This document shows positions 1-64,000 of a stretch of DNA of 64,000 nt, piece after piece (the first letter of the stretch is position 1; every line of letters starts with the position of its first letter). The DNA is taken from the NCBI GenBank assembly GCA_020025675.1, contig JAHHRS010000001.1:4812-68811 (forward strand), written 5' to 3'. Origin of the DNA: Oscillospiraceae bacterium. GTDB taxonomy: Bacteria > Bacillota > Clostridia > Oscillospirales > Oscillospiraceae. The position numbers and the translations under genes are program-made. A model generated the notes under the pieces. That model ran no database searches. It was given only the letters and a program-made list of their open reading frames with translations, and was not told the origin of the DNA.

Positions 1-1
1 G

Positions 2-1069
2 AGAACTCAGGCATGGGGCGCTATATCAAAGGACTATGCAAATGCACTGTGCATTTCCGGAACTCACGGTAAAACCACCACCACTTCCATGTGTACCCAT
101 ATCCTTATGGCTGCCGACAAAGACCCTACCGTTATGATAGGCGGAACTCTGCCTCTGCTTAATGCCGGTCACAGAGTAGGTCACGGCAATACCATAGTTA
201 TGGAAGCCTGTGAATATTATAATTCTTTCCTGTCATTTCACCCCACTGTGGCGGTTATTTTGAATATTGAAGCAGATCATCTGGATTTCTTCAAAGACCT
301 TGAAGATGTGGAGCGCTCTTTCAGAGCTTTTGCGTCCAGAGTTCCTGACGACGGTTATATAGTGGCCAATAGTGATGATAAAAACACTATGGATACCTTA
401 AAAAATATTGACAGGAAGGTTATAACCTTCGGTCTTAACAGCAGGGCTGACGTTTACGCAAGAAATGTACGCTATATAGGCGCAAACAGTGAGTTTGACA
501 TTATGTATAAGGGCAGACTCTTTACCAAGGTTACCCTTCATGTTCCCGGCGAACACAATGTTAAGAATGCACTTGCCGCTACCGCAGCTGCCATCTGTCT
601 TGGTGTTAAGCCCTATGCGGTAAAGTACGGCCTTGCCGGATTTACGGGAGCGGGCAGACGTTTTGAGTTTAAGGGGAAATTTAACGGTGCCGATGTTTAT
701 GATGACTATGCACACCATCCGGGGGAGCTGGGAGCACTGCTGGATGCCGTGGAAAAACTCAACTATAAACGTATAGTACTCGTATTCCAGCCCCATACTT
801 ATACAAGAACCGCCGCCCTTTTTGACGATTTCGTGGAGCAGCTAAAGAGACCTGATGTATTGCTGCTGGCTGAAATTTTTGCGGCCAGAGAGAAGAATAC
901 AATAGGAATTTCTTCTGCATCACTGGCTGAAAAGGTGGATGGGGCCAGCTTCTTCGGCAGCTTCCCCGAGCTTGAAGACGAGCTTAGACGAATTGCGTCG
1001 CCGGGTGACATTATTCTTACCGTTGGCGCAGGCGATGTGTATAAAATCGGCGAAAATCTTGTAAAGTAA
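2..1069 (+). CDS. murC: UDP-N-acetylmuramate--L-alanine ligase, 5'-truncated by window edge
   Basis: The frame is open from base 2. The upstream in-frame translation gives ISGTHGKTTTTSM, the Mur ligase P-loop. The rest matches the MurC middle and C-terminal domains (EADHLDFF, DDYAHHP). Confidence 0.9.
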   Translation, partial: RTQAWGAISKDYANALCISGTHGKTTTTSMCTHILMAADKDPTVMIGGTLPLLNAGHRVGHGNTIVMEACEYYNSFLSFHPTVAVILNIEADHLDFFKDLEDVERSFRAFASRVPDDGYIVANSDDKNTMDTLKNIDRKVITFGLNSRADVYARNVRYIGANSEFDIMYKGRLFTKVTLHVPGEHNVKNALAATAAAICLGVKPYAVKYGLAGFTGAGRRFEFKGKFNGADVYDDYAHHPGELGALLDAVEKLNYKRIVLVFQPHTYTRTAALFDDFVEQLKRPDVLLLAEIFAAREKNTIGISSASLAEKVDGASFFGSFPELEDELRRIASPGDIILTVGAGDVYKIGENLVK

Positions 1070-1131
1070 CCTAAAATTTTCAGACCTTCCATTTGCATTA
1101 TGTTAAGATTAGCTAAAATCACAAAAAATTG

Positions 1132-1160
1132 TTGACAAGTGTAATTCACTAAACTATAAT
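1132..1160 (+). promoter_or_regulatory. Consensus sigma-A promoter for the met leader/metNIQ transcript
   Basis: TTGACA (1132-1137), 17-nt spacer, TATAAT (1155-1160). Both hexamers match the consensus perfectly. Confidence 0.8.
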
Positions 1161-1193
1161 CGAGTTAAAGTTTTGAAAGGAGCGTACTGAGCT

Positions 1194-1298
1194 ATGCGTT
1201 TCGTATCTAACAGCAACAACAGCATGATGGCTATGATGTACATGATGAACATGTGCATGATGATGCGCGCGCAAAAATCCAGTTCGCCGACTTTCTAA
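1194..1298 (+). CDS. Met-codon-rich leader peptide (34 aa, MRFVSNSNNSMMAMMYMMNMCMMMRAQKSSSPTF)
   Basis: AAGGAG at 1177-1182 lies 11 nt before the ATG. Ten of the 14 codons at positions 11-24 are AUG. The ORF lies between a consensus promoter and a strong terminator directly upstream of metN. It is too short to appear in the ORF track. Confidence 0.6.
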   Translation: MRFVSNSNNSMMAMMYMMNMCMMMRAQKSSSPTF

Positions 1299-1334
1299 AA
1301 GCCATCAAAAGAAAATTTTTAATTTAAATTTTCG

Positions 1335-1375
1335 GGGCCGGGAAGCAAGCGAGCTTCCCGGCCCTTTTGTTTTTT
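1335..1375 (+). terminator. Intrinsic terminator / candidate attenuator between leader ORF and metN
   Basis: 12-bp perfect GC-rich stem GGGCCGGGAAGC (1335-1346) / GCTTCCCGGCCC (1353-1364) with a 6-nt loop, then TTTTGTTTTTT. The metN start is only 33 nt downstream. Confidence 0.85.
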
Positions 1376-1408
1376 CTAAAATACAAACTATTTTTGGAGA
1401 TGATTTAA

Positions 1409-2398
1409 GTGATTGAGCTAAAGCACATGTGCAAGACCTATAAGACTTCAAGCAGAGATATTGTTGCGCTGGACGACATCAATCTAAAAATTGAGGACGG
1501 AGATATATTCGGAATAATAGGCCTCTCCGGAGCAGGTAAAAGTACCCTTGTAAGGTGCATAAATCTGCTTGAAAAGCCAACTTCCGGTGATGTTATCATA
1601 GACGGAAAGAACATTACAGCCCTCAAGAAAAAGGAACTGTTAAAGCTCAGGGAATCAATAGGAATGATATTTCAGGGCTTCAATCTTCTGGAACAGAGAA
1701 ACGTTCTGAAAAACGTGTGCTTCCCTATGGAGATAGCAGGCGTAAATAAGAAAGAAGCCAGGGAGCGAGCAAAGGAGCTGCTTAAAATCGTCAGCCTTTC
1801 AGACAGAGCGGAGTCCTATCCCTCACAGCTCTCCGGCGGACAGAAACAGAGGGTGGCCATAGCAAGAGCCCTTGCAATGAAACCTAAATATCTTCTATGT
1901 GATGAAGCCACTTCTGCTTTAGACCCAACTACTACCCGCTCAATACTGGAGCTTCTGAAGGAAATTAACCAGAAAATGGGTGTTACCATTGTTGTTATAA
2001 CCCATGAGATGAAGGTTATAGACCAGATATGCGACAGAGTGGCGGTTATAGACAACAGCCGCATAGCTGAGGAGGGTAAGGTGAGTGACGTTTTCGCAAA
2101 GCCTAAATCAAGCATAGCAAGAGAACTTATTATCCCTCACGACAGAGCTGTTTTTGACACAAAGGGCGGCAGAAAGCTCCGCCTTACCTTTAATAATCAG
2201 TATTCAAACAGACCTGTAATCTCCGATATGGTGCTGGAGTGTCAGGCTCCGGTAAATATCCTCTTTGCAGACACAAGAGAATTTGAAGGAGCTATTTACG
2301 GACATATGATAATTGAACTTCCCAATGACAGCCGACAGGAAGAAAAAATAATTTCATGGCTCAAAGAGAGCCATATACAGTGGAGAGAGGAGGATTAA
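1409..2398 (+). CDS. metN: Methionine ABC transporter ATP-binding protein
   Basis: GTG start after GGAG. Walker A GLSGAGKST, signature LSGGQKQRV, Walker B LLCDEATSALD, and a C-terminal NIL (MetN regulatory) domain. Confidence 0.93.
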   Translation: MIELKHMCKTYKTSSRDIVALDDINLKIEDGDIFGIIGLSGAGKSTLVRCINLLEKPTSGDVIIDGKNITALKKKELLKLRESIGMIFQGFNLLEQRNVLKNVCFPMEIAGVNKKEARERAKELLKIVSLSDRAESYPSQLSGGQKQRVAIARALAMKPKYLLCDEATSALDPTTTRSILELLKEINQKMGVTIVVITHEMKVIDQICDRVAVIDNSRIAEEGKVSDVFAKPKSSIARELIIPHDRAVFDTKGGRKLRLTFNNQYSNRPVISDMVLECQAPVNILFADTREFEGAIYGHMIIELPNDSRQEEKIISWLKESHIQWREED

Positions 2399-2401
2399 GC
2401 C

Positions 2402-3082
2402 GTGCTTTCAGAAATGTTTTATAAGCTTTGGGATAATAATCTTATCCAGATGGGCATATGGGAAACAATTTACATGACGGTGATTTCAACAACCGTTGCC
2501 TACCTTTTAGGTTTGCCTCTGGGTATTATACTTAATGTTACCGATGATAAGGGAATTTGCCCTATGCGCTGGCTTAACAGAGTGCTTAGCGTGGTTGTAA
2601 ACTTCTTCAGAAGCATACCTTTTATAATCCTTATGATAGCAATGCTCCCTGTGGCAAAGCTCATAGTTGGTACATCATTAGGAAATAAAGCCACCATTGT
2701 AATGCTTATAATAGCTGCTGCCCCTTATGTGGCAAGAATGGTGGAGAGTTCCATTAAGGAGGTGAACTCCGGCATTATTGAAGCCGCCCAGTCAATGGGC
2801 GCAAGTAACTTCCAGATAATCTGGAAGGTGCTCCTTCCTGAGGCAAAGCCCTCCCTTATAGTTGGAGCAGTCATATCCATGGTAACTGTTCTCGGTTACT
2901 CTGCAATGGCAAGTACCATAGGCGGAAAAGGTCTGGGTCAGATAGCCGTTGTGTACGGACACCAGAGAGGAAATTCCGACATCATATGGATATGTGTATT
3001 TTTGACTGTTATTATCGTTCAGATAATTCAGGAGTTGGGTATGTACATTGCCCGACGGACAGATAAAAGAGTTAGAAACTAA
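2402..3082 (+). CDS. metI: Methionine ABC transporter permease
   Basis: GTG start 3 nt after the metN stop, with a GAGGAGGA RBS. Polytopic BPD-type permease in MetI position. Confidence 0.9.
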   Translation: MLSEMFYKLWDNNLIQMGIWETIYMTVISTTVAYLLGLPLGIILNVTDDKGICPMRWLNRVLSVVVNFFRSIPFIILMIAMLPVAKLIVGTSLGNKATIVMLIIAAAPYVARMVESSIKEVNSGIIEAAQSMGASNFQIIWKVLLPEAKPSLIVGAVISMVTVLGYSAMASTIGGKGLGQIAVVYGHQRGNSDIIWICVFLTVIIVQIIQELGMYIARRTDKRVRN

Positions 3083-3108
3083 GAAAGAAACATTTGGAGG
3101 AAATGAAA

Positions 3109-4014
3109 ATGAAAAAAACACTTGCAATTATTTTAGCACTTGTCCTTGTCTCAGCCCTTTTTGTGGGCTGCGGTGCAGAAAAAGCACCTGAGGAAACCCC
3201 TGCACCTGAAAATGCCGCCCCTGAAACCGCTGCAAACGAAACCGAAGAAAACTCTGCTGCTCCCGCAGAAGGCCTTGAAGTAATAAAGGTAGGCGCAAGC
3301 TCCGCTCCTCACGGCGTTATTTTGGAGCAGGTTAAGCCTGTTCTGGCTGAGGCAGGCTACGACCTTGAGATTGTTATTTTTGATGATTACATTCTCCCCA
3401 ACACCGCCCTCAATGACGGCGAACTTGACGCAAACTACTTCCAGCACACTCCTTACCTTAACTCCTTCAACGCTTCAAACAACATGGAGCTTGTTGCTGT
3501 TGAGCCTGTTCACTACGAGCCTTTCGGCATCTACGGCAAGGGCATTTCCGCTCTGACTGAGCTTAAAGAGGGCGCAACCATTCTTATCCCTGCTGATGAC
3601 TCCAACGAGACCAGAGCTCTTCTTCTGCTCCAGCAGGAAGGCTTGATTGAGCTTCCCGAAGGCGTTACCGCTGAGGGCAGTGTTACCACTCTGGACATTG
3701 TAAATGCAAACGGCTACGATGTTCAGGCTATTCCCGCTGACACTGTCTCTGCCCAGCTGGAGAACTCCGCAGACGGCACCATCGCAGTTATAAACGGCAA
3801 CTACGCAATTCAGGCCGGACTCAATGTTGCAGATGCACTGGCACTGGAGGCTGCTGACGGCGATGCAGCTCTGACTTACGCAAATGTTATTGCCTGCCGC
3901 AAGGGTGATGAAAGCAGCGACAAGATTCAGGCTCTCGTAAAAGCTCTTCTCACCGATGATGTTAAAAACTTCATGGACACTGAGTTCAACGGCGCAGTAA
4001 AAGCAGTATTCTGA
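3109..4014 (+). CDS. metQ: Methionine-binding lipoprotein (NlpA/MetQ family)
   Basis: I prefer the ATG at 3109 (GGAGG at 3096-3100, 8-nt spacer) to the track start at 3094. Lipoprotein signal with lipobox LFVGC and a low-complexity linker. The NlpA-family body includes ANYFQH and GNYA motifs. Confidence 0.9.
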   Translation: MKKTLAIILALVLVSALFVGCGAEKAPEETPAPENAAPETAANETEENSAAPAEGLEVIKVGASSAPHGVILEQVKPVLAEAGYDLEIVIFDDYILPNTALNDGELDANYFQHTPYLNSFNASNNMELVAVEPVHYEPFGIYGKGISALTELKEGATILIPADDSNETRALLLLQQEGLIELPEGVTAEGSVTTLDIVNANGYDVQAIPADTVSAQLENSADGTIAVINGNYAIQAGLNVADALALEAADGDAALTYANVIACRKGDESSDKIQALVKALLTDDVKNFMDTEFNGAVKAVF

Positions 4015-4115
4015 TTATAAATAACAGAAACAGAAAAAGCCTGTTTCAGCAGCTTAGCGCATTTTTTGTCTAAAATTATGGGGTCACTTCAGTGTACCCG
4101 GTGAAAAATAAATAT

Positions 4116-4187
4116 GGGTCTGATAGTGTGAAATTTGTCCGCAACAGCGGACAAGTTTAGCACAGCTCAGACCCCGGCCTTTTGTTT
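4116..4187 (+). terminator. Long compound hairpin with U-tract (first of two tandem terminators after metQ)
   Basis: Outer stem GGGTCTGA (4116-4123) / TCAGACCC (4167-4174). Inner hairpin TTGTCCGC (4135-4142) / GCGGACAA (4147-4154). Followed by TTTTGTTT (4180-4187). Confidence 0.5.
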
Positions 4188-4222
4188 AAAGCCCTGTCCG
4201 CAAGGACAGGGCTTTGCTTTTT
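4188..4222 (+). terminator. Intrinsic terminator after metNIQ
   Basis: AAAGCCCTGTCC / GGACAGGGCTTT, a 12-bp stem with a GCAA loop, then GCTTTTT. Confidence 0.85.
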
Positions 4223-4269
4223 ACGCACGTAGTTGTTTATAAAATTTTTGTCCGGCGGCATTTCCGGTA

Positions 4270-4298
4270 TTGAAAACCCTCTGCTTACAAATTATAAT
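4270..4298 (+). promoter_or_regulatory. Sigma-A type promoter for the 4357 gene
   Basis: TTGAAA (4270-4275), 17-nt spacer, TATAAT (4293-4298). Confidence 0.6.
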
Positions 4299-4356
4299 GT
4301 ATTCAAAATCAGGCTTTAAGCGTTGAATGGATATATAAGGAAAGAGAGATGTTTTT

Positions 4357-4860
4357 ATGAGCTCCGAAAAAAGGTACACAGCCGTTGCCCGAGTGGTTAG
4401 TATTGATACAACGAAGAAGGATCTTTCAGACGATAATTCGTACAGAAACACGGCCTTTGTGGAATTTACGGATTATAAAGGACAGCCGGCAAAGGGCTCT
4501 TTTACACTTCCCAAATCACCGCTGTACACTAAAATCAGGGTAAACAGTCAAGTGGAAATAGAGTATGATGATAGTATCATACCAGGCGGTTATACTGTTT
4601 TTCTTCTCAATCCGGAGCTTTATGAGCGTATACCTACTGAAGAGGAGCTGGCACCATACAGGCGCAACAGTAAGAGAGTGTTAAAGCAGAGTCTTATGGG
4701 CATTGCGGCGCTGTTCATAGCGGCAGTTCTTTACGGAATTACGAAAAGCTTTTTGGTGATTGCAGCAATGGTTGTTGTAACGTACTTTATTATGAAGTAC
4801 GGCTCGGAGCAGGAAAAGGCGGACTCCGACAAGTTCCTCAGCTGGTATGATGAGGAGTAG
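4357..4860 (+). CDS. Hypothetical membrane-anchored protein (soluble N-terminal domain, two C-terminal TM helices)
   Basis: 167-aa ORF with its own promoter and a downstream terminator. Hydrophobic stretch LMGIAALFIAAVLYGITKSFLVIAAMVVVTYFI. I recognise no family. Confidence 0.6.
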   Translation: MSSEKRYTAVARVVSIDTTKKDLSDDNSYRNTAFVEFTDYKGQPAKGSFTLPKSPLYTKIRVNSQVEIEYDDSIIPGGYTVFLLNPELYERIPTEEELAPYRRNSKRVLKQSLMGIAALFIAAVLYGITKSFLVIAAMVVVTYFIMKYGSEQEKADSDKFLSWYDEE

Positions 4861-4908
4861 AAATGGCTTGCGGGATAACAGAATTTTGAAAAATCAGGCT
4901 AAATAAAA

Positions 4909-4952
4909 AGCTACCGGGAATCGTTAAAAGGGCGGTTCCCGGTAACTTTTTT
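4909..4952. terminator. Bidirectional terminator between convergent genes
   Basis: Stem TACCGGGAA (4912-4920) / TTCCCGGTA (4936-4944), flanked by an A-tract upstream and TTTTTT downstream. Confidence 0.7.
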
Positions 4953-5010
4953 ATAAATCTTTTGTGTGGCCTTATAACAGCATTTTGCCACGGAACCTTT
5001 TATAGAAAGC

Positions 5011-6912
5011 TTAATCACGGCAGGTAAAAAGTATTACCTGTCGTTTTTTAGCTATCTGCCTTAATAGTTCTATGGCCTGATCATAACGCTCACGGTCAAA
5101 ATTAACCAAAGCATCATCAATTATCAGCGGGCAGGTTTCTCCCTTAGGAAGAGCAAGCTCGCATACGGCCAGCCGTACAGCCAGATATAAAAGGTCGTAA
5201 GTGCCGCTGCTCAAATACTGGGAACCTCTTGCAACCACGTCTTCTCCTGTGCGGGTAGAGGCGGAGAAGTCACGGTTAATAAGCACATCCTCATACTTTC
5301 CGCCTGTTACGGCGGACATATATTTTGCTGCCAGCTTACCTATTTCAGGTGAAAACCGGGTTTGCATTTCTTTGTCTGCTTCTGCAAGAGTGTTTATTGC
5401 AAGAGTGATGGCTGAGTATTCACCTTGGACCTGCTCGTATACCTCTTTCATACAGCCAAGCTCACTGGAGAGTACCAGCGGATCCCCCATGGCGGAGAGT
5501 CTGCCCTTCAGACCCGCTATCTGGGCGGATATTTGTTCTGCACGCTCTCTTGCGGAAGACAGTTCCCGGCTGAGCCTTGCGGCTTCGGAATTGCCGCCTG
5601 CAAAGTCAAGCTGGGAAAGAGCCTCGTTTTCAAGCTCAGCCTGTTTTTCGTGGGAAAGTGCATAGGCCTCTCTTGTCTCGTATTCATATTGCTCTGCTTC
5701 CTGTACGGCATTCCAAAGCTGGGAATGTTTATCCAGAATAGGATATATATCATTGATTTCCGATGCCCGGTATTTTTTCAGTATAAGCCTTGTTTGTTCT
5801 TTAGCGTTTAGGTCTGCCTGTTTAAGCTTAGCGTAACGCAGTAAAAGAACAACCGCAGCTACACAAAAAACAGCTGCCGAAATTATAAAGACAACATTAG
5901 ACTTTGAGGCATACAGTGCAGCAAACACTACGGCCAAAATAAAGCAGATAATGGCAGGTAATATTACGAAAAAGCTGTTGCTTCTTTTTTCCAGAGCCTT
6001 TAATTGCTCAACGTCCTGCTGAACCTCGCTTTGAAGCTCAGCGTTACTCCTGTCACCGAAACGGCTGGAACGCAGTTCCTCACGCCTTATGGACAGCTGT
6101 TCCATGGCTTTGTCATGTTCCTCACTGCGCTCTTTAAGCTCGGTTCGTCCTGTACTAAGGCGATTTAAAGAATCCTTCCGCTGACGCTTGCGGCTTTCGG
6201 TGACGCCAATTTCAAGATTTAAGCAATCCTGTCTGGCTCTTAAAAGCTGGGCCTCCATTTGCTCCAATGTGTTGAGAGCACCGCTCATCTCGTCTAACTC
6301 TTGTTGAGTCTCTTCAATTTTTTCCTCAAGTTCCGGTAAATACCCACGGCGGTTATAACGACGCTGACGCTGCCATGAGCGAAGCCGTTCATCACACTCT
6401 GTGTATGAACTTCCTTCCTCTCCGGTGGCTACTATGGCGCTTATTCTTTTTTCAAGTTCGGGACTTCCGTTTACTGCAACCTCGCCCTGCGGAATGTAGG
6501 CACTGCGATTAAAAACGTCTTTAGATACCCCTGTCAGTTCTTCGCCGGCATTTCCTGAATTTAATCCCTCAACCTTGGTGTTAGTTCCTGTATATACAGC
6601 TGAAAACTCCCTCATAGGGGCATTTTTTGCTCGGGAGCTGCGTGTTATTGTTATATCGCAGCCGTTTGAAACCAACTCCATACTGCCCTCCATTGGTGCA
6701 CCGGACCAGGGGGCATAGCGAAGTTTATCGGGCAGAGAACCCTTCTTAGCTCTCTCTGAGCTGTCAATGCCGTATAGCATGGCCCGTATAAAGGCACACC
6801 AGGTGGTTTTGCCGCTCTCATTGGGAGCGTTTATTATATTGAGTCCGTCGTGAAACTTCAGACTCTCGTTTTGCAGTTTTCCAAAGGAGGCTGTGGCTTT
6901 AGTAATCTTCAT
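5011..6912 (-). CDS. SbcC/YhaN-like AAA ATPase with coiled coil and central transmembrane hairpin
   Basis: N-terminal Walker A NAPNESGKTT and C-terminal Walker B LIIDDALVNFD. Long charged coiled-coil regions are interrupted by two hydrophobic helices (FFVILPAIICFILAVVFAALY, VVFIISAAVFCVAAVVLLL). The start overlaps the upstream nuclease gene by 14 nt. Confidence 0.8.
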   Translation of the reverse strand: MKITKATASFGKLQNESLKFHDGLNIINAPNESGKTTWCAFIRAMLYGIDSSERAKKGSLPDKLRYAPWSGAPMEGSMELVSNGCDITITRSSRAKNAPMREFSAVYTGTNTKVEGLNSGNAGEELTGVSKDVFNRSAYIPQGEVAVNGSPELEKRISAIVATGEEGSSYTECDERLRSWQRQRRYNRRGYLPELEEKIEETQQELDEMSGALNTLEQMEAQLLRARQDCLNLEIGVTESRKRQRKDSLNRLSTGRTELKERSEEHDKAMEQLSIRREELRSSRFGDRSNAELQSEVQQDVEQLKALEKRSNSFFVILPAIICFILAVVFAALYASKSNVVFIISAAVFCVAAVVLLLRYAKLKQADLNAKEQTRLILKKYRASEINDIYPILDKHSQLWNAVQEAEQYEYETREAYALSHEKQAELENEALSQLDFAGGNSEAARLSRELSSARERAEQISAQIAGLKGRLSAMGDPLVLSSELGCMKEVYEQVQGEYSAITLAINTLAEADKEMQTRFSPEIGKLAAKYMSAVTGGKYEDVLINRDFSASTRTGEDVVARGSQYLSSGTYDLLYLAVRLAVCELALPKGETCPLIIDDALVNFDRERYDQAIELLRQIAKKRQVILFTCRD

Positions 6913-8014
6913 GTATTATAAGCTCCTCTCCGTTATCAAGAGCGGCCAGCCCCCAGAGTGCCGCCTGCTCAATCTCCGCTTTCTCTTTTTCGCTTCCGGC
7001 CTTCCTGTAACTGTCGTGGAGCTTTTTAAGGAAAATACCTCTGAGACTGTCTTCACCGGCCTTTTCCCATATGGAACGGCGCTGTTTTGTTTCGTCTCTC
7101 AGCTGAAGCTCAAAGAACAGGTGGGAGAGCTTTTCATATAAACCCTTAATGTTTGGACTTTGCTCTGAATGACCTTTTAAAACTATGCGGTAAATGTCAC
7201 GGACGGTGTCATCAGGTAGCTGACTGTTAATGGCTATAATAGGATCGGAGTCGGTAATATCTACATTCATAATCTCATATCGACGTGATGCGATGGAGAA
7301 AGGGGTAAGGGTACAGTTATCATCTGACAGCTCAATTATGCTTACGGTTTTATCTCCGGTCTCATCAAAGCCCCTGCCCTCCGGACAGCCGGGCCATGAG
7401 TAGTAGGTGCTGCCGGCCTTTTTCAGGCCGCTTGCTTTATGAATATGTCCCAGCGCCACATAGTCCATACCGCTATTTTCAAGCTCTTTTTCACTTATCG
7501 GGTTATATACGGAGTCAGGATTTCCTAGCTCTCCGTGAATACACATAATATTAAAGTAATTCTCTTTTTTCTCTGCGCTGAAGTCTTTAAGCATCGGCCC
7601 GCTGTGACTGTCGGTAAAAGCGGCGCCGTAGATGACAGCTCCCAAACCGGGCATTTCAACTCTGTCAATTTTAGGCGAATTGAAAATATATACGTTTTCA
7701 GGCAGTTTAAGCCTTGCATATGGGCATTTTGGCGTATAATAGTCATGATTACCCGGAGCTATGAACACAGGTGCAGAGATATTTCCCAAAGCTCTTACAA
7801 GCTCCTCTCCGGTTTCATAGAAGGCTTTGGAGCTATCCAGCAAATCGCCGCTGAGTAACACCAAATCTACATGCTCTCTCTGACTCAGCTCCCCCAAAGC
7901 GGTCAGCAGCTCCCTCTGCTCCGCCCGCCGCACGGCGGCTTTGCTTCCGGGAAGCCCCTCAAAAGGGGAGTCAAGGTGAAAGTCCGCTGCGTGAAGAATT
8001 TTAATTTTGTTCAT
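6899..8014 (-). CDS. SbcD/YhaO-like metallophosphoesterase (nuclease subunit)
   Basis: Calcineurin-like motifs HAADFHLD, SGDL, GNHD and GHIH. I prefer the start at 8014 (MNKIKIL) because it forms an ATGA overlap with the ymdB stop. The track start at 8044 is an alternative. Confidence 0.85.
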   Translation of the reverse strand: MNKIKILHAADFHLDSPFEGLPGSKAAVRRAEQRELLTALGELSQREHVDLVLLSGDLLDSSKAFYETGEELVRALGNISAPVFIAPGNHDYYTPKCPYARLKLPENVYIFNSPKIDRVEMPGLGAVIYGAAFTDSHSGPMLKDFSAEKKENYFNIMCIHGELGNPDSVYNPISEKELENSGMDYVALGHIHKASGLKKAGSTYYSWPGCPEGRGFDETGDKTVSIIELSDDNCTLTPFSIASRRYEIMNVDITDSDPIIAINSQLPDDTVRDIYRIVLKGHSEQSPNIKGLYEKLSHLFFELQLRDETKQRRSIWEKAGEDSLRGIFLKKLHDSYRKAGSEKEKAEIEQAALWGLAALDNGEELIIHEDY

Positions 8015-8784
8015 GTCAGTCTTATCCCCTCTGCCTTGAGGCATTTACCTGTGCTTTCATCAATATCGAAAACACATCCTTCTAATTTACATGGGCCTTT
8101 AGCGCTTTCGTAGCGCCTTGGCGGGTCGCCCATAAATTTTCCTATACTTTGCTTGGCTTCCACACCTAAAACAGAATTTACAGGGCCTGTCATGCCCAAG
8201 TCGGTAATATAACCGGTGCCGTTGGGAAGGACGCAGGCATCCGAGGTCTGCACATGGGTGTGAGTACCCCAGACGGCGCTGGCCTTTCCGTCCAGCATGT
8301 ATCCCATAGCCCGTTTTTCACTTGTGCCCTCTGCGTGAAAATCTACCAAAACTATTTTTTCGCGTATTTCCTGAAAATAGCCGTCGGCAATAACAAAGGG
8401 GTTATCAGTGTTACTGTCCAGCGTGAACCGCCCCATAAGATTGAGCACGCAAACATCACCGAAGGGAGTGCGGAAAACCCCGATACCTCTTCCGGGACAC
8501 TGAGGACCGAAGTTAGCGGGACGGAGAATACTGCCGCAATCATCTAAAAACGGACGCAGCTCTGTTCTGGTCCATGTGTGATTTCCAAGTGTAATAACAT
8601 CGGCCCCGGCACGGAAGATAAACTCAGCCTGCCTTGGGGTTATGCCTACCACGTTTGCGTTTTCACCGTTTACCACAGTAAAATTGATGCCATGCATTTT
8701 CTTATATGAATTCAGATGCCTGTTCAGATACTCAAGCCCGGGCTCGCCACAAACATCGCCCACAGCTAAAATTCTGACGCTCAT
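8011..8784 (-). CDS. ymdB: YmdB-family metallophosphoesterase (2',3'-cyclic-nucleotide 2'-phosphodiesterase)
   Basis: ILAVGDVCG and VNGENA motifs with GNHTW, typical of the TIGR00282/YmdB family, at a typical length of about 257 aa. Confidence 0.88.
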   Translation of the reverse strand: MSVRILAVGDVCGEPGLEYLNRHLNSYKKMHGINFTVVNGENANVVGITPRQAEFIFRAGADVITLGNHTWTRTELRPFLDDCGSILRPANFGPQCPGRGIGVFRTPFGDVCVLNLMGRFTLDSNTDNPFVIADGYFQEIREKIVLVDFHAEGTSEKRAMGYMLDGKASAVWGTHTHVQTSDACVLPNGTGYITDLGMTGPVNSVLGVEAKQSIGKFMGDPPRRYESAKGPCKLEGCVFDIDESTGKCLKAEGIRLT

Positions 8785-8902
8785 AGTAAATCCTCCATTT
8801 TAAATCTCATTATATGGATATTATACCACATTTTACATGAAAGCTTCAACGTAATAAATGCACATAATAGGAATACATAATGTAAATGGAGGTAAATTAT
8901 TT

Positions 8903-9073
8903 ATGAACAAGAAGAATATGTATATCGGAGTAGGTCTTGGAGCGTTAGCTTGTGGAGCAGCGGCTATGATGTTAAAACCCCATAAAAAGCACAAAATGAA
9001 AAGCTCTGTGGGAAAGGCATTAAAGACAATGGGTGATGTAGCGGAGTCTATATCCGACACTATGGGCTGGTAA
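8903..9073 (+). CDS. Small hypothetical membrane protein (56 aa)
   Basis: GGAGG is 8 nt upstream of the ATG at 8903. One predicted TM (IGVGLGALACGAAAMML) followed by a lysine-rich tail. The track ORF starts earlier (8858) without an RBS. Confidence 0.45.
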   Translation: MNKKNMYIGVGLGALACGAAAMMLKPHKKHKMKSSVGKALKTMGDVAESISDTMGW

Positions 9074-9137
9074 AAAGGAAATTTTCGCCGTATCATACAG
9101 GATAAACAGATTTTTTAAAAAATTTTTTAAAAAACCC

Positions 9138-9166
9138 TTGCAATTTATTCCAGACTGTGCTAATAT
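9138..9166 (+). promoter_or_regulatory. Promoter of tRNA-Arg
   Basis: TTGCAA (9138-9143), 17-nt spacer, extended -10 TGcTAATAT (9158-9166). Confidence 0.55.
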
Positions 9167-9184
9167 AATCAGGCTCTAAGAGAT

Positions 9185-9261
9185 GCGCCGTTAGCTCAGC
9201 TGGATAGAGCGTCTGGCTACGGACCAGAAGGTCAGGGGTTCGAATCCCTTACGGCGTGCCA
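9185..9261 (+). tRNA. tRNA-Arg (anticodon ACG)
   Basis: Cloverleaf read by eye. Acceptor GCGCCGT/ACGGCGT, D-arm GCTCAGCTGGATAGAGC, anticodon stem-loop TCTGG-CTACGGA-CCAGA, T-arm AGGGGTTCGAATCCCTT, and an encoded CCA. Confidence 0.92.
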
Positions 9262-9264
9262 GTC

Positions 9265-9301
9265 AAGCCGGTATCCCATTGGGATGCCGGCTTGTTTCTT
9301 T
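9265..9301 (+). terminator. Intrinsic terminator after tRNA-Arg
   Basis: AAGCCGGTATCCC / GGGATGCCGGCTT stem, then GTTTCTTT. Confidence 0.8.
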
Positions 9302-9584
9302 ATATGATAAAATGAAATGAAAAACAATGGGAAAAGCTATGCTTAAAATCTGCAAGCTGCTGCAATGTGAAAGCTTTATCCCATGCACTGTGCCGAACCG
9401 AAGCCGGGGACAAAAGTCCCCAGCCTTATTATATTTATAATAAAATTAAATTCTTTAGCGTAACAGCACTCCGTTTATAAAGCGGCGGTTTTTGGTTGTC
9501 CCGAAAACAAAAATGTGGTAAAATAATATCTGAGAAAATTAATTAGACAAGTCCTCATAATTTCGGGGAAAAGGAGTTATTATT

Positions 9585-11741
9585 TTGGATACTATAAACC
9601 AGATACTGGCAAGGGAACTTGACAGGCCGCTGAATCATATTGAAAATGTTGTAAATCTTCTGGACGAGGGAAACACTATACCTTTTATCGCCCGTTACCG
9701 TAAGGAAATGCACGGAGCTATGGACGACACCTCTTTAAGAACTCTTGAGGAGCGTCTTCGGTATCTGCGCTCTTTACAGGAACGTAAGGAGACAGTTAAA
9801 AAGTCAATAGAAGAGCAGGGAAAAATGACGGAGGAACTGTCTGATGCAATTGATCAGGTGGAGACCCTTTCCGCTCTTGAAGACTTATATAGACCCTATA
9901 AACCGAAACGCCGCACCAGAGCTACCATAGCACGGGAAAAAGGTCTTGCACCTCTTGCTGAAGAGTTATATGCACAGAGTTTAGAGATGCCTTCTCCGGA
10001 GACACTGGCAGAAAACTATATAGATCCGGAAAAGGGTGTTGAGAGCATTGAAGATGCTTTAGAAGGTGCCTCCGATATAATCGCAGAGCAAATATCTGAT
10101 GATGCGGAGATAAGAAAAATACTCCGTGCTTTTATAGAGACAAATGCTTCCGTAGTTTCTTCTGCTGCAACTGAGGAGGATTCGGTATACAGCCTTTACT
10201 ATGAATTTTCTCAGAGAATAAGCAAATTACAGGGGCATCAGATATTAGCCTTAAACAGAGGGGAAAAAGAGGGATTTTTAAAGGTCAGCATAGAGCTTGA
10301 CAGAGACGGAGCTTTGCAGAAGCTGCGCCGTGCTGTAATTAAACCCGGATCTCCCGCAATGGCATTTGTAAGAGCTGCTGCCGATGATGCATATGACAGA
10401 CTTCTCTGGCCTTCTATGGAGAGAGAAACCAGAAACGAATTGACTGACTGGGCCTGTGAGGGAGCTATAAAAATGTTCGGTCTTAACTTAAAGCCCTTGC
10501 TCATGCAGCCCCCTGTTAAGGGAAAAGTTACTATGGGCCTTGACCCCGGCTACCGCAACGGCTGTAAGGTGGCAGTAGTTGACGGTACGGGTAAGGTTTT
10601 AGATACAGCGGTGGTCTACCCAACCTTTAGCGAGGGCAGGAAAAAAGAGGCAATAAAAACCCTTTCAGCCCTTATCAAAAAGCATGGTGTTCAGCACATA
10701 GCAATTGGAAACGGTACTGCCTCCAGAGAGACGGAGCAGATGACAGTGGAGATGCTGAAAGAACTGGACGGAGGTCAATCCTATGCCATTGTCAATGAGG
10801 CGGGAGCCTCTGTTTACTCTGCTTCAAAACTTGCGGCAGAGGAATTCCCGGATTATGACGTTAACCTCCGCTCTGCCGTTTCCATAGCAAGACGCTTGCA
10901 GGACCCGCTGGCGGAGCTTGTAAAAATCGAACCTATGGCAATAGGTGTAGGTCAGTATCAGCATGACATGCCTCAGGCAAAGCTGGAAGAGACTCTGGAC
11001 GGAGTTGTGGAAGACTGTGTTAATGCTGTGGGCGTTGATATAAATACGGCATCTCCATCTCTTTTACAGAGAGTTTCCGGTCTAAATAAGACAACGGCAA
11101 AAAATATCGTAGCATACCGTGAAGAAAACGGTCTGTTTTTATCTCGTAAGGATATTAAGAAGGTGCCCAAGCTCGGCCCCAAGGCTTTCCAGCAGTCTGC
11201 CGGCTTTTTAAGAATTCCGGAGAGTGAGCAGGTGCTTGATAACACCGCGGTTCACCCGGAGAGCTATGAGGCCGCTGAAAAGCTTCTTGCACTTTGCGGT
11301 TATTCCCTCAGCGATGTGGCTGAGGGAAATATAGCTGAGCTTCAAAAGCGTATGGAAAGCTTCGGTATTTCCAAAGCGGCTGAGGAGTGCAAAGTCGGTG
11401 AGCCCACTTTGCGGGATATTGCTCAGGAGCTTATGAAGCCGGGCAGAGACCCCAGAGAAGAGCTGCCTCCTGTGCTGCTGAGAAAAGATGTTCTGGAAAT
11501 TAAGGACTTAAAGCCCGGCATGGTTTTGACCGGTACGGTAAGAAACGTTATAGACTTCGGCGTTTTTGTGGACATCGGAGTTCATCAGGACGGGCTTGTA
11601 CACATCTCACAAATAAGCGACAAGTTTATCCGTCATCCAAGTGAGGTGCTGGCAGTAGGCGATATAGTAAAGGTAGTTGTACTTGATGTGGACGAGAAGA
11701 AACACCGAATTTCACTGTCTATTAAGCAAGTAAAAGAATAA
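9585..11741 (+). CDS. tex: Tex-like transcription accessory protein (YqgF/HHH/S1 domains)
   Basis: TTG start after AAGGAG. N-terminal IPFIARYRKE, YqgF-like centre (GLDPGYRNGCK), and C-terminal S1 domain (GTVRNVIDFGVFVDIG). Confidence 0.93.
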   Translation: MDTINQILARELDRPLNHIENVVNLLDEGNTIPFIARYRKEMHGAMDDTSLRTLEERLRYLRSLQERKETVKKSIEEQGKMTEELSDAIDQVETLSALEDLYRPYKPKRRTRATIAREKGLAPLAEELYAQSLEMPSPETLAENYIDPEKGVESIEDALEGASDIIAEQISDDAEIRKILRAFIETNASVVSSAATEEDSVYSLYYEFSQRISKLQGHQILALNRGEKEGFLKVSIELDRDGALQKLRRAVIKPGSPAMAFVRAAADDAYDRLLWPSMERETRNELTDWACEGAIKMFGLNLKPLLMQPPVKGKVTMGLDPGYRNGCKVAVVDGTGKVLDTAVVYPTFSEGRKKEAIKTLSALIKKHGVQHIAIGNGTASRETEQMTVEMLKELDGGQSYAIVNEAGASVYSASKLAAEEFPDYDVNLRSAVSIARRLQDPLAELVKIEPMAIGVGQYQHDMPQAKLEETLDGVVEDCVNAVGVDINTASPSLLQRVSGLNKTTAKNIVAYREENGLFLSRKDIKKVPKLGPKAFQQSAGFLRIPESEQVLDNTAVHPESYEAAEKLLALCGYSLSDVAEGNIAELQKRMESFGISKAAEECKVGEPTLRDIAQELMKPGRDPREELPPVLLRKDVLEIKDLKPGMVLTGTVRNVIDFGVFVDIGVHQDGLVHISQISDKFIRHPSEVLAVGDIVKVVVLDVDEKKHRISLSIKQVKE

Positions 11742-11769
11742 TATTTAGACAAATATGGCTAAAGTGTCA

Positions 11770-11801
11770 AAAAATCCACCGTCCAGACGGTGGATTTTTT
11801 G
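11770..11801 (+). terminator. Intrinsic terminator after tex
   Basis: AAAAATCCACCG-loop-CGGTGGATTTTTT. Confidence 0.85.
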
Positions 11802-11868
11802 TTAACAACGGTAATTGAATTTTTAACCTTAAAGCTCTATACTTTTACCCGATAAAGGAGGGTTTCAG

Positions 11869-12717
11869 ATGAGCGTAAAGATTATTTGCGATTCTGCATG
11901 CGATATGACAAGAGCCGAGGCTTTTGATAAGGATGTTATACTCATACCTCTCAAAACACATATAGATGGAAAAGAGTATAGAGACGGAATAGATATAGAC
12001 GGAAATAAATTTTATAAACTGCTTTCCCAATGCAACCAGCTGCCCACAACCAGCCAGATAGGGCCGGGAGAATTTCTTAATGCATACAATGAGGCGGGTA
12101 AGGATAACGAGATAGTTGTAATAAGCATGTCCGGTGCGCTGTCGGGCACAGCACAGAGTGCAAAGATAGCGGCTATGGAATTTGACGGAGAGGTGTACTG
12201 TGTTGACAGCCTCAATGTTACAGCGGGAGAGAGAATTTTACTTGAGTACGCACTCAGACTAAGAGACAAAGGTCTAAATGGCAAAGAGATTGCAGAAGAA
12301 CTGGAAAAGGCAAAGTCAAAGGTCTGCATTGTGGCCAGAGTTGATACTCTTGAATATCTGAAAAAGGGTGGAAGACTGGGAAAGTTTGCGGCTGCCGCAG
12401 GTATGGTTTTGAACGTAAAACCGGTTTTGGAAATTGACCGTGGCGAAATAAAAATTATAGGCAAGGCCAGGGGCGTTAAACAGAGTAATAATATGCTGAC
12501 TCAGATAATCAGGGAAAAGGGCGGAATTGATTTTTCAATGCCTTTGATGCTTGCTTATTCCGGCTGCGACAGGAGCCTTCTTGATGCCTATATAGAATGC
12601 AGCCGGCCCATTTGGGAAGGAAATACCGAGGATCTGCCCACCTGCGTTATGGGAAGCACCATTGGTACTCATGCAGGTCCGGGAACGGTTGCAGTGGCAT
12701 TTTTTGTAAAAGAGTAA
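11869..12717 (+). CDS. DegV family fatty-acid-binding protein (paralogue 1)
   Basis: Typical DegV start (KIICDSACD), TSQ motif, GTHAGPG near the C-terminus, 282 aa. Confidence 0.9.
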   Translation: MSVKIICDSACDMTRAEAFDKDVILIPLKTHIDGKEYRDGIDIDGNKFYKLLSQCNQLPTTSQIGPGEFLNAYNEAGKDNEIVVISMSGALSGTAQSAKIAAMEFDGEVYCVDSLNVTAGERILLEYALRLRDKGLNGKEIAEELEKAKSKVCIVARVDTLEYLKKGGRLGKFAAAAGMVLNVKPVLEIDRGEIKIIGKARGVKQSNNMLTQIIREKGGIDFSMPLMLAYSGCDRSLLDAYIECSRPIWEGNTEDLPTCVMGSTIGTHAGPGTVAVAFFVKE

Positions 12718-12741
12718 ATCTTCGGAATCAGAACTGTATAA

Positions 12742-12776
12742 GAAATGGACATATCGGTTTTCGATATGTCCATTTC
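12742..12776. terminator. 15-bp perfect hairpin between convergent degV and hlyIII genes
   Basis: GAAATGGACATATCG (12742-12756) / CGATATGTCCATTTC (12762-12776). The U-tracts are weak on both strands. Confidence 0.55.
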
Positions 12777-12779
12777 CTG

Positions 12780-13460
12780 TTATAAAACATATTTTAGTAT
12801 GCAAATTGCGTGAAGCAAAGCACCGATGTCCACAAAAATGTGGAAAACTGTATGATAGATAGGCTTTTTCTTACCTACGTTGTATAGAATTGCACCTAAA
12901 GTATATGATATTCCGCCCAGAAGGAGTAAAATAAAACCGTTTGTACCTGTTGTATCCAAGGTTGGTTTCAGCGCCAGCACTATAAACCAGCCCATACCTA
13001 TATAACAGGCCATTGAGAGCTTGGAAAACTTGTAATGATCAATAGCTGTAAAGACAGTTGCGAAGACTGCAAGCGCCCATTCCGCTCCAAATACTGTCCA
13101 TGCCCAGCCCGGATGTATAGGGCGCATGGCACTTAAAAGTATAGGGGTATATGTGCCGGCTATGAGAAAATATATAGTGCAGTGGTCTATTACCTGCATG
13201 ACCTTTTTTGCCATTCCCGGCTTCAGACCGTGATAGACACTGGACACAGTAAACAGCAAAATCATAAATGCGCCGTAAACAGAGACACTTACGATACCCC
13301 AGACATTGTGATGAGAGACGGAAATAAGAATGCCTAAAACTAATGTTATAATGCCTACCACTGCCCCTGCTATGTGGCTTGCCATATTCATCAGATCTTC
13401 TTTTCTCGTATAATCCGGGAGACTGCGCTCTCTAAGTGGTGTGCGTGACAATTTAAACAC
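12780..13460 (-). CDS. Hemolysin III / PAQR family membrane protein
   Basis: Seven hydrophobic segments. Motifs SSVYHG, DHCTIYFLIAGTYTP and HIFV are characteristic of the HlyIII/YplQ family. GTG start, so the exact start is uncertain. Confidence 0.85.
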   Translation of the reverse strand: MFKLSRTPLRERSLPDYTRKEDLMNMASHIAGAVVGIITLVLGILISVSHHNVWGIVSVSVYGAFMILLFTVSSVYHGLKPGMAKKVMQVIDHCTIYFLIAGTYTPILLSAMRPIHPGWAWTVFGAEWALAVFATVFTAIDHYKFSKLSMACYIGMGWFIVLALKPTLDTTGTNGFILLLLGGISYTLGAILYNVGKKKPIYHTVFHIFVDIGALLHAICILKYVL

Positions 13461-13605
13461 CTGCCCTTTCTGGAATAAAGCATAGCGCAGAAATGGCAGA
13501 GAGACAAGCTACCTATGATTTTTGGCCCTCTACTGAGGAGAGAGAAGGACTCTACGCTTATAAAGAGCCAAAAACCTCACTGAAAAATTTTATTCCATAA
13601 ATCTA

Positions 13606-13830
13606 TCAGTCGCATTTTGGAAAAATTTCCGAAAGCAATTCCTCCGCTTTGACTTTATTTTCGGATGGAACATAAATTTTCAATTTTTCCTGAATTCCCG
13701 TTTTCAGAGTCATTCCTGCCCCATGTACAGGCAAGGCGGTACATGGAATGTGGTTGTCCTTTAAAACCTCCATGAGCATATCTGCCCACATTTTTTCTTT
13801 CACAACTAACAATTCATAATCGGTATTCAT
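13606..13830 (-). CDS. Small hypothetical protein (possibly DUF2007-like)
   Basis: I prefer the start at 13830 (AAGGAGG RBS 6 nt upstream) to the track start at 13863. 74 aa. The family assignment is tentative. Confidence 0.5.
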   Translation of the reverse strand: MNTDYELLVVKEKMWADMLMEVLKDNHIPCTALPVHGAGMTLKTGIQEKLKIYVPSENKVKAEELLSEIFPKCD

Positions 13831-13961
13831 TGATATCCTCCTTAAAATTTTTATTAACCTCAATATAATTTTTCTATTTCTTCAATTATAGCACGGCTGT
13901 TTATGAATATGCAGCTGTTTTAAACCAAATAAAATATAAAAGTCTCATAAGCTAAGCGTTA

Positions 13962-14000
13962 AAAAACGGCAGCAACGAAAATTTCGTGACTGCCGTTTTA
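13962..14000 (-). terminator. Intrinsic terminator of the envelope operon (minus strand)
   Basis: AAAACGGCAG ... CTGCCGTTTT long hairpin. On the minus strand it is followed by TTTTTT. Confidence 0.8.
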
Positions 14001-14009
14001 TTAAAAGCT

Positions 14010-15002
14010 TTATTCTTTTTTTTCACATACCGTGAAGTAAGCTACAAATGATGATGCGAACATCAGCACAGCACCTAAACTCATAACAGTATAGCATTTA
14101 ATGTACCAGTTGCCGTGCCTCTGGACAAGATACTCAAAATATCCCACCAGTGCAAGGCCGCCTAAAAACACAAGCCAGATAATGACATGGTAGAATTTAA
14201 AGCCTCTGGCTTTTAAGGATGCTACGCTGTAATATACAAGTGCTGCCAGCAAGGCTAATGCACTGACTATCTGCACAAGGCTTATAAAGCCGTTGAGACG
14301 GAAGAAGCTGGAATCATAACGGGTACTGTCCAGAACCACTTCCACAGCACCGTAGAGAGCCATAAAGATAATGGCGGTATGACCTTTCTGAAGTCCCCAG
14401 AGCATGGGGACTTTATTTCTGCGGCCGTAAAACACCACCAGAAACACCGTAATAAGCATCATAATTAAAAACTGAATGAAAAATGTGGCGAAGCGGTACT
14501 CGATAAGTCCGGTTGAAGTGGGAACCGCAATGCCGATTGGCAGATGCTGAAATTTAGTGTTCTGAATAATAATTGTGCTGCGGCATGATGAATTGAACAG
14601 GGAGCTCAGGCGAATAAAAGCTATGCAAAGTGCTGTGCCCGGTGCCAATGCATCAAATAGACCGGAAGCGCTTCTTGTAATGTGAAGCGACTTTACTATA
14701 ATTCCTGCAAGGAAAATTCCTATAAACATGCCGGGCAGACAGTATCCTCCGTTTGAGTAATCCGTAATGGCTTTAAACATACCCGGATACTGCTCTGCGT
14801 GGCAATACCAGTGTATAAAGCGGCAGAAAAGAACAGAGAGAAAAAGAGCTATGGGGAGCATAACCCACATTGCCGCGCCTCTGCCGCCGTTTGCGGTGTA
14901 TAGAGAGTAGCTCAGACAGAAACCGGCTGCAATGCCAAGAGTTATGATGATTGCGCTCCAATATATTATTGTGTTGCCACTGTATATTGCTATCTCACTC
15001 AT
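14010..15002 (-). CDS. Polytopic membrane protein, divergent Lgt (prolipoprotein diacylglyceryl transferase)-like
   Basis: 330 aa with about 7-8 TM helices. Segment order resembles Lgt (N-terminal YW..II..LGI, NGG, an R-containing loop, TRYDS near the end), but the GRxGNFxNxE loop reads IRLSSLFNSSCRS. There is an ATGA overlap with the upstream gene. Confidence 0.55.
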   Translation of the reverse strand: MSEIAIYSGNTIIYWSAIIITLGIAAGFCLSYSLYTANGGRGAAMWVMLPIALFLSVLFCRFIHWYCHAEQYPGMFKAITDYSNGGYCLPGMFIGIFLAGIIVKSLHITRSASGLFDALAPGTALCIAFIRLSSLFNSSCRSTIIIQNTKFQHLPIGIAVPTSTGLIEYRFATFFIQFLIMMLITVFLVVFYGRRNKVPMLWGLQKGHTAIIFMALYGAVEVVLDSTRYDSSFFRLNGFISLVQIVSALALLAALVYYSVASLKARGFKFYHVIIWLVFLGGLALVGYFEYLVQRHGNWYIKCYTVMSLGAVLMFASSFVAYFTVCEKKE

Positions 15003-16624
15003 TGTGCCGCCTCCTCATCGGGAATTGCCGTTGCAAAGTAGATTATGTCACTCATTGTGCGCTCATAACCATAGTCCACATGGTTAACGCACTCACCGTT
15101 CATCATGAGGACAGATGTCTGACCGCCGTCAAGACCGTAAACCTTGGGGCAGCCCTTGTCAAAAAGAAAGCGGCCTACCTGATTTAATGTTGCGGCTACG
15201 GTGTATCCTACATCGTAGTTGACGGTCATAAGTACATAATGAAGTTTATCGAATTGGCCTATTGCAGATCTTGAATATGTAGTGTTTATTTCGCCTATGG
15301 GGTAGCTTGAAACTTCACGAAGCTCGCCGTTGTCAGCCAAAATCGGGCCAAAAGACAAAGTAAATATAACATCGTTGTCTTTTATAAACTGCTTTGTATA
15401 TTCCTCATCATAAAGATCTCCGGCGTAGGAGAAGAGCAGATCACCGGAAGAGGTTATATGGCAGGAATCAAGTTTGTCAGGCACAAAGCGGAAAAGCTGA
15501 CGCTGGAAAACTGTAACGCCTATCTGGCGGAAGTCATAAAAATCACCGTTTATCGCCACTACTGAGTTACACTCTTTTGCCATATCAGAGGCATAGTAAC
15601 GTTTACCTACGCTGTAACTGTCACCTGCGACCTTACGGCGTATCTGAGAGCCGTGAGCTATTTTTATCTCTGCACAGGAGCAACACTTGCCGTCAATGTC
15701 TTCTTTCCATGTTATTGCTAAAATAGTGTCATCAAGATAATATTTTATCTCGGAACCGGGAATAAAATTGGCATCCGGATTAAAAGCCACTTCCTGACCG
15801 TCCAGAAGAGCGGCAGCAGATTCGATAACTTTCATCACTTCCTGCGGGTCTGTGGTTGAACCGAAATTATTGGGATTGGGCTTAGGAGCAACGTTAACTT
15901 CCTCTCCGATTGTATATATTTTAGGAATATAAGTCAGGTCTTTGAGGGCGTCGCTTGCTGCGTTATTTACGTAGTTATCGAATTTCTCAGCCAGATTCAT
16001 TTGGGATTTGACGGAGGTTTTTGTGACTGTACCTGAATCCGGGTGCACATTCTTCAGCACCCAGCATAGGGAGAAGATGCCTAAGACAGCAAAAATTATG
16101 CTCAATACTGCGGAAATACCACGCTTATCGTTCTTTTCTTCATCTGCCATTGGTTTTTTCGCAGGAGACGGGAATTTCTGCTCAGGTAAAATCTGACGCT
16201 CAGGCTGTGTATTTTGTCTCATTGTTCTGGCCGGTTGAGGTGCTGCCTGAGGACGGCTGCGCCTTTCCTGTACCGTGTTGTGAACGGGTCTGCTCTGCTT
16301 TGGTTCAGCCGTGTTCTGTATGGGTCTGCTGTGTTTTGGCTCTGACATATTTTGAACCGAACGATGAACGGGAGCAGGGTTTGAAGCGGATACTTTTGCC
16401 GCAGGCTCAAAACGAATATCGGAAAAGCTTCCGCTTCCAAAAAAGTCTTCGGCAGCTTTATTTGCGGCAGAGCCGACTGCTTTTTGAGGAGTCTTTTCAT
16501 ATGGGTTTGAAGCGGGAGGATTGTTATCGCTCTCCTGAGTATTTGCACTGGTTATCATGTTTTCACTGTACGATGAAAATTCAGCAAGTATATCGTCAAT
16601 GGAATAATCTTTATTATCGTTCAT
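14999..16624 (-). CDS. Phosphodiester glycosidase (NAGPA/DUF2233) family protein with disordered N-terminus and one TM
   Basis: Low-complexity N-terminal 160 aa, TM (ISAVLSIIFAVLGIFSLCWVL), then a domain with AINGDFYDF, GPILADNGE, RSAIGQ and LDGGQTS motifs. Confidence 0.75.
   Translation of the reverse strand: MNDNKDYSIDDILAEFSSYSENMITSANTQESDNNPPASNPYEKTPQKAVGSAANKAAEDFFGSGSFSDIRFEPAAKVSASNPAPVHRSVQNMSEPKHSRPIQNTAEPKQSRPVHNTVQERRSRPQAAPQPARTMRQNTQPERQILPEQKFPSPAKKPMADEEKNDKRGISAVLSIIFAVLGIFSLCWVLKNVHPDSGTVTKTSVKSQMNLAEKFDNYVNNAASDALKDLTYIPKIYTIGEEVNVAPKPNPNNFGSTTDPQEVMKVIESAAALLDGQEVAFNPDANFIPGSEIKYYLDDTILAITWKEDIDGKCCSCAEIKIAHGSQIRRKVAGDSYSVGKRYYASDMAKECNSVVAINGDFYDFRQIGVTVFQRQLFRFVPDKLDSCHITSSGDLLFSYAGDLYDEEYTKQFIKDNDVIFTLSFGPILADNGELREVSSYPIGEINTTYSRSAIGQFDKLHYVLMTVNYDVGYTVAATLNQVGRFLFDKGCPKVYGLDGGQTSVLMMNGECVNHVDYGYERTMSDIIYFATAIPDEEAAQ
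16253..16372 (-). repeat. Three imperfect tandem 12-codon repeats inside the glycosidase N-terminal region
   Basis: Protein units are PVHRSVQNMSEPKHSR, PIQNTAEPKQSR and PVHNTVQERRSR. The corresponding roughly 36-nt DNA units are visibly similar. Confidence 0.6.
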
Positions 16625-16634
16625 ATCTAAGTAT

Positions 16635-18335
16635 TTACCCTCCCTGGTTAGCAGTATTTCCGCTGAGCGCCCTTATAAGACTCTGTGCGGGAATTACATA
16701 CCAGCTGCCGTCTGAATATACCAGCTGAAGCTGTATACCTTCGCTTGTATAATAATTTTCTGCGTTTTCCAAAACTTCACTTAAAGCCTTCGCATAGGCT
16801 TCATGGGCAACCTCAGGAAGATAGTTATTATTTTCGTCATATACGGACTTCCTGGGCCGGCTCTCAACAATTTCCTTGAGAATAGATTCAGTCTTTGCCT
16901 GTACATCGTCCTCAGTAGAGGGAAGGTCAAGAAAAGTAAACTGAATTTGCTGCTTTGCTTCCAGCTTATCTACAAAGCAGTCACCGGTAAGCTCATAGGA
17001 AAAGCTCTCCCTGAGAGCGTCATACATCAGCTTTCCGATTTCGTCGGAAGGCTGATTCTCAAGCCCCAGACTGGAGTAGCTGTGGAGGAGGGAGTAGGCA
17101 TTGTCGTAATTGCCGGAAATTACAGAGTCCATAAAATCAGCAGCTGTCTTCTGGGGATCTCCGGTAGGCTTTGCTACAATCGTACCCATATTAACTCCAA
17201 GAATGCTGATAATAAGGGCAAGTGCGGAGAAAACTGCGGCAAGTATGGCCCACACAGGCCGTATGCCACCGCGTTTTTTTATGAATATCGCAACTACGGC
17301 GATAAAAGCCATAAGAACCAATATACAGCACACCACGGAGCCAAGACCAAAACCGGTGCCGGACTGGGTTGGGAGCGCCATGTCGGCTCCTGTATTTATC
17401 AAGCTCTCACCTGAAAGCTCACTGTTCATAGACTCCGCTGCCTCCTCTTTCTCTTTCTGTTCTGCCTCGTCTTTTGCCTGCTCTTCGGCCTTAATTCGCA
17501 GGGCAGTGTTATACTGAGTATAGCCGCACATCATAGTTGCAAAATCAGCCATAACATTATAAGCACTGTTTACCCCGTCGGTAAACATTACAAAGACTAT
17601 TGGGTCATCAGTATAGGCTATGGCACTGTCACACAGATAAAGGGTTGAACCTTTAGTCAGGTAGCCGTATTTATGTGCTATATCGTACCGCTGTTCTTTT
17701 AATTTAAAATAGTTGTTCGGTTCGGCCTTTTGCATCTTTTCGATAAGACCGGGAAAACGTTCCGGGTTTTCAGCCAATAGTCTGAGACATGTTATCATCT
17801 GCTTTGGGGTAAAAAAGTTATTTTCATAGTACTTTGGGTCTGCATTTTCAGGGTCTACACCCATGTAAGGTGCTATAAGCTCACGATAGCGGTGGTAAAC
17901 CGTATTTTCGTTATCAAGCCATTTACCCGCCTCTGACCAAAGTATCTTTGCGTAGTCGTTATTGGAGTGAACTATGGAGCCATCAAGAAGTTCAGAGTAG
18001 CGGTAACCTCCTATTAAGTCGTCCATAGCAAGTTCACCTTTGCCGACCTTCTCGGTAAAGAGCATGTTGAGGGGGACTTTAAACATACTGCCGGAAATCA
18101 TATACTGATCGGCATTAACATAGTGTTCTTCACCTGTTACAAGATTGTAGTAACCAAGGCCTATATTTTCTTCGTTTACATCGTAAAGTTCAAAAAGTTC
18201 ACTTACTATCTGATCCCAGCTTTTCCCTTCGTAGGAAAATTCCCCGTCTGTTTCAGCTGCAAAGGCCGCAGGGTTCAGATTTAAAAACAGGCACATGAGC
18301 AAAAGCACTGATAATATTTTCTTTAGAATGTTCAT
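16635..18335 (-). CDS. Secreted class-A beta-lactamase-like serine hydrolase with TM hairpin and extra C-terminal domain
   Basis: Signal peptide (LLLMCLFLNLNPAAFAAE). SxxK (SMFK), SNN and KYG motifs are in class-A order. Acidic linker, two TM helices, then an unassigned domain of about 190 aa. Confidence 0.7.
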   Translation of the reverse strand: MNILKKILSVLLLMCLFLNLNPAAFAAETDGEFSYEGKSWDQIVSELFELYDVNEENIGLGYYNLVTGEEHYVNADQYMISGSMFKVPLNMLFTEKVGKGELAMDDLIGGYRYSELLDGSIVHSNNDYAKILWSEAGKWLDNENTVYHRYRELIAPYMGVDPENADPKYYENNFFTPKQMITCLRLLAENPERFPGLIEKMQKAEPNNYFKLKEQRYDIAHKYGYLTKGSTLYLCDSAIAYTDDPIVFVMFTDGVNSAYNVMADFATMMCGYTQYNTALRIKAEEQAKDEAEQKEKEEAAESMNSELSGESLINTGADMALPTQSGTGFGLGSVVCCILVLMAFIAVVAIFIKKRGGIRPVWAILAAVFSALALIISILGVNMGTIVAKPTGDPQKTAADFMDSVISGNYDNAYSLLHSYSSLGLENQPSDEIGKLMYDALRESFSYELTGDCFVDKLEAKQQIQFTFLDLPSTEDDVQAKTESILKEIVESRPRKSVYDENNNYLPEVAHEAYAKALSEVLENAENYYTSEGIQLQLVYSDGSWYVIPAQSLIRALSGNTANQGG

Positions 18336-18393
18336 TTATAATATCTCCGGGCGATTATACGCCTACCATAACATATTTCATCTTAGCTTTTCT

Positions 18394-18421
18394 ATTTTAC
18401 CATTAAAGCGTACAATTTCAA
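18394..18421 (-). promoter_or_regulatory. Candidate promoter of the envelope operon
   Basis: On the minus strand: TTGAAA (18421-18416), 16-nt spacer, TAAAAT (18399-18394). Confidence 0.4.
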
Positions 18422-18475
18422 TAGTAAGCTTTCACAAAATACTAAAGAATAGTTAAGAATTTACAAAAAGCAATC

Positions 18476-19594
18476 CTATATATACTTTTTGAAGCTGTAA
18501 AGGCTTTCAATAAGGCCCTCAGCAGGAGAAAAGCCTCTGCCCCAGCGTTTGAGCCAAAGCCCTGAAAGTCCGTATTCTTCACATAGACTTAACTTTGCCT
18601 TTATGCTTCTTATATCCTCATAGCATACTCTGTGCTTTGTGCGTGCAAGGTCTAAATACGAAAATGATGGAAAAAACTCATGGGGCATAAATTTTACCTC
18701 AGAACCCATTGCGGCAGATAGATTTTGAGCCCGTGTATTGCTTATAGGCGAGGCTTCGGAACCATACCGCCATGGAAGAGACCAGTCAAGGCCGGTGCCT
18801 GAAATACACAGTAACAGTTTTTTGGAGGAAACATTATTTAATACAGTTTCCACAGTTTTCCTTACACGGCTCAACGGTGCTATCGCTCCGGGAGGATTCA
18901 TGATTCCGGAATAATCATATGCCAAAAGCGTCAGCCTGTCAGCGCATTTACCGGCACATTCAGCGGCTTCGGAAGAAAGGGGGTCAAATTCCGGCGGAAC
19001 AAGGGCACAGACAAAATATAAGCCTTTCCTGTGACAGAGGGCGGAACATTTTTCTATAAAGCAACAGTAATTTTCAGTATCGAAGGGGAAAAGACAGCAA
19101 AACTCCAAGTAAAGCCCTTTTGAACCGCTCTCAGATATGGCGGAAATTAGAAGCTGACAGAGTTTTTCCTGTGACTGCATATCCTTTAGCGCAAAGTGTG
19201 CAAGTTCGCCTGAATAACTATTGCGCGGGCAAAGGTTATACAGACCTAAAAGGGGAATGGCTCCCAGATTTAAAGCTTCATCTGTATAACTTCTGGGACT
19301 TCCTTCCATGGTAATGCCGCCGTCGGGAGAGAGATGCGCGCAGTGGGGCACAACGAAGCAGAGCTTATTTAAAAGCTCCTTACGCCTAACTGCAGTGGTG
19401 TCATTTCCAAGCTCACCGCACAATTCTATCTCCCGTTCCGGTGACTTACCCTCCGTGGGGATAAAAAGGCTGAGCCCCACAGCGAGTCTTTCGCTTTCCA
19501 GCCCGTTTGCTTCCATTAACTTATCCGCCGGGATGTTGAAGCGCCGGGACAGTGAGCGCAGATTGTCCCCCCGGCGGCAAATATAAATTTCCAT
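18476..19594 (-). CDS. LysM domain protein with GH18-like (SleL/YaaH-like) domain
   Basis: N-terminal LysM (YICRRGDNLRSLSRRFNIPADKLMEANGL). The remainder resembles spore peptidoglycan hydrolase-like GH18 proteins, but I could not see a clear DxxDxDxE motif. I prefer the start at 19594 (GGAGG RBS). Confidence 0.55.
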   Translation of the reverse strand: MEIYICRRGDNLRSLSRRFNIPADKLMEANGLESERLAVGLSLFIPTEGKSPEREIELCGELGNDTTAVRRKELLNKLCFVVPHCAHLSPDGGITMEGSPRSYTDEALNLGAIPLLGLYNLCPRNSYSGELAHFALKDMQSQEKLCQLLISAISESGSKGLYLEFCCLFPFDTENYCCFIEKCSALCHRKGLYFVCALVPPEFDPLSSEAAECAGKCADRLTLLAYDYSGIMNPPGAIAPLSRVRKTVETVLNNVSSKKLLLCISGTGLDWSLPWRYGSEASPISNTRAQNLSAAMGSEVKFMPHEFFPSFSYLDLARTKHRVCYEDIRSIKAKLSLCEEYGLSGLWLKRWGRGFSPAEGLIESLYSFKKYI

Positions 19595-19713
19595 GTACAG
19601 CGCCTCCAATATATGATGTATTATTTATATTCAGCAAGCCTTCCGTACTTGCGGCAAAAAACATGATATGATATAATTAACTCAAATTTTTAAAAAACGG
19701 AGGAATTGTTTTT

Positions 19714-21510
19714 ATGGAAAATACTCTGCTTAAGCGCAGTGAAGTCCCCGAAGAATTTACATGGAAGCTTTCTGATATATTTCCCAGCGATGAAGCATGG
19801 GAGGAAGAAAATGAAGCTTTAAAGCTTATGCCGGAAAAGCTGACTGCCTATCAGGGCAAGCTTGGCGAAAGCGCTGAAAACCTGCTTGGATTTTTTAAGC
19901 TGCAGGATGAGCTTGAGGTCCGTATTTCAAAGCTTTTCGGTTATGCTAACTGCAAAGGCGATCAGGACACCGGCAACAGTTTTTACCAGGCAATGAAGGG
20001 AAAGGCCATGAGTACCTATGTTGCAATTTCCAGCGCGTCTGCCTTTGCAACACCTGAAATAATGAATATTGAAGAGGATAAGCTTAATCTTTTCTATACC
20101 GCTCAGCCGGGTCTTGAGGAGTACAGAAGAAGCCTTTACCAGATTCGCCGCAGAGCCCAACACGTTCTCTCACCTGCCGAAGAAAAACTGCTTGCAGCTG
20201 CCGGAGAAATGGCAGATTCTCCCGATAAAATATACGGAGTATTTTCAAACGCCGATCTTAAATTCCCCAATGTTAAGGACAGCAGCGGAGAAGAGCACCG
20301 GCTCACCGACGTATCTTTTGTTCCCCTTCTTGAAAATGCTGACAGAGTTCTTCGTGAAAATACATTCAACACCTATTATGAAACTCTGGGACAGTTTAAA
20401 AATACTGCCGCAGCTCTGCTTGACGCTCAGTTCAAAAAGCTGAACTTTTTTGCCGGGGCAAGAAACTACCCCGGAACCCTTGCCGCATCTCTGGATGCCA
20501 CAGAAGTACCTACCGAGGTTTACCTGAATCTCATTCAGGCTGTTCACGGTAATCTTGATAAGATGTATAAGTATGTTTCTCTCCGCAAAAGGCTGCTGGG
20601 TGTGTCCGAGCTTCACATGTATGACGTTTACACTCCCATTGTTGCCGATGCAGCAGAGAAAATAAGCTATGAAGAGGCAAAGGAGACCGTTCTTGAGGCT
20701 TTGGCTGTTCTGGGCGAGGATTACACCGACCTTCTGAAACAGGGCTTTAATGAGCGCTGGATTGACGTTTATCCCAACGAGGGAAAGCGCGGCGGCGCCT
20801 ATTCCTCCGGCAGCTCCAGACCTCACCCCTATGTGCTTTTGAATCAGAAGGATACATTGGACAGCATGTTCACCATGGCTCACGAGATGGGTCACGCACT
20901 GCACAGCTACCACAGCTGCAAGTACCAGCCTGTTTCCACCAGTGATTATGTAATATTTGTGGCTGAGGTTGCATCCACCTGCAACGAGGTACTTCTTATG
21001 CGCCACCTGCTCTCCAAGACCACCGATAAGAAGCAGAGAGCCTACCTTATAAACCACTTCTTAGATCAGTTTAAGGCTACTGTATACCGCCAGACCATGT
21101 TTGCTGAGTTTGAGCTTATGATGGGCCAAATGGCAGAGCGGGGTGAGACTCTCACAGCTGAGGTTTTGTGCCGGAAGTACCATGAACTCAATGAGCTTTA
21201 CTATGGACCTGACATGATTTCCGATGACGGGATAGCAATGGAGTGGGCAAGAATTCCTCACTTCTACTATGACTATTATGTTTTTCAGTATGCCACCGGC
21301 TTCTCTGCCGCAGTTGCAATCGCAAATCGTATTCTCAGTGAAGGTGAGAGTGCTGTTAAGGATTACAAGCGCTTCCTTTCCGGCGGAAGCAGCGCCGATC
21401 CTATCTCCCTGCTGAAGCTTGCCGGCGTTGATATGAGCACACCTGAACCTGTTAACTCTGCTCTGAGCCTGTTTGGAGAGTTAATAGACGAATTGGAAAC
21501 TCTAATCTGA
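19714..21510 (+). CDS. pepF: Oligoendopeptidase F (M3B)
   Basis: 598 aa, HEMGH zinc motif, M3B N- and C-terminal regions, GGAGG RBS. Confidence 0.92.
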   Translation: MENTLLKRSEVPEEFTWKLSDIFPSDEAWEEENEALKLMPEKLTAYQGKLGESAENLLGFFKLQDELEVRISKLFGYANCKGDQDTGNSFYQAMKGKAMSTYVAISSASAFATPEIMNIEEDKLNLFYTAQPGLEEYRRSLYQIRRRAQHVLSPAEEKLLAAAGEMADSPDKIYGVFSNADLKFPNVKDSSGEEHRLTDVSFVPLLENADRVLRENTFNTYYETLGQFKNTAAALLDAQFKKLNFFAGARNYPGTLAASLDATEVPTEVYLNLIQAVHGNLDKMYKYVSLRKRLLGVSELHMYDVYTPIVADAAEKISYEEAKETVLEALAVLGEDYTDLLKQGFNERWIDVYPNEGKRGGAYSSGSSRPHPYVLLNQKDTLDSMFTMAHEMGHALHSYHSCKYQPVSTSDYVIFVAEVASTCNEVLLMRHLLSKTTDKKQRAYLINHFLDQFKATVYRQTMFAEFELMMGQMAERGETLTAEVLCRKYHELNELYYGPDMISDDGIAMEWARIPHFYYDYYVFQYATGFSAAVAIANRILSEGESAVKDYKRFLSGGSSADPISLLKLAGVDMSTPEPVNSALSLFGELIDELETLI

Positions 21511-21537
21511 TTTTTGTATAAATTCTTATAATAATAG

Positions 21538-21577
21538 ACCGTTCGGCGGGAAAATTCTTGCCGAACGGTAGTTTTTT
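21538..21577 (+). terminator. Intrinsic terminator after pepF
   Basis: ACCGTTCGGC (21538-21547) / GCCGAACGGT (21560-21569), then AGTTTTTT. Confidence 0.85.
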
Positions 21578-21719
21578 GCGGTATTCTACTCTGAGTAGAG
21601 TCCATTTCTAACAACTCTACCCGTAGAAAAGCAGGGGTATAGTGGGGCAAAACCACAGTAGCTTGCTTTTTTTTACAAAGCATGTTAGAAATATATTGTG
21701 AAAACAAGGAGGCAGAAAT

Positions 21720-22601
21720 ATGAGCTTTGAAATCGTTACGGATACTTCTTCCAATCTTCAAAACAGTGTTGTTGCGGAATACTCAATTAAGAGAATTCCT
21801 TTTTCATACTATGTTGACGGTCAGGAGCAGACCTGCATGGATACCGACAGCTTTGATGCGGAATCATACTATGCCAGAATCAAAAGCGGGGTAAAGGTCA
21901 CCACCTCACAGGTAACGCCTCAACGATTTGTGGAAAACTTTGAACCGATCCTGAAGGACGGAAGAGATATTCTGTTTGTCAGCATGTCGTCTGGTATCAG
22001 CGGTTCCTGCTCTTCTGCCGGTATTGCCGCAAATCAGCTTAAAGAGGAGTTCCCAGACAGAAAGATAGAGATAGTTGACACAATGGCGGCTTCCTTGGGT
22101 GAGGGGCTTGTTGCCGTGGAAGGAGCAAAGCTCCGTGACAGCGGCATGAGTATAGAGGAGGCTGCACAGCGGCTTAGAGACATGGCTGTGAAAATGTGTC
22201 AGGTATTCACTGTTGATGACCTTATGCACCTGCGCCGTGGCGGCAGACTTTCAAATCTCTCTGCCATAGTTGGTACGGTGCTCCAGATAAAGCCTTTATT
22301 AAAAGGAAACTCAGAGGGAAAAATAGTTGCGTTTCATAAGCTGCGCGGCAGAAAACGTGCCATTGAAGCGCTGGCCGACAGATATGATAAATTTGCAGTA
22401 GAGCCGGAAAAGCAAACTGTGGGCATAGCCCATTCTGCGTGCAAAAAGGATGCAGATTATTTAGCGGAGCTTATAAAGAAAAATAATCCGCCTAAAGAAA
22501 TAATGATGGTTGACTATGAGCCCGTCACCGGCTCCCATGTCGGCCCCGGTGCTCTGGCACTGTTCTTCCTCGGAGATGAGAACGTGAGAGAAGAAAACTG
22601 A
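21720..22601 (+). CDS. DegV family fatty-acid-binding protein (paralogue 2)
   Basis: EIVTDTSSN start, TSQ motif, GSHVGPG near the C-terminus, AAGGAGG RBS. Confidence 0.9.
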   Translation: MSFEIVTDTSSNLQNSVVAEYSIKRIPFSYYVDGQEQTCMDTDSFDAESYYARIKSGVKVTTSQVTPQRFVENFEPILKDGRDILFVSMSSGISGSCSSAGIAANQLKEEFPDRKIEIVDTMAASLGEGLVAVEGAKLRDSGMSIEEAAQRLRDMAVKMCQVFTVDDLMHLRRGGRLSNLSAIVGTVLQIKPLLKGNSEGKIVAFHKLRGRKRAIEALADRYDKFAVEPEKQTVGIAHSACKKDADYLAELIKKNNPPKEIMMVDYEPVTGSHVGPGALALFFLGDENVREEN

Positions 22602-22620
22602 ATATAGCCAAAAGCTCCCT

Positions 22621-22656
22621 TCCGTTCGGAAGGGAGCTTCATCTTTATAATAATTC
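22621..22656. terminator. Bidirectional terminator between convergent genes
   Basis: AAGCTCCCTTCCG / CGGAAGGGAGCTT hairpin, flanked by A-rich sequence on one side and T-rich sequence on the other. Confidence 0.75.
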
Positions 22657-22663
22657 AGTAAAA

Positions 22664-23542
22664 TTAGTATATATCCTCAACAACTCTGGTAGGCGGTGTT
22701 TCGAGAATTTCAGGGTGCTGGAACATAACTCTGAAAGCCTGAAGAAGCTGAGCGTAATAATGACCGTCAATTGTTCCCTCATCCAGAACCATTTTGCAGT
22801 CCACATATTTTTTATCTACCATTTCGCCTTTGCGGTTAAGCTCATAAACATGGCGCTTTGCTCCGAAAGATATAAACACCGGCAGGGTGCCGAAGTTATA
22901 TATGTGGTGATAAACAGGGCCTATACGGAGAGAACCCAAGTCGGTTATAATCATAGAACCGTGAAAAGGGCTTATCTTCATTGCAGACTCAGGAAGCCAG
23001 CCATAGTAGTCCATCACTCTTAGTATAGATATGGCGAAGCGAAGGATAAAACGGGGAAGATGACTTGCCATTTCAGCAAATTCCTCTGTACCATTACCTT
23101 CCTCAGAGGCCTTTATCTCTGAAATTTTTTCGTTCATTTTCCGATAAACATCAAAAATCGTATCAGTAGGCTCAAATTCCACCTTAATTGTTGTCTCCGG
23201 GGAATTGGTATTCATATCACGGCGGACAGCCATGACTATCTCAATGTTGTTTCTTGCGTATACCCTGCGGCCTACAACGAAGCGGTTAAGACCGGGCATC
23301 ATGGAAATTGCTCTTACATAGGCAGCAATAAGAAAATGCAGGACGCTTATACCTTTATAACCATCAACTCGAAGCTTTCTCAAACGTCTGTCCAAGACTG
23401 AGATTTCAAAACTTTCCTCATATTGGTTGCTGCGGTCATTTCTGCTTGGCATTATGTAAGGAATAAATTTGTAGAACGGAGGCAGGGAACGGATAAGCCG
23501 TCCTTCTTTCCTATCTCCGAAACGTCTTTTGTTTTTACTCAT
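22664..23542 (-). CDS. Stand-alone 2-oxoacid dehydrogenase acyltransferase (E2 catalytic domain / CAT-fold)-like protein
   Basis: 292 aa, with no lipoyl or E3-binding domains. The C-terminal motif DEGTIDGHYY aligns to the E2 DHRxxDG motif. GGGAGG RBS. Confidence 0.65.
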   Translation of the reverse strand: MSKNKRRFGDRKEGRLIRSLPPFYKFIPYIMPSRNDRSNQYEESFEISVLDRRLRKLRVDGYKGISVLHFLIAAYVRAISMMPGLNRFVVGRRVYARNNIEIVMAVRRDMNTNSPETTIKVEFEPTDTIFDVYRKMNEKISEIKASEEGNGTEEFAEMASHLPRFILRFAISILRVMDYYGWLPESAMKISPFHGSMIITDLGSLRIGPVYHHIYNFGTLPVFISFGAKRHVYELNRKGEMVDKKYVDCKMVLDEGTIDGHYYAQLLQAFRVMFQHPEILETPPTRVVEDIY

Positions 23543-23767
23543 GTTTTTTCCTCCCGGAAAATTTTTGTAGGAGTCTCAAATAACAATATTATACAGAAAT
23601 AAAATGTATATTACAAGCGTAGATAAGGAAAAAACAGTAATATTTGTTCAAAATAATTAAATATAATATTATTATTTATAAAATGGAGGGAATAAAACAG
23701 CATTTTGCATTAAATGACAGCTAAGATAAAGCACATTTTTTTACCGATGCAAGAAAATATTATCTTC

Positions 23768-24778
23768 TTATAAAGTGTTTTTAAGATCTTTTTTTATGAG
23801 CCTTATATCCTCGCCGGCAAAAGTCAGGCGAACAAATTCACCGTTTATTCGTGAGAAAATCTGGGGGCTGTACTTCTTTTGAAGGTCTTCAGGCTCAAGG
23901 TTTGTGCTGATAATCATTGGCTTTCCCTGACTTAGACGGGTATTTATTAAGGTATAAAGCGCATTGACCGTAACTGCTGTAACAAGTTCGGTCCCCAAGT
24001 CGTCCAAAATCATAAGGTCGCATGAGAGCATACGGCTTACATGCTCTTCGGCTTTTTCTGCATCTTCAGACTCTTTGGCAAATTTCCTCTTTTCAAATGC
24101 CTCCATAGCGGTGGAGGCAGTGTCATAGCACACGGAGTAGGCTTTTTCTGCCACTACTCTTGCAACACAGGCAGAAAGATAGGTTTTGCCCAGACCGGTG
24201 CCGCCTTTTAACAGAAGGCTGGACTGGACATTTGGAAAACTATCTGCAAATCTTTTGCAGCATTCATAAACTATACTCATTGCCTCTCTGGGTATAACAC
24301 CGTTAGGCGGTATAGGCTTGGTTCCGTAGAAATCCAAACGAAAATTTTCAAAACTTTCGTCGCCGTTTTTGAGCAGAACACCTACCTCTTCGGTAAGCTC
24401 TTTATTATAAAGCCGTCTCAGACATTCACAGGGATGACCGCCAACATTGCCTGTATCTCTGCAGACAGGGCAGGAATATATATCATCAAGATAATCATGG
24501 CTGAACCCGTTCTGTGAGAGAAGTTGGGCCTTCCTGTTCTGGAGAGCCAGATTTTCTTCCTTAATTAAATCAATACGTTCTTTTATATTAGAGCCTTTTG
24601 AAATGGTGAGACGTACAAGTTCAGTCATCTGGGAGCGCATTTTTTCGTCTATATACTGGATTTCAGGTATACTGCTGTAAACCCTGCTCAGCCTTCTCTG
24701 GTGCTCGGCCTGATTGTCAGCCCTGACCTGCTGAAGACGCTCTCTTGCTCGTGCCAGAATCTTACCGTCATAGGCCAT
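23768..24778 (-). CDS. DnaI/DnaC-like AAA+ helicase loader (IstB-like ATPase fold)
   Basis: Cys-rich N-terminal region (CPVCRDTGNVGGHPCEC), Walker A GGTGLGKTY and Walker B LMILDDLG. It is adjacent to a DnaD-domain gene. Confidence 0.8.
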   Translation of the reverse strand: MAYDGKILARARERLQQVRADNQAEHQRRLSRVYSSIPEIQYIDEKMRSQMTELVRLTISKGSNIKERIDLIKEENLALQNRKAQLLSQNGFSHDYLDDIYSCPVCRDTGNVGGHPCECLRRLYNKELTEEVGVLLKNGDESFENFRLDFYGTKPIPPNGVIPREAMSIVYECCKRFADSFPNVQSSLLLKGGTGLGKTYLSACVARVVAEKAYSVCYDTASTAMEAFEKRKFAKESEDAEKAEEHVSRMLSCDLMILDDLGTELVTAVTVNALYTLINTRLSQGKPMIISTNLEPEDLQKKYSPQIFSRINGEFVRLTFAGEDIRLIKKDLKNTL

Positions 24779-24795
24779 TAAAATCCCTCCTCACA

Positions 24796-25767
24796 TCAAA
24801 TCTTTTTAAGTGCGTTACGGAGCTCCTCCATATCGGAGTTACTTATGCCGCTGCTTTGAACAACAGGGGCAGTTTTTTGAACGCTGCGTCTGGGCGCATC
24901 GTTTACCTCTATCTGTGCGGCGGAAATAAGTCCGGCATTGTGCCAGTTTTTCATTATTGCATCCATGTATGGCCATTTGAGAGAACCGGTGCCGGTAACT
25001 GTTCTGTCGTAGGCAATTGCTATGGCCTCGTCATCAAAGCCCATATCCAGCCATGAATTTATGTACTTTATTTCGGAAGAACTTAAATTTCTGTCGTTTA
25101 TGCCCAGAATGGGTTTTATTTTTCCGATTCTTGAGCGACGTTCACGCTGAGTTTTTATATGTTCCTCAGCCTGTTCAAAACTTAATATTTCAAGCCTTGC
25201 CCAGTGAAATGCCTCCTTTTCTATGGCTCTCACTGACGGGCGGCGGCTTGTCCCGTATTTTTCCATATAAATTTCGCCGCAATAATTTAAAAGCTCCATT
25301 ATTACCTCAGGAGGCAGGGAAAGATAATCATACACTCTGAAGAGCATTTTCATATCACTGCCGCTGAGGGAATGCCCAACTACCTTGGCACATTCAGCCA
25401 AAAGCCCGGAAAATACTCCGTCTTCTTTTGAACGAAGGGAAATCTCAGCAGAGGTGTATTCAGGAAGTTCAGTATCAGGCACCCCGTCATCCACAGTTTT
25501 AACCGGTGGGGTATTTTGAGGCGCAGGACTCGGCGCACCGGATGATTTACGGGAGCTGCCGGGAAGAAGCTCAAGCCGACGAAGCTTTTCTTCTGCGGCG
25601 GTAATTTCTGCCATAGTGCGGCATAAGGTGACGGCTGCATCCTCCGGGTCAAGTTCCCCCTTTTTGAGATAGTAGAGGTATAAAAGCGCCATGTCTCCGT
25701 CGTGGGCGGAAATTATTTTGTCCAACGCGGGCAGGAATATGGAATTATCTGTGCTGTTTTCCCACAT
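24796..25767 (-). CDS. DnaD/DnaB_2 domain replication initiation/restart protein
   Basis: C-terminal DnaD-type domain (INSWLDMGFDDEAIAIAYDRTV ... WPYMDAIMKNWHNAGL). It lies upstream of the loader ATPase, as with dnaB-dnaI in Bacillus. Confidence 0.7.
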   Translation of the reverse strand: MWENSTDNSIFLPALDKIISAHDGDMALLYLYYLKKGELDPEDAAVTLCRTMAEITAAEEKLRRLELLPGSSRKSSGAPSPAPQNTPPVKTVDDGVPDTELPEYTSAEISLRSKEDGVFSGLLAECAKVVGHSLSGSDMKMLFRVYDYLSLPPEVIMELLNYCGEIYMEKYGTSRRPSVRAIEKEAFHWARLEILSFEQAEEHIKTQRERRSRIGKIKPILGINDRNLSSSEIKYINSWLDMGFDDEAIAIAYDRTVTGTGSLKWPYMDAIMKNWHNAGLISAAQIEVNDAPRRSVQKTAPVVQSSGISNSDMEELRNALKKI

Positions 25768-25837
25768 ATTTCTAAGTACCTTTTGAATAATTTACAATTT
25801 GTTTCTGACAGATTTATATTATAACATTAAAATAAGC

Positions 25838-25867
25838 TTGTCGCAATAGCCAGATGTGTGCTATAAT
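25838..25867 (+). promoter_or_regulatory. Candidate promoter of U32 peptidase gene
   Basis: TTGTCG (25838-25843), 18-nt spacer, extended -10 TGcTATAAT (TATAAT at 25862-25867). Confidence 0.5.
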
Positions 25868-25924
25868 TACCCTGTATCATAGCGTAAATTGATATTTATA
25901 TAAAAACGCAGAGGAGCGCAGAGA

Positions 25925-28009
25925 ATGATAGAGCTACTCTCGCCCGCGGGTTCCCCGGAGGCGGTCATTGCAGCCGTACAAAACGGGGCAGACGCCGTAT
26001 ATATGGGCATGGAAGATTTTAACGCCCGCCGTGGCGCTAAGAATTTTACAAACGAAGAATTTATGAAGGCTGTTCGCTACTGCCGAATAAGAGGCTGCAA
26101 GGTATACGTTACGTTGAACACGCTTGTGAACGACAGGGAAATGGAGGCAGCTGTAAACGCCGCAAGAATTGCGTCTCAGGCGGGAGCAGACGGCATTATA
26201 ATTCAGGATTTAGGACTTGTGAGAGCCATAAGAAAGGCTCTTCCGGACATTCCTCTCCACGCAAGCACTCAGATGAGTATTCACAATCTTGCCGGTGTTG
26301 AAGCAGCGGCCGAAATGGGCCTTACAAGAGCTGTCTTGGCAAGAGAGCTGAGTCTTGAACAGATAAGATTTATTTCTAAAAACGCATCAATAGAGACAGA
26401 AGTGTTTGTCCACGGTGCTTTATGCTTCTGCCATTCGGGTCAGTGCTATATGTCAAGTCTTATCGGCCGCCGCAGTGGAAACAGGGGCATGTGTGCACAG
26501 CCCTGTCGTATGCAGTACAGTCTGGGCGGCAGAATGGACGATTATCCTCTTTCATTAAAAGATAACTGTCTTGTTGACAGACTTAAAGAGTTAGAAGAGG
26601 CAGGCGTTAGCTGTATTAAGATAGAGGGCAGAATGAAACGCCCCGAATACAGCGGCATTGTTACAGGAATATATTCCAAAGCCCTTAAAGAGCATCGACA
26701 GCCAACTCCGGAGGAGATGGAAATGTTAGAAAAGGTCTTTTCCAGACAGGGCTTTACTCAGGGGTATTTTGACGGAGACAAGCAGGATATGTTCGGTGTC
26801 CGCGGAGAGCCTGACAAGGACTCGGACAAAATTTTCGCCGCCGCCAGAAAGGCCTATGCGGAAGGTGAGCTTAGGAGAGTTCCGGTTCACTTCTATACAG
26901 TTGCCGAAAAAGGCGAAAAAATAAAGGCTATTGCTTTTGATAATGACGGAAACAAGGCCGTGGCTTATGGGCCTGTACCGGAGAAGGCCAGACGTCAGGG
27001 AATTACAGAGGCTTATCTTACCGAGCAGATGTTTAAAACCGGCGGTACGCCGTATAACTGCGTGGAAAATAAGGCAAAGGCAGACCCGGGACTTTTCCTA
27101 CCCGCATCGGAGATAAATGAGCTCAGAAGAAAGCTTGTGTCTGAAATTTCCGAGAGAAGAGCAGTACCTCCGGTAAGGCATAATTACAAAATGCCTCCTA
27201 TGCCGGTAAATGTTCCTGCTATTTCCGACCCTGCCGTTATTTTCCAAGTCAGAACCGAGGAACAGCTCACCCCTGAGCTTGCGGAGCTGAAGCCCGATTA
27301 TATTTATGCACCGGCGCTTGTAATGTCAGAGCACTTTGAGCTTATGCGGCCCTTCATTGATAACGGAGCAAGACCGGTTGCGGTTTTGCCCAGAATAATA
27401 ACTGACAATCAGGCAAAAGAGGTTTTTTCCTCGCTTCAAAAGCTTTTTGATTTCGGTGTAAATGAGGCTCTTGTAGGAAATCTGGGTCATGCCTTCATGG
27501 TTTCAGCCGCAGGAATGAAGCTGAGAGGAGATTTCGGTCTTAATACCTTTAACTCATGGAGTCTTGAAACGCTTAAAGAAGCGGGCTTTTTATCAGCTAC
27601 TGCATCATTTGAGCTGCGGCTTTCCCAGATAAAATCTCTGGCAAAACCTCTGGATACTGAATTGATAGTATACGGTCGTTTGCCTCTTATGGTGTCGGAT
27701 CAGTGCATAATGCACGAGAGCGCCGGACGCTGTAACTGTCACACTCCCGGTCAGCTTTCGGACCGTATGGGGAATATTTTCCCCGTAGTAAAGGAATTCG
27801 GATGCCGCAACGTTATTTATAATGCCCACAAGCTGTACCTTGCAGATAAAAAAGAAGACTTATATTCTGCGGGGCTTTGGGGACTTCGGCTGATGTTTAC
27901 TACCGAGAGCCCCAGAGAATGCGTGGAGGTAGCCAAGGGCTATTTGGGCATTTCAGACTATAAGCCAAATGTTCTCACCAGAGGGCTTTATTACAGGGGC
28001 GTTGACTAA
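25925..28009 (+). CDS. U32 family peptidase-like protein (two U32-like halves)
   Basis: N-terminal ELLSPAG start and the U32 signature EVFVHGALCFCHSGQCYMSS. The second half (about aa 430-690) repeats the fold with a degenerate signature ELIVYGRLPLMVSDQCIM. Confidence 0.85.
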   Translation: MIELLSPAGSPEAVIAAVQNGADAVYMGMEDFNARRGAKNFTNEEFMKAVRYCRIRGCKVYVTLNTLVNDREMEAAVNAARIASQAGADGIIIQDLGLVRAIRKALPDIPLHASTQMSIHNLAGVEAAAEMGLTRAVLARELSLEQIRFISKNASIETEVFVHGALCFCHSGQCYMSSLIGRRSGNRGMCAQPCRMQYSLGGRMDDYPLSLKDNCLVDRLKELEEAGVSCIKIEGRMKRPEYSGIVTGIYSKALKEHRQPTPEEMEMLEKVFSRQGFTQGYFDGDKQDMFGVRGEPDKDSDKIFAAARKAYAEGELRRVPVHFYTVAEKGEKIKAIAFDNDGNKAVAYGPVPEKARRQGITEAYLTEQMFKTGGTPYNCVENKAKADPGLFLPASEINELRRKLVSEISERRAVPPVRHNYKMPPMPVNVPAISDPAVIFQVRTEEQLTPELAELKPDYIYAPALVMSEHFELMRPFIDNGARPVAVLPRIITDNQAKEVFSSLQKLFDFGVNEALVGNLGHAFMVSAAGMKLRGDFGLNTFNSWSLETLKEAGFLSATASFELRLSQIKSLAKPLDTELIVYGRLPLMVSDQCIMHESAGRCNCHTPGQLSDRMGNIFPVVKEFGCRNVIYNAHKLYLADKKEDLYSAGLWGLRLMFTTESPRECVEVAKGYLGISDYKPNVLTRGLYYRGVD

Positions 28010-28046
28010 AACCACGCCGCAGCACAGGCGGCTGAATGGAGATACA

Positions 28047-28619
28047 ATGGAAATTATTCTTGCATCCGGTTCACCAAGAAGAAAAGAACTTATGGAAATG
28101 CTTGGTTTTAAAAATTTGAAGATAATTCCGGCAAAAGGGGAGGAGAAGGTTAATCTTAGTCTTGCCCCCGGTGCTCTTGTTGAGGCTCTGGCAACGCAGA
28201 AAGCCTTGGAAGTGGCGGAGAATCGGAATAAAGAGGATTTGGTTATAGGAGCTGACACCATAGTTTTCCATAACGGTAAAGTGATGGGTAAGCCACACTC
28301 AGAAAAAGAGGCACGGGACATGCTTTCGGAACTGTCCGGAGATGTCCATCAGGTATATACAGGAGTCTGTCTTGTTAAGGACGGACAGAAAACAGCAAGG
28401 CACGAACTCAGCCGTGTACATTTCCGCAGCCTGACAGAGGCGGAAATTTGCGCCTATGTTAAGACCGGCGAGCCTATGGACAAAGCCGGCGCATATGGGG
28501 CTCAGGGACTTGGAGCCCTGTTCGTAAAGGGCATAGAGGGAGATTTTTTTAACGTTATGGGTCTTCCTGTGTGTCTGCTGGGTGAAATGCTTAAAGAGCA
28601 GGGGGTTTATATCCTTTGA
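28047..28619 (+). CDS. maf: Maf nucleoside-triphosphate pyrophosphatase
   Basis: I prefer the start at 28047 (MEIILASGSPRRKEL; GGAG RBS) to the track start at 27969. Includes the GAYGAQG motif. Confidence 0.9.
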   Translation: MEIILASGSPRRKELMEMLGFKNLKIIPAKGEEKVNLSLAPGALVEALATQKALEVAENRNKEDLVIGADTIVFHNGKVMGKPHSEKEARDMLSELSGDVHQVYTGVCLVKDGQKTARHELSRVHFRSLTEAEICAYVKTGEPMDKAGAYGAQGLGALFVKGIEGDFFNVMGLPVCLLGEMLKEQGVYIL

Positions 28620-29458
28620 AAGAGTATTTAAAGAAAAACGGAATACGCATTGGGGTAATTGTTCTGGCCGTTGCACTATTGATTGGCCTGAGCGCCGCTG
28701 CAAGAGGCGGAAATGTTAGTTTCCTTCAAAATGCTACCGGAGTTATTAAAGCCCCGTTACAGAAGGTGCTGAGCTCCGCCGTAAACTGGTTTGACAGTAT
28801 TTACGGTTACCTTTACGATTATGAATCTCTTATGGCTGAAAATGAGTCACTGAGAGCCCAGCTGGCTGATGCGCAAAAATCCGCCCGTGAAGGTATAGAG
28901 GCAACGGAAGAAAATAACAGACTGAGACAGCTCTTGAATTTGCAGGAAAAGCATACCGACTATGAGATGGAGTCCTGCAAGGTTGTGCTGTGGTCTTCCT
29001 CTAACTGGTCATCTTCATTTACTATAAGTAAAGGCAAAAGTTCCGGCATAGAGCTGGGCGACCCGGTAGTTACCGAGTACGGCGTACTGGTAGGTCAGGT
29101 TACTGAGCTTGGCGAAACATGGGCAACCGTAAGCACACTTATAGACGCCGACATGAGCGTGGGCGCATATGTGGGTTCAACAGGAAGCTCAGGCCTTGTT
29201 GTGGGTGAATTTTCCCTCATGAAAGAAAAACAGGCAAAGCTCACCTTCCTTGCAGACGGAGCACAGATATATGTTGGAGACGAGGTTTTGACCTCCGGCT
29301 CCGGCGGATCTTTTCCTGCGGGACTTGTTATAGGAACTATAAGCAATATTCAGACTGAAGCCGGCGGACAGATAGAGTACGGCATAGTTACACCTCAGTG
29401 TGATTTGGATTCACTGGTACAGGTGTTTATAATAAAGAGCTATGAAGTGGTGGAATAA
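28616..29458 (+). CDS. mreC: Rod shape-determining protein MreC
   Basis: The TTG start overlaps the maf stop (TTGA). N-terminal TM, a coiled coil (ENESLRAQLADAQK), and C-terminal beta domains with GLVIGTI. Confidence 0.88.
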   Translation: MKEYLKKNGIRIGVIVLAVALLIGLSAAARGGNVSFLQNATGVIKAPLQKVLSSAVNWFDSIYGYLYDYESLMAENESLRAQLADAQKSAREGIEATEENNRLRQLLNLQEKHTDYEMESCKVVLWSSSNWSSSFTISKGKSSGIELGDPVVTEYGVLVGQVTELGETWATVSTLIDADMSVGAYVGSTGSSGLVVGEFSLMKEKQAKLTFLADGAQIYVGDEVLTSGSGGSFPAGLVIGTISNIQTEAGGQIEYGIVTPQCDLDSLVQVFIIKSYEVVE

Positions 29459-29461
29459 GCC

Positions 29462-29956
29462 TTGAAAGAAATTATTGCAAAAGTCAATATTAAAAGAGTT
29501 CTCTATTATCTGCTCTACATGTTTCTTGCCCTTGTGTGCCAGAACATGCTCTTTACGCAGTTTAGACTTTTTGGCATTTGTCCTATGGTTCTGCCTGCTG
29601 TGGCTGTGGCTGTGGGTATGTTTGAAGGTGCCACATGGGGCTCGGTTTTTGCTCTTGTCATGGGAGTATTTGCGGATATGTCTTTTGTGGAAAATGCCAC
29701 TATGTTCACCGTATTATTCCCGGCAATAGCTTTTGCCGCCGGCTTCGTGTCACAATTTTTTATAAACAGGCGTTTCTTTGCATACATGCTTACGGCTTTT
29801 GCGGCTCTTCTTTTAACAGCAGTGGTACAGATGATAAAGATTGTGTTAATTGACGGCTGGGCCTCTGCCATGCTTGTAACCGTTCTGCTCCAGACTATTT
29901 TTTCACTGCCACCGGCGGTGCTTGCGTACTTTCCGCCGGCAAAGTGGATAGAGTGA
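29462..29956 (+). CDS. mreD: Rod shape-determining protein MreD
   Basis: 164-aa polytopic membrane protein immediately after mreC. Confidence 0.75.
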   Translation: MKEIIAKVNIKRVLYYLLYMFLALVCQNMLFTQFRLFGICPMVLPAVAVAVGMFEGATWGSVFALVMGVFADMSFVENATMFTVLFPAIAFAAGFVSQFFINRRFFAYMLTAFAALLLTAVVQMIKIVLIDGWASAMLVTVLLQTIFSLPPAVLAYFPPAKWIE

Positions 29957-30014
29957 GTCATAGAACCGGAAACGTTACGCTTAGAGCAGATTATATCCTG
30001 AGAAAGGACAGTAT

Positions 30015-32153
30015 ATGAACAGAACCATCAAACCGGCGCGTCTTGCGGCGCTTGCCATATTTTTTTCTCTCCTACTTATAATATACCTTGTATTTCTCTA
30101 TAAGCTTCAGATAATTGAAGGCGAAGATTACTATAATCAGAGCAATGAAGTAAAAAATGTTAAGCGGGATGTCACTGCAGCCAGAGGCGATATTCTTGAC
30201 CGCTATGGCAGAGTGCTGGTCAGCAATAAGGAATGCTATAACCTTAAAATAGATACTGACAAGCTTTTTGCAAACGAAGACCCCAATGCTGTTATTCTGG
30301 AGCTGGTTGAGCTGGTTGAGAGCTACGGGGATAAATATACGGACGATCTGCCCATATCCGCTGCCCCTCCGTTTGAGTATGACAAAGACATGACCGAAAT
30401 TGAAAAGACCATGCTGAAGGCATACTTTGAAGATAAAAAGGATTCTATTAAGGCGGCGGGATTACCTCCCGAACCATCGGCGGTTGAGCTTATGAGCTAT
30501 ATGCGTACAAGATATGATATAGACAACAAGTATTCCGCAGAGCAAATGCGAATAATCGCCGGTGTTCGATATTCAATTAACGTCCGCTATGCTGTAAATA
30601 CCGCAGATTATATTTTTGTTGAGGACGCTTCCATGCAGCTCATTACTTCCATTATGGAGAGAAAGCTTGTTGGTATTCAGGTGGAGCGGGCATATGTGAG
30701 AGACTATGCCACGGAGTACGCAGCACATATTTTGGGATATGTGGGCCTTATGACTCAGGAGGAGTTTGAAAAATACTCCCTGAAGGACTATGCCAACAAC
30801 GCTATGGTAGGTAAGGACGGTGCAGAATACGCATTTGAAGAATATTTGCACGGAAAAGACGGTAAGGTTACGGAGATAAGGACTCCCTCAGGTACGGTGC
30901 TAAGTACGGTGTATGACCAAGAACCGGTACCCGGAAACCATGTGTATCTTACTCTTGACCTTGCACTTCAGGAACAGGTGGAAAGAATTCTTGATAACGG
31001 TGTAAATGACCTTATAGCTACCAGAGCTCAAAAGCGGGAGGAAGAAAAAGCCCGAGGAGAATTTAACCCTGAGCTTAAAGACGAAATTACAGGTGCCGCC
31101 GCAGTTGTAGTAGATGTTAAAAGCGGCTCACCCCTTGCAATAGCAAGCTGGCCTACCTATGATGTATCACGCATTATGGAGGACTATCAAGAGCTTATGG
31201 AGGCACCGAATACCCCGCTCTTTAACCGTGCGCTTATGGGTGCTTACGCTCCGGGTTCTACATTTAAGCCATGTACCGCAATCGCAAGCCTGAGTGAAGG
31301 CATTATAAATACTGAGCAGAAGATTAAATGCGAAGGTGTTTACACAAGGTACGCCGCCGAGGGTTACGCACCTGAATGCTGGATTTGGAACGCAGGTAAA
31401 AAGGGCGAACATTATACGCACCCTGAGGAAAATGTGATAGATGCTATAAAAGACTCCTGCAACTACTACTTCTACACAGTCAGCCATGACCTGGGCGTTG
31501 ATAAAATGGGTGAGTATGCCCGTAATCTGGGACTTGGTGTAAGTACAGGTATTGAACTTACGGAAACCAAGGGTAACATGTCTAATCAGCAAAACCATAT
31601 TGACTTTGCCGGAGTTGCCGAGTGGCGAATCGGTGATACGCTGCAGGCAGGTATAGGACAGTCCGATAGTATTTTCTCTCCCTTGCAGATAGCAGAGTAC
31701 TGTGCCGCAATTGCAAACGGAGGCCACCGCTATTCTGCATCTATACTGAAGTCTGTGCGAAGCTTTGACTTCAGTGAAAAAATATACGAGCGTGAGCCGG
31801 AAGAGCTCAGCACCGTAAAATCTGCCGATTATAACTGGGCAGCCATCCATGAGGGCATGTACGAAGTGCTTCATGACTGGGGAAATGAACTCAATGCCAA
31901 AACATGGGCAAACTGCGAATGGGACTGCGCAGGTAAGACCGGAACGGCGCAGAAAGGTGAAAATATCACAAACGACGGTATTTTTATTTGCTACGGCCCC
32001 TACGAAGATCCCCAGATTGCAATAGCTGTTGTAGTTGAGCGAGGCCACGCCGGCGGCGAGATTCAGTTTATAGCAAGAAATATAATGGATGCCTATATTA
32101 ACCTTTCAAAGTACAGTGATACTTCCGAAGCGGAAATGAATATTTTGAAGTAA
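30015..32153 (+). CDS. mrdA: Penicillin-binding protein 2 (class B transpeptidase)
   Basis: N-terminal TM, PBP dimerisation domain, and transpeptidase motifs STFKP and KTGTA. Located after mreCD. Confidence 0.9.
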   Translation: MNRTIKPARLAALAIFFSLLLIIYLVFLYKLQIIEGEDYYNQSNEVKNVKRDVTAARGDILDRYGRVLVSNKECYNLKIDTDKLFANEDPNAVILELVELVESYGDKYTDDLPISAAPPFEYDKDMTEIEKTMLKAYFEDKKDSIKAAGLPPEPSAVELMSYMRTRYDIDNKYSAEQMRIIAGVRYSINVRYAVNTADYIFVEDASMQLITSIMERKLVGIQVERAYVRDYATEYAAHILGYVGLMTQEEFEKYSLKDYANNAMVGKDGAEYAFEEYLHGKDGKVTEIRTPSGTVLSTVYDQEPVPGNHVYLTLDLALQEQVERILDNGVNDLIATRAQKREEEKARGEFNPELKDEITGAAAVVVDVKSGSPLAIASWPTYDVSRIMEDYQELMEAPNTPLFNRALMGAYAPGSTFKPCTAIASLSEGIINTEQKIKCEGVYTRYAAEGYAPECWIWNAGKKGEHYTHPEENVIDAIKDSCNYYFYTVSHDLGVDKMGEYARNLGLGVSTGIELTETKGNMSNQQNHIDFAGVAEWRIGDTLQAGIGQSDSIFSPLQIAEYCAAIANGGHRYSASILKSVRSFDFSEKIYEREPEELSTVKSADYNWAAIHEGMYEVLHDWGNELNAKTWANCEWDCAGKTGTAQKGENITNDGIFICYGPYEDPQIAIAVVVERGHAGGEIQFIARNIMDAYINLSKYSDTSEAEMNILK

Positions 32154-32241
32154 CAAAGGCAATTAAAGTATTGAAAGTTAAAAAGGCAACGTTTATAATG
32201 TAAGCGTTGAAGTGGATTTAGAGTAAGAAACGGAGAACAAC

Positions 32242-32646
32242 ATGAATATAGCACTAATGGCACATGACAGAAAAAAGGAGCTTATGGTCCAGTTTTGTAT
32301 TGCATACTGCGGAATACTGGCTGAGCATAATCTCTGTGCCACCCATGTGACGGGAAAGCTGGTGTCCGAGGCCACAGGCTTGCCCATAACATTATATCTG
32401 CATGCAGATCAGGGAGGTGCACAGCAAATCGGAGCACGCATTTCCTTTAACGAAATAGACTTGGTACTTTTCTTCTGCGATCCTATGAACCCTAAGGGCT
32501 TTGAGGATATTAACAAAATAGAACGTCTTTGCGACCAGCATCAAATCCCCTTTGCAACAAATGCCGCAACTGCGGAGGTTCTTGTTCAGGGACTGAGACG
32601 GGGCGATCTGGATTGGCGTAATATTGTTAACCCCCAGAAGAGGTAA
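32242..32646 (+). CDS. Methylglyoxal synthase-like protein with substituted active-site residues
   Basis: Clear MGS fold similarity (NIALMAHDRKK, IDLVLFFCDP, IPFATN). The ATGTTG motif reads ATHVTG, SGPxGGDQQ reads HADQGGAQQ, and the PH(D/E)PD motif reads KGFEDI. Confidence 0.8.
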   Translation: MNIALMAHDRKKELMVQFCIAYCGILAEHNLCATHVTGKLVSEATGLPITLYLHADQGGAQQIGARISFNEIDLVLFFCDPMNPKGFEDINKIERLCDQHQIPFATNAATAEVLVQGLRRGDLDWRNIVNPQKR

Positions 32647-32733
32647 GCCTGAGCTTTGAAAAATCAAGGCGCGGCTGTATAGTCGCGCCGTATTATAATG
32701 CCCTGATTTAAGTATGGGCGGAAAGGATAAAAA

Positions 32734-34089
32734 ATGGGAAAGGTTGCACCCCGCACCCTGTCAGGGTTTATGGAGCTCTTGCCTAAAGAGCAGATGAAAA
32801 TGGAAAAAATGATGGAGGCTCTTCGTAAAAGCTATTCCACCTACGGCTTTACCCCATTGGATACTCCTGTTATAGAGGCATCGGAAGTCCTCCTTGCAAA
32901 AGGCGGCGGAGAGACTGAAAAGCAGATATACCGTTTCCAAAAAGGCGATAGTGACATTGCACTCCGCTTTGATCTGACGGTTCCCCTTGCAAAATATGTG
33001 GCCGCAAACTATGCAAAACTAAGTTTCCCATTCCGCCGTTACCAGATAGGAAAGGTTTACAGAGGCGAACGTGCCCAGAGAGGCCGCTTCCGTGAATTCT
33101 ATCAGGCGGATATTGATATTATAGGCGACGGAAAACTTGATATAATAAACGAGGCAGAAATCCCTGCTATTATATATAATACATTTAAGACTTTAGGAAT
33201 TTCAAAATTCAAGATAAAAGTTAATAACCGCAAACTTTTAAACGGTTTTTACGCCATGAACGGCATGAGCGAAAAATCAGGCGATATTATGCGCACAGTG
33301 GATAAGCTGGATAAAATAGGAGCAGACAAAGTAAAAAACCTGCTTATAGACGAGGTGAAGATGCTGCCCTGCAAGGCCGATAATGTTCTGGACTTTATGG
33401 CTATAAAAGGTACAAATGCGGAGGTTATCCAGCGTTTAAGCCTTTATAAAGGCATGGACGAGACTTTCGATCAGGGTCTCAGCGAGCTTATTGAGGTCAC
33501 AAAATACCTGTCCGCTTTCGGCGTACCTGAGGAGAATTTCGCTATTGACCTGACCATTGCACGAGGTCTTGACTATTATACCGGAACGGTCTATGAAACG
33601 GAAATGACTGAGCATCCGGAGATAGGCTCTGTATGCTCCGGCGGAAGGTATGACAATCTGGCTGAGTTCTACACCGATAAAAAGCTTCCCGGTGTTGGCA
33701 TTTCCATCGGCCTTACAAGACTTTTTTACGTTTTGCAGGAGCAGGGACTTCTGTCTGACGATATGATAACTTCACCCTGCGATGTATTGGTTCTGCCTAT
33801 GACTGAAGATATGGGTTATGCCATTTCTGCCGCTACCGGACTTCGCGGGGCAGGAATACGCACCCAGATATACGGCGAACAGAAAAAGTTCAAGGGTAAA
33901 ATGAACTATGCCGATAAGATTGGCGTTCCTTACGTTGTCTTTGTTGGTGAAGACGAGATAAAAGAAAATATGCTTTCCGTTAAAGATATGGAAAGCGGCC
34001 AGCAGATAAAGCTCACGGCAGAAGATGCAGTGAAGCTTATAAAGGAAAACATAGAGAGAAAAAACAGCGGCGCTGTAATTAAAGAATAA
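32734..34089 (+). CDS. hisS: Histidine--tRNA ligase
   Basis: Class II aaRS motifs (FRYQ...YRGERAQRGRFREFYQ, GGRYDNL) and a C-terminal anticodon-binding domain. Confidence 0.92.
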   Translation: MGKVAPRTLSGFMELLPKEQMKMEKMMEALRKSYSTYGFTPLDTPVIEASEVLLAKGGGETEKQIYRFQKGDSDIALRFDLTVPLAKYVAANYAKLSFPFRRYQIGKVYRGERAQRGRFREFYQADIDIIGDGKLDIINEAEIPAIIYNTFKTLGISKFKIKVNNRKLLNGFYAMNGMSEKSGDIMRTVDKLDKIGADKVKNLLIDEVKMLPCKADNVLDFMAIKGTNAEVIQRLSLYKGMDETFDQGLSELIEVTKYLSAFGVPEENFAIDLTIARGLDYYTGTVYETEMTEHPEIGSVCSGGRYDNLAEFYTDKKLPGVGISIGLTRLFYVLQEQGLLSDDMITSPCDVLVLPMTEDMGYAISAATGLRGAGIRTQIYGEQKKFKGKMNYADKIGVPYVVFVGEDEIKENMLSVKDMESGQQIKLTAEDAVKLIKENIERKNSGAVIKE

Positions 34090-34125
34090 GCGCTTATAAT
34101 AAGAGATAAGGCAGGAGTAGAAATC

Positions 34126-35904
34126 ATGTTAAAGTCCCGTACACATACCTGTGACGAGCTCCGCATTGAAAATGTGGGAGAAAAAGTTAAAATAGTCGGA
34201 TGGATGGAGAACGTCCGTGAAGTCGGCGGCAATCTGGCCTTTGTGGTTGTCCGTGACTTTTACGGAACAACTCAGGTGGTCTGCGAGAGCGAGGATATGC
34301 TCTCAATAGTAAAAAATCTCAATAAAGAATCCACCATTTCTGTTGAAGGTGTTGTTCGTGAGAGAGCCAGTAAAAACCCCAAGCAGAATACCGGCGATAT
34401 TGAAGTTGTGCCCCAGAAGATTGAGGTTCTGGGCCGCTGCCGCTATAATGAGCTGCCGTTTGAAATTAACCGCAGCCGTGAGGCTGATGAGTCTCAGAGA
34501 CTTAAATACCGTTATTTGGATTTGAGAAATCCTGCTGTTAAGAAGAATATAGTCCTGCGCTGCAATGTTGTATCCGCTCTCCGTCAGGCTATGACTGAGC
34601 AGGGATTTCTGGAGATTACCACTCCTATTCTTACCGCTTCTTCCCCTGAAGGCGCAAGAGACTATCTTGTTCCATCCAGAAAGCACCCCGGCAAGTTCTA
34701 TGCTCTGCCTCAGGCTCCCCAGCAGTTTAAGCAGCTGCTTATGGCTTCGGGATTTGACAAATATTTCCAGATAGCACCATGCTTTCGTGATGAGGACGCA
34801 AGAGGCGACCGTTCACCCGGTGAATTTTATCAGTTGGATATGGAAATGGCTTTCGCAGGACAGGAAGATGTTTTTGCTGTTCTTGAGGAAGTACTGCCAC
34901 CGATTTTTGCAAAATACGGCACTTATAATATAGCTTCCACCGCTCCGTTCAAGCGCATACCTTACCTTGAGGCTATGGAGAAGTACGGCAGTGATAAGCC
35001 CGACCTCCGTATTGACCTGCTGGTTGACGATATAACCCAGCTTGTACAGGGTACAGAGTTCGGCCCATTTGCCGAGGGCAACACCGTTAAGGCCATTGCC
35101 GTCAGCGATTGCGACATGACAAGAAAGAATATAGACAAGCTCTGTGCAGACGTTGAGGTTCAGGCAGGCTGCAAGCCTTACTGGTTTAAAGTAGGCGATG
35201 ACGGCGAATTTGCAGGCGGAGTCGCTAAATTCATAAACGACCGCAAAGAGGCCATTACCGAGAAGCTGGGTCTGAAACCAGGTTATCTGGTGGGCGTATG
35301 TGCCGGTAAAAAAGAAACTGCTCAGAAAACTGCCGGTGTAATGCGCAAAATGCTGGGCGCAGCTGTTCCCGGACATATGGACAGAGAACGCTATGAGTTT
35401 TGCTGGATAGTTGATTTTCCCATGTACGAGATAGGCGAGGAGAGCGGCGAACTTGAATTCTGCCACAACCCCTTCTCCATGCCTTCCGGCGGTCTGGATA
35501 TACTGCTCAAGGCTGAGCGCGGAGAGGTAGATCCACTTACCATTACCGCCGACCAGTATGACCTTGTATGCAACGGTATTGAGCTTTCTTCCGGAGCTGT
35601 GCGTAACCATGACCCGGAAATAATGATAAAGGCCTTTGAAATGGTGAGACTTGGTGAAGAGGACGTAAAGAAGAAGTTCCCTGCCATGTACAATGCCTTC
35701 TGCTACGGCGCACCCCCTCATGCCGGTATTGCCCCCGGTGTTGACCGTATGGTTATGCTCCTTGCCGGTGAGGACAGCATAAGAGAGGTTATTCCTTTCC
35801 CCATGAATAAAAACGCTCAGGACGTGATGATGGGCGCACCTTCCTTTGTGGAGCCGAAACAGCTTGAAGAGCTGAACATCGCCTGCACCAAAGAGGAAGA
35901 GTAA
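34126..35904 (+). CDS. aspS: Aspartate--tRNA ligase
   Basis: N-terminal OB fold, QSPQ-like QAPQQFKQ, motif 2 FRDEDARGDRSPGEFYQLD, GAD insertion, and motif 3 GIAPGVDR. Confidence 0.95.
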   Translation: MLKSRTHTCDELRIENVGEKVKIVGWMENVREVGGNLAFVVVRDFYGTTQVVCESEDMLSIVKNLNKESTISVEGVVRERASKNPKQNTGDIEVVPQKIEVLGRCRYNELPFEINRSREADESQRLKYRYLDLRNPAVKKNIVLRCNVVSALRQAMTEQGFLEITTPILTASSPEGARDYLVPSRKHPGKFYALPQAPQQFKQLLMASGFDKYFQIAPCFRDEDARGDRSPGEFYQLDMEMAFAGQEDVFAVLEEVLPPIFAKYGTYNIASTAPFKRIPYLEAMEKYGSDKPDLRIDLLVDDITQLVQGTEFGPFAEGNTVKAIAVSDCDMTRKNIDKLCADVEVQAGCKPYWFKVGDDGEFAGGVAKFINDRKEAITEKLGLKPGYLVGVCAGKKETAQKTAGVMRKMLGAAVPGHMDRERYEFCWIVDFPMYEIGEESGELEFCHNPFSMPSGGLDILLKAERGEVDPLTITADQYDLVCNGIELSSGAVRNHDPEIMIKAFEMVRLGEEDVKKKFPAMYNAFCYGAPPHAGIAPGVDRMVMLLAGEDSIREVIPFPMNKNAQDVMMGAPSFVEPKQLEELNIACTKEEE

Positions 35905-35913
35905 TATAAAATT

Positions 35914-35950
35914 AAGCCCCAGAGCTTCCTCTGGGGCTTTAAAGGTTTAA
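35914..35950 (+). terminator. Hairpin terminator after aspS
   Basis: AAGCCCCAGAG / CTCTGGGGCTT stem with a 4-nt loop. The U-tract is weak (TTTAAAGGTTT). Confidence 0.6.
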
Positions 35951-35962
35951 TAGGAGGACACG

Positions 35963-37474
35963 ATGTTTTCCAAAGTAAGAAGCTTCGGCGTCAGCGGCGT
36001 CGGCGGTTACAACGTTACGGTAGAGGTTTATATTACAAACGGTCTCCCATCCTTTGAAGTGGTTGGGCTGCCGGACGTTGCAGTTAAAGAATCCAGAGAG
36101 CGTGTCAGAGCCGCCATAAAAAATAACGGCTACCGTTTTCCGGTAAGCCGTATGACAATAAATCTTGCCCCCGCTGATAAGAAAAAGGCAGGTACTATGT
36201 ACGACCTTCCTATGCTTATCGGTATTCTTTCAGCCGTCGGTGATATTGAAAATCCCGGGGAGGACTGCGCCTTTATCGGTGAACTCTCCCTGACAGGAGA
36301 GCTTCGCCCTGTGCAGGGTGCCTTGCCCATGGCTATTGAGGCTATGAGAAGCGGAGTAAAAAAACTGTTTGTTCCCTATGACAACGGCCCTGAGGCTGCC
36401 TTTGCAAGAGAAATTTCGGTATATCCCGTTAAGGATGTGGCTCAGCTTATAAAGCACCTTAAAGGGGAGCGGATGATAGAAGAGGCAGCTGCGCCGGAAA
36501 CAGAAAGTAAAGAGGAAAATCTTCCGGATTTTGCAGATGTTAAAGGACAGGAAAATGTAAAGCGGGCTTTTGAGATAGCAGCGGCAGGGGGACACAATAT
36601 CCTGCTGATAGGCCCTCCGGGAGCCGGTAAGTCAATGATGGCAAAACGGCTTCCAACAATTTTGCCTGACATGAGCAGGGAGGAGATAATAGAGTGTACG
36701 GAAATACATTCTGTATCCGGTCTTACAAGCAGAGAAAGACCCATAGTATCACAGAGACCTTTCCGCTCACCTCACCATACCGTCTCGGCGGCAGGATTAT
36801 CAGGCGGGGGAACAGTACCAAAACCCGGAGAAATCAGCCTTGCCCATAACGGAGTACTGTTTTTAGATGAAATGCCGGAATTCAGAAGCGATGTTTTGGA
36901 GGTGCTCCGCCAGCCTTTGGAGGACGGCGAGGTAACCGTGTCAAGAGTTTCAGGCACATTTACATTTCCAAGCCGTTTTATGCTGGTATGTGCCATGAAC
37001 CCGTGTAAGTGCGGATGGTACGGTCACCCTTCGGGAAGATGCAAATGTTCGGAAAAGGATGTACGCCGTTATCACAGCAGAATTTCAGGGCCGCTTCTTG
37101 ACAGAATTGATATAATAGTTGAGGTTCCGGCGCTGGAATACGAGGAATTGAGGCGAAGAGAACAGGCGGAAAGTTCAGCCATGATAAAAAAGCGGGTAAA
37201 TGCTGCAAGAGACATACAGAGAAAACGTTACGGCGAGAACTCCACCATGTGCAACGCCCATGCCGGAAGCAGAGAGCTGAGAGAATTCTGCACATTAGGT
37301 GAAGAGTCTGAAAGTCTTATGAAGGGTGCTTTTGACTCAATGGGACTTTCTGCCAGAAGCTATGACAGAATTTTAAGAGTAGCCAGAACTATTGCAGATT
37401 TGGCAGGTGAGGAAAACATAGGCCCTGAGCACATTGCCGAGGCTATACAGTACAGAAGCTACGAGTTTATTTAA
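35963..37474 (+). CDS. comM: YifB/ComM family Mg-chelatase-like ATPase
   Basis: Lon-protease-like N-domain, Walker A GPPGAGKSM, FLDEMPEF, and a zinc-ribbon-like CKCGWYGHPSGRCKC. Confidence 0.9.
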   Translation: MFSKVRSFGVSGVGGYNVTVEVYITNGLPSFEVVGLPDVAVKESRERVRAAIKNNGYRFPVSRMTINLAPADKKKAGTMYDLPMLIGILSAVGDIENPGEDCAFIGELSLTGELRPVQGALPMAIEAMRSGVKKLFVPYDNGPEAAFAREISVYPVKDVAQLIKHLKGERMIEEAAAPETESKEENLPDFADVKGQENVKRAFEIAAAGGHNILLIGPPGAGKSMMAKRLPTILPDMSREEIIECTEIHSVSGLTSRERPIVSQRPFRSPHHTVSAAGLSGGGTVPKPGEISLAHNGVLFLDEMPEFRSDVLEVLRQPLEDGEVTVSRVSGTFTFPSRFMLVCAMNPCKCGWYGHPSGRCKCSEKDVRRYHSRISGPLLDRIDIIVEVPALEYEELRRREQAESSAMIKKRVNAARDIQRKRYGENSTMCNAHAGSRELREFCTLGEESESLMKGAFDSMGLSARSYDRILRVARTIADLAGEENIGPEHIAEAIQYRSYEFI

Positions 37475-37488
37475 AAAGAGGAAAATTT

Positions 37489-38664
37489 ATGAACGATATA
37501 ATTCTTGTTAAATTAGGTGAGATAATACTCAAAGGTCTTAACCGCCGTTCATTTGAGCAGAGACTCATGGACAATATGCGTAAGGCTATCCAGAAGCACG
37601 GCAACTTCAAAGTGTATTGCCTCCAGTCCACCGTTTATGTTGAGGCAGCTGACGATAAGGCCGATATGGACGGAGCTTTCGAAGCTCTGCAAAAGGTGTT
37701 CGGCATTATAAAACTTACCCGTGCCGCAGGCTGCGCCAAGGATAAGGACGAGATAGCAAAGCTTGCGGTGGAATATCTCAAAGAGGATATGGAAAATGCA
37801 CGCAGCTTTAAGGTGGAATCCAAGCGCAGCGACAAGAGTTTCCCCATGACAAGCATTGAGCTGAGCCAGTATGTGGGCGGAATTTTGCAGGATGCCTACC
37901 CTGATACCGTTGTTGATGTGCATGAGCCTGAACTTGTGGTAAATATTGAGGTACGTGATCTGGCGGCATATGTGCATGCTGCTCCCGTTAAGGGTGCAGG
38001 CGGTATGCCTTTAGGCTCAAACGGTGTTGCCGTAACACTTCTTTCCGGCGGTATAGACAGCCCTGTTTCTACCTATATGATAGCAAAGCGCGGAGTCAGA
38101 CTTATTCCTGTCCACTTCTTCTCCTTCCCCTACACATCTGAGCTTGCCAAGGAGAAGGTTATAGAGCTGGGAAATCAGCTTACGGACTACTGCGGAAAAA
38201 TGACCCTTGAAATCGTACCTTTTACCCATATTCAGGAAGAAATTCGGGATAAATGCCCTGAAGAATACTTCACCCTTATTATGCGCCGCTTTATGATGAG
38301 AATAGCTCAGCGCATAGCAAGGAGCAACGGCGCAAAGGCGATAGTAACAGGGGAAAACTTAGGTCAGGTTGCAAGCCAGACAATGGAGGCTATGGCTTCC
38401 ACTCAGGCAGTAATGGATATGCCGTGTATACAGCCTCTTATTGGATTTGATAAGGAAGAGATAGTCACTATCGCAAGAAAAATAGGCACATTTGAGACCT
38501 CAATTCTGCCGTATGAGGACTGCTGCACAGTCTTTACTCCCCGACATCCCCGTACAAGACCTAAAGTTTCCGAGGTTGAGCAGGCAGAGAGCACACTTGA
38601 CATCGAGATGCTTGTTAATGAGGCACTTGAGGGAATAGAAAGGGTAGAGCTTAAAAATGAATAA
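37489..38664 (+). CDS. thiI: tRNA 4-thiouridine synthase ThiI
   Basis: THUMP domain followed by the PP-loop LLSGGIDSPV. 391 aa, with no rhodanese domain. Confidence 0.92.
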   Translation: MNDIILVKLGEIILKGLNRRSFEQRLMDNMRKAIQKHGNFKVYCLQSTVYVEAADDKADMDGAFEALQKVFGIIKLTRAAGCAKDKDEIAKLAVEYLKEDMENARSFKVESKRSDKSFPMTSIELSQYVGGILQDAYPDTVVDVHEPELVVNIEVRDLAAYVHAAPVKGAGGMPLGSNGVAVTLLSGGIDSPVSTYMIAKRGVRLIPVHFFSFPYTSELAKEKVIELGNQLTDYCGKMTLEIVPFTHIQEEIRDKCPEEYFTLIMRRFMMRIAQRIARSNGAKAIVTGENLGQVASQTMEAMASTQAVMDMPCIQPLIGFDKEEIVTIARKIGTFETSILPYEDCCTVFTPRHPRTRPKVSEVEQAESTLDIEMLVNEALEGIERVELKNE

Positions 38665-39910
38665 GGTCTATAATACTGAAATAATATGTGTAGGCACTGA
38701 GCTGCTTTTAGGTCATGTAACCAATACCAACTCAAGAGACATTTCCGAGATGCTCTCAAAGATAGGTATAAATGTAAAATATCATACCGTTGTTGGAGAT
38801 AACCCGGAAAAACTCAAAGACTGCGTTGAAATTGCAAAAAAGAGAGCAGATATTATAATTACCACCGGCGGCTTAGGTCCAACCTGTGATGACCTTACAA
38901 AGCAGGTGCTTACTTCCGCATTCGGTCTTAAACTTGTTGAAAACAAGGCGGAGATGGAAACTATATATGAGTATATAAAGGGCGGAAAAAAGGTAACACC
39001 AAACAACTACATTCAGGCTATGCTGCCTGAGGGCTGTACCGTTTTCCACAATGAGTGGGGAACCGCTCCCGGCTGCGCCTTTGAAGCCGAGGGCAAAATC
39101 GTCCTCATGTTTCCGGGCCCTCCCAAAGAGTGCGTACCCATGTTTAAAAAACTGGGACTGCCATACCTTAAAAAACTTTCAGAGGAGCAGATAGTGTCCC
39201 ACTCTCTCCGCCTGTTCGGAATAGGTGAAAGCGCTGTTGACTATATGTTCAGAGATGAGATGAACAAAATGGTAAACCCCACCATGGCACCCTATGCCAA
39301 AGAGTGCGACTGCCTGCTTCAGATAACTGCCAAGGCAAAGAGCGAGGAAGAGGCAGAAAAAATGATAGCGCCTGTTATGGAGGAGGCTAAAGCCAGACTT
39401 GGTGACTGGGTTTACGGAGTGGATATAGAGTGCATCGAAGAGCGGGTAATTGAGCTTCTGAAAGAGAAAAATCTGAGCTTTGCCGCCGCCGAGAGCTGCA
39501 CCGGCGGAGATGTAGCCGGTCGCTTTACTGACATTCCCGGTGCAAGCGCTGTATTTAAGGGCGGCGTTGTCAGCTATACAAATGAGGTAAAAGCCGGGGT
39601 TTTGGGCATAGACCCAACGCTCATTGAGGAAAAAGGCGCTGTCAGCTATGAAGTTGCAAAGGAAATGGCTGAGAGAGTCAGAGTTTTGTGCGGCGCTGAC
39701 ATCGGTGTTTCGGTTACAGGTCTTGCAGGTCCTGACGGAGACGGAGTGCATGAAGTAGGCACCGTGTTTGTGGGAATGGCCGCTGATAAAACCTATGTTA
39801 AGGAGCTGCATTTAGGCACCTACCGCACGAGAAGTTTTATCCGCCGTATGGCAGGAAACCATGTTTTTGATATGATGCGCCGTTACCTGACGGGACTCAA
39901 TGTAATATAA
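38657..39910 (+). CDS. cinA: CinA: MoCF-like domain plus nicotinamide-nucleotide amidase (PncC) domain
   Basis: EIICVGTELLLG start, GGLGPTCDD, and a C-terminal AESCTGG motif. It overlaps thiI by 8 nt. Confidence 0.92.
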   Translation: MNKVYNTEIICVGTELLLGHVTNTNSRDISEMLSKIGINVKYHTVVGDNPEKLKDCVEIAKKRADIIITTGGLGPTCDDLTKQVLTSAFGLKLVENKAEMETIYEYIKGGKKVTPNNYIQAMLPEGCTVFHNEWGTAPGCAFEAEGKIVLMFPGPPKECVPMFKKLGLPYLKKLSEEQIVSHSLRLFGIGESAVDYMFRDEMNKMVNPTMAPYAKECDCLLQITAKAKSEEEAEKMIAPVMEEAKARLGDWVYGVDIECIEERVIELLKEKNLSFAAAESCTGGDVAGRFTDIPGASAVFKGGVVSYTNEVKAGVLGIDPTLIEEKGAVSYEVAKEMAERVRVLCGADIGVSVTGLAGPDGDGVHEVGTVFVGMAADKTYVKELHLGTYRTRSFIRRMAGNHVFDMMRRYLTGLNVI

Positions 39911-39997
39911 ACACTGTAAAGCCGGAAAAAGCAATTATTATGTAATTGCAGAATTTAAACAGGATAATCCGGCAATTACTGTTAATGTTTCCGAAAT

Positions 39998-40041
39998 GGC
40001 TTGCTGTCTGTAAAATACAGGCGGCAAGCCGTTTATTTTTT
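39998..40041 (+). terminator. Intrinsic terminator after cinA
   Basis: GGCTTGC (39998-40004) / GCAAGCC (40024-40030) with an inner CTGT/ACAG stem, then GTTTATTTTTT. Confidence 0.75.
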
Positions 40042-40148
40042 AGAGATAAAAAATATTTGCTCATTATAACAAAAAAACACAATTAAAATGCTAATTTGAT
40101 ACAAGCTTTCCTTGTAAAACATACTTAAAACAGAACATTTGATGAATA

Positions 40149-40197
40149 TTGACAAAGTCTTACACGGGGGGTATATTGACTATATATAAACATATAG
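40149..40197 (+). promoter_or_regulatory. Promoter plus candidate operator of the GntR-ABC operon
   Basis: TTGACA (40149-40154), 17-nt spacer, TATATT (40172-40177). The inverted repeat CTATAT-N6-ATATAG (40180-40197) lies around the expected transcription start. Confidence 0.6.
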
Positions 40198-40221
40198 CAC
40201 GTTTAAGACGGAGGCGAGGAT

Positions 40222-40602
40222 TTGATAAATATAAATTACCGGGATTCCCGGTCGATATACGAACAAGTCAGGGATAATTTCCGGCAGCTTATTATTTCAG
40301 GCGTTTTACCGCCGGCAAGTAAAATACCGTCGGTAAAGGAGCTTGCTGCAAACCTTGCGATAAACCCCAACACCATACAGCGGGCTTATACGGAACTTGA
40401 AAATGAAGGCTACATATTTTCTGTACCGGGAAGGGGCAGCTTCGTATGTGAAGATGTGGAGATTATTGAAGCAAAAAGAACAGAGCTGCTTAAAAAATTT
40501 ATGGCGACTGCTGCAGAGCTTCAGACTTTTGGTTACAGCGTCGATAAGCTGGTGGAGATGTTGAAGGGGGAAAAAGAAAATGATAGAGCTGAGAGAGCTT
40601 AG
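40222..40602 (+). CDS. GntR family transcriptional regulator, YtrA subfamily (short effector domain)
   Basis: TTG start after GGAGG. The winged-helix region is IYEQVRDNFRQLIISGVLPPASKIPSVKELAANLAINPNTIQRAYTELENEGYI. Only 126 aa. Confidence 0.85.
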   Translation: MININYRDSRSIYEQVRDNFRQLIISGVLPPASKIPSVKELAANLAINPNTIQRAYTELENEGYIFSVPGRGSFVCEDVEIIEAKRTELLKKFMATAAELQTFGYSVDKLVEMLKGEKENDRAERA

Positions 40603-41473
40603 AAAAAGCTTTGACGGCTTTACGGTTTTGGACGGGCTGAACCTTAAAGCACCCAAAGGCACGGTTTACGGATTTGTAGGCCCCAACGGGGCGGGAAAAA
40701 CCACAGCCATTCGGCACATGGTTGGAATTTATCGCCAGGACAGCGGTGAAGTTTTGCTTGATGGCAAACCGCTGTATGAAAACCCGGAGCTTAAAAGCCG
40801 CATTTCATATATTCCCGACGATGTATATTATTTCCCTCAGGCCAGTATTGCAGACATGAAGGATTATTACAGGAAAATATATCCGAACTTTGACCCCAAG
40901 CGTTATAAGGAGCTGGGGGAAATTTTTAATTTGGACGATAAGCGGAGAATGAGGAAACTCTCCAAAGGCATGAAGAAGCAGGCGGCTTTCTGGATAGCCA
41001 TTTCCCTTAGACCTGATGTGGTTATTATGGACGAACCGGTAGACGGCCTTGACCCTGTAATGAGGCGTCAGGTGTGGAGTATTCTGCTTTCAGATGTTGC
41101 AGAGAGGGGAACTACGGTTCTTGTGTCCTCCCACAATCTCAGAGAGCTGGAGGATGTTTGCGACTATGTAGGTATAATGAACCACGGGAAAATGATAGTG
41201 GAGCGGGGGCTTTCAGAGTTACAGGACAGCCTTGTTAAAATACAGCTTGCATTGCCGGACGGAGAAAAATTACCGGCAGGACTGGAAATTGTTCATCATT
41301 CTGCAACCGGAAGATTACAACAGCTTATTCTGAGGGGCAATGCAGAGGAACTTACCCAGCGCCTTTCTGCCGCTCACCCGCTTTTTACGGACGTGTTACC
41401 TCTTACATTGGAGGAAATTTTTATTTATGAGCTTGGAGGCGCTGAAAGTGAAATCAAAGACGCCATTATTTAA
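40580..41473 (+). CDS. ABC transporter ATP-binding protein (ABC-2/YtrB-like)
   Basis: Walker A GPNGAGKTT, signature LSKGMKKQ, Walker B VIMDEPVDGLD. It overlaps the regulator gene by 23 nt. Confidence 0.9.
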   Translation: MIELRELRKSFDGFTVLDGLNLKAPKGTVYGFVGPNGAGKTTAIRHMVGIYRQDSGEVLLDGKPLYENPELKSRISYIPDDVYYFPQASIADMKDYYRKIYPNFDPKRYKELGEIFNLDDKRRMRKLSKGMKKQAAFWIAISLRPDVVIMDEPVDGLDPVMRRQVWSILLSDVAERGTTVLVSSHNLRELEDVCDYVGIMNHGKMIVERGLSELQDSLVKIQLALPDGEKLPAGLEIVHHSATGRLQQLILRGNAEELTQRLSAAHPLFTDVLPLTLEEIFIYELGGAESEIKDAII

Positions 41474-43259
41474 TATAAGTATTATCTTAAACCTTCTCCA
41501 ACGCTTTTGGCCGGTTTGGACTGCTTATTTTGTACTCATTGTATTTCAGCTGCCCGTGAATGTGTACAACCAGCTTGAGACTGCTAACTATTTAAACCAG
41601 TCAGCGGATTTTTTTGCTATAAGCAGCGGCTATGAAACAATGCAGCTCTCATTTATTTTCAGCATTGTATCCGTTATGTCAGTGTTTTCTCATCTTTATT
41701 CTGCCCGCAGCTGCGGTATGGTGTGCGCTCTGCCCATAAAGAGAGAAACCATGTTTTTAAGCTGTGCCTTTACGGGCATTATGCCTATGCTTCTATCAGA
41801 CATTGTGGTTTTTGCAGTAAGCGCTGTTATGGGGGTAGCCAATGTAAAATATCTGCTTTTGTGGCTTGGTATTACTGTTATGGGCAATATGGTTTTCTAT
41901 GGCATGGCACTTTTTTGCGCCTGCCTTACAGGCAGTATAGCCATACTGCCGCTGTTATACCTTGTCCTGAATTTTACCGGTTCAGTTGTTCAAAACTGTT
42001 CTAAATTTATCTTCAGCAGATTCGTTTACGGCATGAGAAGCCTTGGCGGAAATTTTCTCGGATACCTTACCCCTATACGGGTTCTTGGCAGACACCTTCT
42101 TGTAAATGAAGATGCTCAGGGCGTAATTAAGGTAGCAGGTATAGGCTATCTGGGTGTTTACTGCGCTGTGGGTATTGCACTTTCTTTGGCAGCTCTTCTT
42201 ATATATAAAAGGCGGAACATGGAGACTGCCGGGGATATTGTGGCGGTAAAATCATTAAAACCCATATTCAAATACTGCATGACATTCGGAACGGCACTGG
42301 TTCTGGCGGAACTTGTGTGCAGTATGCTGCCGCCATCTGTTTTCAGAGGTACAGGTGCTGCCGTAGTAATTATGCTCCTTATGCTCCTGGGAGCTGCCGT
42401 GGGATGGTATGGAGCCGAAATGCTGATGCAGAAATCCTTTTACGTTTTTAAATCAAAATTTAAAGGTCTTATTGTGTCATGTGCCGTAATTGCGGCTGTT
42501 GTAACGGGGGCGGAATTTAATCTGTTCGGGTTTGAAAACCGCATTCCGGAACCCGAAAACATAAAATCCGTAAATCTGGATTATTATAATATACAGGAGC
42601 CGGAAAACATAGAGAGGGTTTTGCAGCTGCATAAAAGCCTTATTCTCAGTAAAAAAGACAACGAACAATTAAAAAATCCAAATACTGTTATTGGAATTCA
42701 TTATTTTATGAATAATGGCAGGGAACTTGTAAGAGAATACAGCATAGGGGGACGTTCGGATCAGTTCGATATACCAGGCAGCAACATGAACCGCTATTAT
42801 GAAATTATAAACAGTCCCGAAGTTATTAAACTGCGTTATCTTCCCAAAACTCCGGTAACAGAGGATAATATAAGCTACTGTGAAATTTACGAGAATTCCC
42901 AGTATAGCTACAACCAGGGCAATGAACCGCCTCAAAGCCTCACCCTGACAGCAAGGCAGGCCCATCAGCTCTTTTATGACTGCATCCTCCCCGATATGGA
43001 AGAGGGACTTATCGGACGGGAGTATCCCGGTGACGAGGGAATCTATAACGAAAACTTGACAAACTTCAGAATTCAGATACAGCTACACAGAAAAATTGAA
43101 GATGAAAACGGAAATCCTGTGGATACATTTTGGGATGGATTTTTCTGTGCCTTAGACGCTTCAGCCAAACGCACTATTAAGTGGCTGAATGAAAATACGG
43201 AACTTAAAGTCAGAACCTTGAAGGGGCCGCCGGTGGACGAATTTGCGACAGGCAGTTAA
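41448..43259 (+). CDS. Large ABC-associated membrane protein (about 10 TM) with a C-terminal extracytoplasmic domain of about 220 aa
   Basis: I prefer the GTG at 41448 (GGAGG 8 nt upstream). The ATG at 41427 and the track start at 41340 are alternatives. The N-terminal 400 aa are hydrophobic and the C-terminal region is hydrophilic. I recognise no family. Confidence 0.65.
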   Translation: MKSKTPLFNISIILNLLQRFWPVWTAYFVLIVFQLPVNVYNQLETANYLNQSADFFAISSGYETMQLSFIFSIVSVMSVFSHLYSARSCGMVCALPIKRETMFLSCAFTGIMPMLLSDIVVFAVSAVMGVANVKYLLLWLGITVMGNMVFYGMALFCACLTGSIAILPLLYLVLNFTGSVVQNCSKFIFSRFVYGMRSLGGNFLGYLTPIRVLGRHLLVNEDAQGVIKVAGIGYLGVYCAVGIALSLAALLIYKRRNMETAGDIVAVKSLKPIFKYCMTFGTALVLAELVCSMLPPSVFRGTGAAVVIMLLMLLGAAVGWYGAEMLMQKSFYVFKSKFKGLIVSCAVIAAVVTGAEFNLFGFENRIPEPENIKSVNLDYYNIQEPENIERVLQLHKSLILSKKDNEQLKNPNTVIGIHYFMNNGRELVREYSIGGRSDQFDIPGSNMNRYYEIINSPEVIKLRYLPKTPVTEDNISYCEIYENSQYSYNQGNEPPQSLTLTARQAHQLFYDCILPDMEEGLIGREYPGDEGIYNENLTNFRIQIQLHRKIEDENGNPVDTFWDGFFCALDASAKRTIKWLNENTELKVRTLKGPPVDEFATGS

Positions 43260-43372
43260 CAAGATATGAAGTGATTGTTTAAAATTTCTTGTGAGTTTGT
43301 TCATTACAAGGTCATAAATTTAGATTATATTAAACCACGTAATCAAGATACCAGATGAAAGAGGTCAAAATA

Positions 43373-44830
43373 ATGAACGGGTCCGAAGAAAACATGAATA
43401 ATCAGCGGGAAGCAAATTCCACCGCAAATAATTCTACGGAAACTCATGAAAATACCGGATACTCCGGCGATACAGACAGAGTAAACGGTGAATACCATTA
43501 TAAAAATGGCTATACTCAGAAGATTTATTCTGATGCCCACTATGCTCCGGCAAACGAGAGTACAGTGCCTCCCAGATACTACACTCCGCCTCAAAAACCG
43601 CCTAAAGCTCCCAAGCCTCCACGGGTGAAGGGAAACGGCGGAATGACAGGTAAGCTTATCGCAATTTGTCTGGTATGTGCTTTAATCGGCGGCGGAATTG
43701 GTGCCGCAGTTACAAGCGGGGTTCTCAGCAATAATTTCAATGCTAAAATTGCAGATGTAAATCAGACTATTGATGAACTGAAAGAATTTAACGGAAACAG
43801 TGTCTCGGCACAGCCTGTTAACAGCGCTGATAAGCGTTCTCCTTCTCAGATATATGCTCAGGCCTGCCAACAGGTGGTAGGTATAAGCTCAGAGGTAACA
43901 TATATAAACTTCTTCGGGATGACAACGCCTCAGGCAGTTACAGGTTCGGGCTTTATAATTTCTGAAGACGGATATATCCTTACAAACTATCATGTTATTG
44001 AGCTTGCCTACAAGAGTAATCAGGAAGTTACCGTTATGGTTCATGACGGAACTAAATATTCCGCTTCAATAGTGGGCGTTGAAGAATGCAACGACATTGC
44101 GGTATTAAAGATTGATGCTCAGGGCTTGAAGCCTGCTCAGTTTGGCGACAGTGACGCACTTATGGTAGGGGACAGCATTTATGCTGTGGGCAACCCTCTG
44201 GGTGAACTGGAATTTTCCATGAGCACCGGCACTGTGAGCGCAAAAGACAGACTCATAACCACCGAGGACAAGGCAGAACCTATAAACATGTTCCAGATTG
44301 ATGCCGCCGTTAACCACGGCAACTCCGGCGGCCCCGCATACAACGATAAGGGGCAGGTAGTGGGAATTGTTACTGCAAAATCTCAGGGTTCCGATGTTGA
44401 AGGTCTTGGATTTGCAATACCCATAAATGATGTGGTATCAATTGTTGATGATCTTATAACCAAGGGCTATGTTACAGGCAAGGCATATATGGGTGTACAT
44501 CTTGACGAACGTTACAACTCAATGTTCAGCCAGTATTACAACATGCCTATCGGAGCCTATGTCCAATACGTTGAGCCCGATGGTGCTGCCGAAAAAGCCG
44601 GTATTCAGGCCGGAGATATTATAACAAAACTGGGTGACATGGAAATACAGAACCCCACAGACCTTAAAAAGGCTGTGCGCCAGTTCTCAGCCGGTGATAC
44701 TGCCGAAATAACTTTGTACAGAGCCGGTGAGAGCAAAACTCTCAGCATCACATTTGATGATCTGAAACCTTCTGAAAATATTGCCACCCCCGCCTCAAAG
44801 AAAATAACGATTTTCGGTGAGGCATATTAA
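43373..44830 (+). CDS. htrA: HtrA/DegP-family serine protease with PDZ domain
   Basis: I prefer the start at 43373 (GAGG RBS). Disordered N-terminus, one TM, a trypsin-like domain with the H/D/S triad including GNSGGP, and a C-terminal PDZ domain. Confidence 0.88.
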   Translation: MNGSEENMNNQREANSTANNSTETHENTGYSGDTDRVNGEYHYKNGYTQKIYSDAHYAPANESTVPPRYYTPPQKPPKAPKPPRVKGNGGMTGKLIAICLVCALIGGGIGAAVTSGVLSNNFNAKIADVNQTIDELKEFNGNSVSAQPVNSADKRSPSQIYAQACQQVVGISSEVTYINFFGMTTPQAVTGSGFIISEDGYILTNYHVIELAYKSNQEVTVMVHDGTKYSASIVGVEECNDIAVLKIDAQGLKPAQFGDSDALMVGDSIYAVGNPLGELEFSMSTGTVSAKDRLITTEDKAEPINMFQIDAAVNHGNSGGPAYNDKGQVVGIVTAKSQGSDVEGLGFAIPINDVVSIVDDLITKGYVTGKAYMGVHLDERYNSMFSQYYNMPIGAYVQYVEPDGAAEKAGIQAGDIITKLGDMEIQNPTDLKKAVRQFSAGDTAEITLYRAGESKTLSITFDDLKPSENIATPASKKITIFGEAY

Positions 44831-44880
44831 TAAGCTACTTTTCTACTCCTATAAATCCTCTCTTTTCTCCCAAAAAAACG

Positions 44881-44917
44881 AAGGACCGCGGAAATATTTC
44901 TGCGGTCCTTTGTTTTG
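44881..44917 (+). terminator. Intrinsic terminator after htrA
   Basis: AAGGACCGC / GCGGTCCTT stem, then TGTTTTG. Confidence 0.8.
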
Positions 44918-45049
44918 CCCGAAAATAAAGGTATAAATGCAAGTTTTCCACTTGATTTTTTTAGTATGGACAGGTAGAATACATAGAGTATGGGGTTAAA
45001 TCCCATAAAAAAATTAAAAATTTGCTTATTATTCTCAGGAGGAATAAAA

Positions 45050-45604
45050 ATGACTTACGAGATGGATGTTGCCGGCCTTAAAAGGGATCTGCCCCTGTGT
45101 AAAGTTTCAGATGATCTGTACATAGGCGCTTTTGTAATGTTCGGAGATGTGGAACTCACCGTTCACTGTGCCTCGGAGCTTTTAAAGCTTGCACCCGAAT
45201 ATGATTACCTTATTGCCCCCGAAGCCAAGGCAATTCCACTGCTGTACGAGATGGCACGTCAGAGCGGAGCAAATAAATATTTCCTCGCCAGAAAAGGCGC
45301 TAAGGCTTATATGAGCGGCACCTTTGAGGTTAATGTTAAGTCCATCACCACCATGAGCGTACAGAAGCTTGTTATTGACACTGCGGATGCAGAGCTTATC
45401 AAGGGCAAGCGTATGCTTATTATTGATGACGTTATTTCTACCGGTGAATCCCTCCACGCCATGGAAGAGCTGGTCACAGCGGCCGGCGGTATTGTTGCCG
45501 GTAAAATGGCGGTTCTTGCTGAGGGCGATGCACAGAAGAGACATGATATTATCTGCCTTGCGCCACTTCCCCTCTTTAATGCTGACGGAACAATAAAAGA
45601 ATAA
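45050..45604 (+). CDS. Type I phosphoribosyltransferase family protein (purine/adenine PRT-like)
   Basis: I prefer the start at 45050 (AGGAGG RBS) to the track start at 44990. PRPP-binding motif MLIIDDVISTGES. Confidence 0.75.
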   Translation: MTYEMDVAGLKRDLPLCKVSDDLYIGAFVMFGDVELTVHCASELLKLAPEYDYLIAPEAKAIPLLYEMARQSGANKYFLARKGAKAYMSGTFEVNVKSITTMSVQKLVIDTADAELIKGKRMLIIDDVISTGESLHAMEELVTAAGGIVAGKMAVLAEGDAQKRHDIICLAPLPLFNADGTIKE

Positions 45605-45626
45605 AAATTAAACAACTTATGTGAAA

Positions 45627-45660
45627 AAGCGCTGGGATATTTTAATCCCGGCGCTTATCT
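45627..45660. terminator. Bidirectional hairpin between PRT gene and tadA
   Basis: AAGCGCTGGGAT / ATCCCGGCGCTT stem. It overlaps the tadA stop codon. Confidence 0.6.
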
Positions 45661-46101
45661 TTTGCCTTTAAAGAAATCTTTCATTATTTCTGAACACTCA
45701 TCTTTTAGAAGCCCTGAGTAGACTGCCGGACGGTGTCCGTAAGACTCGTAAAAAAGGTCGATAACACTGCCGCAGGAGCCGGAATTTTCCTCCCGTGCTC
45801 CGAAAACCACCGTGGGTATACGGGAATTTATTATAGCCCCCGTACACATGGGGCATGGTTCTAAAGTGACATAAAGAGTACAGCCTGTAAGACGCCAGTC
45901 ACGGAGATAGCTTGACGCCTGCCTTATCGCTTCGATTTCTGCGTGGGCGGTTGCGTCGGAACATTCCTCGCGGCGGTTTCTGCCGCGGCCTATAATCTTG
46001 CCGTCCTTATCGGCTATAACGCAGCCCACAGGCACATCGCCCTTTTCTCCCGCCTCTTTTGCAAGTTTAAGGGCTTCACGCATATAATCTTCTCTTTCCA
46101 A
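45655..46101 (-). CDS. tadA: tRNA-specific adenosine deaminase
   Basis: CDA zinc motifs HAEIEAI and PCPMCTGA. 148 aa, TTG start. Confidence 0.92.
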   Translation of the reverse strand: MEREDYMREALKLAKEAGEKGDVPVGCVIADKDGKIIGRGRNRREECSDATAHAEIEAIRQASSYLRDWRLTGCTLYVTLEPCPMCTGAIINSRIPTVVFGAREENSGSCGSVIDLFYESYGHRPAVYSGLLKDECSEIMKDFFKGKR

Positions 46102-46115
46102 GCTGTCACATCCTT

Positions 46116-46150
46116 ATAAAAAAGCGGCTCCGAGCTATGTGGGAGCCGCT
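46116..46150 (-). terminator. Intrinsic terminator after pta (minus strand)
   Basis: AGCGGCTCC / GGAGCCGCT stem. The minus strand reads TTTTTAT after the stem. Confidence 0.7.
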
Positions 46151-46218
46151 ATAATTAAAGCAAAGCCTTTTTAGACTTAAACAATTTACAACCTATAAAA
46201 ATTTCCTGCAAAAATATA

Positions 46219-47217
46219 TTATGCAAGAGCTGCAGTGATTATTGCCATCTGGTAAACTTCCTCAGCATCGCAGCCGCGGGAGAGGTCGTTTATAGGAGCG
46301 TTCAGACCCTGAAGAATAGGACCGTAAGCGGCAAATCCGCCAAGACGCTGAGCAATTTTGTATCCGATGTTACCGGACTGAATTTCGGGGAAAATAAAGG
46401 TGTTTGCATAGCCTGCAACCTTGCTGCCGGGGAACTTGAGCTGACCCACAACAGGGGAGACAGCTGCGTCAAACTGCATTTCGCCGTCAACTGCAAGCTC
46501 AGGATCCATTTCCTTTGCAATCTCGGTTGCATTGCGGACAAGGTCAACATTTGCGCCCTTACCGGAACCCTTGGTGGAGTAGGAGAGCATTGCAACTTTG
46601 GGGTCTACGCCGAATACCTTTGCTGTCTTTGCAGTCTCAATAGCAACCTCAGCCAGCTGAGCTGCGGCGGAAAGGGTAACGTTTCCTTCCTTATCCAGCT
46701 TGTCCTCATAGGAGATGTTAATAGCACAGTCACCCATGACCTTCATTTCGTCTCCGCGAACCATAATAAAGCAGGAGGAAACAAGGTTTGCACCGGGCTT
46801 GGTCTTAATGAGCTGAAGAGCAGGACGAACTGTATCGGCAGTGGAGTAGGTTGCGCCGCCCAGAAGAGCGTCTGCATAGCCAAGCTTTACCAGCATGGTT
46901 CCAAAGTAGTTGCCCTTCTGGAGAGCAGCTTTGCAGTCCTCAGCGGACATTTTGCCCTTGCGGAGCTCTACCATCTTTTCTACCATCTCGTCCATAAGAT
47001 CGGAAGTGGCGGGATCTACAATGTCAAGACCCTCAATGTCAAAATTGCCTTTTGCGGCTTCTGCCTTTACAACGTCAACATTACCTACGAGAACGGGAGT
47101 GAGGAAGCCATCTTTTTTCAGTCTTGCGGCTGCTTCAAGTATACGTGCATCGTGACCCTCGGTGAAAACTATCTTGCGGGGGTTTGCCTTGAGTACGTCA
47201 ATAAGGTTTTCAAACAT
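46219..47217 (-). CDS. pta: Phosphate acetyltransferase
   Basis: Short-form Pta of 332 aa, with N-terminal IVFTEGHDARILEAA and the PTA_PTB domain throughout. Confidence 0.88.
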   Translation of the reverse strand: MFENLIDVLKANPRKIVFTEGHDARILEAAARLKKDGFLTPVLVGNVDVVKAEAAKGNFDIEGLDIVDPATSDLMDEMVEKMVELRKGKMSAEDCKAALQKGNYFGTMLVKLGYADALLGGATYSTADTVRPALQLIKTKPGANLVSSCFIMVRGDEMKVMGDCAINISYEDKLDKEGNVTLSAAAQLAEVAIETAKTAKVFGVDPKVAMLSYSTKGSGKGANVDLVRNATEIAKEMDPELAVDGEMQFDAAVSPVVGQLKFPGSKVAGYANTFIFPEIQSGNIGYKIAQRLGGFAAYGPILQGLNAPINDLSRGCDAEEVYQMAIITAALA

Positions 47218-47301
47218 TTAAAATACCTCCAAAAATTGGTTTTTATATGCTAACAGATATACTTTACCACCATAAAAGAAATTTTTCAAGAAGTTATCAC
47301 A

Positions 47302-47337
47302 TTTTGTATTTACAAAAGTGCAAATCACAGCTATAAT
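47302..47337 (+). promoter_or_regulatory. Promoter of XRE-lepA operon with overlapping palindrome
   Basis: TTTACA (47309-47314), 17-nt spacer, TATAAT (47332-47337). The palindrome TTTTGTA-tt-TACAAAA (47302-47317) covers the -35 element. Confidence 0.65.
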
Positions 47338-47369
47338 ACAGTCTGTTATCAAAGAAAGCGGAGATATAT

Positions 47370-47681
47370 ATGGAGAGAAATTTTCCCGAAACCCTCTCGG
47401 CGCTGCGCCGGGAAAAAAATATAAGCCAGCGTCAGGCCGCCGCTGAGCTTGGAATAAGTCAGGCGCTTTTGAGCCATTATGAAAATGGAGCCAGAGAGCC
47501 GGGTCTTAATTTTGTTTGCCGGGCCTGCGACTATTACGGCGTCACGGCTGATTATATGCTATGTCGTTCCAACGACCCGGGCGGAGAAAATATCGGCATC
47601 GCCAAAGCGTTTATAGGCCAGATCCGCAATGTGCTTGACAGAGCGGAAAGTGTACTTGACCAGATTAACGGAGAAGAATAA
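47370..47681 (+). CDS. XRE-family helix-turn-helix transcriptional regulator
   Basis: HTH_3 motif [40 protein letters not shown]. Its stop TAA shares one base with the lepA ATG (TAATG). Confidence 0.8.
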
Positions 47682-49486
47682 TGCAGGATCAGAAACACAT
47701 CAGAAATTTTTCAATAATTGCCCACATTGACCACGGTAAGTCCACTCTTTCAGACCGCCTTATAGAAAAGTGCGGAGCGGTGGAGCAGCGTATAATGTCA
47801 GACCAGATTCTGGATAATATGGATTTGGAAAAGGAAAGGGGCATAACAATTAAGGCCAGAGCCGTTGGCTTGGAATACACCGCAAAAGACGGGGAGAAGT
47901 ATACTCTGAACCTTATAGACACACCGGGACATGTTGACTTTAACTATGAGGTCAGCCGCTCTCTTGCAGCGTGCGAGGGTGCTGTGCTGGTGGTTGACGC
48001 TTCTCAGGGTGTTGAGGCTCAGACTCTTTCCAATACCTACCTTGCTTTGGAGAATGACCTTGAAATTCTGCCGGTGGTTAACAAAATTGACCTTCCTGCC
48101 GCCGACCCTAAGCGGGTCAAAGAGGAAGTTGAGGAAATAATCGGCATACCCGCCATGGACGCTCCGGAGATCAGCGCAAAGACAGGCATTAATATTGATG
48201 CTGTACTGGAAGATATTGTTCAAAACGTTCCTGCACCTTCAGGCGATCCGGACGCACCTTTAAAGGCGCTGATTTTTGACAGCCAGTACGATAACTATAA
48301 GGGCGTAATTGTCTTTATGAGAATTATGGACGGTAAAATCCGTAAGGATATGGAGCTTAAACTTATGTCCACCGGCGCCAGATATAAGGTTCTGGAAGTA
48401 GGCCATCTGCGCCCGGTGGGGCTTGAACCCTGCGAGGAGCTTTCTGCCGGTGATGTGGGTTACTTTACAGCCAGCATTAAGAACGTTTCCGATACTCAGG
48501 TGGGCGACACCGTTACAGAGGCTGCACGTCCTGCCGAGAAAGCTCTTCCCGGCTACCGCCCTGCAAGACCTATGGTTTACTGCGGTATCTACACTGAGGA
48601 CGGCTCAAAATATCCTGATCTGAGAGACGCATTGGAAAAGCTCAAATTAAACGACGCTTCACTTTCCTATGAGCCCGAAAGCTCTGCTGCCCTGGGCTTC
48701 GGTTTCCGCTGCGGATTTTTGGGTATGCTCCATATGGAGGTTATACAGGAGAGACTGGAAAGGGAGTTTAATCTGGAGCTGGTCACAACTCTGCCCTCCG
48801 TTATATACAAGGTGGTAAAGACTGACGGCAGCGAGGTTATGGTTGATAACCCCCACAATTACCCCGACACTGTCTCTATTGCTCAATCTTACGAGCCTTA
48901 TGTAAAGGCATCTATTATAACTCCCAACGAATACGTTGGTAATATTATGCCTCTCTGTCAGGACAGACGCGGTGTATATAACGGGATGCAGTACCTTGAC
49001 AGCAACCTTGTTGAAATGCACTACGATATGCCCTTAAACGAAATAGTTTATGACTTTTTTGATACCCTTAAAGCCAGAACCAAGGGCTATGCTTCTCTGG
49101 ATTTTGAGTTCTCGGACTATAAGGAGTCTGACCTTGTGAAAGTTGACCTTCTTATAAACGGAGATCAGGTGGATGCTCTGAGCCTTATTGCCCACAGAGA
49201 AAAAGCCTATCCCAGAGCCAGAAGGCTTTGCGAAAAGCTGAAGGAAAATATCCCCAGACAGCTTTTTGAAGTTCCTATTCAGGCCGCTATCGGCGGAAAG
49301 GTAATTGCCCGTGAGACTGTAAAAGCCATGCGTAAGGACGTGCTTGCAAAGTGCTACGGCGGCGATATTTCCAGAAAGAAAAAGCTGCTTGAAAAGCAGA
49401 AGGAAGGCAAAAAGAAGATGCGTCAGCTGGGTACTGTGCAAATACCCACAGAGGCATTCCTTGCAGTTCTTAAACTTGATGAATAA
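47681..49486 (+). CDS. lepA: Elongation factor 4
   Basis: [18 protein letters not shown]1 motif, DTPGH, NKID, and the LepA-specific C-terminal domain. Confidence 0.96.
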
Positions 49487-49490
49487 GAGA

Positions 49491-49523
49491 AAAACCGAGG
49501 CTGTTTATCAGCTTCGGTTTTTG
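49491..49523 (+). terminator. Intrinsic terminator after lepA
   Basis: AAACCGAGGCTG / CAGCTTCGGTTT stem, then a run of Ts. Confidence 0.85.
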
Positions 49524-49609
49524 ACTAAATAATCTTAATAGAATCTTAAACAATTACCCCCTTTATTCTTAAACGGACTTTGATTTACAATACAGTTGAG
49601 GTGAAAAGA

Positions 49610-50302
49610 GTGTACAGAGTTTTAATTTGCGATGATGAAAAGGACATAGTTTCCGCCCTTAAAATTTACCTTGAGAGCGACGGTTACGAAACCCTGTGTG
49701 CCTATAACGGTAAGGAGGCCATTGAGCTGCTGAGAGAAAACGAAGTCCATTTGGTGCTCATGGATATTATGATGCCGGAAATGGACGGCATAGCCGCAAT
49801 GGTTAAAATCAGAGAAGAGTGCAACGTACCTGTTATCCTACTTACTGCAAAGGGTGAGGATACAGACAAAATACTGGGGCTTAATGTAGGGGCTGACGAC
49901 TATGTTACAAAGCCCTTTAACCCTGTGGAGCTTCAGGCCAGAGTCCGCTCTCAGCTTAGACGCTATATGCTTTTAGGCGGAGGAAATGTCCGCAGCAGCA
50001 ACGTTAATATAGGCGGTATTTCCCTTGACGATAAGTCAAAAGAAGTGACTCTTGACGGTGAAAGAGTAAATCTTACTCCCAGAGAGTACGACATTCTGAA
50101 ATTCCTGATGTCTCACCCCGGCGATGTTTTCTCACCCTCCGAAATTTATCGGGAAGTGTGGAAAGATGAACCTTTCGGCTCGGACAGCACCGTTGCAGTA
50201 CACATTCGTCACCTCAGAGAGAAACTTGAAATCAACCCTGCTGAGCCCCGATATATTAAGGCTGTGTGGGGACAGGGATATAAAATCGAAAGGGGTAAAT
50301 GA
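49610..50302 (+). CDS. OmpR/PhoB-family response regulator
   Basis: I prefer the GTG at 49610 (GAGGTGA RBS). Receiver domain (LICDDE ... LVLMDIMMPEMDG ... K) and a winged-helix output domain (AVWGQGYKI). Confidence 0.9.
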   Translation: MYRVLICDDEKDIVSALKIYLESDGYETLCAYNGKEAIELLRENEVHLVLMDIMMPEMDGIAAMVKIREECNVPVILLTAKGEDTDKILGLNVGADDYVTKPFNPVELQARVRSQLRRYMLLGGGNVRSSNVNIGGISLDDKSKEVTLDGERVNLTPREYDILKFLMSHPGDVFSPSEIYREVWKDEPFGSDSTVAVHIRHLREKLEINPAEPRYIKAVWGQGYKIERGK

Positions 50303-50303
50303 A

Positions 50304-52283
50304 ATGAAAAAGCTTAAAAGCAGCCTGTGGGCAAAAATAATTGCCATGATACTGCTGTGCGTAATGGGCGTTGCTGTAGTAATGTTCGGTGCAATGGTGG
50401 CAGATGCATATTATGACGGGGCATACGAAAAAAGCTATACCGAATACTACAATGAAAAGATAATATCGACAGCCGAAAGAAACCTGCACAATATGTACAA
50501 TGGCAATGACGAAATGTGGTATGAAAACGATGAGTCAAAACAGGAAAGCAACCTGCGCTATAATGTTTATGAACTTCTGCCCAACGGTAAAGAAAAGCAG
50601 GTATATGAGGGACTGGAAAAGGGAGAGGAAACCATAGCCCAAACCGGTCTGTACTATTTGAGCGGAAACTATGAGGACGGAGCACATTACAGCGAGGGAC
50701 TTTTTGATAAATACACATATCTCACCTTTATGAGAAATGCGAAGGAAGCTCCCATTCTTGAAAATGTCCGGGGCTTTCGTGTTGACGCGTATGTGCTGCC
50801 TCTTACTGCAAACGACAATATATACCAGAGTGCAAAGTATGCCGATTTTTTATATAGTGTCCGCTATGCTGCCATGGTTATCTGCGGTATTTCTGCTATA
50901 ATATTTGCAATTCTGTTTTGCTTCCTTATGGCCTCGGCAGGACATAAAAAGGGAGAAGAGGAAATTTACCTCAACTCCGTTGCAAAAATTCCCTTTGATG
51001 GGTTGACCGTTATTGTGGGAGCAGCAGGCTTTTTATGTTTCTTATTTGGTTTTGCAATAATGCCGTCTTTTAATACGGCTGTCACCTTAATAGGCGCAAG
51101 TGCAGCAGCTGCGGCAGCCGTGTTTGCGGTAACGATCTACTGCATGTGCTTTGCAGCCAGAATGAAAAAAGGCGGATTTATATCCGGTGTATGGAAAAGC
51201 TGCCTTTTGTATAAGCTGTGTTTGTGGATCTGGAAATGGATTAAAAAGCTTATAGGCTTCTGCGCCAAATATGTAAAAGCGTTTTTCCTGTATCTTCCCG
51301 AATCCATAAGACCTATGGCAGTGGTTGCAGCGCTGATGCTGGTTGACATCCTTGTACTTGGCTTTAACGGCTATGAGTTTCACAATCAGCTGGTATGGCT
51401 GATTATTTCGAGAATTCTGGCACTGGGCGGTATTCTTTACCTGCTGACCTGCTTTAAGAAAATAAATCAGGGCATGAAGAAGGTGGCGGAGGAAGGCGAG
51501 AGCTGCAGCATTGACACAAAGTATCTCTACGGCCCTTTAAAGGAGCAGGCGGAAAATCTCAGCAACATTTCCGACGGCATAAAGAAAGCCGTTGAGGAAA
51601 AAATGAAGAGCGAGCGGTTCAGAACCGAGCTTATTACAAACGTTTCCCACGATATTAAAACCCCTCTTACCTCCATTGTTAACTATGTTGACCTGATGGA
51701 AAAGGAGGAGCCGGAAAACGAAAAGATGAAAGAATATCTGGAAGTTCTTTCCCGCCAGTCCGCCAGACTTAAAAAACTTATTGACGACCTTGTAGAGGCT
51801 TCAAAGGCTTCATCCGGCAGCCTGCCCGTAAACCTGCAAAAACTGGAGCTTGGGGTTCTTATTCAGCAGACAGCAGGCGAGTATCAGGAAAAAATGGCTG
51901 AAAAAGGTCTTGAACTCATAGTCACTCAGCCTGAGGAAAAAATAGAGATAATGGCTGACGGCAAGCATATGTGGCGGATATTTGATAACCTGATGAACAA
52001 TATCATTAAATATGCCATGCCCCGGACAAGAGTTTATATTGACCTTGAGAAAAAGGACAGTAATGCCATTGTAAGCTTCCGCAATATTTCAGATAAGCGC
52101 CTGAATGTGAAAAGTGAGGAACTTTTGGAACGCTTCGTAAGAGGTGACAGCTCCAGAAACACTGAGGGCTCAGGTCTTGGCTTATCAATCGCCCAGAGCC
52201 TTACCACTCTGCAGAACGGAGACATGGAACTTAGTGTTGACGGAGACCTGTTTAAAGTTACACTTAAATTTAAAGCCATATAA
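50304..52283 (+). CDS. Sensor histidine kinase
   Basis: ATG at 50304, 1 nt after the RR stop; the track ORF is over-extended to 50124. N-terminal TM, an extracytoplasmic region of about 200 aa, several TM helices, H-box SHDIKTPLTS, and N/G boxes. Confidence 0.88.
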   Translation: MKKLKSSLWAKIIAMILLCVMGVAVVMFGAMVADAYYDGAYEKSYTEYYNEKIISTAERNLHNMYNGNDEMWYENDESKQESNLRYNVYELLPNGKEKQVYEGLEKGEETIAQTGLYYLSGNYEDGAHYSEGLFDKYTYLTFMRNAKEAPILENVRGFRVDAYVLPLTANDNIYQSAKYADFLYSVRYAAMVICGISAIIFAILFCFLMASAGHKKGEEEIYLNSVAKIPFDGLTVIVGAAGFLCFLFGFAIMPSFNTAVTLIGASAAAAAAVFAVTIYCMCFAARMKKGGFISGVWKSCLLYKLCLWIWKWIKKLIGFCAKYVKAFFLYLPESIRPMAVVAALMLVDILVLGFNGYEFHNQLVWLIISRILALGGILYLLTCFKKINQGMKKVAEEGESCSIDTKYLYGPLKEQAENLSNISDGIKKAVEEKMKSERFRTELITNVSHDIKTPLTSIVNYVDLMEKEEPENEKMKEYLEVLSRQSARLKKLIDDLVEASKASSGSLPVNLQKLELGVLIQQTAGEYQEKMAEKGLELIVTQPEEKIEIMADGKHMWRIFDNLMNNIIKYAMPRTRVYIDLEKKDSNAIVSFRNISDKRLNVKSEELLERFVRGDSSRNTEGSGLGLSIAQSLTTLQNGDMELSVDGDLFKVTLKFKAI

Positions 52284-52292
52284 GCTTATAAT

Positions 52293-52327
52293 AAAAATCA
52301 GCAGTCAAAATGACTGCTGATTTTTTC
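52293..52327. terminator. Bidirectional terminator between HK and cupin genes
   Basis: ATCAGCAGTCA / TGACTGCTGAT 11-bp stem, flanked by AAAAA and TTTTTT. Confidence 0.85.
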
Positions 52328-52345
52328 TGCGGATATTTATAAATA

Positions 52346-52693
52346 TCAGGTGTTTAACACCAAGGCAATAACTTCCAGAGTTTCGTCCTTTTTATTTATA
52401 AGGCTGTGACCCTCACCGTCGTTTGTAAAGGTGACGTCACCGGGGTGGAGAACTGTCTCCATACCGTTGTCATTATAGAGACCCTCACCCTTAATTACAT
52501 AGTAGCACTCATATGTACCCTTATGGATGTGCCAGCCGATACCGGCACCCTTTTCGATATATGTGTGGTTAAAAATCTTTCCCTTATTCAGCATTTCCTC
52601 AGGACTCTGCAAAATGCGGCGCACATGCACGGGAGCGGGTCCGTTCTGAATGGTGATTTCTTCAAATATTCTGTCCTTTTCTCTTCTTACCAT
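52346..52693 (-). CDS. Cupin domain protein
   Basis: 115 aa. Cupin motifs GAGIGWHIHKGTYECYYVIKG and GDVTFTNDGEGHSL. Confidence 0.75.
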   Translation of the reverse strand: MVRREKDRIFEEITIQNGPAPVHVRRILQSPEEMLNKGKIFNHTYIEKGAGIGWHIHKGTYECYYVIKGEGLYNDNGMETVLHPGDVTFTNDGEGHSLINKKDETLEVIALVLNT

Positions 52694-52695
52694 AA

Positions 52696-53286
52696 TTAAT
52701 ATCCAAGCTCCTCATCAATTAAAATTACTTCAGTTTCCATGCCCATCATTGGCCCCCAAAGCACCAGAAGGGCATTGCATATTCTGGACTTCATGCGGCA
52801 GTCATGGCACTTGCCGTCAATCTTGCAGGGGTTATTGTTATCAAAACGTCCGCAGTTTTTAACAGCGGCAATATTTCTTGCTCTGTGGAGAGCGGAGTGA
52901 AAATCAGGGGTGATTTTATTTGTGCCTGCCACTATGTAGACCTTCTTTTCTCCGTATACCTGACCTGCAAGGCGGTTTCCTTTGCCGTCAATGTTTAAAA
53001 TCTCGCCCTCCTCGCTGATTGCGTTTGCACTTGTAATATATACGGGGGCGGAATTGGCTTTTGCTATGGTTTCAGGGCCGGGAGTTTTCCAGTGCCAGTA
53101 GACCGAATTGTTTTCGCCAAGCTTTTCAAAAAGGCCCAAAGCTTCAGCGGTTTTGGAGCCGCCGATGCCTACATCGGTATTCTTTACCTGAGAGCAGATA
53201 TACTCGGAGGCCTCAGCTCCGGTTTGGAAAAACTTAACATTATATCCACGAAGTTCAAGATTTTTTATGGTTTTTTCTAAATTCAT
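52696..53286 (-). CDS. LUD (lactate-utilisation, YkgG/LutC-like) domain protein with Cys-rich tail
   Basis: 196 aa. GIGGS and ISEEG motifs typical of LUD_dom, and a C-terminal CKIDGKCHDC. Located 2 nt upstream of the cupin gene. Confidence 0.7.
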   Translation of the reverse strand: MNLEKTIKNLELRGYNVKFFQTGAEASEYICSQVKNTDVGIGGSKTAEALGLFEKLGENNSVYWHWKTPGPETIAKANSAPVYITSANAISEEGEILNIDGKGNRLAGQVYGEKKVYIVAGTNKITPDFHSALHRARNIAAVKNCGRFDNNNPCKIDGKCHDCRMKSRICNALLVLWGPMMGMETEVILIDEELGY

Positions 53287-53310
53287 TACTCTCTACCTCC
53301 ATATAAAATT

Positions 53311-53354
53311 TCCCGTTGGGTATAGTTGATTATACTATACCCAACGGGATTTTT
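53311..53354. terminator. 16-bp perfect hairpin downstream of the nucleotidyltransferase gene
   Basis: TCCCGTTGGGTATAGT (53311-53326) / ACTATACCCAACGGGA (53334-53349). T-rich on the plus side and AATTTT on the minus side. Confidence 0.7.
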
Positions 53355-53358
53355 GCAA

Positions 53359-54384
53359 TTACAAATTGAATGCCTCTGCCAATTCTTTTGCGGATATGGC
53401 AAGGGATTTTGCGTACTCTGTATCCTCCGATGAGACTGCGATGCGGAGAGCCGATGTTTTACTTAAAGGTGAAATGTGCATATTAAATCTGGGACGAATT
53501 AACCTTATACCGTCGGAATAGTCAGCTCCCATGCTTAGAAGCGCCTCGGAAAGGGCACCCATAAGCGCAGCTCTGCTTTTGCAGGGACATTCAAGGCTTA
53601 CGGAAGAGTTTTCCGCCATTTCCTCAGTTTCTTCCGTTTTAGCCGGAATGAACTTCTCGCTTGGCTTTATTTTTAGGCGGCCCTGGAGAGCGTCAACACA
53701 GCACTTATAGTAGGAAAGGGGAGTTCCCACGTCACACCAATAGCCTTCAAGGGGTATTCCCAAAACCTTTTCACCACGCTCTAAAAGCAAAGGAAAAAAC
53801 TCTTTTCCGAAGTCATAGGGCTGATTGTCCGGCACAAGCTCCATAGCCTTGGGTGAAACCACATATATGCCCGTATTTACAAGGTCAGTCACAACTCGCT
53901 GCCATTTGGGCTTTTCTATAAATGCACGCACAAGACGGCCCTCGTCTGTTACTGCAAGGCCGTAGCTCAATGGCTCCGGGTCCTTGTGAAGAGCTATACT
54001 GACAGCCGCTTTTTCCTCTTTGTGCTTTTCCATAAGCTCTTTTAAATCAAAGTCACAGGCGGCGTCTCCGCTTATTACAAGGAAGTCATCATCAGCGTAA
54101 AAATCTTTGCAATTTTTTACACCGCCCGCTGTACCCAAAGCCTCTTTTTCCACCCGGTAGGAGAGATTAACACCGAATTTCTCGCCGTTACCGAAGTAAT
54201 CCATTATATCCTGTGCCCTGTATTTTACAGCTGCACATATATCCGTAAAACCCTGCTTTTTTAAAAGTTCTATTATATGCTCCATCATGGGTCTGCCAAG
54301 CAGTTCCACCATGGGTTTAGGTCTCTCTCCGGAGACGGCTTTAAGTCTTTTGCCCTGGCCGCCGGCCATGATAACAGCCTTCAA
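53359..54384 (-). CDS. Sugar-phosphate nucleotidyltransferase with C-terminal PGM/PMM domain-IV-like region
   Basis: I prefer the TTG at 54384 (GGGGGA RBS 6 nt upstream), which gives MKAVIMAGGQGKRL. The track start at 54426 is an alternative. NTP_transferase fold (GxGxRL). Confidence 0.8.
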   Translation of the reverse strand: MKAVIMAGGQGKRLKAVSGERPKPMVELLGRPMMEHIIELLKKQGFTDICAAVKYRAQDIMDYFGNGEKFGVNLSYRVEKEALGTAGGVKNCKDFYADDDFLVISGDAACDFDLKELMEKHKEEKAAVSIALHKDPEPLSYGLAVTDEGRLVRAFIEKPKWQRVVTDLVNTGIYVVSPKAMELVPDNQPYDFGKEFFPLLLERGEKVLGIPLEGYWCDVGTPLSYYKCCVDALQGRLKIKPSEKFIPAKTEETEEMAENSSVSLECPCKSRAALMGALSEALLSMGADYSDGIRLIRPRFNMHISPLSKTSALRIAVSSEDTEYAKSLAISAKELAEAFNL

Positions 54385-54538
54385 AGCATTTCCCCCTATA
54401 TTTAATATATTCATTAGTATTCGCAAAGCAGGCTGAATTATTAATCTTGTAATGCATGTGCAAATATGCTAGAATACTATGATGATTTAATATACTCGCT
54501 TTATCTTATGTATTTTGTCATATAAAGGAGGAACAGCG

Positions 54539-56536
54539 ATGAAAAGGAATAAAAAAATTCAAAAACTTGTTGAGCCGGGCGCGGGAGTATACCTGTTCTT
54601 CCTTTTGCTCTTTGCCGCGGCCACCATGTTCTTTAAGATGTATTATCTTGCTGCCGCTGAGGGTGTGGCAGTGCTGATTCTCATCGTATATGTGGTGATT
54701 TTGAAGCACAAGAAAGCCAAAGAGCTTTCAGCATATATAGAAGAAGTTAAATATGATACGGAAAATGCAAAAAACAATACCCTTATGAATTTTCCGCTGT
54801 CTATTGCAGTTTTCAGAATGGACGATTACAGGATAATCTGGGGAAACGATACTTTCTTTGAAATGTGTGCCTCGGATGTGGTTTCAAGGCTGGACGCCTC
54901 AATCTCAGATATAGTTCCCGACTTCAGCGGTAAATGGCTTATGGAAGGGAAAAAGGTTTATCCAAGCATTTTGGAGATAGGCGGAAGAAAATATCAGCTC
55001 CACGGTAAAATAATACGCTCAGACAAGGAGGACGATACCTCTGCATTCATGGGTATAGGCTACTTCGTGGATGTTACAGATTACGACAATATAAGGCTTG
55101 AGTATGAAAACTCCCGTCCTGTCCCGGGCATAGTTGTTGTGGATAACATGGAGGAGCTGTTTAAAAATCAGACCGACAGAGTGAAGAATGATATAAGGGA
55201 GCTTATTGAGGACAAGCTCCAGCAGTGGTGTCTGGATAATAAGGGTATACTTCGCCGTTACGACAGAGACCGCTATATAGTGGTATTCGAAAAGCGCTAT
55301 ATCCGTGAAATGAAGCTTCAGAAATTTCCAATAGTTGAAAATATGCATCAGGTAGAGAGTCCTGCCGGTATAAATGCAAGCATAAGCATAGGCTTAGGCG
55401 AGGATGGAGAAAATCTGGTGGAAGGCATACAGTTTGCCGATATGGGTATTGAGCTTGCCCTTTCAAGAGGCGGAGATCAGGTTGTTATTAAAAACAAGCT
55501 GAGCTTTGAATTTTTCGGCGGTCGCGGCTATGAAGTGGAAAAGCGGACAAAAGTTCGCTCCCGTGTTATGGCAAATACCCTTGCAGAGCTTTTGCGCGAT
55601 TCCTCTCAGGTGCTTGTTATGGGCCACCGTTATGCAGACCTTGACGCTGTGGGCGCAGCTGTGGGAGTATGCTGTCTCAGCAGAAAGTGCGGGGTAAGGG
55701 CAAATATCGTTATTGATCTGGAAAAGAATGCTGCCGGATTGCTCATAGACAGAGTCAGGGCAGAGGCAGAATACAAAGACATGTTTATAAGTCCTCAGGA
55801 GGCACTTCTCAAAGCTGACGGGCATACGCTTTTAGTGGTTGTTGACACCAACCGGCCTGAGCAGGTAGAATATCCGGATCTTCTGAGCGCATGCAACAGA
55901 GTTGCTGTTATAGACCACCACAGAGTAGCCGCCACATATATCCAGAATGCGGCACTGGGCTTTATAGAGCCGTATGCGTCTTCTGCCTGCGAGCTTATAA
56001 CGGAAATTTTGCAGGAAATAGCGGACGAATCGGATATTTTGAAGATAGAAGCTGAAGCTATGCTGGCCGGCATAGTTTTAGATACAAAGAGCTTTTCTAT
56101 ACGCACCGGTGAGCGCACTTTTGATGCCGCTTCCTATCTGCGGCGCATAGGAGCAGATACGGCAGAGGTTAAAAAACTTTTCCAGACAGATATGGAGGAC
56201 ACCATATCCAAGTACAAGATACTTCAAAGTGCAAAACTTTATAAAGGTGTGGCAGTTGCCGCACCTCAGGAGCCCCAGAACAGAGTGGTTGCGGCTCAGG
56301 CTGCAGACGAACTGCTTAACATTTCCGGTGTTACGGCCTCTGTGGTTGTTGCTCCCAACGGAAGAGGAGGGGCGTTTGCTTCAGCAAGATCCATAGGAGA
56401 AATAAATGTCCAGATTCTGATGGAAAAATTAGGCGGCGGAGGAAACAGAAGTGCTGCCGCAGCACAGTTTGAAAACATGGATTACAGCGAGGCAGCTGAA
56501 AAAGTATATGGTGCTATTGAAGAGTATTTAGGTTAA
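54539..56536 (+). CDS. gdpP: Cyclic-di-AMP phosphodiesterase GdpP
   Basis: I prefer the start at 54539 (AGGAGG RBS). Two N-terminal TM helices, a PAS-like region, a degenerate GGDEF domain, DHH (VIDHHR) and DHHA1 (GGGGN). Shows yybT-rplI-dnaB synteny. Confidence 0.9.
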   Translation: MKRNKKIQKLVEPGAGVYLFFLLLFAAATMFFKMYYLAAAEGVAVLILIVYVVILKHKKAKELSAYIEEVKYDTENAKNNTLMNFPLSIAVFRMDDYRIIWGNDTFFEMCASDVVSRLDASISDIVPDFSGKWLMEGKKVYPSILEIGGRKYQLHGKIIRSDKEDDTSAFMGIGYFVDVTDYDNIRLEYENSRPVPGIVVVDNMEELFKNQTDRVKNDIRELIEDKLQQWCLDNKGILRRYDRDRYIVVFEKRYIREMKLQKFPIVENMHQVESPAGINASISIGLGEDGENLVEGIQFADMGIELALSRGGDQVVIKNKLSFEFFGGRGYEVEKRTKVRSRVMANTLAELLRDSSQVLVMGHRYADLDAVGAAVGVCCLSRKCGVRANIVIDLEKNAAGLLIDRVRAEAEYKDMFISPQEALLKADGHTLLVVVDTNRPEQVEYPDLLSACNRVAVIDHHRVAATYIQNAALGFIEPYASSACELITEILQEIADESDILKIEAEAMLAGIVLDTKSFSIRTGERTFDAASYLRRIGADTAEVKKLFQTDMEDTISKYKILQSAKLYKGVAVAAPQEPQNRVVAAQAADELLNISGVTASVVVAPNGRGGAFASARSIGEINVQILMEKLGGGGNRSAAAAQFENMDYSEAAEKVYGAIEEYLG

Positions 56537-56560
56537 AGACTTGAAAGGAGATATAAGGAA

Positions 56561-57010
56561 ATGAAAGTAATATTTAATGTTGATGTTAAGGGACAGGGAA
56601 AAAAGGGCGAGATGAAAGAGGTATCTGACGGTTATGCCAGAAACTTCCTTTTACCCCGCAACCTTGCCACCGAGGCAACTGCCGATAATCTGAACGCACT
56701 GCGTCTTAAGGAAAAAGCCAAGGCCGCTCAAATTGCAAAGGAGAAGGCACAGGCACTGGAAAGCTCAAAGAAACTGGCAGAAGTTCAGGTTATTATAAAG
56801 GCAAAGGCCGGTGCAGGCGGAAAGCTTTTCGGCGCTGTCACCTCTCAGGAAATAAGCAAGGCTCTCAAGGAGCAGTTTGATATTGAAATTGAGAAGAACA
56901 AGATTGTTCAGGCAGATCCCATAAAGACTTTTGGAAGCTTTACCGTAAAGGCAAAGCTTGGATACGAAATCAGCGGAAATATTAACGTCCTGGTAGTAGA
57001 GGATAAGTAA
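56561..57010 (+). CDS. rplI: 50S ribosomal protein L9
   Basis: [32 protein letters not shown] is the canonical L9 N-terminus. Confidence 0.95.
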
Positions 57011-57039
57011 GAAATAAGCGGGAAAGGACGGCCTGTATA

Positions 57040-58386
57040 ATGGACGAGCTTTTGGGCAAAAAAATACCCTACTCTGCTCTTGCGGAGCAGGCGGTCATAG
57101 GCGCTATGTTCTTTGACCCCAACTGTATACCCGATGTACTGGAAATGCTCAGGGCAGATGAGTTTTATCTTAAACAAAACCGTGATATATATGATACCAT
57201 GTATACTATGTTTTCCTATGGGCAGAGAATAGACACGGTTACGGTTTTAGACCAGATGAAGGTCAGAGGCGTATACAGCGAGGACTGCGAAAAGTATATA
57301 GCCGAGATATTACAGGTCACTCCCACCGCTGCAGGCGTAAAAGAATACGCCGCAATTGTAAAGGATAAGGCACTTTTACGGCGTTTAGGCCAGACGGCGG
57401 ATGAGATTAACGAAATGGTCTATAACGGCACGGGCGAAGCCGAGGTCATGCTGGAAGCGGCAGAACGGAAAATATTTGCTCTCCGCCAGGGTCGGGACAT
57501 CGGCGGACTTATGCCGATTTCAGCCGTTGTGCAGAATGTATTTGACGATCTTTCAGAGGCAGCGGACTCCGGCTCAAAAATACCCGGTATATCTACCGGA
57601 TTGCCGGATTTGGACAGAATGATTCTGGGTCTCAATAAATCCGAACTTATACTTGTAGCAGCAAGACCCGGTATGGGAAAAACCAGTATTGCGCTGAATA
57701 TGGCTTTGTATGCGGCTATGAATCTGCATAAGACAGTAGCCATGTTTTCTCTCGAAATGTCAAGAGAACAGCTTGTTACAAGACTTTTATCAAGAGCGGC
57801 TCTCATACCGTCTCAAAACCTGCTTACAGGCCAGCTTTCGGAACAGCAGTGGGTGGACATCTCAAATGCTGCTCAGACTCTGAGCGCTACAAACATAAAA
57901 ATAGACGATAACCCCAGCCTTACCGTTTCCGATATGAATGCCCAGTGCCGCAGAGTGCAGGGATTAGACCTTGTGGTTATAGACTACCTGCAGCTTATGC
58001 AGTCTGCCGGCAGCGGTCACAGCTGGTCAAACGAGAGCCGAACTCAGGCTGTCAGTGATATAAGCCGTATGCTTAAAATTATGGCAAAGGAACTTAATGT
58101 GCCTGTAATATGCTTATCCCAGCTATCCCGAGCCAACGAATCCAGAACCGATAAACGGCCTATGCTTTCAGACCTCCGAGAATCAGGTGCAATAGAGCAG
58201 GATGCGGACGTTGTTATAGGTCTGTACCGTGATGGTTACTATAATAAGGAATGTGAAAATCCAAATCTTGCGGAGGCCATAATCCTTAAAAACCGTAAGG
58301 GCGCCACAGGAACCGTGGAGCTGGCCTGGCTGCCTGAATTTACAAGCTTCAGCTCATGCGAGAAACGGCACGAAGATGAATATTGA
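57040..58386 (+). CDS. dnaB: Replicative DNA helicase
   Basis: N-terminal DnaB domain (EQAVIGAM), Walker A ARPGMGKTS, Walker B VVIDYLQL, and SQLSR. Confidence 0.95.
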   Translation: MDELLGKKIPYSALAEQAVIGAMFFDPNCIPDVLEMLRADEFYLKQNRDIYDTMYTMFSYGQRIDTVTVLDQMKVRGVYSEDCEKYIAEILQVTPTAAGVKEYAAIVKDKALLRRLGQTADEINEMVYNGTGEAEVMLEAAERKIFALRQGRDIGGLMPISAVVQNVFDDLSEAADSGSKIPGISTGLPDLDRMILGLNKSELILVAARPGMGKTSIALNMALYAAMNLHKTVAMFSLEMSREQLVTRLLSRAALIPSQNLLTGQLSEQQWVDISNAAQTLSATNIKIDDNPSLTVSDMNAQCRRVQGLDLVVIDYLQLMQSAGSGHSWSNESRTQAVSDISRMLKIMAKELNVPVICLSQLSRANESRTDKRPMLSDLRESGAIEQDADVVIGLYRDGYYNKECENPNLAEAIILKNRKGATGTVELAWLPEFTSFSSCEKRHEDEY

Positions 58387-59695
58387 TATAATAGAAAAAT
58401 ATAATATGCTGCCAAAAGGTACAAGGCTTCTCTGCGCCGTTTCAGGCGGTGCAGACTCCATGTGCCTTTTAAAGCTTATGCTCTCAATGAGAGAAAAACT
58501 TGATATTTCCGTGTGTGCAGCACATTTTGAACACGGCATAAGAGGCCAGGAGTCCTTAAGGGATGCAAATTTTGTAGCTGATTGGTGCAAAGAAAATAAT
58601 GTTGAGCTTGTGCTTGAACACGGAAAAGCGGAGGCTTATGCAAAAGCTCATTCAATGGGGCTTGAGGAGGCAGCAAGAGTACTGCGTTACGATTTTTTAA
58701 ACAGAGCTGCGGAAAAGACCGGATGTACTAAGATTGCAACCGCTCATAATGCTGACGATAACGTGGAAACCATGCTGTTTAATCTTGCCCGCGGCACGGG
58801 AAGTCTGGGGCTTAGCGGTATTCCGCCGGTGAGAGGCAACATCATACGCCCTCTTTTGGGCTGCACGAGAGCCCAGATAGAACAATATCTCAGAGAAAAC
58901 AATGTTCCGCATGTAGAGGACAGCAGTAATGCTTCCGATGATTACAGCCGAAATATTATAAGGCACAGGGTTATGCCGGTACTGAGAGAAATAAACCCGG
59001 AAATTTCTGCGGCCGCAGGCAGAACAGCAGAGCTTCTCAGGGAAGATGAAAACTATCTCTCGGCGTCCGCAGAGAACTTTATAAGAAAAAATTATGACGG
59101 GGAAAGTCTTGAGGCTGAAAAGCTCCTGAACCTGCCACGGCCGGTTGCAGCAAGAGTTATAAGAAAATTATCAGAGAAAAATCTTTCATATAAAAATGTT
59201 CAGGATGTTTTAAATTTCTGCTCAGGTGAAGGTCTGGGATGGACTGATATTCCCGGACTTAGAATAAGACGAGAGTACGGCAGAATTTATTTTAAGGATG
59301 AAAATTGGGGCAAAATTGAGGAAAAAGAGATTGTGCCTGACAGCGAAATGATAATACCTGAGCTAGGACTTAAAATAAAGGCTTATTTATCGGTAAAAAC
59401 AGAAGAAATTAACGACTTGTTCAAAACTTATCTCTTCAAATATGCAAACATTTGTGGTAATATTATGCTCACCGGCCGAAAAAACGGCGACAGCATTACT
59501 CCATACGGTCGCAACTGCACCAAAAGCCTGAAAAAACTTTTTCTTGAGGCCGGATATACCCAGCGACAAAGAGACCTAACTCCGGTATTGAGAGATGATA
59601 AAGGCGTTTTGGCTGTATATGGTCTTGCAGTATCACAGCGAGTAAGGGCCCAAAAAGGAGATGAAGTTCTCCGAATTGAAATAGAGAGAATTTAA
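58376..59695 (+). CDS. tilS: tRNA(Ile)-lysidine synthetase
   Basis: PP-loop AVSGGADS and a TilS substrate-binding C-terminal domain. It overlaps dnaB by 11 nt. An alternative start at 58406 is possible. Confidence 0.9.
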   Translation: MNIDIIEKYNMLPKGTRLLCAVSGGADSMCLLKLMLSMREKLDISVCAAHFEHGIRGQESLRDANFVADWCKENNVELVLEHGKAEAYAKAHSMGLEEAARVLRYDFLNRAAEKTGCTKIATAHNADDNVETMLFNLARGTGSLGLSGIPPVRGNIIRPLLGCTRAQIEQYLRENNVPHVEDSSNASDDYSRNIIRHRVMPVLREINPEISAAAGRTAELLREDENYLSASAENFIRKNYDGESLEAEKLLNLPRPVAARVIRKLSEKNLSYKNVQDVLNFCSGEGLGWTDIPGLRIRREYGRIYFKDENWGKIEEKEIVPDSEMIIPELGLKIKAYLSVKTEEINDLFKTYLFKYANICGNIMLTGRKNGDSITPYGRNCTKSLKKLFLEAGYTQRQRDLTPVLRDDKGVLAVYGLAVSQRVRAQKGDEVLRIEIERI

Positions 59696-59712
59696 AAAGG
59701 GAGAAAAGGGAA

Positions 59713-60246
59713 ATGGAAAGAGATATTGAAAGCGTTCTTATATCCGCAGATGAGCTTGAAACCAAAGTGGCGGAAATGGGAAAGCAGATTTCAAAGGATT
59801 TTGCCGACAAGGAACCTATCTTTGTAGGCGTCCTAAAGGGCTGCTTTATTTTTATGGCTGATCTTATGCGTCATGTAAATATTAAATGTTCTATGGACTT
59901 TATGGCTGTTTCCTCTTACAGCGGCACCACTTCAACAGGCGCTGTTAAAATTAACAAGGATTTGAATGAAAATATAGAAGGCAAGCATATTATTATTGTG
60001 GAGGATATTCTGGACTCAGGAATTACTCTCAACTACCTTAAAAAATACCTTGAAGGCAGAAACCCTGCCTCTATTTCCATAGCTACCCTTATGGATAAGC
60101 CTGCAAGACGCAAGGCAGAAGTCTATGCAGATTATTCATGCTTTGAGATACCTGATGCCTTCGTTGTGGGCTATGGTCTTGACTACAACGAGCACTACCG
60201 CAACCTGCCTTATATAGGCGTTCTGAAACCGGAAATTTACGCATAA
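59713..60246 (+). CDS. hpt: Hypoxanthine phosphoribosyltransferase
   Basis: 177 aa, PRPP motif IIIVEDILDSGITL, and tilS-hpt-ftsH synteny. Confidence 0.93.
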   Translation: MERDIESVLISADELETKVAEMGKQISKDFADKEPIFVGVLKGCFIFMADLMRHVNIKCSMDFMAVSSYSGTTSTGAVKINKDLNENIEGKHIIIVEDILDSGITLNYLKKYLEGRNPASISIATLMDKPARRKAEVYADYSCFEIPDAFVVGYGLDYNEHYRNLPYIGVLKPEIYA

Positions 60247-60285
60247 ACCCCACTCGGGTATATATGAAAAGGATGTGACTACTGT

Positions 60286-62298
60286 TTGAATTCCAAACGC
60301 AACAGAACCCGTGACCTTGGCTTCTATGTGCTTATGATGGTTATTCTTATTGCCGTTGTTTTCACTATGACAAGAGACACAAACGTAAATGAAGTTAAAA
60401 GCTACTCTGAACTTGTGGATCTGTTCAAAGAGGAAAAGGTTCAGTCCTTCATTACGGAGGGCAACAAGATTATTTTATTGGTCAGAGGCGACAGTCAGGC
60501 TGAGCCGCCTCAGGAAATGACCTATGACCTTTACAGCTTTTCACTGTTCTTTGAGGATTTTAAGGACATTATTAAAGACCAGCATGATAGAGGTATAATT
60601 AAGGAATATGACTATACAGAAGGCTTTGTAATCCCCTGGTGGGCAAGCTTCCTGCCGTACCTGCTGATTATGGTTATCTTCATGGCATTGTGGTATGTCT
60701 TAATGAGCAAAGCCGGCGGCGGTGCAGGCGGCGTTGCAAAATTCAGCAAGGCACGCACAAAGCTTGGAAGTGAAGAGAAAAACAAAAAGACATTTAATGA
60801 TGTGGCCGGATGCGAGGAAGAAAAGGAAGAACTCATGGAGATTGTGGACTTCCTTAAAGATCCCAAAGCTTACACCGCTATGGGCGCCAGAATTCCTAAA
60901 GGCGTGCTGCTTGTAGGCCCTCCGGGAACAGGTAAGACACTGCTTGCAAAGGCTGTTGCAGGTGAGGCAAACGTTCAGTTCCTCTCAATCTCCGGCTCTG
61001 ACTTTGTTGAGCTGTATGTGGGTGTGGGTGCCGGACGTGTCCGTGACCTGTTCGAGCAGGCCAAAAAGCTGGCTCCTGCCATTGTATTTATAGATGAAAT
61101 TGATGCAGTGGGACGTCAGAGAGGCAGCGGTCTGGGCGGCGGTCATGATGAGCGCGAGCAGACATTGAACCAGCTGCTTGTTGAAATGGATGGCTTCGGA
61201 AACAATGAGGGCGTTATTGTTATGGCAGCTACCAACCGTGCCGATATTCTTGATAACGCACTGCTTCGTCCCGGTCGATTTGACCGTCAGATTTATGTGG
61301 GTATGCCCGATATAAGAGGCCGTGAGGCTATCCTTAAGATTCATGCCAGAGACAAGCACCTTGCCGATGATGTTGACCTCAACTCCATTGCAAAGGGAAC
61401 TCCCGGTTTTTCCGGTGCAGACCTTGAGAACCTTATGAATGAGGCGGCTCTGCTGGCTGTTCGCAGAAAACACCGCTTTATCACCATGGCAGATATTGAC
61501 GAGGCTATTCTGAAGGTGGAAATGGGCCCTGAGAAGAAGAGCCGCAAGATGAGTGATAAGGCAAGACGTCTTACCGCTTACCATGAGTCGGGACATGCTG
61601 TTGCAGGAAGATACCTTAAGCATGTAGACCCTGTACACTATATTACTATTGTCCCCAGAGGCCCGGCAGGCGGATTTACCCTCTTCAGACCTCAGGAGGA
61701 TATGGAAAACTTCCAGTCCAGAGCCGAAATGTTTGAGAACATCGTTATGAGCCTTGGCGGAAGAATTGCTGAAAAACTGTTTCTTGATGATATTTCCACC
61801 GGCGCTTCCGGTGATATTCAGCAGGCAACATCCATTGCCCGTGACATGGTTACAAAGTACGGCATGAGTGAAAAGCTGGGCCCCATAAGCTTCGACAGCT
61901 CCGACCACAGTATCTTTATAGGCCGTGACTTCGGTCAGACCAAGAGCTATTCAGAGGAGACTGCCGCCGTTATTGATGAAGAGGTTAAACTAATCTTCGA
62001 TAAGGCAACAGCTATGTGCGAGCAGATACTCACCGAACATGCAGACCAGCTTAAAGCCCTTGCGGAGTACCTGCTTGTAAACGAGACAATGGAAGCCGAT
62101 GAATTCAACTATTTCTTTGAACATGGCGAATTTATGCCTGATTACCTTAAAAAGGCTAAGAACGTAAAAAACGATGACAGCATCGAGCGTCCTGCCCGTC
62201 ACATTTCCATGGATGGCGGAGAAAAGGAAGAAAAGCCTGAGGTAAAGACAGAACAAATTCAAGAAACCTCTCAGACGGATCCTCCGGAGGAAAAATAA
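60286..62298 (+). CDS. ftsH: ATP-dependent zinc metalloprotease FtsH
   Basis: TTG start. Two TM helices, AAA Walker [12 protein letters not shown], and the zinc motif HESGHA. Confidence 0.95.
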
Positions 62299-62376
62299 AA
62301 TATTTAAAACAAATGCGCTTTTAAGTAATTCTAAAAATTTAAACTGTGTATAGAGTTTAAATTAGTTAAGCTTCCG

Positions 62377-62416
62377 AAAGGGCTTGTTGTCTGCTATAGC
62401 AGGCCGCAAGCCCTTT
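62377..62416 (+). terminator. Hairpin terminator after ftsH
   Basis: AAAGGGCTTG (62377-62386) / CAAGCCCTTT (62407-62416) with an inner CTGCTA/TAGCAG stem. The U-tract is weak. Confidence 0.55.
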
Positions 62417-62474
62417 AATTATATTTATAAATGTTTCCCCTGCCTGCAAACCTGCCTTGTTAATTGCATAGGCA

Positions 62475-62503
62475 TTGAAAATTTAAATACTCTGTGATAA
62501 TAT
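62475..62503 (+). promoter_or_regulatory. Promoter of ychF
   Basis: TTGAAA (62475-62480), 17-nt spacer, extended -10 TGaTAATAT (TAATAT at 62498-62503). Confidence 0.6.
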
Positions 62504-62547
62504 ATAAAATTGTGAATTTATGAATAATAAAGGAGATTTGAAAATAA

Positions 62548-63639
62548 ATGAAATTAGGTATCGTAGGGCTTCCCAATGTGGGTAAATCCACACTCTTTAA
62601 TGCCATTACAAATGCCGGTGCCCAGTCTGCAAACTTTCCTTTCTGCACTATTGAACCCAACGTGGGCATGGTCACGGTTCCCGACTCCAGACTTGATTTT
62701 CTGACCCAAATATATGAGCCTAAAAAGCGCACTCCTGCTGTTATCGAATTTGTGGATATTGCGGGTCTTGTTAAGGGTGCATCCAAGGGCGAGGGGCTGG
62801 GCAACAAGTTTCTCGGCAATATAAGAGCTACCGATGCCATAGTTCATGTTGTTCGCTGCTTTGATGACGAGAACGTTATACATGTTGAAGGCGGCACTGA
62901 CCCTCAGCGTGATATTGATATAATTGATCTTGAGCTTATAATGTCAGATATGGAAATGGTTGAGCGCCGCATAGATAAGGCACAGAAGGCCGCCAAGGGT
63001 GATAAGAAGTTCCAGCATGAGGTTGAGGTATTTTCAGCCCTTCGTGAGCATCTTAACGAGGGCAGGAGCGCCAGAAGCTTTGCCTGTGACGACGATGATA
63101 TGGAACTTATTTCCACTGCTGATCTGTTAACCCTAAAGCCCATAATTTATGCCGCAAACATGGATGAAAGCGGTGTAGCAAACTACGAAAACAACCAATA
63201 CTACAAGACCGTACTTGAAATTGCCAAAGCTGAAAACGCTCTTGTTCTGCCTATCTGCGCCAAAATGGAAGAGGAAATGGCAGAGCTTGACGCAGATGAA
63301 AAGCTTATGTTTTTGGAGGAAATGGGACTTGAAGAATCCGGACTGGACAGAATGATAAAGTGCTCTTACGATCTGCTGGGACTTATTTCATTTCTTACCT
63401 GCGGTTCAGACGAATGCAGAGCGTGGACTATCAGAAAAGGTACTAAAGCTCCTCAGGCTGCGGGGAAAATACACTCCGACTTTGAACGTGGTTTTATCAG
63501 AGCTGAGATAGTGGCATTTGATGACCTTAAAAAATGCGGAAGTATGGCTGCGGCTAAGGAGAAAGGACTTGTACGTTCAGAGGGTAAGGACTATGTTATG
63601 CACGACGGAGATGTTACTCTGTTTAGATTCAACGTATAA
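62548..63639 (+). CDS. ychF: Ribosome-binding ATPase YchF
   Basis: MKLGIVGLPNVGKSTLFNA G1 motif and the TGS-like C-terminus (DGDV..FRFNV). Confidence 0.95.
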   Translation: MKLGIVGLPNVGKSTLFNAITNAGAQSANFPFCTIEPNVGMVTVPDSRLDFLTQIYEPKKRTPAVIEFVDIAGLVKGASKGEGLGNKFLGNIRATDAIVHVVRCFDDENVIHVEGGTDPQRDIDIIDLELIMSDMEMVERRIDKAQKAAKGDKKFQHEVEVFSALREHLNEGRSARSFACDDDDMELISTADLLTLKPIIYAANMDESGVANYENNQYYKTVLEIAKAENALVLPICAKMEEEMAELDADEKLMFLEEMGLEESGLDRMIKCSYDLLGLISFLTCGSDECRAWTIRKGTKAPQAAGKIHSDFERGFIRAEIVAFDDLKKCGSMAAAKEKGLVRSEGKDYVMHDGDVTLFRFNV

Positions 63640-63680
63640 TGAACAAATTTTAAATATTCCTTTTATACATCAGGATTATA

Positions 63681-63709
63681 TTGACGGCACAGGTAAAATA
63701 TGCTAATTT
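63681..63709 (+). promoter_or_regulatory. Promoter of the riboswitch-controlled transcript
   Basis: TTGACG (63681-63686), 17-nt spacer, extended -10 TGcTAATTT (TAATTT at 63704-63709). Confidence 0.55.
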
Positions 63710-63715
63710 ATAATT

Positions 63716-63848
63716 ACAAAAAGGGAGTAGCTTAGGCCCTGAAAAGGGCGCTGATATATCGTCAATACAAGTTTTTTACTTCGGTATATCGGATGCTTTA
63801 TGTATTTAGCAAGACTTTTACAGCCTTAGGGTCGTAAAAGTCTTTTTT
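63716..63848 (+). promoter_or_regulatory. yybP-ykoY (Mn2+) riboswitch with terminator expression platform
   Basis: The 5' conserved block is AAAAAGGGAGTAGC (63717-63731). Internal elements are GCCC/GGGC and GATATATCG/CGGTATATC helices, GTCAAT, and the ATGC-tttat-GTAT hairpin. The 3' conserved block is TTTAGCAAGAC (63806-63816). The P1 3' strand GACTTTT is shared with the terminator stem. Confidence 0.8.
63811..63848 (+). terminator. Riboswitch-controlled intrinsic terminator
   Basis: AAGACTTTTAC (63811-63821) / GTAAAAGTCTT (63834-63844), then TTTTTT to 63848. Confidence 0.8.
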
Positions 63849-63932
63849 ATTATTTGCTGTATGAGACAGCTCAAAAACTGTTTATAATATTAAAGCTTAG
63901 CTGCACCTAAGTGAAAGGGGTAATTCACTGCC

Positions 63933-64000
63933 ATGAAATTCTATTGCGAAGAAAAAGAAAGACTGTTAACTGAACTTAATACCTCACAGGAGGGACTGAG
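63933..64000 (+). CDS. P-type cation-transporting ATPase, N-terminal fragment (3'-truncated by window edge)
   Basis: MKFYCEEKERLLTELNTSQEGL matches the Cation_ATPase_N start pattern (..L.T....GLS). GAAAGGGG RBS upstream. Only 22 codons are visible. Confidence 0.5.
   Translation, partial: MKFYCEEKERLLTELNTSQEGL

Follow-up and report, generated by a model that had tools for sequence, protein, structure and literature searches.

The locus studied here raises the question of how an importer operon, metNIQ, is transcribed with an intrinsic terminator standing ahead of its first gene. Methionine genes in Bacillota are the textbook case of S-box (SAM) and Met-T-box control and, to our knowledge, leader-peptide attenuation is rarely documented in Bacillota. 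An earlier note on the same DNA had proposed a methionine-sensing leader peptide at this position, and the parts that it had named were all found where it had placed them in the window (the whole analysed stretch of 64,000 nucleotides): the promoter, the AAGGAG Shine-Dalgarno (SD) sequence, the 34-codon open reading frame (ORF) with 10 AUG among 14 codons, the terminator and the gap of 33 nt between its U-tract and the metN GTG (1409). Judged from the sequence, the region is probably (at about 0.8) a ribosome-mediated leader-peptide transcription attenuator, which would make metNIQ transcription depend on how much charged elongator tRNA-Met is available. The following features are involved.

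1132-1160, forward strand: sigma-A type promoter, with TTGACA at 1132-1137, a 17-nt spacer and TATAAT at 1155-1160.
1174-1190, forward strand: segment A, the ribosome-binding site (RBS) of the leader ORF (SD and spacer), complementary to segment C.
1176-1182, forward strand: SD sequence AAAGGAG, 11 nt upstream of the leader ATG at 1194.
1194-1298, forward strand: leader ORF of 34 codons with the product MRFVSNSNNSMMAMMYMMNMCMMMRAQKSSSPTF, ending in the stop codon TAA at 1296-1298.
1224-1265, forward strand: regulatory Met run, codons 11-24, 10 of them AUG.
1225-1232, forward strand: segment B (UGAUGGCU), within the opening codons of the Met run; partner of segment D and putative anti-antiterminator, equivalent to trp region 1.
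1236-1258, forward strand: hairpin within the Met run, formed by AUG-UAC-AUG (1236-1244), a loop (1245-1249) and CAUGUGCAU (1250-1258).
1279-1296, forward strand: segment C, core of region 2 at the 3' end of the leader ORF, which pairs with the terminator or with segment A.
1300-1307, forward strand: segment D (AGCCAUCA), directly 3' of the stop codon, which pairs with segment B or the terminator base.
1311-1333, forward strand: hairpin of A and U only, in the spacer that separates segment D from the terminator, enclosed by the antiterminator.
1334-1375, forward strand: intrinsic terminator, with 5' arm 1334-1346, loop 1347-1352, 3' arm 1353-1365 and U-tract 1366-1375.
1409-2398, forward strand: metN, ABC ATPase with NIL domain, GTG start, SD GGAG at 1396-1399.
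2402-3082, forward strand: metI, permease, by best NCBIfam match.
3094-4014, forward strand: metQ, substrate-binding lipoprotein, by best NCBIfam match.
4187-4216: operon terminator downstream of metQ.

The promoter scores 12 out of 12 and ranks first among the 15 promoter-like sites detected in a scan of positions 900-4500; TTGACA/TATAAT-like boxes are present at the equivalent place in most related loci. Between the leader terminator and metN the scan detected no promoter-like site. The best NCBIfam matches of the three downstream genes are MetN, MetI and MetQ/NlpA, and the metNIQ assignment is made at family level because the scores lie under the equivalog cut-offs; the metN homologues carry the Pfam domains ABC_tran and NIL.

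Methionine occupies leader codons 11, 12, 14, 15, 17, 18, 20, 22, 23 and 24. At the coding Met frequency of the window (3.1%) the probability of finding at least 10 Met in 14 codons is ~7e-13, and it falls to ~7e-15 when computed with the ATG trinucleotide frequency; these values exclude a chance origin of the run, which is the only one of its kind on either strand of the 64-kb window. The region does not correspond to a catalogued regulator. As the earlier note had concluded by eye for S-box and T-box elements, the Rfam search of positions 1-6000 gave no SAM, T-box or leader-family match; at E <= 10 this covers SAM-I to SAM-VI and the SAM/SAH riboswitches. Neither the His, Leu, Thr and Trp leaders nor the Leu/phe leader or other amino-acid leaders of Rfam matched in the window, and at the gathering score no Rfam family matched any of 20 leader-bearing loci. 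For the T-box (RF00230; T-box sequence GGUGGUACC...), the lack of an Rfam match is accompanied by absence of the motif from 41 of 41 leader-bearing loci. The leader peptide matches no Pfam or NCBIfam family. The sub-threshold Rfam matches in 1090-1380 were confined to snoRNA, Vault and mmgR models and are spurious.

The conservation on which the earlier proposal hinged was found: a Met-run ORF followed by a terminator lies upstream of metN at 41 of 80 orthologous loci, from Oscillospiraceae, Oscillibacter/Dysosmobacter and Lachnospiraceae. A T-box motif takes the place of the leader at 25 other metN loci of the 80, and the two never occur together; the T-box of locus L056, the sole one that was aligned, has AUG as its specifier. 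In a profile search, at least 266 unnamed small-protein clusters of 32-68 aa matched the leader family. All contexts inspected show the order leader, ABC_tran+NIL, BPD_transp_1, Lipoprotein_9, with varying upstream neighbours. More than 460 metagenomic contigs carry one and the same leader variant, and the cultured carriers include Neopoerus faecalis CMD_1836, Clostridium sp. OF09-36 and Clostridium sp. OM02-18AC. A metagenome scan with the core 15-mer ATGTGCATGATGATG returned no leaders among the matches listed; apart from random hits, most of these were instances of the motif HMCMMMRGV of GTP cyclohydrolase I.

Within the family, close relatives have 8-11 Met codons per run of 14-16 codons, and an SD-like sequence precedes the start codon in all 21 distinct close-clade leaders. 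Insertions and deletions in the ORF are multiples of three, so that the frame is kept, and the stop codon is always located at or adjoining segments C/D. Relatives differ freely in ORF length and in the N- and C-terminal residues but retain the Met codons and the RNA pairings. After the run, the residues R/C/H-A-Q-K/N are conserved with synonymous variation of the Ala and Gln codons; this motif is absent from the Oscillibacter and Lachnospiraceae groups, in which the Met run is still present.

These data bear on the possibility that the ORF is an independent small-protein gene with its own terminator, coding for a Met/Cys-rich peptide that acts in trans (for example by binding metals, serving as an oxidant sink or storing methionine), while metNIQ would depend on another promoter or on constitutive leak-through. 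Conservation of the peptide extends over many lineages, many assemblies annotate the ORF as a gene, Ala-Gln is kept after the run despite the third-base changes, and leader peptides with trans functions exist, e.g. peTrpL (PMC7298713). We nevertheless regard this explanation as unlikely. Termini and length vary freely, with Met codons and pairings retained; the 3' end of the coding region covaries with the terminator loop and the RBS and holds the rarest Ser codon as a fixed one; metNIQ always follows the ORF, irrespective of the upstream neighbour, and sister taxa have a T-box in place of the ORF; and the interval from the terminator to metN lacks a promoter-like site. The peptide might conceivably act in trans besides its role in cis.

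The attenuator reading depends on the RNA structures that the leader can form. Of the 13 pairs in the terminator hairpin (1334-1365), 10 are G-C; its loop has 6 nt, and TTTGTTTTTT comes directly after it. Across relatives the hairpin is 98% paired, compensatory changes are seen in 8 of 12 pairs, and none of 500 shuffles was as good. The earlier note had seen no convincing classical antiterminator. One exists, in which about the final 28 nt of the ORF region (1279-1308) pair with the 5' arm, the loop and the first 3' arm bases of the terminator. Its C:E part joins 1281-1287 (AGUUCGC) to 1349-1355 and 1291-1296 (CUUUCU) to 1340-1345, and an extension joins GCC of segment D (1301-1303) to the basal GGC (1336-1338) of the terminator 5' arm. 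The stop codon lies inside the 5' strand of this structure, and 15 nt separate the last AUG from 1281. In the alignment, the C:E helix (columns 26-32/96-102) is 95.7% paired, with one pair found as GC, AU and GU in 9, 8 and 2 cases, respectively, and columns 27 and 91 each track column 101 in a three-way covariation. Cognate C:E duplexes are stronger than non-cognate ones, with 2 of 5000 permutations as good, although the sequences are related, so that this and the other permutation statistics overstate independence. The Ser codon of segment C is fixed as TCG, locally the rarest Ser codon (4.2%).

The complementarity between 1225-1232 and 1300-1307 (B:D) had been recorded in the earlier note as the only notable one. 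It is present, with 8 bp at -13.2 kcal/mol, the helix is real and covaries, and it is the equivalent of trp 1:2; the antiterminator and A:C pairings are present in addition to it. Cognate B:D duplexes have -14.0 kcal/mol compared with -10.3 kcal/mol for non-cognate ones (0 of 5000 permutations, on related sequences), 81.8% of the cells are paired versus at most 44.5% when the segments are slid, and four pairs have changed on both sides. In most relatives, segment D is found directly 5' of the stop codon rather than 3' of it. The A:C pairing consists of 1175-1179/1291-1295, 1182-1184/1285-1287 and 1186-1189/1280-1283. Its cognate duplexes average -14.5 kcal/mol versus -10.8 kcal/mol for non-cognate ones, again with 0 of 5000 permutations of related sequences as good; compensatory changes occur in individual sequences, and A:E as a negative control in the cognate versus non-cognate test gave no signal. 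The support for A:C is energy-based, as a column count is impossible because the RBS spacer is out of register in the MAFFT alignment and the helices are mutually exclusive.

For the same reasons, with the start of the Met run likewise out of register, RNAalifold on the full MAFFT alignment misses the long-range helices and recovers the Met-run hairpin and the terminator only. When region 2 was tested by shuffling for its pairing to the complete terminator, the z-scores were weak in several sequences because a self-complementary hairpin offers partners to any G+C-rich sequence, and cognate versus non-cognate tests and column counts were used in place of such scores. The Met-run hairpin is part of the minimum free energy (MFE) structure and is 100% paired in 21 sequences, with one-sided changes only; the codon that varies in it always fits YRC, which gives Tyr, Cys, Arg or His. 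AUG repeats are self-complementary by nature, a caveat that applies to this hairpin. A function as transcription-pause hairpin is speculative. In the spacer between segment D and the terminator, many relatives have small hairpins of other sequence.

Folding with ribosome masks, which the earlier note had suggested, yielded the three expected states: a stall in the Met run led to the antiterminator, and a ribosome at the stop codon, or none, to the terminator. The ribosome-free MFE structure combines A:C with the terminator. With the ribosome stalled in the run, the equilibrium fold of one masked state still favours the terminator, and the switch would therefore have to be kinetic, as is usual for attenuators. 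A:C and B:D cross, and both cannot form in full; with segment A free during a stall, A:C could take up segment C and so prevent antitermination, which it did in one of four simulated stall positions. The alternative pairings stand out less clearly in the leaders of Lachnospiraceae type. As to mechanism, the earlier note had named alternative pairing, ribosome position and Rho as options; a Rho-dependent or more exotic mechanism is not needed.

A leader that folds far better than its shuffled versions (z = -4.9) and contains several covarying helices could also be a switch that works without translation, i.e. an unrecognised riboswitch or a tRNA- or protein-binding element, in which the AUG run would serve as sensor, for instance through base pairs to the tRNA-Met anticodon CAU; AUG as T-box specifier at orthologous loci (one aligned) would fit with this. 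We find this idea very improbable given the conserved start codon with a strong, suitably spaced SD ahead of it, the 3n indels, the position of the stop codon at or next to C/D, the Met codons all in one frame, the lack of an Rfam model match even at E <= 10, and the lack of any conserved core resembling a ligand pocket beyond the alternative helices.

We infer from these signals that the leader ORF is translated, that ribosomes stall in it, that the helices compete kinetically, and that metNIQ responds to methionine. According to the attenuator reading, transcription would begin near 1167, about 7 nt past the -10 box, and a ribosome would load on the strong RBS and translate the 34-codon leader. 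When Met-tRNA is plentiful, the ribosome would reach the stop codon, with its footprint over C and D (1279-1308); with these masked, the terminator would fold and transcription would end at the U-tract before metN. When Met-tRNA is scarce, the ribosome would linger among the ten AUG codons and melt or occlude B, leaving C and D free; the conserved spacer of five codons past the last AUG would match the downstream footprint of the ribosome. Free C and D would then pair with the emerging terminator through the three C:E and D contacts (1281-1287/1349-1355, 1291-1296/1340-1345 and 1301-1303/1336-1338), the antiterminator would block the terminator, and RNA polymerase would read into metNIQ. If no ribosome is present, C and D would be captured by B (the start of the Met run) or A (the RBS) and the terminator would form, hence the default state would be off. 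The A:C pairing would either be blocked by a queued ribosome or shut off translation on the terminated leader RNA.

More tentatively, and with a low probability in our estimate, the leader might be a two-checkpoint device, in which region 2 is held by two exclusive upstream partners and read-through needs a ribosome queue. The Met-run partner would be freed by the stalled ribosome, and the RBS partner only during initiation or queueing of a second ribosome behind it. If so, a shortage of elongator Met-tRNA would be integrated with initiation capacity (fMet-tRNA, general translation competence), and A:C would afterwards stop wasteful translation of an 11-Met peptide. The conserved Cys codons could possibly add cysteine sensing; they appear better explained by RNA pairing, namely the YRC rule in the hairpin and UGC in helix B of the Oscillibacter group.

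The stalling signal might instead be a small molecule (free Met or SAM) that arrests the nascent peptide, as in the TnaC or CGS1 type, rather than a shortage of Met-tRNA. The conserved R/C/H-A-Q-K/N with synonymous Ala and Gln codons hints at a constraint at the peptide level, but the groups that lack this motif keep the Met run, the T-boxes that stand in for the leader suggest that tRNA charging is what is sensed, and the logic would be inverted, as a ligand-induced stall would expose region 2 and induce an importer at high methionine or SAM; we consider arrest of this kind very improbable. A His-codon-rich leader ORF on the minus strand (MRAHHHAHVHHVHHSHH..., 1274-1149), hisL-like in that the reverse complement of the AUG run gives 10 His codons in 14, was rejected, CAU being the automatic mirror of AUG, the ORF having a TTG start without SD or promoter and pointing into the 3' end of convergent murC with no his genes nearby, and the U-tract, promoter, SD and covarying helices all fitting the plus strand.

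In its architecture, the proposed attenuator resembles trpL, hisL, leuL, pheL, thrL and ilvL, where a short leader ORF has a codon run for the amino acid of the operon. With the enterobacterial attenuators it shares an intrinsic terminator before the first structural gene, exclusive helices 1:2 (with the regulatory codons), 2:3 (antiterminator) and 3:4 (terminator), a region 2 that would be masked by the ribosome at the stop codon, and a terminator thermodynamically above the antiterminator with a kinetic choice. It differs in being specific for Met, whose single codon doubles as start codon, in preceding an importer operon instead of a biosynthetic one, and in its clostridial host, where T-box and S-box control dominates. 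Moreover, its region 2 is bipartite, with the RBS of the leader itself as second upstream partner (A:C, crossing B:D), its antiterminator extends beyond the 5' arm to the terminator loop and the upper part of the 3' arm, and the two show no sequence or Rfam-model similarity.

The interpretation as a leader-peptide attenuator for Met is supported by its sequence hallmarks. The earlier note knew of no described Met leader-peptide attenuator family, but the idea has precedents, as MetL has been proposed in Campylobacter and Streptomyces. In the available parts of these reports, a 20-aa 'MetL' with 3 Met is proposed upstream of metBA in C. jejuni (PMC3847290), its translation is seen by Ribo-seq (PMC11955535), and metL (MSTTSDRTPATEATTTPGARCMCRRMCAF) is proposed upstream of metNIQ in S. 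lividans, where it is leaderless and has, according to the authors, no typical intrinsic terminator (PMC8079986). As described there, a short ORF enriched in Met codons in the leader of methionine genes is common to all, and the S. lividans case shares the operon type and the mixture of Met and Cys codons. The MetL ORFs have 3 Met only, compared with 8-11 and complete covarying helices in the present family, and those parts of the reports contain no alternative-structure or covariation analysis for MetL. With hhalign, the family profile showed no detectable sequence relationship to S. lividans MetL (probability 0.25%); the relation would be one of functional analogy only. In the non-subscription literature, no described Met leader was found for Bacillota.

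The Met T-box (RF00230) of related Oscillospiraceae occupies the same genomic position before the same operon, and presumably responds to the same signal, tRNA-Met charging, by a choice between terminator and antiterminator. It senses uncharged tRNA by direct RNA-tRNA contacts without translation, whereas the metNIQ leader has no T-box sequence or stem I and is proposed to need a translating ribosome. That ribosome-mediated attenuation occurs in Gram-positives and can replace T-boxes is illustrated by the Leu-rich attenuator peptide of S. aureus ilv-leu (PMC5794164) and by His leader peptides upstream of hisS/hisZ in Bacillota (PMC2965389), which differ in their amino-acid specificities, belong to Bacilli and are unrelated in sequence. 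Mycobacterial polycysteine short ORFs, in the available part of the report, likewise are rich in codons for a sulfur amino acid and attenuate a downstream operon (bioRxiv 10.1101/834739); they are described there as leaderless Cys runs, in Actinobacteria, while the Cys codons of the metNIQ leader apparently serve pairing (AUG-UGC-AUG in the hairpin, helix B).

Met leader peptides had previously been suggested only in passing, for Campylobacter and Streptomyces, and the leader with its 8-11 AUG codons and four covarying helices would be a clear case. The family occurs widely among Clostridia that are abundant in the guts of humans and animals, and it is missing from Rfam, Pfam and genome annotation; a model of it could be used in RNA and small-ORF annotation pipelines and would explain a recurrent 'hypothetical' small ORF. 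As a compact element, it is also a candidate Met-responsive switch, for which cultured carriers exist. Since the leader alternates with the T-box at orthologous loci, these Clostridia would provide a natural experiment in regulatory turnover, in which two kinds of regulator respond to the same signal.

In agreement with the earlier note, which proposed a Met-sensing leader-peptide attenuator, the promoter, SD sequence, leader ORF, terminator and metN start were each confirmed at the following positions:

1132-1160, plus strand: promoter TTGACA-17-TATAAT, score 12/12
1176-1182, plus strand: SD sequence AAAGGAG
1194-1298, plus strand: leader ORF of 34 codons, product MRFVSNSNNSMMAMMYMMNMCMMMRAQKSSSPTF
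1334-1365, plus strand: terminator, a 13-bp G+C-rich hairpin followed by TTTGTTTTTT
1409, plus strand: metN start codon GTG, 33 nt past the U-tract

AUG makes up 10 of codons 11-24 of the leader ORF. As such a run has a probability of ~7e-13 at the Met frequency of the window's coding sequence, and is the only one within 64 kb, it is not a chance occurrence. No promoter-like site was found between the U-tract and the GTG. The genes 3' of the leader have MetN, MetI and MetQ/NlpA as top NCBIfam matches, at family level and with scores under the equivalog cut-offs; for the leader peptide NCBIfam gave no match. An Rfam scan of positions 1-6000 (E <= 10) gave no credible match in 1090-1410, neither to a SAM riboswitch nor to a T-box or leader family, as the note had expected. 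A His-rich ORF on the minus strand (MRAHHHAHVHHVHHSHH..., 1149-1274) bears a superficial likeness to a his leader. It starts with TTG, lacks an SD sequence and promoter and is directed into the 3' end of murC, and was judged a mirror artefact of AUG/CAU. Further downstream, an rnk_pseudo match (34.8 bits, gathering score 55; 4116-4223) corresponds to the intrinsic terminator behind metQ (4187-4216), and a near-consensus promoter, TTGAAA-17-TATAAT (4270-4298), precedes an ORF at 4357-4860.

One genome per GTDB species was scanned with MetN, yielding 80 orthologous loci; the nearest, from Candidatus Limivicinus, shares 95% identity, and the remainder come from Oscillospiraceae, Oscillibacter/Dysosmobacter, Lachnospiraceae and others. 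The Met-run ORF is conserved in about half of them, with a short ORF of this kind at most a few hundred nt 5' of metN in 41 of the 80 loci. In the close clade (the window and 20 other distinct leaders) the ORFs have 28-37 codons, their lengths differing by multiples of three nt, with 5-10 variable codons ahead of a run of 14-16 codons that includes 8-11 Met; 14-36 nt separate the stop codon from the terminator, and nearly all show a -35/-10 pair and an SD sequence. In more distant groups the Met run is retained between different flanks, as in the peptides of Oscillibacter/Dysosmobacter (MIVNRFGMMMCMMDMGMMTMP...) and Lachnospiraceae-like genomes (MFAA.AMNNSMMMAMCGMMMVMCRMF... and MNQSKTMQMNMAMMCGMMMNMCRMF...). 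At three loci (L003, L006, L007) the leader stop lies 235-364 nt from metN, compared with ~80-120 nt elsewhere. The additional stretch, between the leader terminator and metN, has a high G+C content and many hairpins; it might be a second regulatory element or consist of repeats that were inserted. Another locus, L044 (CAVFGM010000121.1, labelled Bacteroidaceae bacterium), has a leader ORF and flanks identical to those of two Oscillospiraceae MAGs (L009, L010), and its contig is probably mis-binned.

When 5.8 billion protein clusters were searched with a profile (E <= 1), 266 of 32-68 aa matched. None has an informative name or a Pfam domain, one being labelled merely 'hypothetical protein'; two leader variants occur on 466 and 223 contigs, respectively. 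All contexts inspected have ABC_tran+NIL, BPD_transp_1 and Lipoprotein_9 (metNIQ) behind the ORF, while the upstream neighbour varies, being murC in the window and a LacI-family or acyl-carrier-protein gene elsewhere; the element therefore travels with metNIQ. Pattern searches using Met-run cores call for caution, as the matches listed from an environmental metagenome scan with the 15-mer core ATGTGCATGATGATG (L094-L173) were mostly the GTP cyclohydrolase I motif (E)AxHMCMMMRGV.

At 25 loci (within L047-L080) of the 39 without a Met-run ORF, the T-box sequence GGUGGUACC(A/G)CG lies about 95-210 nt upstream of metN. These loci belong to Oscillibacter-like genomes; four reach Rfam's high T-box gathering score, and one (L056, 2696-2938) has AUG at the specifier position. 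Rfam found no family within the leader at 20 leader-bearing loci, and T-box and Met-run ORF occur together at none of the 80. Thus, two different devices share the same site in sister lineages, one of them of known mechanism, sensing tRNA-Met charging. A NiCo (nickel/cobalt) riboswitch match at Rfam gathering score lies upstream of the metN region at L048 (2273-2351, minus strand).

The pairing potential of the leader RNA is described by seven segments:

A, 1174-1190: leader-ORF RBS
B, 1225-1232: start of the Met run, its first codons
H, 1236-1258: hairpin within the Met run
C, 1279-1296: ORF 3' end
D, 1300-1307: directly past the stop codon
E, 1336-1355: 5' arm and loop of the terminator, with three bases at the start of its 3' arm
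F, 1353-1365: terminator 3' arm

The terminator, E:F, is 98% paired over 21 sequences with two-sided changes in 8 of 12 pairs, values that no shuffle reached. The earlier note had seen no convincing classical antiterminator. However, C and D can pair with E in three parts, AGUUCGC (1281-1287) with GCGAGCU (1349-1355), CUUUCU (1291-1296) with GGGAAG (1340-1345) and GCC (1301-1303) with GGC (1336-1338). The first helix is 95.7% paired in the MAFFT alignment; one of its pairs is GC in 9, AU in 8 and GU in 2 sequences, and the 3' column of this pair covaries with its partner in the terminator as well (GC 11, AU 10), the three-way covariation expected of competing helices. Sliding the partner strand lowered overall pairing from 88% to at most 65%, and cognate C:E duplexes averaged -15.9 kcal/mol versus -13.7 kcal/mol for non-cognate ones (2 of 5000 permutations).

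The complementarity of B and D, already pointed out in the note, proved real and covarying. It is 81.8% paired versus at most 44.5% on sliding, with two-sided changes at four pairs and a covariation score of 0.29, whereas shuffles gave 0.16 (0 of 500). For this count the GAUGG landmark served as anchor for the B fragments, and MAFFT columns supplied the D fragments, neither being picked by pairing. Matched sets include GGCU/AGCC, GGCUGAG/CUCAGCC, GGGUAUGA/UCAUACCC, GGAUAUGA/UCAUAUCC and GGAG/CUCC. In addition, the SD sequence and spacer up to the AUG (A) are complementary to C, with compensatory sets that include ACUG/CAGU, GAACCAC/GUGGUUC, GCGAACCG/CGGUUCGC, CGGGUCAU/AUGACUCG, UGAGUCA/UGACUCA and GCGAGC/GCUCGC. 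Cognate A:C duplexes averaged -14.5 kcal/mol versus -10.8 kcal/mol for non-cognate ones (0 of 5000 permutations); for the negative control A:E, cognate and non-cognate did not differ. A:C and B:D cross and, as only 2 nt separate C and D, cannot both form fully. The A:C and C:E logic recurs with other sequences in Oscillibacter-group leaders and several singletons, and is less clear in the Lachnospiraceae groups. RNAalifold missed these long-range, mutually exclusive helices, and simple shuffles of region 2 (the ORF 3' end and just beyond) against the whole terminator gave weak, uninformative z-scores.

Hairpin H (AUG-YRC-AUG, five-base loop, C-AUG-UGC-AU) is found by RNAalifold and paired in 21/21 sequences. 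As its changes are on one side only, it is regarded as conserved pairing potential rather than a proven structure. It does account for the restriction of the variable residue to Tyr, Cys, Arg or His (YRC codons throughout) and for the fixed Cys codon inside the run. Codon use points to nucleotide-level selection on segment C, where almost every leader has TCG as its Ser codon, although TCG accounts for only 4.2% of Ser codons across long ORFs of the window. Past the run, five codons (1266-1280; R/C/H-A-Q-K/N-x) are strongly conserved, also in L001-L076. They include locally rare codons, GCG and CAA making up 10% and 15.5% of those for Ala and Gln, respectively, yet the third base of the Ala codon varies synonymously; they could be a footprint-length spacer, a post-hairpin transcription pause site or a peptide-level constraint.

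Folding of the window's leader with masked ribosome footprints gave the outcome expected of an attenuator. Without a ribosome, A:C, H and the terminator form (z = -4.9 against shuffles); a ribosome placed with its A site on the stop codon covers C and D, and the terminator forms as well. When the A site instead holds one of the run's Met codons and the nascent RNA extends to 1357, the antiterminator folds with all three parts in 3/4 stall positions, and in 4/4 when a second ribosome occupies the RBS. The conserved spacer of five codons from the last AUG to C is as long as a ribosome footprint reaches downstream, leaving C free to emerge even if the ribosome stalls at the final Met codon. For the full-length RNA the terminator prevails at equilibrium, and the choice must therefore be kinetic. 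In the trp attenuator, the terminator (3:4) is likewise more stable than the antiterminator (2:3).

Every defining feature of the trp, his, leu, phe and thr attenuators that can be tested at sequence level was found here, which supports the same working for this element, a member of no Rfam family. We regard it as a leader-peptide attenuator family of gut Clostridia that is specific for Met and linked to metNIQ, with a probability of roughly 0.8 for the mechanism. The elements are present and conserved, the four competing helices covary and the predicted folds alternate; translation of the ORF, stalling in the Met run, the timing and a response to methionine are inferred. Pairing of A with C could enforce default termination, make read-through depend on a queued ribosome or silence translation of terminated leader RNA. 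More speculatively, H and the conserved CGCGCGCAAAAA following it may have a pause role. The RBS-pairing helix crossing the classical 1:2 helix (the anti-antiterminator) is possibly a new twist.

The note knew of no described Met leader-peptide attenuator. For Bacillota we found no description in the openly accessible literature, but Met leaders had already been proposed elsewhere: in C. jejuni, MetL (20 aa, 3 Met codons) upstream of metBA (PMC3847290), with translation initiation detected by Ribo-seq, and another Met-enriched sORF ahead of a gene for a methionine-binding protein (PMC11955535); in S. lividans, metL upstream of metNIQ, leaderless and without a typical terminator (PMC8079986). 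The accessible text of these reports presents them as proposals, with no methionine response demonstrated (PMC3847290, PMC11955535, PMC8079986), and S. lividans MetL shows no similarity to the profile of this family. Related cases in Firmicutes are leader peptides replacing T-boxes for histidine (PMC2965389) and, in S. aureus, a Leu-rich attenuator peptide (PMC5794164). The family is neat and useful to the specialist rather than a great surprise. It occurs widely, lacks annotation and can be tested directly in cultured carriers.
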